A stretch of DNA of 20,000 nt from an uncultured virus (IMG/VR IMGVR_UViG_3300009085_000026) (IMGVR_UViG_3300009085_000026), one strand, 5' to 3'. Positions 1 to 20,000 are shown, numbered from the stretch's first letter. Notes: a model not told the origin generated them from the sequence alone. Made by a program: numbers and translations.

Positions 1-1006
1 CAACTGAGCCAGAGGTATCAACTGTCACAACTACCTTCTTGGACATTTTCTTTATACCAGGAAGAGGCAAGCTCCTTCTGTTCCTCTTAGACCAAGTGTT
101 CTCATAAAGGCTACCAGGCTCATTCACATGCCTTGACATGAGAGTAGAAAGTTTCTTCTGCCAAGGAATCGAGACTGTCTTGATGAGCTCCTTGATTACA
201 GACTGCATGTTGCCAGAGATGTTTCCCCAAGACCGAGTCTTTGCATTATCGATAATTTCCTGTACAACTATTTTCTCAATCTCTGACAAAGGCTTCTGCT
301 TGCTGTGGTCATCGGTGGTCCTTAGAACCTTCTTGCCCTTGTTCTTTCCACACATTGGGCAATTAGGATCATGAGGCTTCTTCTTGCCATCATTGCCACC
401 ACCATTTCCACCATCTTCCTTCCCATCGCTCTCTTTCTCTCCTTCTCCTCCACCGCCCTCACCATCTTCTTTCTTCTCTTCGTCGGCCTTCCCACCGCCT
501 CCACAAACTGGACATTCGCCATCTCCCTTGCCGCCCTGGCTTCCAGTAGAAACTATATAGATCTTAGTAGAATTCTTTTCCAGAAAGTCATACACGATTT
601 CAGAAATGTGTTCTCCTTTGAAGCCCATTGTTTCAATGTCCTTTATCTTTACCCCATCTTTTGGGAGAACAAGCTTCCTATCGCTTATCATAGTGTCTTC
701 TACTATTTCGTTAATGCAAGCATCCTGAGCTACATTGAATATGTTTGTATCCCTATTGCCCAGTCTATCGTGGAACTTGTTGAGAAGATGCATTATCTCA
801 TGGACACAAAGTCCTTCAACCTCGAGAGGATTTAGCTTGCTGATGAACTCCTTGTTGTAGAAGAACAAGATCTTGTGATTGACAGGAGCAACTCCCGCAG
901 TTGGAGTGTTCTCGTCTTCCTTGTAGAGGAAGCGGAGAAGGAACTCTGCGAAGAATGGGCTGTCGACTTGCCACCTTACGCAGATGCTTGAGATCTGCTC
1001 GGGCAT
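1..1006 (-). CDS. DUF2201-type HExxH metallopeptidase fused to vWA domain (3' end runs off the window)
   Basis: Missing from the ORF track; translated by hand from ATG 1006 (possible GTG start at 1018): MPEQISSICVRWQVDSPFFAEFLLRF...TPTAGV...YNKEFI...VHEIMHLL...FNVAQDACINE, then a Gly/Lys/Glu-rich linker, then VVVTVDTSGSV (MIDAS DxSxS) at the window edge. Lies directly downstream of a MoxR-type ATPase. Confidence 0.9.
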   Translation of the reverse strand, partial: MPEQISSICVRWQVDSPFFAEFLLRFLYKEDENTPTAGVAPVNHKILFFYNKEFISKLNPLEVEGLCVHEIMHLLNKFHDRLGNRDTNIFNVAQDACINEIVEDTMISDRKLVLPKDGVKIKDIETMGFKGEHISEIVYDFLEKNSTKIYIVSTGSQGGKGDGECPVCGGGGKADEEKKEDGEGGGGEGEKESDGKEDGGNGGGNDGKKKPHDPNCPMCGKNKGKKVLRTTDDHSKQKPLSEIEKIVVQEIIDNAKTRSWGNISGNMQSVIKELIKTVSIPWQKKLSTLMSRHVNEPGSLYENTWSKRNRRSLPLPGIKKMSKKVVVTVDTSGSV

Positions 1007-1014
1007 TTTATTGG

Positions 1015-2157
1015 TCACTTGCTCTCCCTTGACTTGTAGATGATCTCAGCGATCTTGTCACTCATCTCCGGGAATGCATCGAGATAAGGATCAAGGAACT
1101 CCTTCTCTTTCTTTTCGATTTTCACATTGACTCCCGAAAGAGCCTTGAAGATGGCGACCATGTGGTCCTTGTCGAGCTCTTCCGTTGCAAACTGGTGGAA
1201 ATTCTTCAGGACATCATTCGTGATGAACTCCTGCTTCTGCCTGTCCTGAATATAAGCTACCAGCTCATTTGACAAAGAGTACTTCCTGTCCCTCCCCATC
1301 TTCTTCACATCCTTCTTGAACTTGTCGTAGTTGAAGAGGATATCTTCAGGGCGAACCTTTGAGCGAAGCTTGAGGAATTCAATAAACTGGTGGACGACCG
1401 GGCCCAGCAAAGCAAAGCCAACCATCTTGGTGAGCTGGGTAATCTCCATCTCTGGATTCTGCTTGATGAGCTGAGAGAACTTATCCCAAGAACGAGGAGT
1501 GCAGAACACCATCTCGTTCTCCTTGATGTCGGTGTAAAGAGCAGATGGCTTGGTTGCCAGGAAGCCGAGAACATCGGGATGGACTTGACCATCCTTCTCG
1601 GCCCACTCTCTCCAGCAATCGTAAAGGCCAGCGTCATCTACCATGAAGTGGACGAACCTGTTGTTTAGGGCAGAGTCGGAAATCTCTGTGACCTCGGTCT
1701 TGTCCTCCTCGCCGAGATTGCCTGCGCAAACGATAAACCAGTTATCCAGCAGCCTGTGCATCCCAACTCCATGGTCGAGAACCAGCTGGAAACTCGGCTG
1801 GAGAACATCGAATCGAGCTCGGTTGAACTCGTCGAGGAAGAGGATGCCACCATCCCCGAACTTCCGGTTCTTCTTATCGCCAGGAACGTAGAGGTCTTTG
1901 AAGGCCTCGAAGGGGATTGTCTCAGGAGGGAGCCATCGGCAACAGCCAAGCTTTGCGTCAGAAAAAGGAATGCCCCTAATGTCCGAAGACTCCAGCTGAG
2001 AAAGGCGGAGGTCAATGAAAGCGATATTCCTCTTCTCAGCGATCTTGGCAACAATGGCAGACTTGCCGATGCCTGGCTTCCCGTGGATGTATGGAGTTGC
2101 AACCTGAGGAGCCTTCAGAAGAATATCTAATGACTGGGCAATTTCCTTAATCGTCAT
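1015..2157 (-). CDS. MoxR-like AAA+ ATPase
   Basis: Walker A GKPGIGKS, Walker B LFLDEFNR, Arg finger ALNNRF, sensor-2 TPRSW; GGAGG RBS at 2163-2167. Confidence 0.92.
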   Translation of the reverse strand: MTIKEIAQSLDILLKAPQVATPYIHGKPGIGKSAIVAKIAEKRNIAFIDLRLSQLESSDIRGIPFSDAKLGCCRWLPPETIPFEAFKDLYVPGDKKNRKFGDGGILFLDEFNRARFDVLQPSFQLVLDHGVGMHRLLDNWFIVCAGNLGEEDKTEVTEISDSALNNRFVHFMVDDAGLYDCWREWAEKDGQVHPDVLGFLATKPSALYTDIKENEMVFCTPRSWDKFSQLIKQNPEMEITQLTKMVGFALLGPVVHQFIEFLKLRSKVRPEDILFNYDKFKKDVKKMGRDRKYSLSNELVAYIQDRQKQEFITNDVLKNFHQFATEELDKDHMVAIFKALSGVNVKIEKKEKEFLDPYLDAFPEMSDKIAEIIYKSRESK

Positions 2158-2183
2158 ACTTACCTCCGTGAAGAATTTAGTTC

Positions 2184-2212
2184 ACTATAATAGACGATCG
2201 AAACTATGTAAA
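2184..2212 (-). promoter_or_regulatory. Putative sigma70-type promoter for the first AAA/vWA module
   Basis: Minus strand TTTACA-17 nt-TATAGT, just upstream of the RBS of the 2157 gene. Confidence 0.55.
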
Positions 2213-2274
2213 TGAGTTTAGTTTATAAGACTAGTTATGTTTAAAGAATAATTATGCTTCCAAGAGTCTAAATT

Positions 2275-3189
2275 TTATAGACCTTTGAAAACTTTATTTG
2301 TAGCATATCGAGTATAAGTCTTACTCCCAACAGAGTAGATGTACTTATATTGATTTATGAATATGACGTTTTTGTTTTTCTTTTGGGTTATCCAATCTTT
2401 TCTTATTTGGTCGTCAGTCCATTTTATATAGGGAGAAGTTTTTGGATGGGCAACTCCTTGTTTTCTATACTCTCCTATTATGAACTCGTCTGTGTATTCT
2501 TTATTAATGTCGTCCCCGAATTGATTTATGAGCAACTGCTCTAGAAGATCGCTGTGATCTCCCATAGAGATCATTTCTGTGTGAGTGTGAGCTCCGGTAG
2601 AATAACCATAAGTTCCAGCTGAACCAAGAATCCAGTTTTTGCCAAAAGCTTTTTTAGCTTTTATTTGTTGAAGAGACCATGGGACAAAACTATTATTAGG
2701 GTTCATGTGTGCTATTCTAAAATCAAAGTTATATTTTGTGCTTTTCAATATTACTAAAAAACCATAGCTTGCTTTTGGACCATATAGATAATAATCTGAA
2801 GAGTCAAAATTAAAGGGACTTATGACAACATCATTTATAGTTTTTCCGTCGTGTACTATGCTACCACCTCGCGCTCTGTCCACTCCTGGATGTATTCTGA
2901 TATAACCTGGTGCAAAGTTTTCTCCCCAGCCCTCTGATATTCCAAAGTCTGCTGTAAAGGATGCACCTTTCCTATAAGTAATATTGTCTGTTTCATTTTC
3001 TTGTGCAAACTGTTGAATCAAATTATTTACCGCTGTTTTTCTTTGTTCTGCCAATATAGTATCATGGTGAACCGTCTGGATAACCTCCAATGTTTTTTCA
3101 TATCTAATATTAGATTTTTGTGGAGTTGGTTTTTTTATATTAAAAAGACTAAAAAACCAATTAGTCAGCTTCCTCATATTTTTCTCCAA
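2275..3189 (-). CDS. M23/LytM-family peptidoglycan endopeptidase-like protein
   Basis: HPGVD (HxxxD), FRIAHM and GSAGTYGYSTGAHTH (HxH) motifs match the M23 zinc site; no obvious signal peptide. Confidence 0.75.
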   Translation of the reverse strand: MEKNMRKLTNWFFSLFNIKKPTPQKSNIRYEKTLEVIQTVHHDTILAEQRKTAVNNLIQQFAQENETDNITYRKGASFTADFGISEGWGENFAPGYIRIHPGVDRARGGSIVHDGKTINDVVISPFNFDSSDYYLYGPKASYGFLVILKSTKYNFDFRIAHMNPNNSFVPWSLQQIKAKKAFGKNWILGSAGTYGYSTGAHTHTEMISMGDHSDLLEQLLINQFGDDINKEYTDEFIIGEYRKQGVAHPKTSPYIKWTDDQIRKDWITQKKNKNVIFINQYKYIYSVGSKTYTRYATNKVFKGL

Positions 3190-3637
3190 TCATTGCTATA
3201 GTTTTTCCGAAACAATGGTCGGTCTCATGTTGAAATACTTGAGCTTCTAATCCCGACATCATAATTTGCTCTTCTATCAATATTTGATTTCTTATATCTA
3301 TAGTTTCCCATTTGGATATTATCTTGTGATATCTTTTAACCTTATATTTGTTTTCAATGCCATATGTTAGACATGATTCGTTTATTTCATATAACTCGTC
3401 AGAGATTTTAGAGTATTCAGGGTTTATATATAAATTCCACTCTTTTGTTTTAGTGTCAAGAGCAACAAAAACCCTCAAAGGTATTCCTACTTGGGGAGCA
3501 GCTAATCCAACGCCTCCGCTATCTAAGCACAATCTTAGCATGTCTTTTATGGTATCAAAAAAGTACTCGCTTATATCTCTGAGTTTTACTCTTTCACATA
3601 TTATGTTTTCTACCAAACTTGGCTCTATTAATTTCAT
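3161..3637 (-). CDS. def: Peptide deformylase
   Basis: Motifs GVGLAAPQVG, ESCLT (EGCLS-like) and QHETDH. The real start is probably ATG 3637 (MKLIEP, with GGTGGA upstream), because the longer ORF crosses a terminator and overlaps the upstream gene. Confidence 0.92.
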   Translation of the reverse strand: MKLIEPSLVENIICERVKLRDISEYFFDTIKDMLRLCLDSGGVGLAAPQVGIPLRVFVALDTKTKEWNLYINPEYSKISDELYEINESCLTYGIENKYKVKRYHKIISKWETIDIRNQILIEEQIMMSGLEAQVFQHETDHCFGKTIAMIGEKYEEAD

Positions 3638-3650
3638 GTTTCCACCATCA

Positions 3651-3680
3651 ATAAAAAAGAGCTGACCGAAGTCAGCTCTT
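3651..3680 (-). terminator. Rho-independent terminator
   Basis: AAGAGCUGAC-UUCG-GUCAGCUCUU followed by a U run, just after the 3699 stop. Confidence 0.85.
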
Positions 3681-3698
3681 CTATAAAGATTTGTTTTC

Positions 3699-4247
3699 TT
3701 ACTCTTCGTCTTCTGCGGGAGCAACCGGCTTCTTTCCGCCCATTGGAGCCTTGCCCATTGGAGCTTTACCAGCTGGTGCCTTTGCTGCAGGAGCAGCCTT
3801 TGATGCACCAGACTTTGCAGCAGCCGCGGCGGCCTTTACCTTCTGAGCAGTAAATCCACCCTTGTACTGTTTCTTCGAAGCTAGCTCTATGCAGAGCTGT
3901 ACGATATCAAGGAAAGTTCCCTTTACCTGATCGATCATCTTCATTCCGACCTTGGCCTCGTTGAGCCCTTCCTTGAAGATATCCTCTTCTGGCTCATCCT
4001 TCCCGGCCATCTCGGCCTCGGTGAAGAATGCTACTGACCAGCTATCCTTCTTCTCTCCATCCTTATCGTGCTCCATAACTACTAGATCATAACCTTCTGG
4101 CTGATATTGCCATATATTAGTGAGTCCAGCTGTCTTAATGCCAGCTTTCATTTCGGGATCAACTTTCTCTCCCTCTTTCCCACCTTCTTCAAATAATAAA
4201 CCACCCTTTTTATCAAGGGCTTCAAGAAACTCTCTGATATTATCCAT
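3699..4247 (-). CDS. Hypothetical protein with Lys/Ala/Pro-rich C-terminal tail
   Basis: ATG 4247 with GGAGG at 4256-4260; tail KAAAAAAKSGASKAAPAAKAPAGKAPMGKAPMGGKK. Confidence 0.8.
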   Translation of the reverse strand: MDNIREFLEALDKKGGLLFEEGGKEGEKVDPEMKAGIKTAGLTNIWQYQPEGYDLVVMEHDKDGEKKDSWSVAFFTEAEMAGKDEPEEDIFKEGLNEAKVGMKMIDQVKGTFLDIVQLCIELASKKQYKGGFTAQKVKAAAAAAKSGASKAAPAAKAPAGKAPMGKAPMGGKKPVAPAEDEE

Positions 4248-4265
4248 TTTATAAACCTCCAAAAA

Positions 4266-5657
4266 CTATATTCTATAAGTCTCGTAATTTATTATATTCT
4301 CTTTTGATTTTGGATAGCAACTTTCTGAAGAGCCATCTATTATCAAATAGAGAATGTTCTTATGATTATCTTTGAATAACAGGCCTAAATCTTTATCATT
4401 TACTCCACCAAAATATCCATCTGTTGCTATAATTAGGAACGGAGCTATCACTGCTGATGCTTCGCTACCTTCACCTTTTACAGGTATAACTATGTCGTCT
4501 TTGCTCATTCCTGATGATGCTGGTTTTTTAATTATGTTTAATAAAGCAGCAGATGGTTTCTCTGGGTCATAGTGGGTGTGCTCTTTGAGATATTTGAATA
4601 GAGACCCCGCTAAGTCTGTTCCACCGCGACCACCTATACCCTTCTTACCTTCTTTATATACTTTCCATCCACCAGCTTTATATTCTTCGGCATTGTGAAC
4701 AGCAGTATCCCACGTCATAAAATAAACTCTGCCCTCGAGCTTTACTGTTCCAGCGCTAAATCCTCTCTTGAAAGCAGAAGCTATTTTATCCATCTCTCCA
4801 AAAACTTTACCTATTGTCGACTCCCCTATAGATCCCGAAGTGTCTAAAGCAACTATCAAAACTATTTCAGATACGGGAGCTTTTACGTAAGGGCCTTTAT
4901 ATAGAATTTTACTTCCAGGAGTGTGCGATTTTGGATCTCTCAAATAAGTAAGGTAAGATTTACTCTTTTGTATCCCTTCTCCTTCTTTGTACCTTTCCGC
5001 TTTCTTTTGAGACATCCTATTTATCGTTGAAGTAGTTCTTGATTTGAACTCTGTTATTCTTCTCTTTAATTCATTTGCCCAGTCTATCTTTGGCTTGTGA
5101 AGGTCTCTCAACTTATCCATATAGCCACCTTCACCTTCTCCTTTACCTTCCACGTTTCTATCTTTTCTTGCTTGCTCAGCTTTTTCTAAAATTTTCTCTG
5201 CCATATCTTTTATTTCGGCTGCATCAGAAGTTTCAAGAATAGCGTGAGCATCTCTCGTTGGCCTCTTCTCCCCCTTGCCGTCCCCCTTTCCTTCTTTTGC
5301 CATGTTCTCTTTTGAAAGTTTTACTTCTTTCTTTTCCCCTGGGCCTGGAGCGTCTTGACCAGCAGACGGAGCTCCACCACCTTTTTGGGGTTTTCCTCCT
5401 TTCTGTGGAGGTCCACCTTTTCCTTGTTGTGGCTGACCACCTTGTCCTTGCTGCTTCTGGTCTTTTGCCTCTTCAACATTTATAACCTCTACACTCTTTG
5501 GTGCTTCTCCTGTTGGCTGTGGTAATCCTGACCCTTGTCCAGGTGCTCCCGGCTTACCAAACATAACTGGAGTAAGTTCGCTTTTCTTAAATGTTTCATT
5601 TCCCTCTAGAAGAATGCCCTCATCTAGAGATTTTAATAAATCTATTACATGGCTCAT
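4266..5657 (-). CDS. vWA domain protein (DUF2201 C-terminal type) with long G/K/Q/P-rich N-terminal linker
   Basis: MIDAS IVALDTSGS, GRGGTDL and IIATDGY; PKIDWANEL motif before the vWA part; overlaps the upstream gene by 4 nt. Confidence 0.85.
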   Translation of the reverse strand: MSHVIDLLKSLDEGILLEGNETFKKSELTPVMFGKPGAPGQGSGLPQPTGEAPKSVEVINVEEAKDQKQQGQGGQPQQGKGGPPQKGGKPQKGGGAPSAGQDAPGPGEKKEVKLSKENMAKEGKGDGKGEKRPTRDAHAILETSDAAEIKDMAEKILEKAEQARKDRNVEGKGEGEGGYMDKLRDLHKPKIDWANELKRRITEFKSRTTSTINRMSQKKAERYKEGEGIQKSKSYLTYLRDPKSHTPGSKILYKGPYVKAPVSEIVLIVALDTSGSIGESTIGKVFGEMDKIASAFKRGFSAGTVKLEGRVYFMTWDTAVHNAEEYKAGGWKVYKEGKKGIGGRGGTDLAGSLFKYLKEHTHYDPEKPSAALLNIIKKPASSGMSKDDIVIPVKGEGSEASAVIAPFLIIATDGYFGGVNDKDLGLLFKDNHKNILYLIIDGSSESCYPKSKENIINYETYRI

Positions 5658-6433
5658 GAGGAACCTCTAGCTTTCTTAATTTCCTCTTCTATGTCTACTT
5701 CTTCTGTTTCTACAGTTCCATCTTTGTTTACTTTTGTAATCTTTCTATACTCATCTTTGTGAGGACCTTCGTTTACTTTTACCACTTGTCCTTCTTTATA
5801 GTAATCCATTTCTTGAGGAGCTCCCCCAGATTGTCCCTGACCAGGTTGTTCTTTCTTATTGGCTTCTAGCCAAGCATACATGTTTTCAGAGTAATAGGCC
5901 TTCTTATCTTTTTTATAATCTGTGTGAAATTTATCTGGAATTTTCATGTCGCCTTCGTCAGGTACTGGTTTCCATCCGCCTATAGCACTTGTATTATCTA
6001 TATCGTGATTTATAATCATATCTTGAGCTATATTCCAGAGAGCGGGATCTCCTCCCTTCGCTATAGCTCTATCATGGTGGAATCTTAAAATATGAGATGC
6101 TTCATGAGCTATAAAGTAAGCTAACTTCCCTGGGACCTTAGCTTCTTGCTCAACATACTCTTCATCATATAAAAACTCTATAACGCCTTTTGAATTTACT
6201 CTTACTCCACCAGTCTTAAACCAATATGGAGGTATAGCTTTTCCAATCTTACAATTCCACCACTCGCAGTTATCTAAAAACTCATAGAGCTCAAACTCAT
6301 CGGAGTTCAAGAAGTGATTCTTTATGGAGGCCATAGCTGGAGGAATTTTACTTTTCTCTGCTTGAAGCAAAGATCTTAGGGCATCGATGCCTTTCTCTTC
6401 ATCTTCATTTAATATATCTAGAATGTTTTTCAT
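5654..6433 (-). CDS. Stand-alone DUF2201-N type HExxH metallopeptidase with C-terminal KOW-like motif
   Basis: IAHEASHILRFH..R and LWNIAQDMIINH parallel the peptidase motifs of gene 1-1006; C-terminal EGQVVKVNEGPHKD resembles KOW. Confidence 0.82.
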   Translation of the reverse strand: MKNILDILNEDEEKGIDALRSLLQAEKSKIPPAMASIKNHFLNSDEFELYEFLDNCEWWNCKIGKAIPPYWFKTGGVRVNSKGVIEFLYDEEYVEQEAKVPGKLAYFIAHEASHILRFHHDRAIAKGGDPALWNIAQDMIINHDIDNTSAIGGWKPVPDEGDMKIPDKFHTDYKKDKKAYYSENMYAWLEANKKEQPGQGQSGGAPQEMDYYKEGQVVKVNEGPHKDEYRKITKVNKDGTVETEEVDIEEEIKKARGSS

Positions 6434-8826
6434 TATTCTGTCTTTAGTCCTTTTAGATAACTAAGTATTCTGGCTTCTTCGGCTTTCTCGCCTTCCGGCT
6501 CTTCAGCTTCACCAGCTTCCTTCTTTCCGCCCTTGCTTATAGCCTCTAGCTCTTTCTCTACTTGACTCTTTGTCTTCAAGGACTTCTTCAAGTTTTCTAC
6601 ATATACTTCCCATTTACCAGCCATTTTTCTGTGAAGGTCTCTAAAGAGTTCGCTTCTACCTTCTTTAGCTGCAGTCTCTATTAAGTGTGTGAATCCTATG
6701 AAGTCATCTGTATCAAATTCTAAATCTTTGTACATTGCTTTGAATGTCTGGTATAGTTGTTCTACTATACCTTGCTTAGACAATAAAGGAATACTCTTCT
6801 CTTCCATAAACTTCTCTATATCCTTTTCTGTCTTGTACTTCGACAAGGCATTGAATAGTCTAGCTAGAAGTTGTGGCTTAGTTCCAAATCCAATATTTGC
6901 TAAGTCTTTTACTTGTTCCCTTATCATCTTGTAGTTGAATAATATATCTTCTTCCGTTATTCCCTCTTTGCCTCTCTTGACAAAGGATCTTATCATTTTA
7001 CTTATATAGTCTTTTCCTTCGTTTCCAAATTCTGGAGATTGCATTGCCAATAGTCTAATCTGGTTTGCAGCACTATTGAACCAAGCCGCAAACTTATATT
7101 GCTCTAGATCTTCTGGTGGCTTTGGTGGTGCCTTCTTATCTACCTTTACTACCTCTGGCCACTTATCCTCTATTTGTTTCTTCATCTTCTCAGCTGTCTT
7201 AGTAAACTTGTCTTGAGATTCTTTGCTCAATGATAGCCACTGTTCAACTCCGCGCTCAATCATATCGTCAGCTACCATGGTGAAAGATCTTGGAGAAGTA
7301 GTTCTTTCTCCTCCACCAAATCCCGTACCACCAGCAACCTTTACTGGATTCAAGAATGGTTTCTCTGGATCTAGCCCCGTCTTTGTTTTCATATCTTGCT
7401 GGACGAAGTTTAGAACTATTGGTGGGACTCTTGTTAGAGTCATGAATTTCTTTCCGCTCTTTGTTTCTGCTGCATAAGGTAAAGCAGCAAAGTTCTTAAA
7501 CCAAGATGGAGCATGATATTTTCCTATAAGAACTCTGTGAACTCTTTCTAGAGTTGCTATATCCATATCTTTTACTGCGTTGATGTTTTCGGATATTCCC
7601 GCCTGAGTTCCAGTGTTCATTGCCAATACTACTACTGTCTTTTCTGGTAGCTTATATCTGTCTAACTCTTTTTCTCCTGACTTCTTTCTAACTAACTCTG
7701 ATGCTCCACCAAGTTCACCAGTAAGTACTAAATTCATAACTGCTGACATCTTTTCCATGTCAGCTCTGTTGAACTCATCAAAGAATAATATCCATGGCTC
7801 TTTACTTCCAGCAGGTGGCAAGAATTGAGATGGTGCCATCTTTACAATCTTCATAGCTCTTCTTAGTCTGTCTTCTTTAACGTCGTCATCAGCAGATTCA
7901 ACGTCGTCTAAGAATGGGAATCCAGATAGTAATTCTACTGGAACCTTTTGTAATTCTAGAGGGAAGAAGTGGTATCCATTTGCTTTAGCGGCTTTCCCAA
8001 TGATTTCGGTTTTTCCCCAACCCGTTGGAGCGTATATAGCAAGAGTCTTTATTTTGCTTTCTTTTAGAACGTTTCCTTCTTTTACTCTTACAAGTAAATC
8101 TCCCAGCTCTCTAGCAAAATCATCATAGCTTATTTCTACAGGAGCTATTTTTATTGGCTTATCTTCGCTTGACTTTAGGGCTTCAGCACCCTCATCTGCG
8201 AAAGAACCAAATACTAATTTATCAACTTCTGCCATAATAGAGATATCGTCAGATTCTGCTTCTACTAATGTATCTTCCCATTCATAATCTACGCCTTCTA
8301 CTACCGCAGCAGACTTTGGAGCTACAACAAACATAACTCCATCGCCGTCTTTTGTCAGACCAGTACCAAATCCTAAGTTTAGTTTATCAGAAAGATGAAT
8401 GTCCATCTTTCCAGCAGGAGTATCATAAGTTAAAGATAAAGTCTTTTTTCCTGAAGCTATTTTCTTATATTCTACTTTCTCGGCTTCTGGAGTAAGAATT
8501 TTTCCTGCCTTATTGAATAGAACAAACTTACCAGCAACAGTCTTTCCTATCGCAACCCCCAGCTTAAATCCTCTTAGAGCAACCTCTTTGATTTTTCCCT
8601 TCAAAGATTGCCAACCACTCTTGACAGCAGCAACTGCTTTCTTCGCAACTCCAGCTACTTTCTCTCCAGCTGCCTTAAGATCAAGTTCGTCTAGCTTTTC
8701 ATCCTTTAAAATTTCTTTTGCTATCTTTTCAAAAAGGATAGACTCTTTTGCTTTCGGCCGACTCTTTACAACAGCAGAATCGGCTATGTCTTCTTTTATG
8801 CTTTTAAACAAATTATTGAAACTCAT
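6433..8826 (-). CDS. Large MoxR-like AAA+ ATPase with ~250-aa N-terminal extension
   Basis: Walker A APTGWGKT, Walker B ILFFDEFNR, ATLERVHR, sensor-2 SPRSF; AAGGAG RBS. Confidence 0.88.
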   Translation of the reverse strand: MSFNNLFKSIKEDIADSAVVKSRPKAKESILFEKIAKEILKDEKLDELDLKAAGEKVAGVAKKAVAAVKSGWQSLKGKIKEVALRGFKLGVAIGKTVAGKFVLFNKAGKILTPEAEKVEYKKIASGKKTLSLTYDTPAGKMDIHLSDKLNLGFGTGLTKDGDGVMFVVAPKSAAVVEGVDYEWEDTLVEAESDDISIMAEVDKLVFGSFADEGAEALKSSEDKPIKIAPVEISYDDFARELGDLLVRVKEGNVLKESKIKTLAIYAPTGWGKTEIIGKAAKANGYHFFPLELQKVPVELLSGFPFLDDVESADDDVKEDRLRRAMKIVKMAPSQFLPPAGSKEPWILFFDEFNRADMEKMSAVMNLVLTGELGGASELVRKKSGEKELDRYKLPEKTVVVLAMNTGTQAGISENINAVKDMDIATLERVHRVLIGKYHAPSWFKNFAALPYAAETKSGKKFMTLTRVPPIVLNFVQQDMKTKTGLDPEKPFLNPVKVAGGTGFGGGERTTSPRSFTMVADDMIERGVEQWLSLSKESQDKFTKTAEKMKKQIEDKWPEVVKVDKKAPPKPPEDLEQYKFAAWFNSAANQIRLLAMQSPEFGNEGKDYISKMIRSFVKRGKEGITEEDILFNYKMIREQVKDLANIGFGTKPQLLARLFNALSKYKTEKDIEKFMEEKSIPLLSKQGIVEQLYQTFKAMYKDLEFDTDDFIGFTHLIETAAKEGRSELFRDLHRKMAGKWEVYVENLKKSLKTKSQVEKELEAISKGGKKEAGEAEEPEGEKAEEARILSYLKGLKTE

Positions 8827-8866
8827 ATTAATTACACTCCTTAGAATGCTAAATGCTCTGTTAGAT

Positions 8867-8873
8867 TTATCTT
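8867..8873 (-). promoter_or_regulatory. AAGATAA motif, candidate phage (late) promoter element
   Basis: The same 7-mer occurs on the coding strand shortly upstream of several gene starts (see findings). Confidence 0.4.
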
Positions 8874-8902
8874 GAGAATTTTAGCTCCAAGGAGAGAAAA
8901 AA

Positions 8903-9241
8903 TTATGGATTTGCTTTTTGATCTTTTATGCTATTTACATATTTAGGTGGCTTAGACTCTATGAATTGGCCGTACTTATCTACTCCATGATCCCAATCTA
9001 CTATGAGTTGGTTTTCATTTAGGTCTGTGTCAATAATCACCATTTGTATATTAGACGGCTCGCCAGTTATCTGAATGTACTCTCCATACCCTGGATTTTT
9101 AATCTGGTTGATTACAGGAGGATAACGGTGAGGGCCGCCATCGATAGCAGATTGACCACAAGCACAAAACCTCATATCGTGCCTTGCTCGGCTGAATACA
9201 ATAGAGCCACAAGCCTTGCAGCGTATTCCTTGAAACTTCAT
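8903..9241 (-). CDS. Small Cys-rich zinc-finger-like phage protein
   Basis: IRCKACGSIVFSRARHDMRFCACGQSAIDGG: the CxxC..HD...CxCG..DGG pattern is common in large-phage hypothetical proteins. Confidence 0.75.
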   Translation of the reverse strand: MKFQGIRCKACGSIVFSRARHDMRFCACGQSAIDGGPHRYPPVINQIKNPGYGEYIQITGEPSNIQMVIIDTDLNENQLIVDWDHGVDKYGQFIESKPPKYVNSIKDQKANP

Positions 9242-9276
9242 ATATAGAATATATGTCTTTATCGAAACTCCGCGTA

Positions 9277-9337
9277 CCCGATAATTTTCCGCTCTAGAGC
9301 CCGGGAATTTCGGGCTCAGGGCCCGGGAATATTCCGC
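9277..9337. repeat. Three imperfect 16-nt GC-rich direct repeats; the middle copy forms a hairpin
   Basis: cccgataattttccgc (9277), cccgggaatttcgggc (9300), cccgggaatattccgc (9322); inverted repeat gagcccg/cgggctc at 9297-9317. Confidence 0.65.
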
Positions 9338-9386
9338 CTATAATTAACATAACAAGGAACATATACAATACTATTAAGAGACAGGA

Positions 9387-9638
9387 TCAGAATGGATCCC
9401 ACTCCCTTTTAGAAAATTTACCCTTAAATATTAGCCCGAATATTATTTTTAGAGTTTTGCTTTTATCAGTTTCTTCATAGTTTTTCATTCGGGAGAAATT
9501 GTTAAAAAATACTTGACCAAAAGAATCAAAAACAATTCCCCTATATGGAAATGTTTCACTTTTTCTCTGTATGATATTATATATAAAGCCATTACCATCT
9601 GGATGGACAAAGGCCATCCCCTTTTTTAATTCTGCCAT
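9387..9638 (-). CDS. Hypothetical protein
   Basis: 83-aa ORF in a tightly packed minus-strand run, overlapping the upstream gene. Confidence 0.65.
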   Translation of the reverse strand: MAELKKGMAFVHPDGNGFIYNIIQRKSETFPYRGIVFDSFGQVFFNNFSRMKNYEETDKSKTLKIIFGLIFKGKFSKREWDPF

Positions 9639-9877
9639 ATCTTTAATATATTGTTTACTCTTTTTTCCATATCTTCGGGAATCTTTATTCTTTCGGCGTA
9701 CTTCATCTTAGAAGCCATAGCAGATTTACTAGCAACCTCAAACTTATATCCATATTTAGAATTATCAGTCATTATAACTACTACACTATCAAACGGCTTT
9801 AGAAAGCCTGAATCTACCTCTCTCAGAGCAACTATATAGCAATCAGTCTTTTCAACTACTGCTCTTATTCCTTCCAT
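9626..9877 (-). CDS. Hypothetical protein
   Basis: 83-aa ORF with AAGGAG RBS immediately after the tRNA. Confidence 0.7.
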   Translation of the reverse strand: MEGIRAVVEKTDCYIVALREVDSGFLKPFDSVVVIMTDNSKYGYKFEVASKSAMASKMKYAERIKIPEDMEKRVNNILKIWQN

Positions 9878-9889
9878 TGTTTTCTCCTT

Positions 9890-9961
9890 AGCGACCAGCG
9901 GGAATTGAACCCGCCTTTCGACCTTGGGAAGGTCACGTGCTGCCCGCTCTACTATGGTCGC
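9890..9961 (-). tRNA. tRNA-Gly (CCC)
   Basis: GCGACCA/UGGUCGC acceptor stem, anticodon arm UGACC-UUCCCAA-GGUCG, T arm GCGGG-UUCAAUU-CCCGC, U discriminator; weak D stem; no encoded CCA. Confidence 0.9.
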
Positions 9962-9964
9962 AAT

Positions 9965-10186
9965 TTAATATTTTCCTTCTTTGAAATCTAACCTACATCC
10001 TTCAAAGTTTTTTGCTCTTTTAAATAAAGTTTCTATAAGCTCTGTATCAGTTATTTTTCTTAGATCATGAGGAGGCTGCTCAAAATAGCTATGCTCTGGC
10101 TGCTCTCCTCGATCTTTCCATATTTCTAATTGAAACACTTTATCTGCACCAGACATGATTATTCTTGAGTAAACCCATACGAGCAT
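9965..10186 (-). CDS. Hypothetical protein
   Basis: 73-aa ORF filling the gap between the glycosylase gene and the tRNA. Confidence 0.6.
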   Translation of the reverse strand: MLVWVYSRIIMSGADKVFQLEIWKDRGEQPEHSYFEQPPHDLRKITDTELIETLFKRAKNFEGCRLDFKEGKY

Positions 10187-10190
10187 GTAA

Positions 10191-10610
10191 TTATCTTGGC
10201 CAAAGATATTCTAAGTTGTCTGGTGTATCCGGGAACTTAGTCTTGTAAAACTCTTTATTCTTTTGAATAAGCCTAGAGCGATGAGTTATGCAAAGGGATT
10301 CATTTAGCCAATTAGGAGCAATAGGATTACCTAACATATTGCAAAACTTAATATAATGTTGCCCACATTTAGTGTTATCAAAGCCACGCCTAATCCATTC
10401 GTCCATAATTTCTTTTAGATAAACCTTACAAAGGAAAGCTTCATAACCTCGCCACATCTTAACGGCAGGATGGTTACCCCAACCTTTTTTGCCCTCTATC
10501 AATAGAGCATTCAATATCTGAACGCACTCAACGCGTTGTTTGCCTAAGCGCTTATTGTCTAATACTTGGGCACACTTTTTTGGATCAGTGTAGGGTAAAA
10601 ATGTTTGCAT
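10191..10610 (-). CDS. Pyrimidine-dimer DNA glycosylase / endonuclease V-like protein (MSMEG_6728-type)
   Basis: MQTFLPY...LDNKRLGKQRVE...NHPAVKMWRGYE...HRSRL..K...Y.WP family signature. Confidence 0.85.
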   Translation of the reverse strand: MQTFLPYTDPKKCAQVLDNKRLGKQRVECVQILNALLIEGKKGWGNHPAVKMWRGYEAFLCKVYLKEIMDEWIRRGFDNTKCGQHYIKFCNMLGNPIAPNWLNESLCITHRSRLIQKNKEFYKTKFPDTPDNLEYLWPR

Positions 10611-10616
10611 CAATAT

Positions 10617-10651
10617 AATCTTAAACTAAGAACGAATCTTAAATGAGAACG
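10617..10651. repeat. Imperfect tandem duplication (18+17 nt) in an intergenic gap
   Basis: aatcttaaactaagaacg followed directly by aatcttaaatgagaacg. Confidence 0.6.
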
Positions 10652-10654
10652 AGA

Positions 10655-11005
10655 TCATCTTGTTACATAGACGTGAAGTGTTTTATGTTTATCCTTAGCT
10701 ATATTTATAGTATGTTGAGTACCATGTGATTTACCATCCCAGAAAGCAAAGACAATATCGGCCTCTCTTACTATATCTATGTTTCGCATATATCCGGCTT
10801 TCTTGCCGTAAGTATCCCACTGGGGAATGAATATCTTCTTTTTTATGTCATACTCTTGAGCAAACTTTTCTGCTAGTGTATCTGCTCCTATTGCTCCGCC
10901 AGAGACTACAAGGGAGATATCTTCTATATTAATATGTTGTAATATGAACTTCTTGAGATTGTCATAATCGTTAAATCCACGAGAACCAACTATTGCTATC
11001 TTCAT
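10655..11005 (-). CDS. SLOG family protein (DUF2493/YspA-like)
   Basis: MKIAIVGSR, VSGGAIGAD, AGYMRN and AFWDGKSHGT motifs. Confidence 0.85.
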   Translation of the reverse strand: MKIAIVGSRGFNDYDNLKKFILQHINIEDISLVVSGGAIGADTLAEKFAQEYDIKKKIFIPQWDTYGKKAGYMRNIDIVREADIVFAFWDGKSHGTQHTINIAKDKHKTLHVYVTR

Positions 11006-11031
11006 AAGCCTAAATATGCTAAGATAATAAT

Positions 11032-11325
11032 ATGAGCAAGTTTCAAATGCCGGATGGCAATGTTCTCTTTGGTCAATTTCTCGTAGAGAGAAAGAAATTA
11101 AAGAAAGAAGTGTTAGATATAGCTCTGGATAGACAGAAAAAAGAAGATAGCGATACTCTCAGAAGAAGTCATAGGCTTTTAGGACAAATCCTCACAGATG
11201 ATTTCCATGTATTTAGAAACAGAGTAGAGCTTCAACATTATCTAAATGACTTTAACGAATATAAGAAAGAAGTAGAGACTATATTATCTGATGCGAGAAT
11301 ATATGGCAAAAAAGACGATAAGTAA
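11032..11325 (+). CDS. Small MshEN (T2SSE_N)-like protein, possible c-di-GMP binder
   Basis: LFGQFLVERKKLKKEVLDIALDRQ...RLLGQIL resembles the tandem RLGxxLVxxGxxxxxxLxxxLxxQ motif. Confidence 0.65.
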   Translation: MSKFQMPDGNVLFGQFLVERKKLKKEVLDIALDRQKKEDSDTLRRSHRLLGQILTDDFHVFRNRVELQHYLNDFNEYKKEVETILSDARIYGKKDDK

Positions 11326-11560
11326 AAAACTTTTTATAAAAGAAATTTTTGAGAATTTTGGCTATATAATTATAGACCCAGCAGAGCCAGATTTGCTAGT
11401 AAATTATGTGAAAGAAAATTTTATAAGAATGGAATTTTACAAACACTCAGGAATGTTTGATGAATACAAATTTACTGGTACTTATAGCATGTTGAAGAAA
11501 ATGCTTAAAGAAAATTGGCCAGAAGATTATAGAATAAAAGATTATTTTGTAAAGCTATAA
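11303..11560 (+). CDS. Hypothetical protein
   Basis: ORF overlapping the previous gene; likely start MAKK at 11303 (11291 possible). Confidence 0.65.
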   Translation: MAKKTISKKLFIKEIFENFGYIIIDPAEPDLLVNYVKENFIRMEFYKHSGMFDEYKFTGTYSMLKKMLKENWPEDYRIKDYFVKL

Positions 11561-11594
11561 AAACAAAAGAGGGAGCTTGTTAGGCTTCCTCTTA
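11560..11594. terminator. Terminator between convergent genes (strongest for the minus-strand Ro60 gene)
   Basis: aagagggagc/gcttcctctt stem; the minus strand continues with UUGUUUUU. Confidence 0.7.
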
Positions 11595-11603
11595 TTGCGT
11601 GTA

Positions 11604-13223
11604 CTAGATCTCTCCCTTAGCGATAAGGTTAATCAACTTAGGAGTCTCGCCAGTGAAGCCAGCGATATCGTAAGACTGATTGTCCTTCGGGTCGGCAAGA
11701 GTGATGTTGTCCCCATAAGGTATGAGGGTAACATAGATTGCCTTTGCCTTCGGATTCAGCTTGCTCTTGTAAGCAGTGAATCCCTGAGCAGGATGCCTAT
11801 AACCAGCCCAGCTTTCACTATCGGTAAAGAAGACGAATACGTCAGTCTTTACATTGTGCTTGATAGCGTACTTATAGGCCTGGTCAGCATCAGTTCCACC
11901 AAAGTCTCCATCGTAGAAATTCATCGCCTGCTTGTAGGTCATCTTCCTGCTGAAGTTGCTCAGAGGAGTGAAGCTGGTGTTGAATCCACCAACGAAGTAG
12001 TTCTTCTCTGACCTTACTGAAGCGAGAGACATTACTCCCTCAACTTCAATAGGAGTCATGTTGAGCTTTCCTACTCCACCACCAGTCATTGATCCTGAGA
12101 TATCAAGAGCAAAGAAGAAGTCCTTGCCAGTTGGCTCAAGAGCATCGAAGCACTTCTCGATTCCATCTTCCATAGCATCGACTACCCTTGGAAGAGGAGT
12201 CCATCGCAGCTTGCTCTTTCCGCCCTCTCCACCAGCCATGTAGGCCTTCATTGCTGAAGCGAATACAACTGGGTGGATATAGGCCTTGGATAGGTTCTCT
12301 CGGTTAAACCTTTCCTCGAGCATCTCGATGTTAGCCTTCTTCTTGAAGACCTCCTTGTCAGTCAGGTTTCCAAGGTTACGAATAGTGGCACCTACTGGCA
12401 TCTGCTTGAACAGAGCCTCCCAGATCTTGTTGGTCATGGTGAGGTTGCCAGGCATCATCTCCCAGGTCATCCTGAACTTCTTGATGGCGTCGATAACGTC
12501 ATCCTCGGTTGCACCCTTCTTGAGCTTCTCATAGGCGTTAATCCTCTCGAGCTCAATTGGGAATGCCTCGAGCAGAGGGTTCTTCTTAGTTCCACCAACT
12601 GCCCAGTTATAGACAGCCTTCTTGATGTTGTCAGTCGGAACTGGCTTTACCATTCGAAGAATGTCCTTGGCGCTCCAATCATATCGGCTCTGGTACTTCA
12701 GGAACTGGTACTCAAGCTCCTTTGCATCCTTACCGTCAAGCCAAGCATTGACAGTCTTATGGATTAGAGAGCCGAATCCTCGGTTGTCCCTGCAGTAGTT
12801 GAAGAACTCATAAAGCTGGCTACCATTCCTGATAACCATCGGGAAGATTTCCCTGAACGCATTCTTGGCAGGTCCCTCTCCAGTTGAAAGAAGAGTTAGT
12901 GCGAAGATTGGAGTGTGAACAGAGATACCCTTTTTAGAAGCGTCAAGGATTTCCTGCCCAACCCTAATTGGGTCTTCCTTCATGAGCTTATCAAGGACCT
13001 TTGAGTTGTCTTTGGTCATCTGCTCCTTGTTCTGATAGAAAGCATTTGACATGCTTCCTACAAGTAGCCATCGCCTGAGAGCCTGCCAAGGATCTACCTT
13101 GAAGCCCTTTGCTCCAGCAAGATTATCGGTCATCTCGAGCTCTCGCCCGGGAATAACCATCCTCTGTGGAGTAGCGATCTTCCTCTTCCTAGTACCTGCG
13201 TGTGCGTACGGTGACTTTGCCAT
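11604..13223 (-). CDS. rsr: Ro60/TROVE domain RNA-binding protein (Rsr-like) with C-terminal vWA domain
   Basis: N.AG..GF, LRRWLLVGS..FY, LKYQSRYDWSAKDILR, MTWEM, MP.GATIRNLG, ALDISGSM, GGTD, FVFFTDSESW and IAGF are characteristic Ro60 motifs; 539 aa; AAGGAGG RBS. Confidence 0.95.
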   Translation of the reverse strand: MAKSPYAHAGTRKRKIATPQRMVIPGRELEMTDNLAGAKGFKVDPWQALRRWLLVGSMSNAFYQNKEQMTKDNSKVLDKLMKEDPIRVGQEILDASKKGISVHTPIFALTLLSTGEGPAKNAFREIFPMVIRNGSQLYEFFNYCRDNRGFGSLIHKTVNAWLDGKDAKELEYQFLKYQSRYDWSAKDILRMVKPVPTDNIKKAVYNWAVGGTKKNPLLEAFPIELERINAYEKLKKGATEDDVIDAIKKFRMTWEMMPGNLTMTNKIWEALFKQMPVGATIRNLGNLTDKEVFKKKANIEMLEERFNRENLSKAYIHPVVFASAMKAYMAGGEGGKSKLRWTPLPRVVDAMEDGIEKCFDALEPTGKDFFFALDISGSMTGGGVGKLNMTPIEVEGVMSLASVRSEKNYFVGGFNTSFTPLSNFSRKMTYKQAMNFYDGDFGGTDADQAYKYAIKHNVKTDVFVFFTDSESWAGYRHPAQGFTAYKSKLNPKAKAIYVTLIPYGDNITLADPKDNQSYDIAGFTGETPKLINLIAKGEI

Positions 13224-13237
13224 TGTGGCCTCCTTCA

Positions 13238-13253
13238 GTCTGACGAATCAGAC
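13238..13253 (-). promoter_or_regulatory. UUCG-capped hairpin directly upstream of the Ro60 RBS
   Basis: GUCUGA-UUCG-UCAGAC followed by UGAAGGAGGCCACAAUG. Confidence 0.55.
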
Positions 13254-13339
13254 AAACTTATATTTTACCCAGAAGGGTATAAAAACAAAATATACCTTAT
13301 AAGAGATAGATTGGAAAGCTCAGATGAGAAATAAAAATA

Positions 13340-13424
13340 GAGCAAGTTATCGGTTGATGTAGTTCAGAGCCGGGATCAACCGGCTCATGATCGGTTTAGG
13401 CGATAAACACCAACCATTCAGCTC
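13340..13424 (-). ncRNA. Y-RNA-like element 1 (in the Ro60 leader)
   Basis: GAGC[U]GA/UUGCUC bulged terminal stem, inner stem GGUUGGUGU/ACAUCAACC, UUAUCG motif, T-arm-like hairpin GAGCCGG-UUGAUC-CCGGCUC; adjacent to the Ro60 gene. Confidence 0.75.
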
Positions 13425-13450
13425 CAATCTATTTGATTTTATATATGCGA

Positions 13451-14242
13451 CTATGGAGCTGGTGGTTTAACTATTGTCCAAACTCCACCAGACAATATAG
13501 CGTACATAGTATTTGGAGGTATGGGACTCATTACTACAGAAGAAGCATATAGATCTCTATAAGTTTCCCAGTTTTCATAAACTATGTCTTCATTTGGTAA
13601 TCCCGGTAAGTCTAAATTTCCATAACTCGTTATGGTGACCTTAAGGTTTCCCATATCTAAAGAGCAAGTATAATCGGCTCTAATATAATGGTGAGACCAC
13701 TCAGTGCCTACTACATTCTTTTCAAAAGTATAAACTGTACCAGATCCAGTAAAGTAAGTACCAGAAATTTTAGCTCCAGACATATCGGAATGTACAAGAG
13801 TATAATTATCTAAGCCAGATCCACCAAAGTTAGTAATTACTACTAAGGAAGTTTGAGTATAAGAAAATATTTTAGTTGCTTGATTTAATATAATCTGATA
13901 ATATACTTCGCTATTTGTTCCGGTAAAAACAATATCTCCACCTTTTCTAGAAATAGTAGTAACTACGTTTTCACCAAGAAATGGTGAGCTAAATGAATCT
14001 CCTACGCTATAACTACCAGAAGTCCATCCATTAACCATTGGAATTACAGAAGCAGCTTGGGCTTCTTCTTTTTTATTCGGAAGCGTCCCATCAACATGAG
14101 CAGCTCCTGTGGTTCTAGAGCCAGTAGTTCCCCAGCCCGTCCAAATAACTGGAGCTAAATTTATATTAGATGGATTACATCCTTCACAGCTGAACATAGA
14201 TAAAGCAAAAAGCATTAAAAGAAAAACTTTTAATATCTTCAT
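13451..14242 (-). CDS. Predicted lipoprotein of unknown function
   Basis: MKILKVFLLMLFALSMFS-C signal peptide II / lipobox; Ser/Thr/Gly-rich mature part that looks beta-rich; AGGAG RBS. Confidence 0.75.
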   Translation of the reverse strand: MKILKVFLLMLFALSMFSCEGCNPSNINLAPVIWTGWGTTGSRTTGAAHVDGTLPNKKEEAQAASVIPMVNGWTSGSYSVGDSFSSPFLGENVVTTISRKGGDIVFTGTNSEVYYQIILNQATKIFSYTQTSLVVITNFGGSGLDNYTLVHSDMSGAKISGTYFTGSGTVYTFEKNVVGTEWSHHYIRADYTCSLDMGNLKVTITSYGNLDLPGLPNEDIVYENWETYRDLYASSVVMSPIPPNTMYAILSGGVWTIVKPPAP

Positions 14243-14251
14243 TTTATTCTC

Positions 14252-15013
14252 CTATATGGAAGGAAAGACGTTTTTTATCTTTCTACCTGTTTTGTTTAAC
14301 TTAGCTTGATCTAAATAAATCTTTGAAATTGGTCTACCAACTTCTTTTTCAAAAGATGAATATGGAATGCAGCCAAAAGCACAATGCTTACAAACTTTAT
14401 TCATCTTATCTATAGGGAAATCTTTTGGACTATTTGGTAAATAATCTAATATCAAATCTTCCTCACCAAATAATCTTATATACCCATCAGCAGAGCAACA
14501 TAAACTATATCCTTGATAAGTAAGAACTAATCTATTTTTATTTACATAGTTACAGCTATGAAACGTTGCTCCACTAACCCCTATGTCTTCGGGATGTAAG
14601 AGAACAGCCAAGTGAACATTCTCTTTTTCTTTCACAGTCAAATAATTAGTTACATACTCTTCAATCTCTTTTGGTGCTTCTTTTATACGATTGGAATTTA
14701 TTATAAGCCTTCCAGCCATCTTACTATCAATCAATCTGGCTTTTATTAATTTTGTTATCTCTACTATATTGGGATGTAAAAGTGGCTCGCCCCCAGAGAT
14801 TTGAATGAATTCGAATACTCTTCTATTTTCTTTTTTATACAACTCTTCAACTTGTTTTACGAAATTTTCTATTTGACCCATTGTCATATCTGAATCATCA
14901 TAGTTTAGACCAGTCTCATTTTCCATATTGCAAAAACGAAGACAGTTTTTACACTTCCAATTGCAACGTAGAGTAATAGCAAGATCTATAGTATAATATA
15001 TTGCCGAATTCAT
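14252..15013 (-). CDS. Radical SAM protein
   Basis: CNWKCKNC (CxxxCxxC), SGGEPLLHP, extra C-terminal cysteines (CC...CKHC..GC). Confidence 0.9.
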   Translation of the reverse strand: MNSAIYYTIDLAITLRCNWKCKNCLRFCNMENETGLNYDDSDMTMGQIENFVKQVEELYKKENRRVFEFIQISGGEPLLHPNIVEITKLIKARLIDSKMAGRLIINSNRIKEAPKEIEEYVTNYLTVKEKENVHLAVLLHPEDIGVSGATFHSCNYVNKNRLVLTYQGYSLCCSADGYIRLFGEEDLILDYLPNSPKDFPIDKMNKVCKHCAFGCIPYSSFEKEVGRPISKIYLDQAKLNKTGRKIKNVFPSI

Positions 15014-15792
15014 ATAGATGGAAATATCTTGTTAATTTTTCTTCCAGCTTTGTTCAATTCGGCCTGCTCTTGATATATTTTAGATACCGGGCAACCAACT
15101 TCACTTTCTAATTTTACGTTCTTGCATCCAAATACACAGTGTTGACAAATCTTATCAATCCTATCTAAAAGAAAATTAGGATCGCTAGGCAAAGTATCTA
15201 CTATTAAATCTTCCTCACAGAATAATCTAATGTATCCATCAGAATCACAGCATCTTGTATATCCATGCTTATTCAAAACTACTTTTGTTTTGTTTGGCGG
15301 ATAATTACAGCAAGTTTTAAAAGTAGGTCTTGCTTCTCCAACATCGTCAGGATGAATAAGAACAGCTCTATGAATTTTTGACTTATCTTCAATAGTAGTA
15401 TAGTTAAGAATATATTGCTTTAAAGCTTGTGGAGCTTCAATTAATAAATTGGAATTTATTTTTAAGTTTCGAACCATTCCAGTATTTATTAATTCTTTTT
15501 GTAAAAGTTGAGCTATCCCAATAATATCTGGATGTAAAAGCGGTTCTCCACCACTCAAAATGATCGCTTCAAATACTACTTGTTTCTTTTCTAGCCAAAT
15601 ATTTTTAACTTGTTCTATGAAGTTTCTTATTTGCCCAATAGTCATATTTAGATCATCGTAATCTAATCCAGTTATTCTGCTCATGTTACAGAATCTACAA
15701 CAATTTTTACAAGCCCAATTACACTTGAGAGTAAGCTCTATATCTATTATAGTAAAAATTGGTGCACCTGCAGGCCAATATATTAGGTTCAT
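15010..15792 (-). CDS. Radical SAM protein (paralog of the downstream gene)
   Basis: CNWACKNC, SGGEPLLHP, CC...CQHC..GC; ATG 15792 after AAGGA; both paralogs end in FPSI. Confidence 0.9.
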   Translation of the reverse strand: MNLIYWPAGAPIFTIIDIELTLKCNWACKNCCRFCNMSRITGLDYDDLNMTIGQIRNFIEQVKNIWLEKKQVVFEAIILSGGEPLLHPDIIGIAQLLQKELINTGMVRNLKINSNLLIEAPQALKQYILNYTTIEDKSKIHRAVLIHPDDVGEARPTFKTCCNYPPNKTKVVLNKHGYTRCCDSDGYIRLFCEEDLIVDTLPSDPNFLLDRIDKICQHCVFGCKNVKLESEVGCPVSKIYQEQAELNKAGRKINKIFPSI

Positions 15793-15811
15793 CAAGTCCT
15801 TTCAAAAAATA

Positions 15812-15929
15812 AAGAGCAAGGTGCTGAAAAAGCTTTGTTACTGTATTACTACAGTTTGCAGGGTTTGAACCTGCTAGTTTCATTTTTTAAAATAAAATTT
15901 TATCCGGTAAGCTCTTCCAATCAGCTCTT
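15812..15929 (-). ncRNA. Y-RNA-like element 2 with tRNA-like T arm
   Basis: AAGAGC[U]GA/UUGCUCUU stem, GGAAGAGCUU/AAGCUUUUUC stem, UUACCG, T arm GCAGG-UUCAAAC-CCUGC followed by the ACUGUA-GUAA-UACAGU hairpin. Confidence 0.78.
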
Positions 15930-15936
15930 AATTTTT

Positions 15937-16037
15937 TAAAGCAGAAGCAAGGATTTGGGAAACGGATACGTGTTTAATGAGCCGCCGCTCGTTGCATCCA
16001 TATTGCGGTAACCGCTTCCACTTCAGTCTCTGCTTTA
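15937..16037 (-). ncRNA. Y-RNA-like element 3
   Basis: UAAAGCAGAGAC[U]GA/UUGCUUCUGCUUUA stem (one mismatch), GGAAGCGG/CCGUUUCC stem, UUACCG. Confidence 0.7.
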
Positions 16038-16073
16038 GAAAACCCTCTCTGGAGAACATAGTCTCCAGAGAGG
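16037..16073 (-). terminator. Perfect 12-bp hairpin, probable terminator or processing site
   Basis: CCUCUCUGGAGA-CUAUGU-UCUCCAGAGAGG followed by GUUUUCU. Confidence 0.6.
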
Positions 16074-16083
16074 CAATGAAAAA

Positions 16084-16399
16084 TTGAAACTTAAAGAGCC
16101 AGTAAAAGTCAAAGCGTCATCAACTAAGAGTAGAGAAGAAGCTTACTAAATTAACTCTTAATTCGGGATCGCTCATTCCCGTTGCTCTTTACAGAGCATA
16201 CCATATAATATTTAGTTCGTCTGCCGTTTGTTCTTTCGCCTAATCTATAATTATTAACATCAAAAACATCCATATCTAATTTAAATATATTTTCTAAAAT
16301 GACCATCCAGCGTTTCTCCCTTTCGGTGAGTGCCAACCAGATGGAAATAGCGGCTACTTACGAACAGCAGATATAGACTAACCAACTCTCAAGTTTCAA
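16084..16399 (-). ncRNA. Unidentified ~316-nt multi-branched structured RNA
   Basis: The ends pair over ~19 bp (UUGAAACUUGAGAGUUGGU / ACUGGCUCUUUAAGUUUCAA); nested stems and GNRA-capped hairpins inside; G-U pairs fit the minus strand. Confidence 0.65.
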
Positions 16400-16407
16400 A
16401 GATCGAA

Positions 16408-16465
16408 GGGTAGATGGACTACCCGGGTGAATCCTACTACAGCGTGTGTCACTGTTTCAGATTCA
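16408..16465 (-). ncRNA. Structured element with loop-E/sarcin-ricin-like internal loop plus a second hairpin
   Basis: UGAAUCU-GAA-ACAGUG-ACACA-CGCUGU-AGUA-GGAUUCA, then GGGUAG-UCCAU-CUACCC. Confidence 0.5.
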
Positions 16466-16478
16466 AAAGAAAAGTATG

Positions 16479-16609
16479 CGAGCAAATAGGTAAGGATGAT
16501 GTTACTTGGCCGGCATTCTATAGTCGGTGCCATCGACCCTAAAGCATCGATTAACCTTTCGGTTAACGATTTAATCATTGATTTTCGGTAATCACCCTAA
16601 GTCAGCTCG
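16479..16609 (-). ncRNA. Y-RNA-like element 4
   Basis: CGAGC[U]GA/UUGCUCG stem, AGGGUGAU/AUCAUCCU stem, UUACCG, inner hairpin UUAACC-GAAA-GGUUAA. Confidence 0.72.
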
Positions 16610-16900
16610 ACTTCAATACGCCAAGCGAATGCTTAGGCCAGCATTCTATTTCGACTCAGTAACCCTGAGCAGGTTTAGTTAGTAGTAATCAGTTGTACTT
16701 CTTACCACCTCCGTTATTAAATATACTTATGCGAAAACAAAAAGAAAATTTTGAATTTAGATTAGAGACTAACCCTTCCGGGCTTTATCTTTTATTATCT
16801 TTCGAGATATATGCAAAATTTGAAGTTTTTAGAGGGACTTTATATCTAATTGTTATATGGCTTAAAGTAAAGATAACTAAAGCATAATTATAGGAGCAAA

Positions 16901-17755
16901 ATGATTAAATTTATTAAAGACGTGATGAATTACAAAGTGAAGCTTTCTATAGTAATAACTATAGTTGCTAGTCTCATGGCTATATTTAGCATATCAGTGC
17001 TTGTTGTCAATAACTTTTTAGTAGATGCTAAATACCAAGCCGACAAGCAATCCTGGAAAGCTCAGATAGCCGAGCTAGAGGCTAAGAATAAAGACTATAG
17101 AGATTCAGCGGCTGAGATTCTGGCAATAAAGGATAGGTTTAGAGCATCAATAAAAGAGATAGTAGAAATGCTCTATAATAAGGATACTTCTTTGGGCATA
17201 GGTGGTTCATCTATACCAGTTGAAGATACCGATGAGGCTGTTCTTCTACAAATAAGAAATACAGTTCAAACAATGCAGGATGACCAAAACCTATTAGCAG
17301 AGGTCAAGCATTACTTAGTAGCAAGAAAAGAATTCATAGACAACTTCCCGTTTGATTGGCCAATTAGCAAAACTGGAGTTCCTAAAATAACATCTGGCTT
17401 TGGATTTAGGGACGATTTAAAGGGTAAACCAACTTTACACATGCACGCTGGGATAGATATTGGCGGAAAGAAAGGAGATGCAGTTTATGCAACTGCAGCT
17501 GGGGTAGTCGTATCTGTAAATTATAATCACGAACTATATGGAAAATTAGTAATTCTAAAGCATAAATATGACTTTGAAACTTATTATGCTCATCTTGATA
17601 AGATTTCCGTAAAGATTGGTCAATCTATAGAAAGGGGTCAAAAGGTTGGCGAAATGGGAGATACTGGTGAATCTCAAGGTTACCATTTACATTATGAAAT
17701 AAGAAGAAATTCTGTGGCTATTGATCCTATGATGTTTCTTAATATAAACTATTAG
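16901..17755 (+). CDS. Membrane-anchored M23 peptidase (TM, coiled coil, LytM domain)
   Basis: N-terminal hydrophobic helix, coiled coil, then WP...ITSGFGFR, HAGIDIG, TYYAHL and GDTGESQGYHLHYEI; AGGAG RBS. Confidence 0.92.
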   Translation: MIKFIKDVMNYKVKLSIVITIVASLMAIFSISVLVVNNFLVDAKYQADKQSWKAQIAELEAKNKDYRDSAAEILAIKDRFRASIKEIVEMLYNKDTSLGIGGSSIPVEDTDEAVLLQIRNTVQTMQDDQNLLAEVKHYLVARKEFIDNFPFDWPISKTGVPKITSGFGFRDDLKGKPTLHMHAGIDIGGKKGDAVYATAAGVVVSVNYNHELYGKLVILKHKYDFETYYAHLDKISVKIGQSIERGQKVGEMGDTGESQGYHLHYEIRRNSVAIDPMMFLNINY

Positions 17756-17768
17756 ATTGGGGGATAAT

Positions 17769-18641
17769 ATGGCAAATGGTTCAGTTAAGCTTGGCGAGAA
17801 ACCTGGTGCAGATGCAGATATAGAGCTTCTGCAAAAGGTTTTTAAGCTAGATGGATTTGAGCAGCTCACTAAGCCAAATAAAAATCTGATGGCAACTCTC
17901 ATAGTGCTTATAAGCATATTCATTCTTACTATAGGTGCTGGCATTTTTGCTGTCAACAAAATAATAAGAGATATGTATAAGGAATATGTTTATAATACAG
18001 AAGAGATTATAAAAGCTAAGTCAGATATTGAACTTTCTAACTCTTGGGAAAGATTACCAGAGAGTCAAAGGCGAGAAAGGCTGAGAACTCAATACTACGA
18101 GATTGTTAGATATTACACTAATAATCTGCCACCTCAACAGAAGATGAGCGATGAACAAATTCAAGCTTCTTTCAATACTCTATGGGCTTGTACAAATAGA
18201 GTCCCTTCTATAAACTTCTTTCTTCCTGTTGCTTACATGAAGGTTTCTACTAACTTTAATCCAATCTACGATGTAGAATACAAAAAAGGAATAGCTTCTT
18301 TCTATACTACAATGGGTAGCAGAATAGCTAATCTTCCTTTAGTAAGAAATGATGTTATTTTCCAAACAGTTTTTAAAGGGTCTGAAACTCTTAACAATCC
18401 TAGCGACGCTATAAAACTATTGGTTGCAAGGATAGATGATTTAATGACTACGTTTAATGGCAGAACGGATTGGATTCTTCTATCTCTATTCACTAACGAA
18501 TATGATGTTATAGCTAAGTATTGGAAGGGTGGCGAAGGAACTATCCCAGATTCTCTTTACAGAACTGGACAATTAGCTGATGCCCTGATGTACTTCCAGT
18601 CGTTCAAGAATTGGCAAATTCCAGCAGTAGTTGCTAAGTAA
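17769..18641 (+). CDS. Membrane-anchored protein with degenerate SLT (lytic transglycosylase)-like domain
   Basis: TM helix; VAYMKVSTNFNP aligns with A.i..ESnfnP (catalytic Glu absent); LNNPSDAIKL...IDDLMTTFNG resembles the L.dP..Ni...l..l...fgg region. Confidence 0.55.
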   Translation: MANGSVKLGEKPGADADIELLQKVFKLDGFEQLTKPNKNLMATLIVLISIFILTIGAGIFAVNKIIRDMYKEYVYNTEEIIKAKSDIELSNSWERLPESQRRERLRTQYYEIVRYYTNNLPPQQKMSDEQIQASFNTLWACTNRVPSINFFLPVAYMKVSTNFNPIYDVEYKKGIASFYTTMGSRIANLPLVRNDVIFQTVFKGSETLNNPSDAIKLLVARIDDLMTTFNGRTDWILLSLFTNEYDVIAKYWKGGEGTIPDSLYRTGQLADALMYFQSFKNWQIPAVVAK

Positions 18642-18642
18642 A

Positions 18643-18828
18643 TCAGAGCTCCTTCGGGAGCTCTTTTTTTATCTCTATCTCAACTTTTGAATGGGCAACT
18701 ATTTTCCTTTTAGTAGCATTTAAGAGTTTACTAAGCTTGACCTTAGTTGTAATTGGGGGGACTATATAATCCTTCTCAGTCCTCATCCCGTAAATTGCTT
18801 TTGGTTTTATTTCCATATTTCCTCTCAT
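18643..18828 (-). CDS. Small basic hypothetical protein
   Basis: 61-aa ORF (may start at MEIKPK) overlapping an upstream small ORF; its 3' end runs through the opposite-strand terminator. Confidence 0.45.
   Translation of the reverse strand: MRGNMEIKPKAIYGMRTEKDYIVPPITTKVKLSKLLNATKRKIVAHSKVEIEIKKELPKEL
18645..18670 (+). terminator. Rho-independent terminator
   Basis: AGAGCUCC-UUCG-GGAGCUCU followed by a U run, right after the 18641 stop. Confidence 0.88.
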
Positions 18829-18919
18829 CTTCTTCTTTTAATACTATTAAAGATACTACCAAAGCACCTATTAAACAAAATACAACTATGCCAGCCGCTA
18901 TATAAATTGCGACAGTCAT
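18776..18919 (-). CDS. 47-aa single-pass membrane protein
   Basis: Hand translation MTVAIYIAAGIVVFCLIGALVVSLIVLKEEDERKYGNKTKSNLRDED*; below the ORF-track cutoff. Confidence 0.6.
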   Translation of the reverse strand: MTVAIYIAAGIVVFCLIGALVVSLIVLKEEDERKYGNKTKSNLRDED

Positions 18920-18920
18920 A

Positions 18921-18992
18921 TGGGCAATGTAGGAATTGAACCTACGACTTTCTGTACGTCAAACAGATGTTCTTCTACTGAACTAATCGCCC
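18921..18992 (-). tRNA. tRNA-Val (GAC)
   Basis: GGGCGAU/AUUGCCC acceptor stem, D arm GUUC/GAAC, anticodon arm UCUGU-UUGACGU-ACAGA, T arm GUAGG-UUCAAUU-CCUAC, A discriminator; no CCA. Confidence 0.88.
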
Positions 18993-19666
18993 AATAAATG
19001 CTTTTTTAAAGCACCAACCTGAGTAAGAGAAACTATATGTTGAAGAATGCTAGGAATATAGGTATTCCAAATTCTTCTTGGTGGGCCATATTTTCTCATA
19101 AAGCTTACTGCTCTATATCCTAAAAAAGGAAACAAAGGAACTACATCTCTTCCATATACATATCTATAGGTATCTGGAACTCTCTTATTGAACGATTTTA
19201 CAAAAGCCTCATTGCCAACCTTTGGAGAGCCAAAAGGTAAACAAGCTATATCTAGCTGGGGAAAATTATATTGTAGATCCACAGCACATAGAGTTGCAAG
19301 AGCCCCCCCAAAACTTTGTCCAGCTACTATAACTTTTATGGGTTTCTTTGTAATTATTAGATAGTGTATAAAAAATCTTATCTTTTCTTTGTAAGCTTCA
19401 CACCAGCCATGATGTACTCTTATTTTAGAATTGTAATTATCATATGGTACATGTTTTTTGGCTGTGGCAAAATTAAACAACCAATCTCTAAATTCATCTG
19501 AGCCACGAAAAACAATTACAAGAGCATTATTTCTATAACCAATAAATCCTTGAACTACATCGTTAGAGAAAGGTACTTTACTTTCTATCTTGCTATCATA
19601 GGTTTTGAATTTAGATTCTAAACAAGCTCCCAGGCACTCAACTATAGTTTCATTATCAACTTTCAT
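18983..19666 (-). CDS. Class 3 lipase (alpha/beta hydrolase)
   Basis: IVFRGSD, VHHGW, nucleophile elbow GQSFGGALA, FGSPKVGN, DVVP; AGGAG RBS. Confidence 0.9.
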   Translation of the reverse strand: MKVDNETIVECLGACLESKFKTYDSKIESKVPFSNDVVQGFIGYRNNALVIVFRGSDEFRDWLFNFATAKKHVPYDNYNSKIRVHHGWCEAYKEKIRFFIHYLIITKKPIKVIVAGQSFGGALATLCAVDLQYNFPQLDIACLPFGSPKVGNEAFVKSFNKRVPDTYRYVYGRDVVPLFPFLGYRAVSFMRKYGPPRRIWNTYIPSILQHIVSLTQVGALKKHLLGD

Positions 19667-19690
19667 TTGAGGCTCCTGCTGTTATCTTGC

Positions 19691-20000
19691 TTAGTTATTC
19701 TGGATAAGTTCAAGAAGATATTTTTCTTTTCTTTCAAACATATCGCCGTCTATTTTTCGACATTCAGATACAATCATTTTGCTGTTGACGATAGTGTAGT
19801 AGAGCCGCATTGCATTACTGATGACTTCGTCTTTGGGAAACCTGTACCTTGATGCGAAAGCTCTTAGCAAGCCGTTATGGTCTATTGAAGGCCCGTTTGA
19901 GACAAGAACACAGTCCTCATAGATTATGATTCGACCAGAGTCTCTCCCGAGATAGCCGTCTTTGGTAAATCCGCTCTGATACAATGTTTCCACGTTTTTA
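19691..20000 (-). CDS. Hypothetical protein (probably 5'-truncated by the window edge)
   Basis: Open frame of at least 100 aa that continues to the window end. Confidence 0.6.
   Translation of the reverse strand, partial: KNVETLYQSGFTKDGYLGRDSGRIIIYEDCVLVSNGPSIDHNGLLRAFASRYRFPKDEVISNAMRLYYTIVNSKMIVSECRKIDGDMFERKEKYLLELIQNN

What the first reader, a model, noticed from the sequence alone, without database searches (positions are those of the whole stretch)
16084..16399. Unrecognised ~316-nt multi-branched RNA inside the Y-like RNA cluster
Seen on the minus strand: a ~19-bp closing helix (16381-16399 with 16084-16103) and a nested helix UCUGCUGUU/AACGGCAGA (16363-16371 with 16220-16228). Inside that lies the hairpin CCAUCUGG...CC-GAAA-GG...CUGGAUGG (16303-16344). 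Three back-to-back hairpins follow: UGCUCU-GUAA-AGAGCA (16183-16198), CGGGA/UCCCG (16164-16181) and AAUUAAGAGU/ACUCUUAGUU (16122-16163). A perfect 12-bp terminator-like hairpin lies just downstream. Many pairs are G-U only on the minus strand, so this is RNA-level rather than DNA palindromic structure. I could not find the hallmarks of RNase P RNA, tmRNA, SRP RNA or group I/II introns. Inference: a new class of large phage ncRNA, perhaps a partner or substrate of Ro60.
Basis: partly seen in the sequence, partly recalled or inferred. Interest (0 to 1): 0.82.

Follow-up and report, generated by a model that had tools for sequence, protein, structure and literature searches.

The report
New large RNA beside phage Ro60
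A roughly 320-base folded RNA gene of no known family lies among the small Y-type RNA genes upstream of the Ro60 gene of a large uncultured phage, and two related phages keep its fold while changing its sequence, so it is probably a real new non-coding RNA, possibly a new partner of Ro60.

Summary
The 316-nt stretch folds better than all 100 shuffles (z -3.65).

Homologues exist in two other Ro60-encoding phage lineages: L087, and L082 (L084 identical there, L083 cut off). Window versus L087 is only 56% identical, yet 47 of 50 homologous pair columns stay paired, 12 of them through changes on both sides. Fifteen G-U cells fix the strand.

The 61-aa ORF is not conserved and has no protein relative. 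No Rfam family matches any copy at E up to 5-10. All three copies are followed by a hairpin and a U-rich tract. All lie in an array of Y-like RNAs upstream of Ro60.

The RNA is not a Y RNA. It is about three times too long and lacks this clade's Y signature. It does carry two invariant GNCGAA boxes, the motif tied to Ro60 contact in bacterial Y RNAs.

Best reading: a new structured ncRNA family that works with Ro60. Binding is inferred, not shown. Only three distinct sequences were reachable, so the covariation statistics are thin.

The parts
16376..16399 (-). P1 5' strand (closing helix; the inner 4 nt AGUC are invariant as RGUC in all three phages)
   Evidence: MFE fold. Pair table: 23 columns, 5 with compensatory change. 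Recovered by RNAalifold on the anchored alignment. The outer part and a four-pair inner segment were also recovered on a plain MAFFT alignment, whose 5' region is misaligned.
16084..16110 (-). P1 3' strand (begins with the invariant GACU)
16369..16375 (-). Invariant block UAUAUCU: junction J1/2 (UAUA) plus the first three bases of P2
   Evidence: Identical in the window, L087 and L082
16363..16371 (-). P2 5' strand
   Evidence: 9 columns, 4 with compensatory change among three sequences. Recovered by RNAalifold on the MAFFT alignment A3 and on the anchored alignment.
16220..16228 (-). P2 3' strand
16303..16344 (-). P3 hairpin with GAAA tip. A hairpin of different sequence and length stands at this place in L087 and L082.
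   Evidence: Single-sequence folds. No column-level homology, so no covariation count.
16242..16302 (-). A+U-rich linker inside the P2 domain, mostly unpaired in the models
   Evidence: Positions 16230-16266 are near-identical in the relative seen in run X6.
16234..16241 (-). Invariant box AGGCGAAA (first GNCGAA box)
   Evidence: Motif definition taken from PMC4201824 section 6.
16216..16222 (-). Invariant box AGACGAA (second GNCGAA box). It straddles the 3' end of P2 and the multi-helix junction.
16183..16198 (-). P4 hairpin, GUAA loop
   Evidence: (2 of 6 columns compensatory versus L087). Absent from L082.
16164..16181 (-). P5 hairpin, 8-nt loop
   Evidence: The G-C to A-U exchange is recovered by every alignment that holds both sequences. 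Absent from L082.
16122..16163 (-). P6 hairpin
   Evidence: A hairpin is present in L087 at the same place. The register of the column homology is ambiguous. Absent from L082.
16037..16073 (-). Intrinsic-terminator-like hairpin (12 bp, 6-nt loop) plus GUUUUCU
   Evidence: L087 and L082 have unrelated hairpins followed by U-rich tracts at the same place.
16151..16336 (-). 61-aa ORF (TTG start) overlapping the RNA; judged not to be a gene
   Evidence: No protein relative, and the ORF itself is not in the protein collection. No equivalent ORF in L087 or L082. No Pfam hit.
11604..13223 (-). Ro60 (TROVE plus vWA_Ro60) gene, the proposed partner, 2.9 kb downstream on the same strand
   Evidence: Pfam. 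69-72% identical orthologues lie directly downstream of the RNA arrays of L087 and L082.

Best explanation
16084-16399(-) is the gene of a previously undescribed structured non-coding RNA of about 320 nt. In the window and L087 copies, five helices (P1, P2, P4, P5, P6) meet at one junction. P2 encloses a second domain that holds hairpin P3. A terminator-like hairpin follows the RNA.

The gene belongs to the array of small Y-like RNA genes that these large phages carry upstream of their Ro60 gene. I propose that the RNA acts in trans as a non-canonical Ro60 partner. Ro60 would dock on the two invariant GNCGAA boxes at the base of P2. The peripheral arms (P3 to P6) would hold or present something else, most plausibly a host RNA-decay enzyme of the kind that Y RNAs tether, so that host RNA surveillance is redirected or blunted during infection.

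Shown here: the fold, its conservation through compensatory change, its strand, its non-coding nature, the hairpin and U-rich tract after it, its conserved place next to Y-like RNAs and Ro60, and the presence of the boxes.

Inferred: transcription, the exact ends, Ro60 binding, and any effector.
For: **Fold.** z is -3.65 for the window copy and -2.61 for L087.

**Homologues.** nhmmer found matches in 4 of the 23 loci L081-L103 (L087, L082, L084, L083), which are two lineages.

**Covariation** on a hand-made, sequence-anchored alignment:
- 113 of 117 cells are canonical, against 36-52 of 117 when the 3' partner is slid by 1-3 nt.
- 16 of 50 columns carry a compensatory change.
- Window versus L087: 29 same, 6 one-sided, 12 two-sided, 3 broken.
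- Of the 21 changed columns, 18 stay paired. None of 10000 shuffles reached that.

**Independent recovery.** RNAalifold on the anchored window+L087 alignment recovers P1, P2, P4, P5 and P6 without constraints, at -50.6 kcal/mol. Plain MAFFT alignments recover P2 and P5, and outer P1, a four-pair inner P1 segment and P5.

**Strand.** 15 G-U cells.

**Not coding.**

**3' end.** Stable hairpins with U-rich tails follow all three copies: -22.9, -24.8 and -13.5 kcal/mol.

**Synteny.**
- The RNA follows the Y-like module AGCUG..GGGUGAUUACCG in all three phages.
- The array lies directly upstream of Ro60 in L087 and L082.
- In the window it lies 2.9 kb upstream of Ro60, with three genes between.

**Ro60 motif.** AGGCGAAA and AGACGAA are two of only five blocks of 5 nt or more that are invariant in all three sequences. 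Both fit GNCGAA. Chen et al. 2014 relate that motif to the GGUCCGA contacted by Ro60 (PMC4201824, section 6, passages read). A 2025 paper used a conserved CGAA motif to find the Ro60-binding Y-like RNAs of phage phiLo (PMC12135203, section 17, passages read).
Against: **Thin sampling.** Only three distinct sequences were available, so no R-scape-grade statistics are possible.

**Alignment bias.** The pair table rests on my own alignment, made with the helices in mind.
- MAFFT alone misaligns P4, P6 and, in the pairwise case, the 5' region.
- The register of P6 is ambiguous. Without P6 the count is 12 compensatory columns of 43.

**Weak L082 copy.** It lacks P4-P6 and the outer half of P1, and folds no better than z -1.75. 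Those parts are either dispensable or that copy is decaying.

**No expression data.** None could be obtained.

**The Ro60 link is circumstantial.**
- GNCGAA occurs 0.45-1.7 times per kb in these sequences, so two in 316 nt is only mild enrichment.
- In Y RNAs the motif sits near the 5' end of the terminal stem. Here it sits on the 3' side of an internal helix.
- Most of the clade's own Y-like modules lack CGAA.

**Narrow distribution.** Phages whose Ro60 is 45-58% identical (L085, L086, L088, L089, L090) have no detectable homologue, so Ro60 does not need this RNA in general.
Confidence: 0.45

Rival explanations
1. A real, new structured ncRNA whose function has nothing to do with Ro60. It could be a ribozyme, a decoy or sponge for a host defence or RNA-decay protein, or a self-assembling RNA. 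On this view it sits here only because these phages gather their RNA genes (tRNAs, Y-like RNAs) in one region.
For: - All the structural evidence applies equally.
- The RNA lacks every specific Y-RNA signature of its own clade.
- The array is modular and shuffled between phages, and a free-standing HNH gene sits inside it in L082.
- L087 and L082 carry several tRNA genes in the same neighbourhood.
- GNCGAA is not rare.
Against: - The RNA was found only in the three lineages with the most similar Ro60, always in the array next to Ro60, and always after the same Y-like module.
- Its two longest invariant unpaired blocks both match the published Ro60-contact motif (PMC4201824).
Confidence: 0.3
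2. A cis-acting leader, riboswitch-like or protein-dependent, whose terminator controls read-through into the downstream Y-like RNAs and the Ro60 operon.
For: - A large structured domain is followed at once by a terminator-like hairpin in all three phages.
- Everything downstream as far as Ro60 is on the same strand.
- The sigma-70-type scan found no more promoter-like sites than shuffles in any of the three arrays.
Against: - No conserved antiterminator. The best pairing of the upstream 35-60 nt with the terminator's 5' arm is no better than shuffles; the fraction of shuffles at least as good is 0.87, 0.16 and 0.37 in the three phages.
- P1 and the terminator coexist in the MFE.
- What follows the terminator is another ncRNA gene, or an HNH gene in L082, not an ORF with a ribosome-binding site.
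- No known riboswitch family matches.
Confidence: 0.1
3. A remnant or unusual form of a self-splicing intron or other mobile RNA element, as hinted by the homing-endonuclease gene beside the L082 copy.
For: - An HNH endonuclease ORF (Pfam HNH, E 1e-9) starts 26 nt after the U-tract that follows the L082 copy.
- That copy has lost P4-P6 and the outer half of P1.
Against: - No group I, group II or other ribozyme model matches on either strand at E up to 10.
- The element does not interrupt any gene.
- The window and L087 copies have no endonuclease gene.
- The HNH gene lies after the terminator, between two RNA genes, as free-standing phage endonuclease genes do. That last comparison is from my own knowledge.
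Confidence: 0.04
4. A small protein gene: the 61-aa ORF 16151-16336(-), or 51 aa counted from the ATG at 16306, which has GGGAG 9 nt upstream. The hairpins would then be incidental.
For: The ORF exists. An internal ATG is preceded by a Shine-Dalgarno-like GGGAG (read).
Against: - No homologue among 5.8 billion clusters, and the ORF itself was never called as a gene.
- No Pfam hit.
- In L087 no plus-strand ORF of 20 aa or more lies between 9097 and 9235. In L082 none lies between 8465 and 8668.
- The spacer between the two invariant boxes differs by 1 nt between the window and L087, which shifts the frame.
- By my estimate (not a tool result), one or two ORFs of this length are expected by chance in a 1.1-kb gap of this composition.
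Confidence: 0.02
5. No function: chance secondary structure in a non-coding spacer, or DNA-level inverted repeats.
For: - A+U-rich spacers carry many short inverted repeats.
- The plus strand also folds somewhat better than shuffles, z -2.47.
- The L082 copy has z of only -1.75.
Against: - Pairing is kept through 12 two-sided and 6 one-sided changes at 56% sequence identity.
- 15 G-U cells would be mismatches in DNA or on the other strand.
- Invariant unpaired blocks stand amid diverged sequence.
Confidence: 0.03

Closest known systems
Bacterial and phage Y RNAs (YrlA/YrlB, Yrn1, phiLo Yrl1/Yrl2), the ncRNA partners of Ro60
   Same: - Encoded on the same strand within 4 kb upstream of a Ro60 gene, next to bona fide Y-like modules.
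- The 5' and 3' ends pair into a long terminal stem.
- It carries the CGAA/GNCGAA motif that the literature links to Ro60 contact (PMC4201824 section 6; PMC12135203 section 17; passages read).
   Different: - About 316 nt, against 80-130 nt for Y RNAs (PMC4201824, introduction).
- A junction of five helices plus an inner domain, instead of stem, internal loop, stem.
- Two motif copies, on the 3' side of an internal helix rather than near the 5' end.
- No tRNA-like T or D arm.
- It lacks the AGCUG...UUAYCG...UUGCU signature that 13 neighbouring modules in the three arrays share.
Large 'ornate' bacterial and phage RNAs of unknown function (GOLLD, ROOL, OLE, raiA)
   Same: - A large, multi-branched, highly structured ncRNA with GNRA-type loops.
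- Encoded in a phage genome near tRNA-type genes.
- No known protein-coding or regulatory role.

The GOLLD, ROOL and OLE comparison rests on the abstract of PMC12286853 in the search listing, and otherwise on my own knowledge.
   Different: - No match to any Rfam model on either strand. That Rfam release 15 holds models of these four families is from my own knowledge.
- Smaller, at about 320 nt. The sizes of about 580-800 nt for ROOL and GOLLD are recalled.
- Known so far only from three phage lineages, and tied to Ro60.
Transcription-attenuating leader RNAs (riboswitches, T-boxes)
   Same: A large folded domain closed by a P1 helix and followed within about 10 nt by an intrinsic-terminator-like hairpin.
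   Different: - No conserved antiterminator.
- No ORF downstream of the terminator.
- No family match.

Membership tests
Y RNA / YrlA-type Ro60-binding RNA | Encoded near (within 4 kb of) a Ro60/Rsr gene | tested here: met
   The RNA ends 2.9 kb upstream of Ro60 in the window. It ends about 0.6 kb upstream in L087 and about 1.4 kb upstream in L082. The criterion is from the methods passage of PMC4201824.
Y RNA / YrlA-type Ro60-binding RNA | Length 80-130 nt, with a terminal stem enclosing one large internal loop | tested here: not met
   About 316 nt from P1 to P1, with a junction of five helices and an inner P2/P3 domain. The size range is from the introduction of PMC4201824.
Y RNA / YrlA-type Ro60-binding RNA | GNCGAA(N0-1)G or CGAA motif near the 5' end, in or beside the terminal stem | tested here: inconclusive
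   Two invariant GNCGAA boxes are present, at 16240 and 16221. The full GNCGAAN0-1G form is present once in the window, twice in L082 and not in L087. They lie about 160-185 nt from the 5' end, on the 3' side of P2.
Y RNA / YrlA-type Ro60-binding RNA | tRNA-like T and D arms (YrlA subfamily) | tested here: not met
   ARAGORN and the Rfam tRNA model find nothing inside 16084-16399. The weak T-arm-like match at 15850-15901 belongs to a neighbouring module.
Y RNA / YrlA-type Ro60-binding RNA | This clade's own Y-like signature (5' AGCUG...UUAYCG, 3' UUGCU) | tested here: not met
   A regex scan of the three arrays found 2, 5 and 6 modules with the 5' signature. None lies inside the feature.
Y RNA / YrlA-type Ro60-binding RNA | Binds Ro60 | not testable with these tools
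   This needs EMSA or co-purification. Complex prediction takes proteins only.
Known large or catalytic RNAs in Rfam 15 (RNase P, tmRNA, SRP, 6S, group I/II introns, GOLLD, ROOL, OLE, raiA, HEARO, riboswitches) | Match to the family covariance model | tested here: not met
   - No match at gathering score.
- At E up to 10 there are only unrelated eukaryotic or enterobacterial families, far below their thresholds, and they differ between the window and L087.
- The L082 copy was searched at E up to 5 and gave only a 21-bit U6 match against a gathering score of 44.
Attenuator / riboswitch leader | Mutually exclusive terminator and antiterminator, with a regulated ORF downstream | tested here: not met
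   A terminator is present. Upstream-to-terminator pairing is no better than shuffles in all three phages. The next gene is an ncRNA or an HNH gene.
Small protein gene | Reading frame conserved in relatives | tested here: not met

The most novel reading that the evidence does not exclude
This is the first member of a new class of large Ro60-docking RNAs, a 'super-Y' RNA. Its two invariant CGAA boxes, 10-12 nt apart at the base of a multi-helix junction, would each recruit a Ro60 ring, or one ring plus a second factor. The result would be a higher-order RNP that jumbo phages use to take over or disarm host RNA surveillance. That would extend Ro60 biology beyond 100-nt Y RNAs and misfolded substrates.
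Probability: 0.2. Interest if true: 0.85.

Novelty: new variant of a known kind. Interest (0 to 1): 0.64.

Why it matters
What Ro60 does in bacteria and phages, and which RNAs it works with, is still largely open. The known partners are Y RNAs of 80-130 nt and misfolded RNAs. A conserved RNA three times that size, with its own terminator, sitting inside a phage Y-RNA array and carrying the Ro60-contact motif twice, would give a concrete new ligand to test with a phage Ro60 that can be made recombinantly.

If it does not bind Ro60, it is still a new family of large structured phage RNA, a category in which few members are known and almost none is understood.

The protein search lists dozens of Ro60 relatives at 55-87% identity on contigs I could not fetch. 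A proper covariation test should therefore be within easy reach of anyone with access to those assemblies.

Tried and rejected
**Searches for relatives that found nothing**
- Phage GenBank collection: no DNA match to the 1.1-kb gap or to the L087 array, and no tblastn match to the neighbouring radical-SAM protein.
- Exact-stretch scans of viral contigs: none.
- Single-protein locus searches in viral contigs found no relative.

**A wasted scan**
Its pattern was generic, so L001-L080 are unrelated radical-SAM loci with no similarity to the RNA.
- L081 (47% radical-SAM identity) has no such gap. Its 524-aa ORF is a glycosyltransferase, not Ro60.

**Motif scans**
- The 3' core motif in viral contigs gave 20 loci. 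Four are the already known contigs and 16 are coding look-alikes.
- The 5' motif gave 4 viral loci (3 known, 1 coding) and 3 genome loci, all coding.

**Other negative searches**
- The nhmmer profile found no further homologue in the loci fetched up to then (L001-L130) or in the window.
- BLAST of the whole contigs behind L087, L082, L083, L085 and L090 found no second copy.
- Double GNCGAA boxes in non-coding DNA of other Ro60 loci: none.

**Sequencing runs**
- No RNA holder is listed.
- Runs X3-X5 hold identical DNA in pieces, so they give no variation.

**Smaller dead ends**
- L085 9380-9700 looked like a possible analogue but is not homologous and has z of only -1.89.
- A possible pseudoknot between the AAGUA(R)C region and the P5 loop was seen by eye: 4 bp in the window, 5 bp in L087, in shifted registers. 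I dropped it as within chance.
- A Bacteroidota-type -7 promoter reading of the conserved UCUUUGA was dropped. It fits the recalled consensus poorly, and it would remove P1 bases that covary.

Full report
**1. What is in the window**

The window is an A+T-rich phage-like stretch. On the minus strand it encodes:
- a Ro60 protein at 11604-13223 (TROVE plus vWA_Ro60 domains);
- two radical-SAM paralogues at 14252-15795;
- an endonuclease-V-type glycosylase, a peptide deformylase, and a pair made of an AAA ATPase and a metallopeptidase/vWA-like protein;
- two tRNA genes.

Between the first radical-SAM gene and a divergent M23 peptidase gene (16901-17755, plus strand) lies a 1.1-kb stretch, 15796-16900, holding only ORFs of about 60 aa or less. 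Its G+C content rises to 0.40-0.48, against about 0.30 in the flanks. The finding lies in the middle of this gap.

**2.

Read on the minus strand, 16084-16399 folds exactly as described:
- a long closing helix P1 (16399-16376 with 16110-16084);
- a nested helix P2 (16371-16363 with 16228-16220);
- a hairpin P3 with a GAAA tip (16344-16303);
- three adjacent hairpins: P4 (16198-16183), P5 (16181-16164) and P6 (16163-16122).

The MFE is -86.2 kcal/mol against -69.0 +/- 4.7 for shuffles, z -3.65, and 0 of 100 shuffles fold as well. The opposite strand is weaker, z -2.47.

A perfect 12-bp hairpin followed by GUUUUCU lies 10 nt downstream. All 53 pairs of my model of the window copy are canonical. 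Six are G-U.

**3. Relatives**

Nothing similar exists in the GenBank phage collection.

A protein search with Ro60 gave 742 relatives, about 40 of them at 52-87% identity. An alignment of the best 38 was used to pull 22 Ro60 loci from viral contigs.

blastn and nhmmer with the whole gap as query, and later a profile of the feature alone, found homologues of the feature in four of the 23 loci L081-L103. These represent two further lineages:
- L087: Ro60 69% identical, RNA at about 9052-9367.
- L082: Ro60 72%, RNA at about 8390-8625. L084 is identical there. L083 is the same phage cut at a contig end.

Five lineages with Ro60 at 45-58% identity (L085, L086, L088, L089, L090) and the more distant loci have no detectable homologue.

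Two motif scans of the viral collection and one of the genome collection returned only those same contigs plus coding look-alikes.

CheckV rates four of the five contigs searched as 24-70% complete at 63-158 kb. By inference these are phages of roughly 200-260 kb.

A further close relative exists in a sediment run (X6), but only fragments could be seen.

**4. The fold is conserved while the sequence is not**

I cut the three sequences at blocks of conserved sequence, not at helices, and aligned each segment with MAFFT.

*Results on that anchored alignment*
- The window and L087 are 56% identical over 271 aligned columns.
- RNAalifold on that window+L087 alignment, without constraints, returns P1, P2, P4, P5 and P6 at -50.6 kcal/mol.

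*Explicit pair table of 50 homologous columns*

| Measure | Result |
|---|---|
| Canonical cells | 113 of 117 |
| Canonical cells with 3' partner slid 1-3 nt | 36-52 of 117 |
| Columns with a compensatory exchange | 16 of 50 |
| By helix | P1 5/23, P2 4/9, P4 2/6, P5 1/5, P6 4/7 |
| Window vs L087 | 29 same, 6 one-sided, 12 two-sided, 3 broken |
| Changed columns still paired | 18 of 21 |
| Shuffles of the 3' letters reaching that | 0 of 10000 |
| G-U cells | 15 |

The G-U cells show that the constraint acts on an RNA of this strand, not on DNA.

*Caveats*
- There are only three sequences.
- The table was hand-made with the helices in view.
- MAFFT without anchors recovers only parts. It finds P2 and P5 with all three sequences. 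It finds outer P1, a four-pair inner P1 segment and P5 with two sequences, although the 5' region of that alignment is misaligned. It finds P5 alone in the P4-P6 segment.
- The register of P6 differs between my table and the RNAalifold run. Without P6 the count is 12 compensatory columns of 43.

*Blocks invariant in all three copies*
- CUUUGA, just 5' of P1 and overlapping its first bases;
- UAUAUCU, the junction between P1 and P2;
- AGGCGAAA and AGACGAA, flanking the 3' strand of P2;
- GACU, the inner end of P1;
- two 4-nt blocks.

**5. The L082 copy is reduced**

It keeps the inner 9 bp of P1 (with one mismatch), P2, a P3 hairpin and all the invariant blocks. It has no P4-P6 and no partner for the outer 5' strand of P1, although that strand is almost identical to the window's. 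An HNH endonuclease gene lies just after its terminator.

So P1(inner)-P2-P3 plus the boxes is the common core. Whether the L082 copy is a minimal form or a decaying one cannot be told.

**6. It is not a protein gene**

- The 61-aa ORF (16151-16336) has no relative and was never called as a gene in the protein collection.
- It has no Pfam hit.
- L087 and L082 have no corresponding ORF of 20 aa or more.
- The spacing between the two invariant boxes differs by one base between the window and L087.

**7. It is no known RNA family**

Rfam 15 gives nothing at gathering score. At E up to 10 it gives only scattered matches to unrelated families, far below their thresholds. These differ between the window and L087. 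L082 was searched at E up to 5 and shows only a 21-bit U6 match. No tRNA- or tmRNA-like element lies inside the feature.

**8. Context: a Y-RNA array next to Ro60**

The rest of the gap, and the corresponding gaps of L087 (1.5 kb) and L082 (2.2 kb), are filled with modules of about 95-125 nt. Each begins with AGCUG...UUAYCG and ends near UUGCU. There are 2, 5 and 6 strict matches in the three arrays. The two examples that I folded pair their ends into a stem around an internal loop.

One module per phage carries a T-arm-like hairpin. In the window it is the weak tRNA match at 15850-15901. These have the size and shape of Y RNAs, which are 80-130 nt, and some bacterial Y RNAs mimic tRNA (PMC4201824; abstract, introduction and section 6 passages read).

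The feature always follows the same module (AGCUG..GGGUGAUUACCG), and the array lies upstream of Ro60 on the same strand. It is directly upstream in L087 and L082. In the window three genes lie between. The divergent neighbour is an M23 peptidase in both the window and L082.

Stable hairpins of unrelated sequence followed by U-rich tracts come after the feature in all three phages, which points to a discrete 3' end.

**9. How it most likely works**

The feature fails the tests for membership of the Y RNAs. It is three times too long, is multi-branched, and has neither the clade's Y signature nor tRNA-like arms.

Its two longest invariant unpaired blocks both fit GNCGAA. Chen et al. describe GNCGAAN0-1G near the 5' end of YrlA RNAs as resembling the GGUCCGA that Ro60 contacts, and note that Ro60 mainly reads that one strand (PMC4201824, section 6). 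A 2025 study used a conserved CGAA motif in a bulge next to the terminal stem to find two Y-like RNAs of Thermus phage phiLo. It showed that they bind the phage Ro60 and form complexes with host PNPase (PMC12135203; abstract and passages of sections 17, 20 and 21 read).

I therefore commit to the reading that this RNA is a non-canonical Ro60 partner. Ro60 would dock at the base of P2, and the peripheral arms would act as a platform for a second factor.

This is an inference, and I put it at about 0.45. Against it:
- the motif is not rare, at 0.45-1.7 per kb;
- it sits in a different place than in Y RNAs;
- more distant Ro60 phages do without this RNA.

That the feature is a real, conserved, structured non-coding RNA I put at about 0.9.

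A riboswitch-like leader is unlikely, because no antiterminator is conserved. An intron or mobile-RNA remnant is unlikely, because no model matches and no gene is interrupted.

**10. Novelty**

Three full-text searches brought up no paper that describes an RNA of this size or shape in a Ro60 locus. I saw only listings and abstracts, plus passages of three papers. Subscription journals are outside that library. The supplementary tables of PMC4201824, which list 355 putative YrlA RNAs, were not opened.

I file the feature as a new variant within the known kind 'Ro60-linked non-coding RNA'. If the Ro60 link fails, it is simply a new RNA family of unknown kind.

Noticed in passing
window 15796-16083 and 16400-16720 (-); L087 8640-9980; L082 7900-9990: There are arrays of Y-like RNA modules of about 95-125 nt, with 5' AGCUG...UUAYCG and 3' UUGCU. 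The strict 5' signature is matched 2, 5 and 6 times in the three phages, plus a variant at window 16034-15940. No Rfam Y-RNA model matches them. This is an unusually large number of Y-like genes for one Ro60 gene.
   Followed up: partly
window 15858-15874 (-), within the last Y-like module: A T-arm-like hairpin, GCAGG-UUCAAAC-CCUGC, gives a weak tRNA match (15.4 bits). In the relative seen in run X6, the loose end of one contig reads GCUGG...CCAGC, an A-U to U-A exchange that keeps the stem. Positions 15873-15992 are about 98% identical in that relative, while the adjacent coding DNA differs at 7 of 37 positions.
   Followed up: partly
L082 8675-9256 (+): A free-standing HNH endonuclease gene (Pfam HNH, E 1e-9) is inserted in the RNA array, between the reduced copy of the feature and the tRNA-like Y module. 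It is absent from the window and from L087.
   Followed up: partly
window 16405-16463 (-) and L082 9423-9480 (+): A module of about 58 nt with two small hairpins is 91% identical over 43 nt between the two phages, but sits at different places in the array. In the window it is just 5' of the feature. In L082 it follows the tRNA-like Y module. The array is modular and shuffled.
   Followed up: no
window 16143-16229 versus run X6 record 9: In a close relative, the flanks 16117-16142 and 16230-16266 are near-identical. The 87 nt between them (P2 3' strand, second CGAA box, P4, P5, P6 5' arm) are replaced by 86 letters that do not align at 80%. The letters are not shown, so it is unclear whether pairing is kept.
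   Followed up: no
window 13451-15795 (-): Two paralogous radical-SAM genes and a 263-aa ORF without a Pfam hit lie between the RNA array and Ro60 in the window only. Relatives of the radical-SAM protein (up to 77% identical) occur on a metagenome contig of the same length (8,473 nt) as the one listed for an 87%-identical Ro60. They might modify the array RNAs, but that was not tested.
   Followed up: no
window 2-2157 and 4266-8826 (-): There are AAA ATPase genes next to genes with DUF2201_N metallopeptidase and VWA-like (DUF2201) domains. These resemble the MoxR-vWA-metallopeptidase chaperone pair that Iyer et al. describe for group 2.2 jumbo phages (PMC7824862, section 3.4.5 passage read).
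   Followed up: no
L085 9380-9700 (+): A phage with Ro60 at 56% identity has a 976-nt gap upstream of Ro60. It holds one Y-like module and a non-homologous stretch of about 300 nt with an 11-bp end-to-end helix seen by eye. The fold z is only -1.89.
   Followed up: partly
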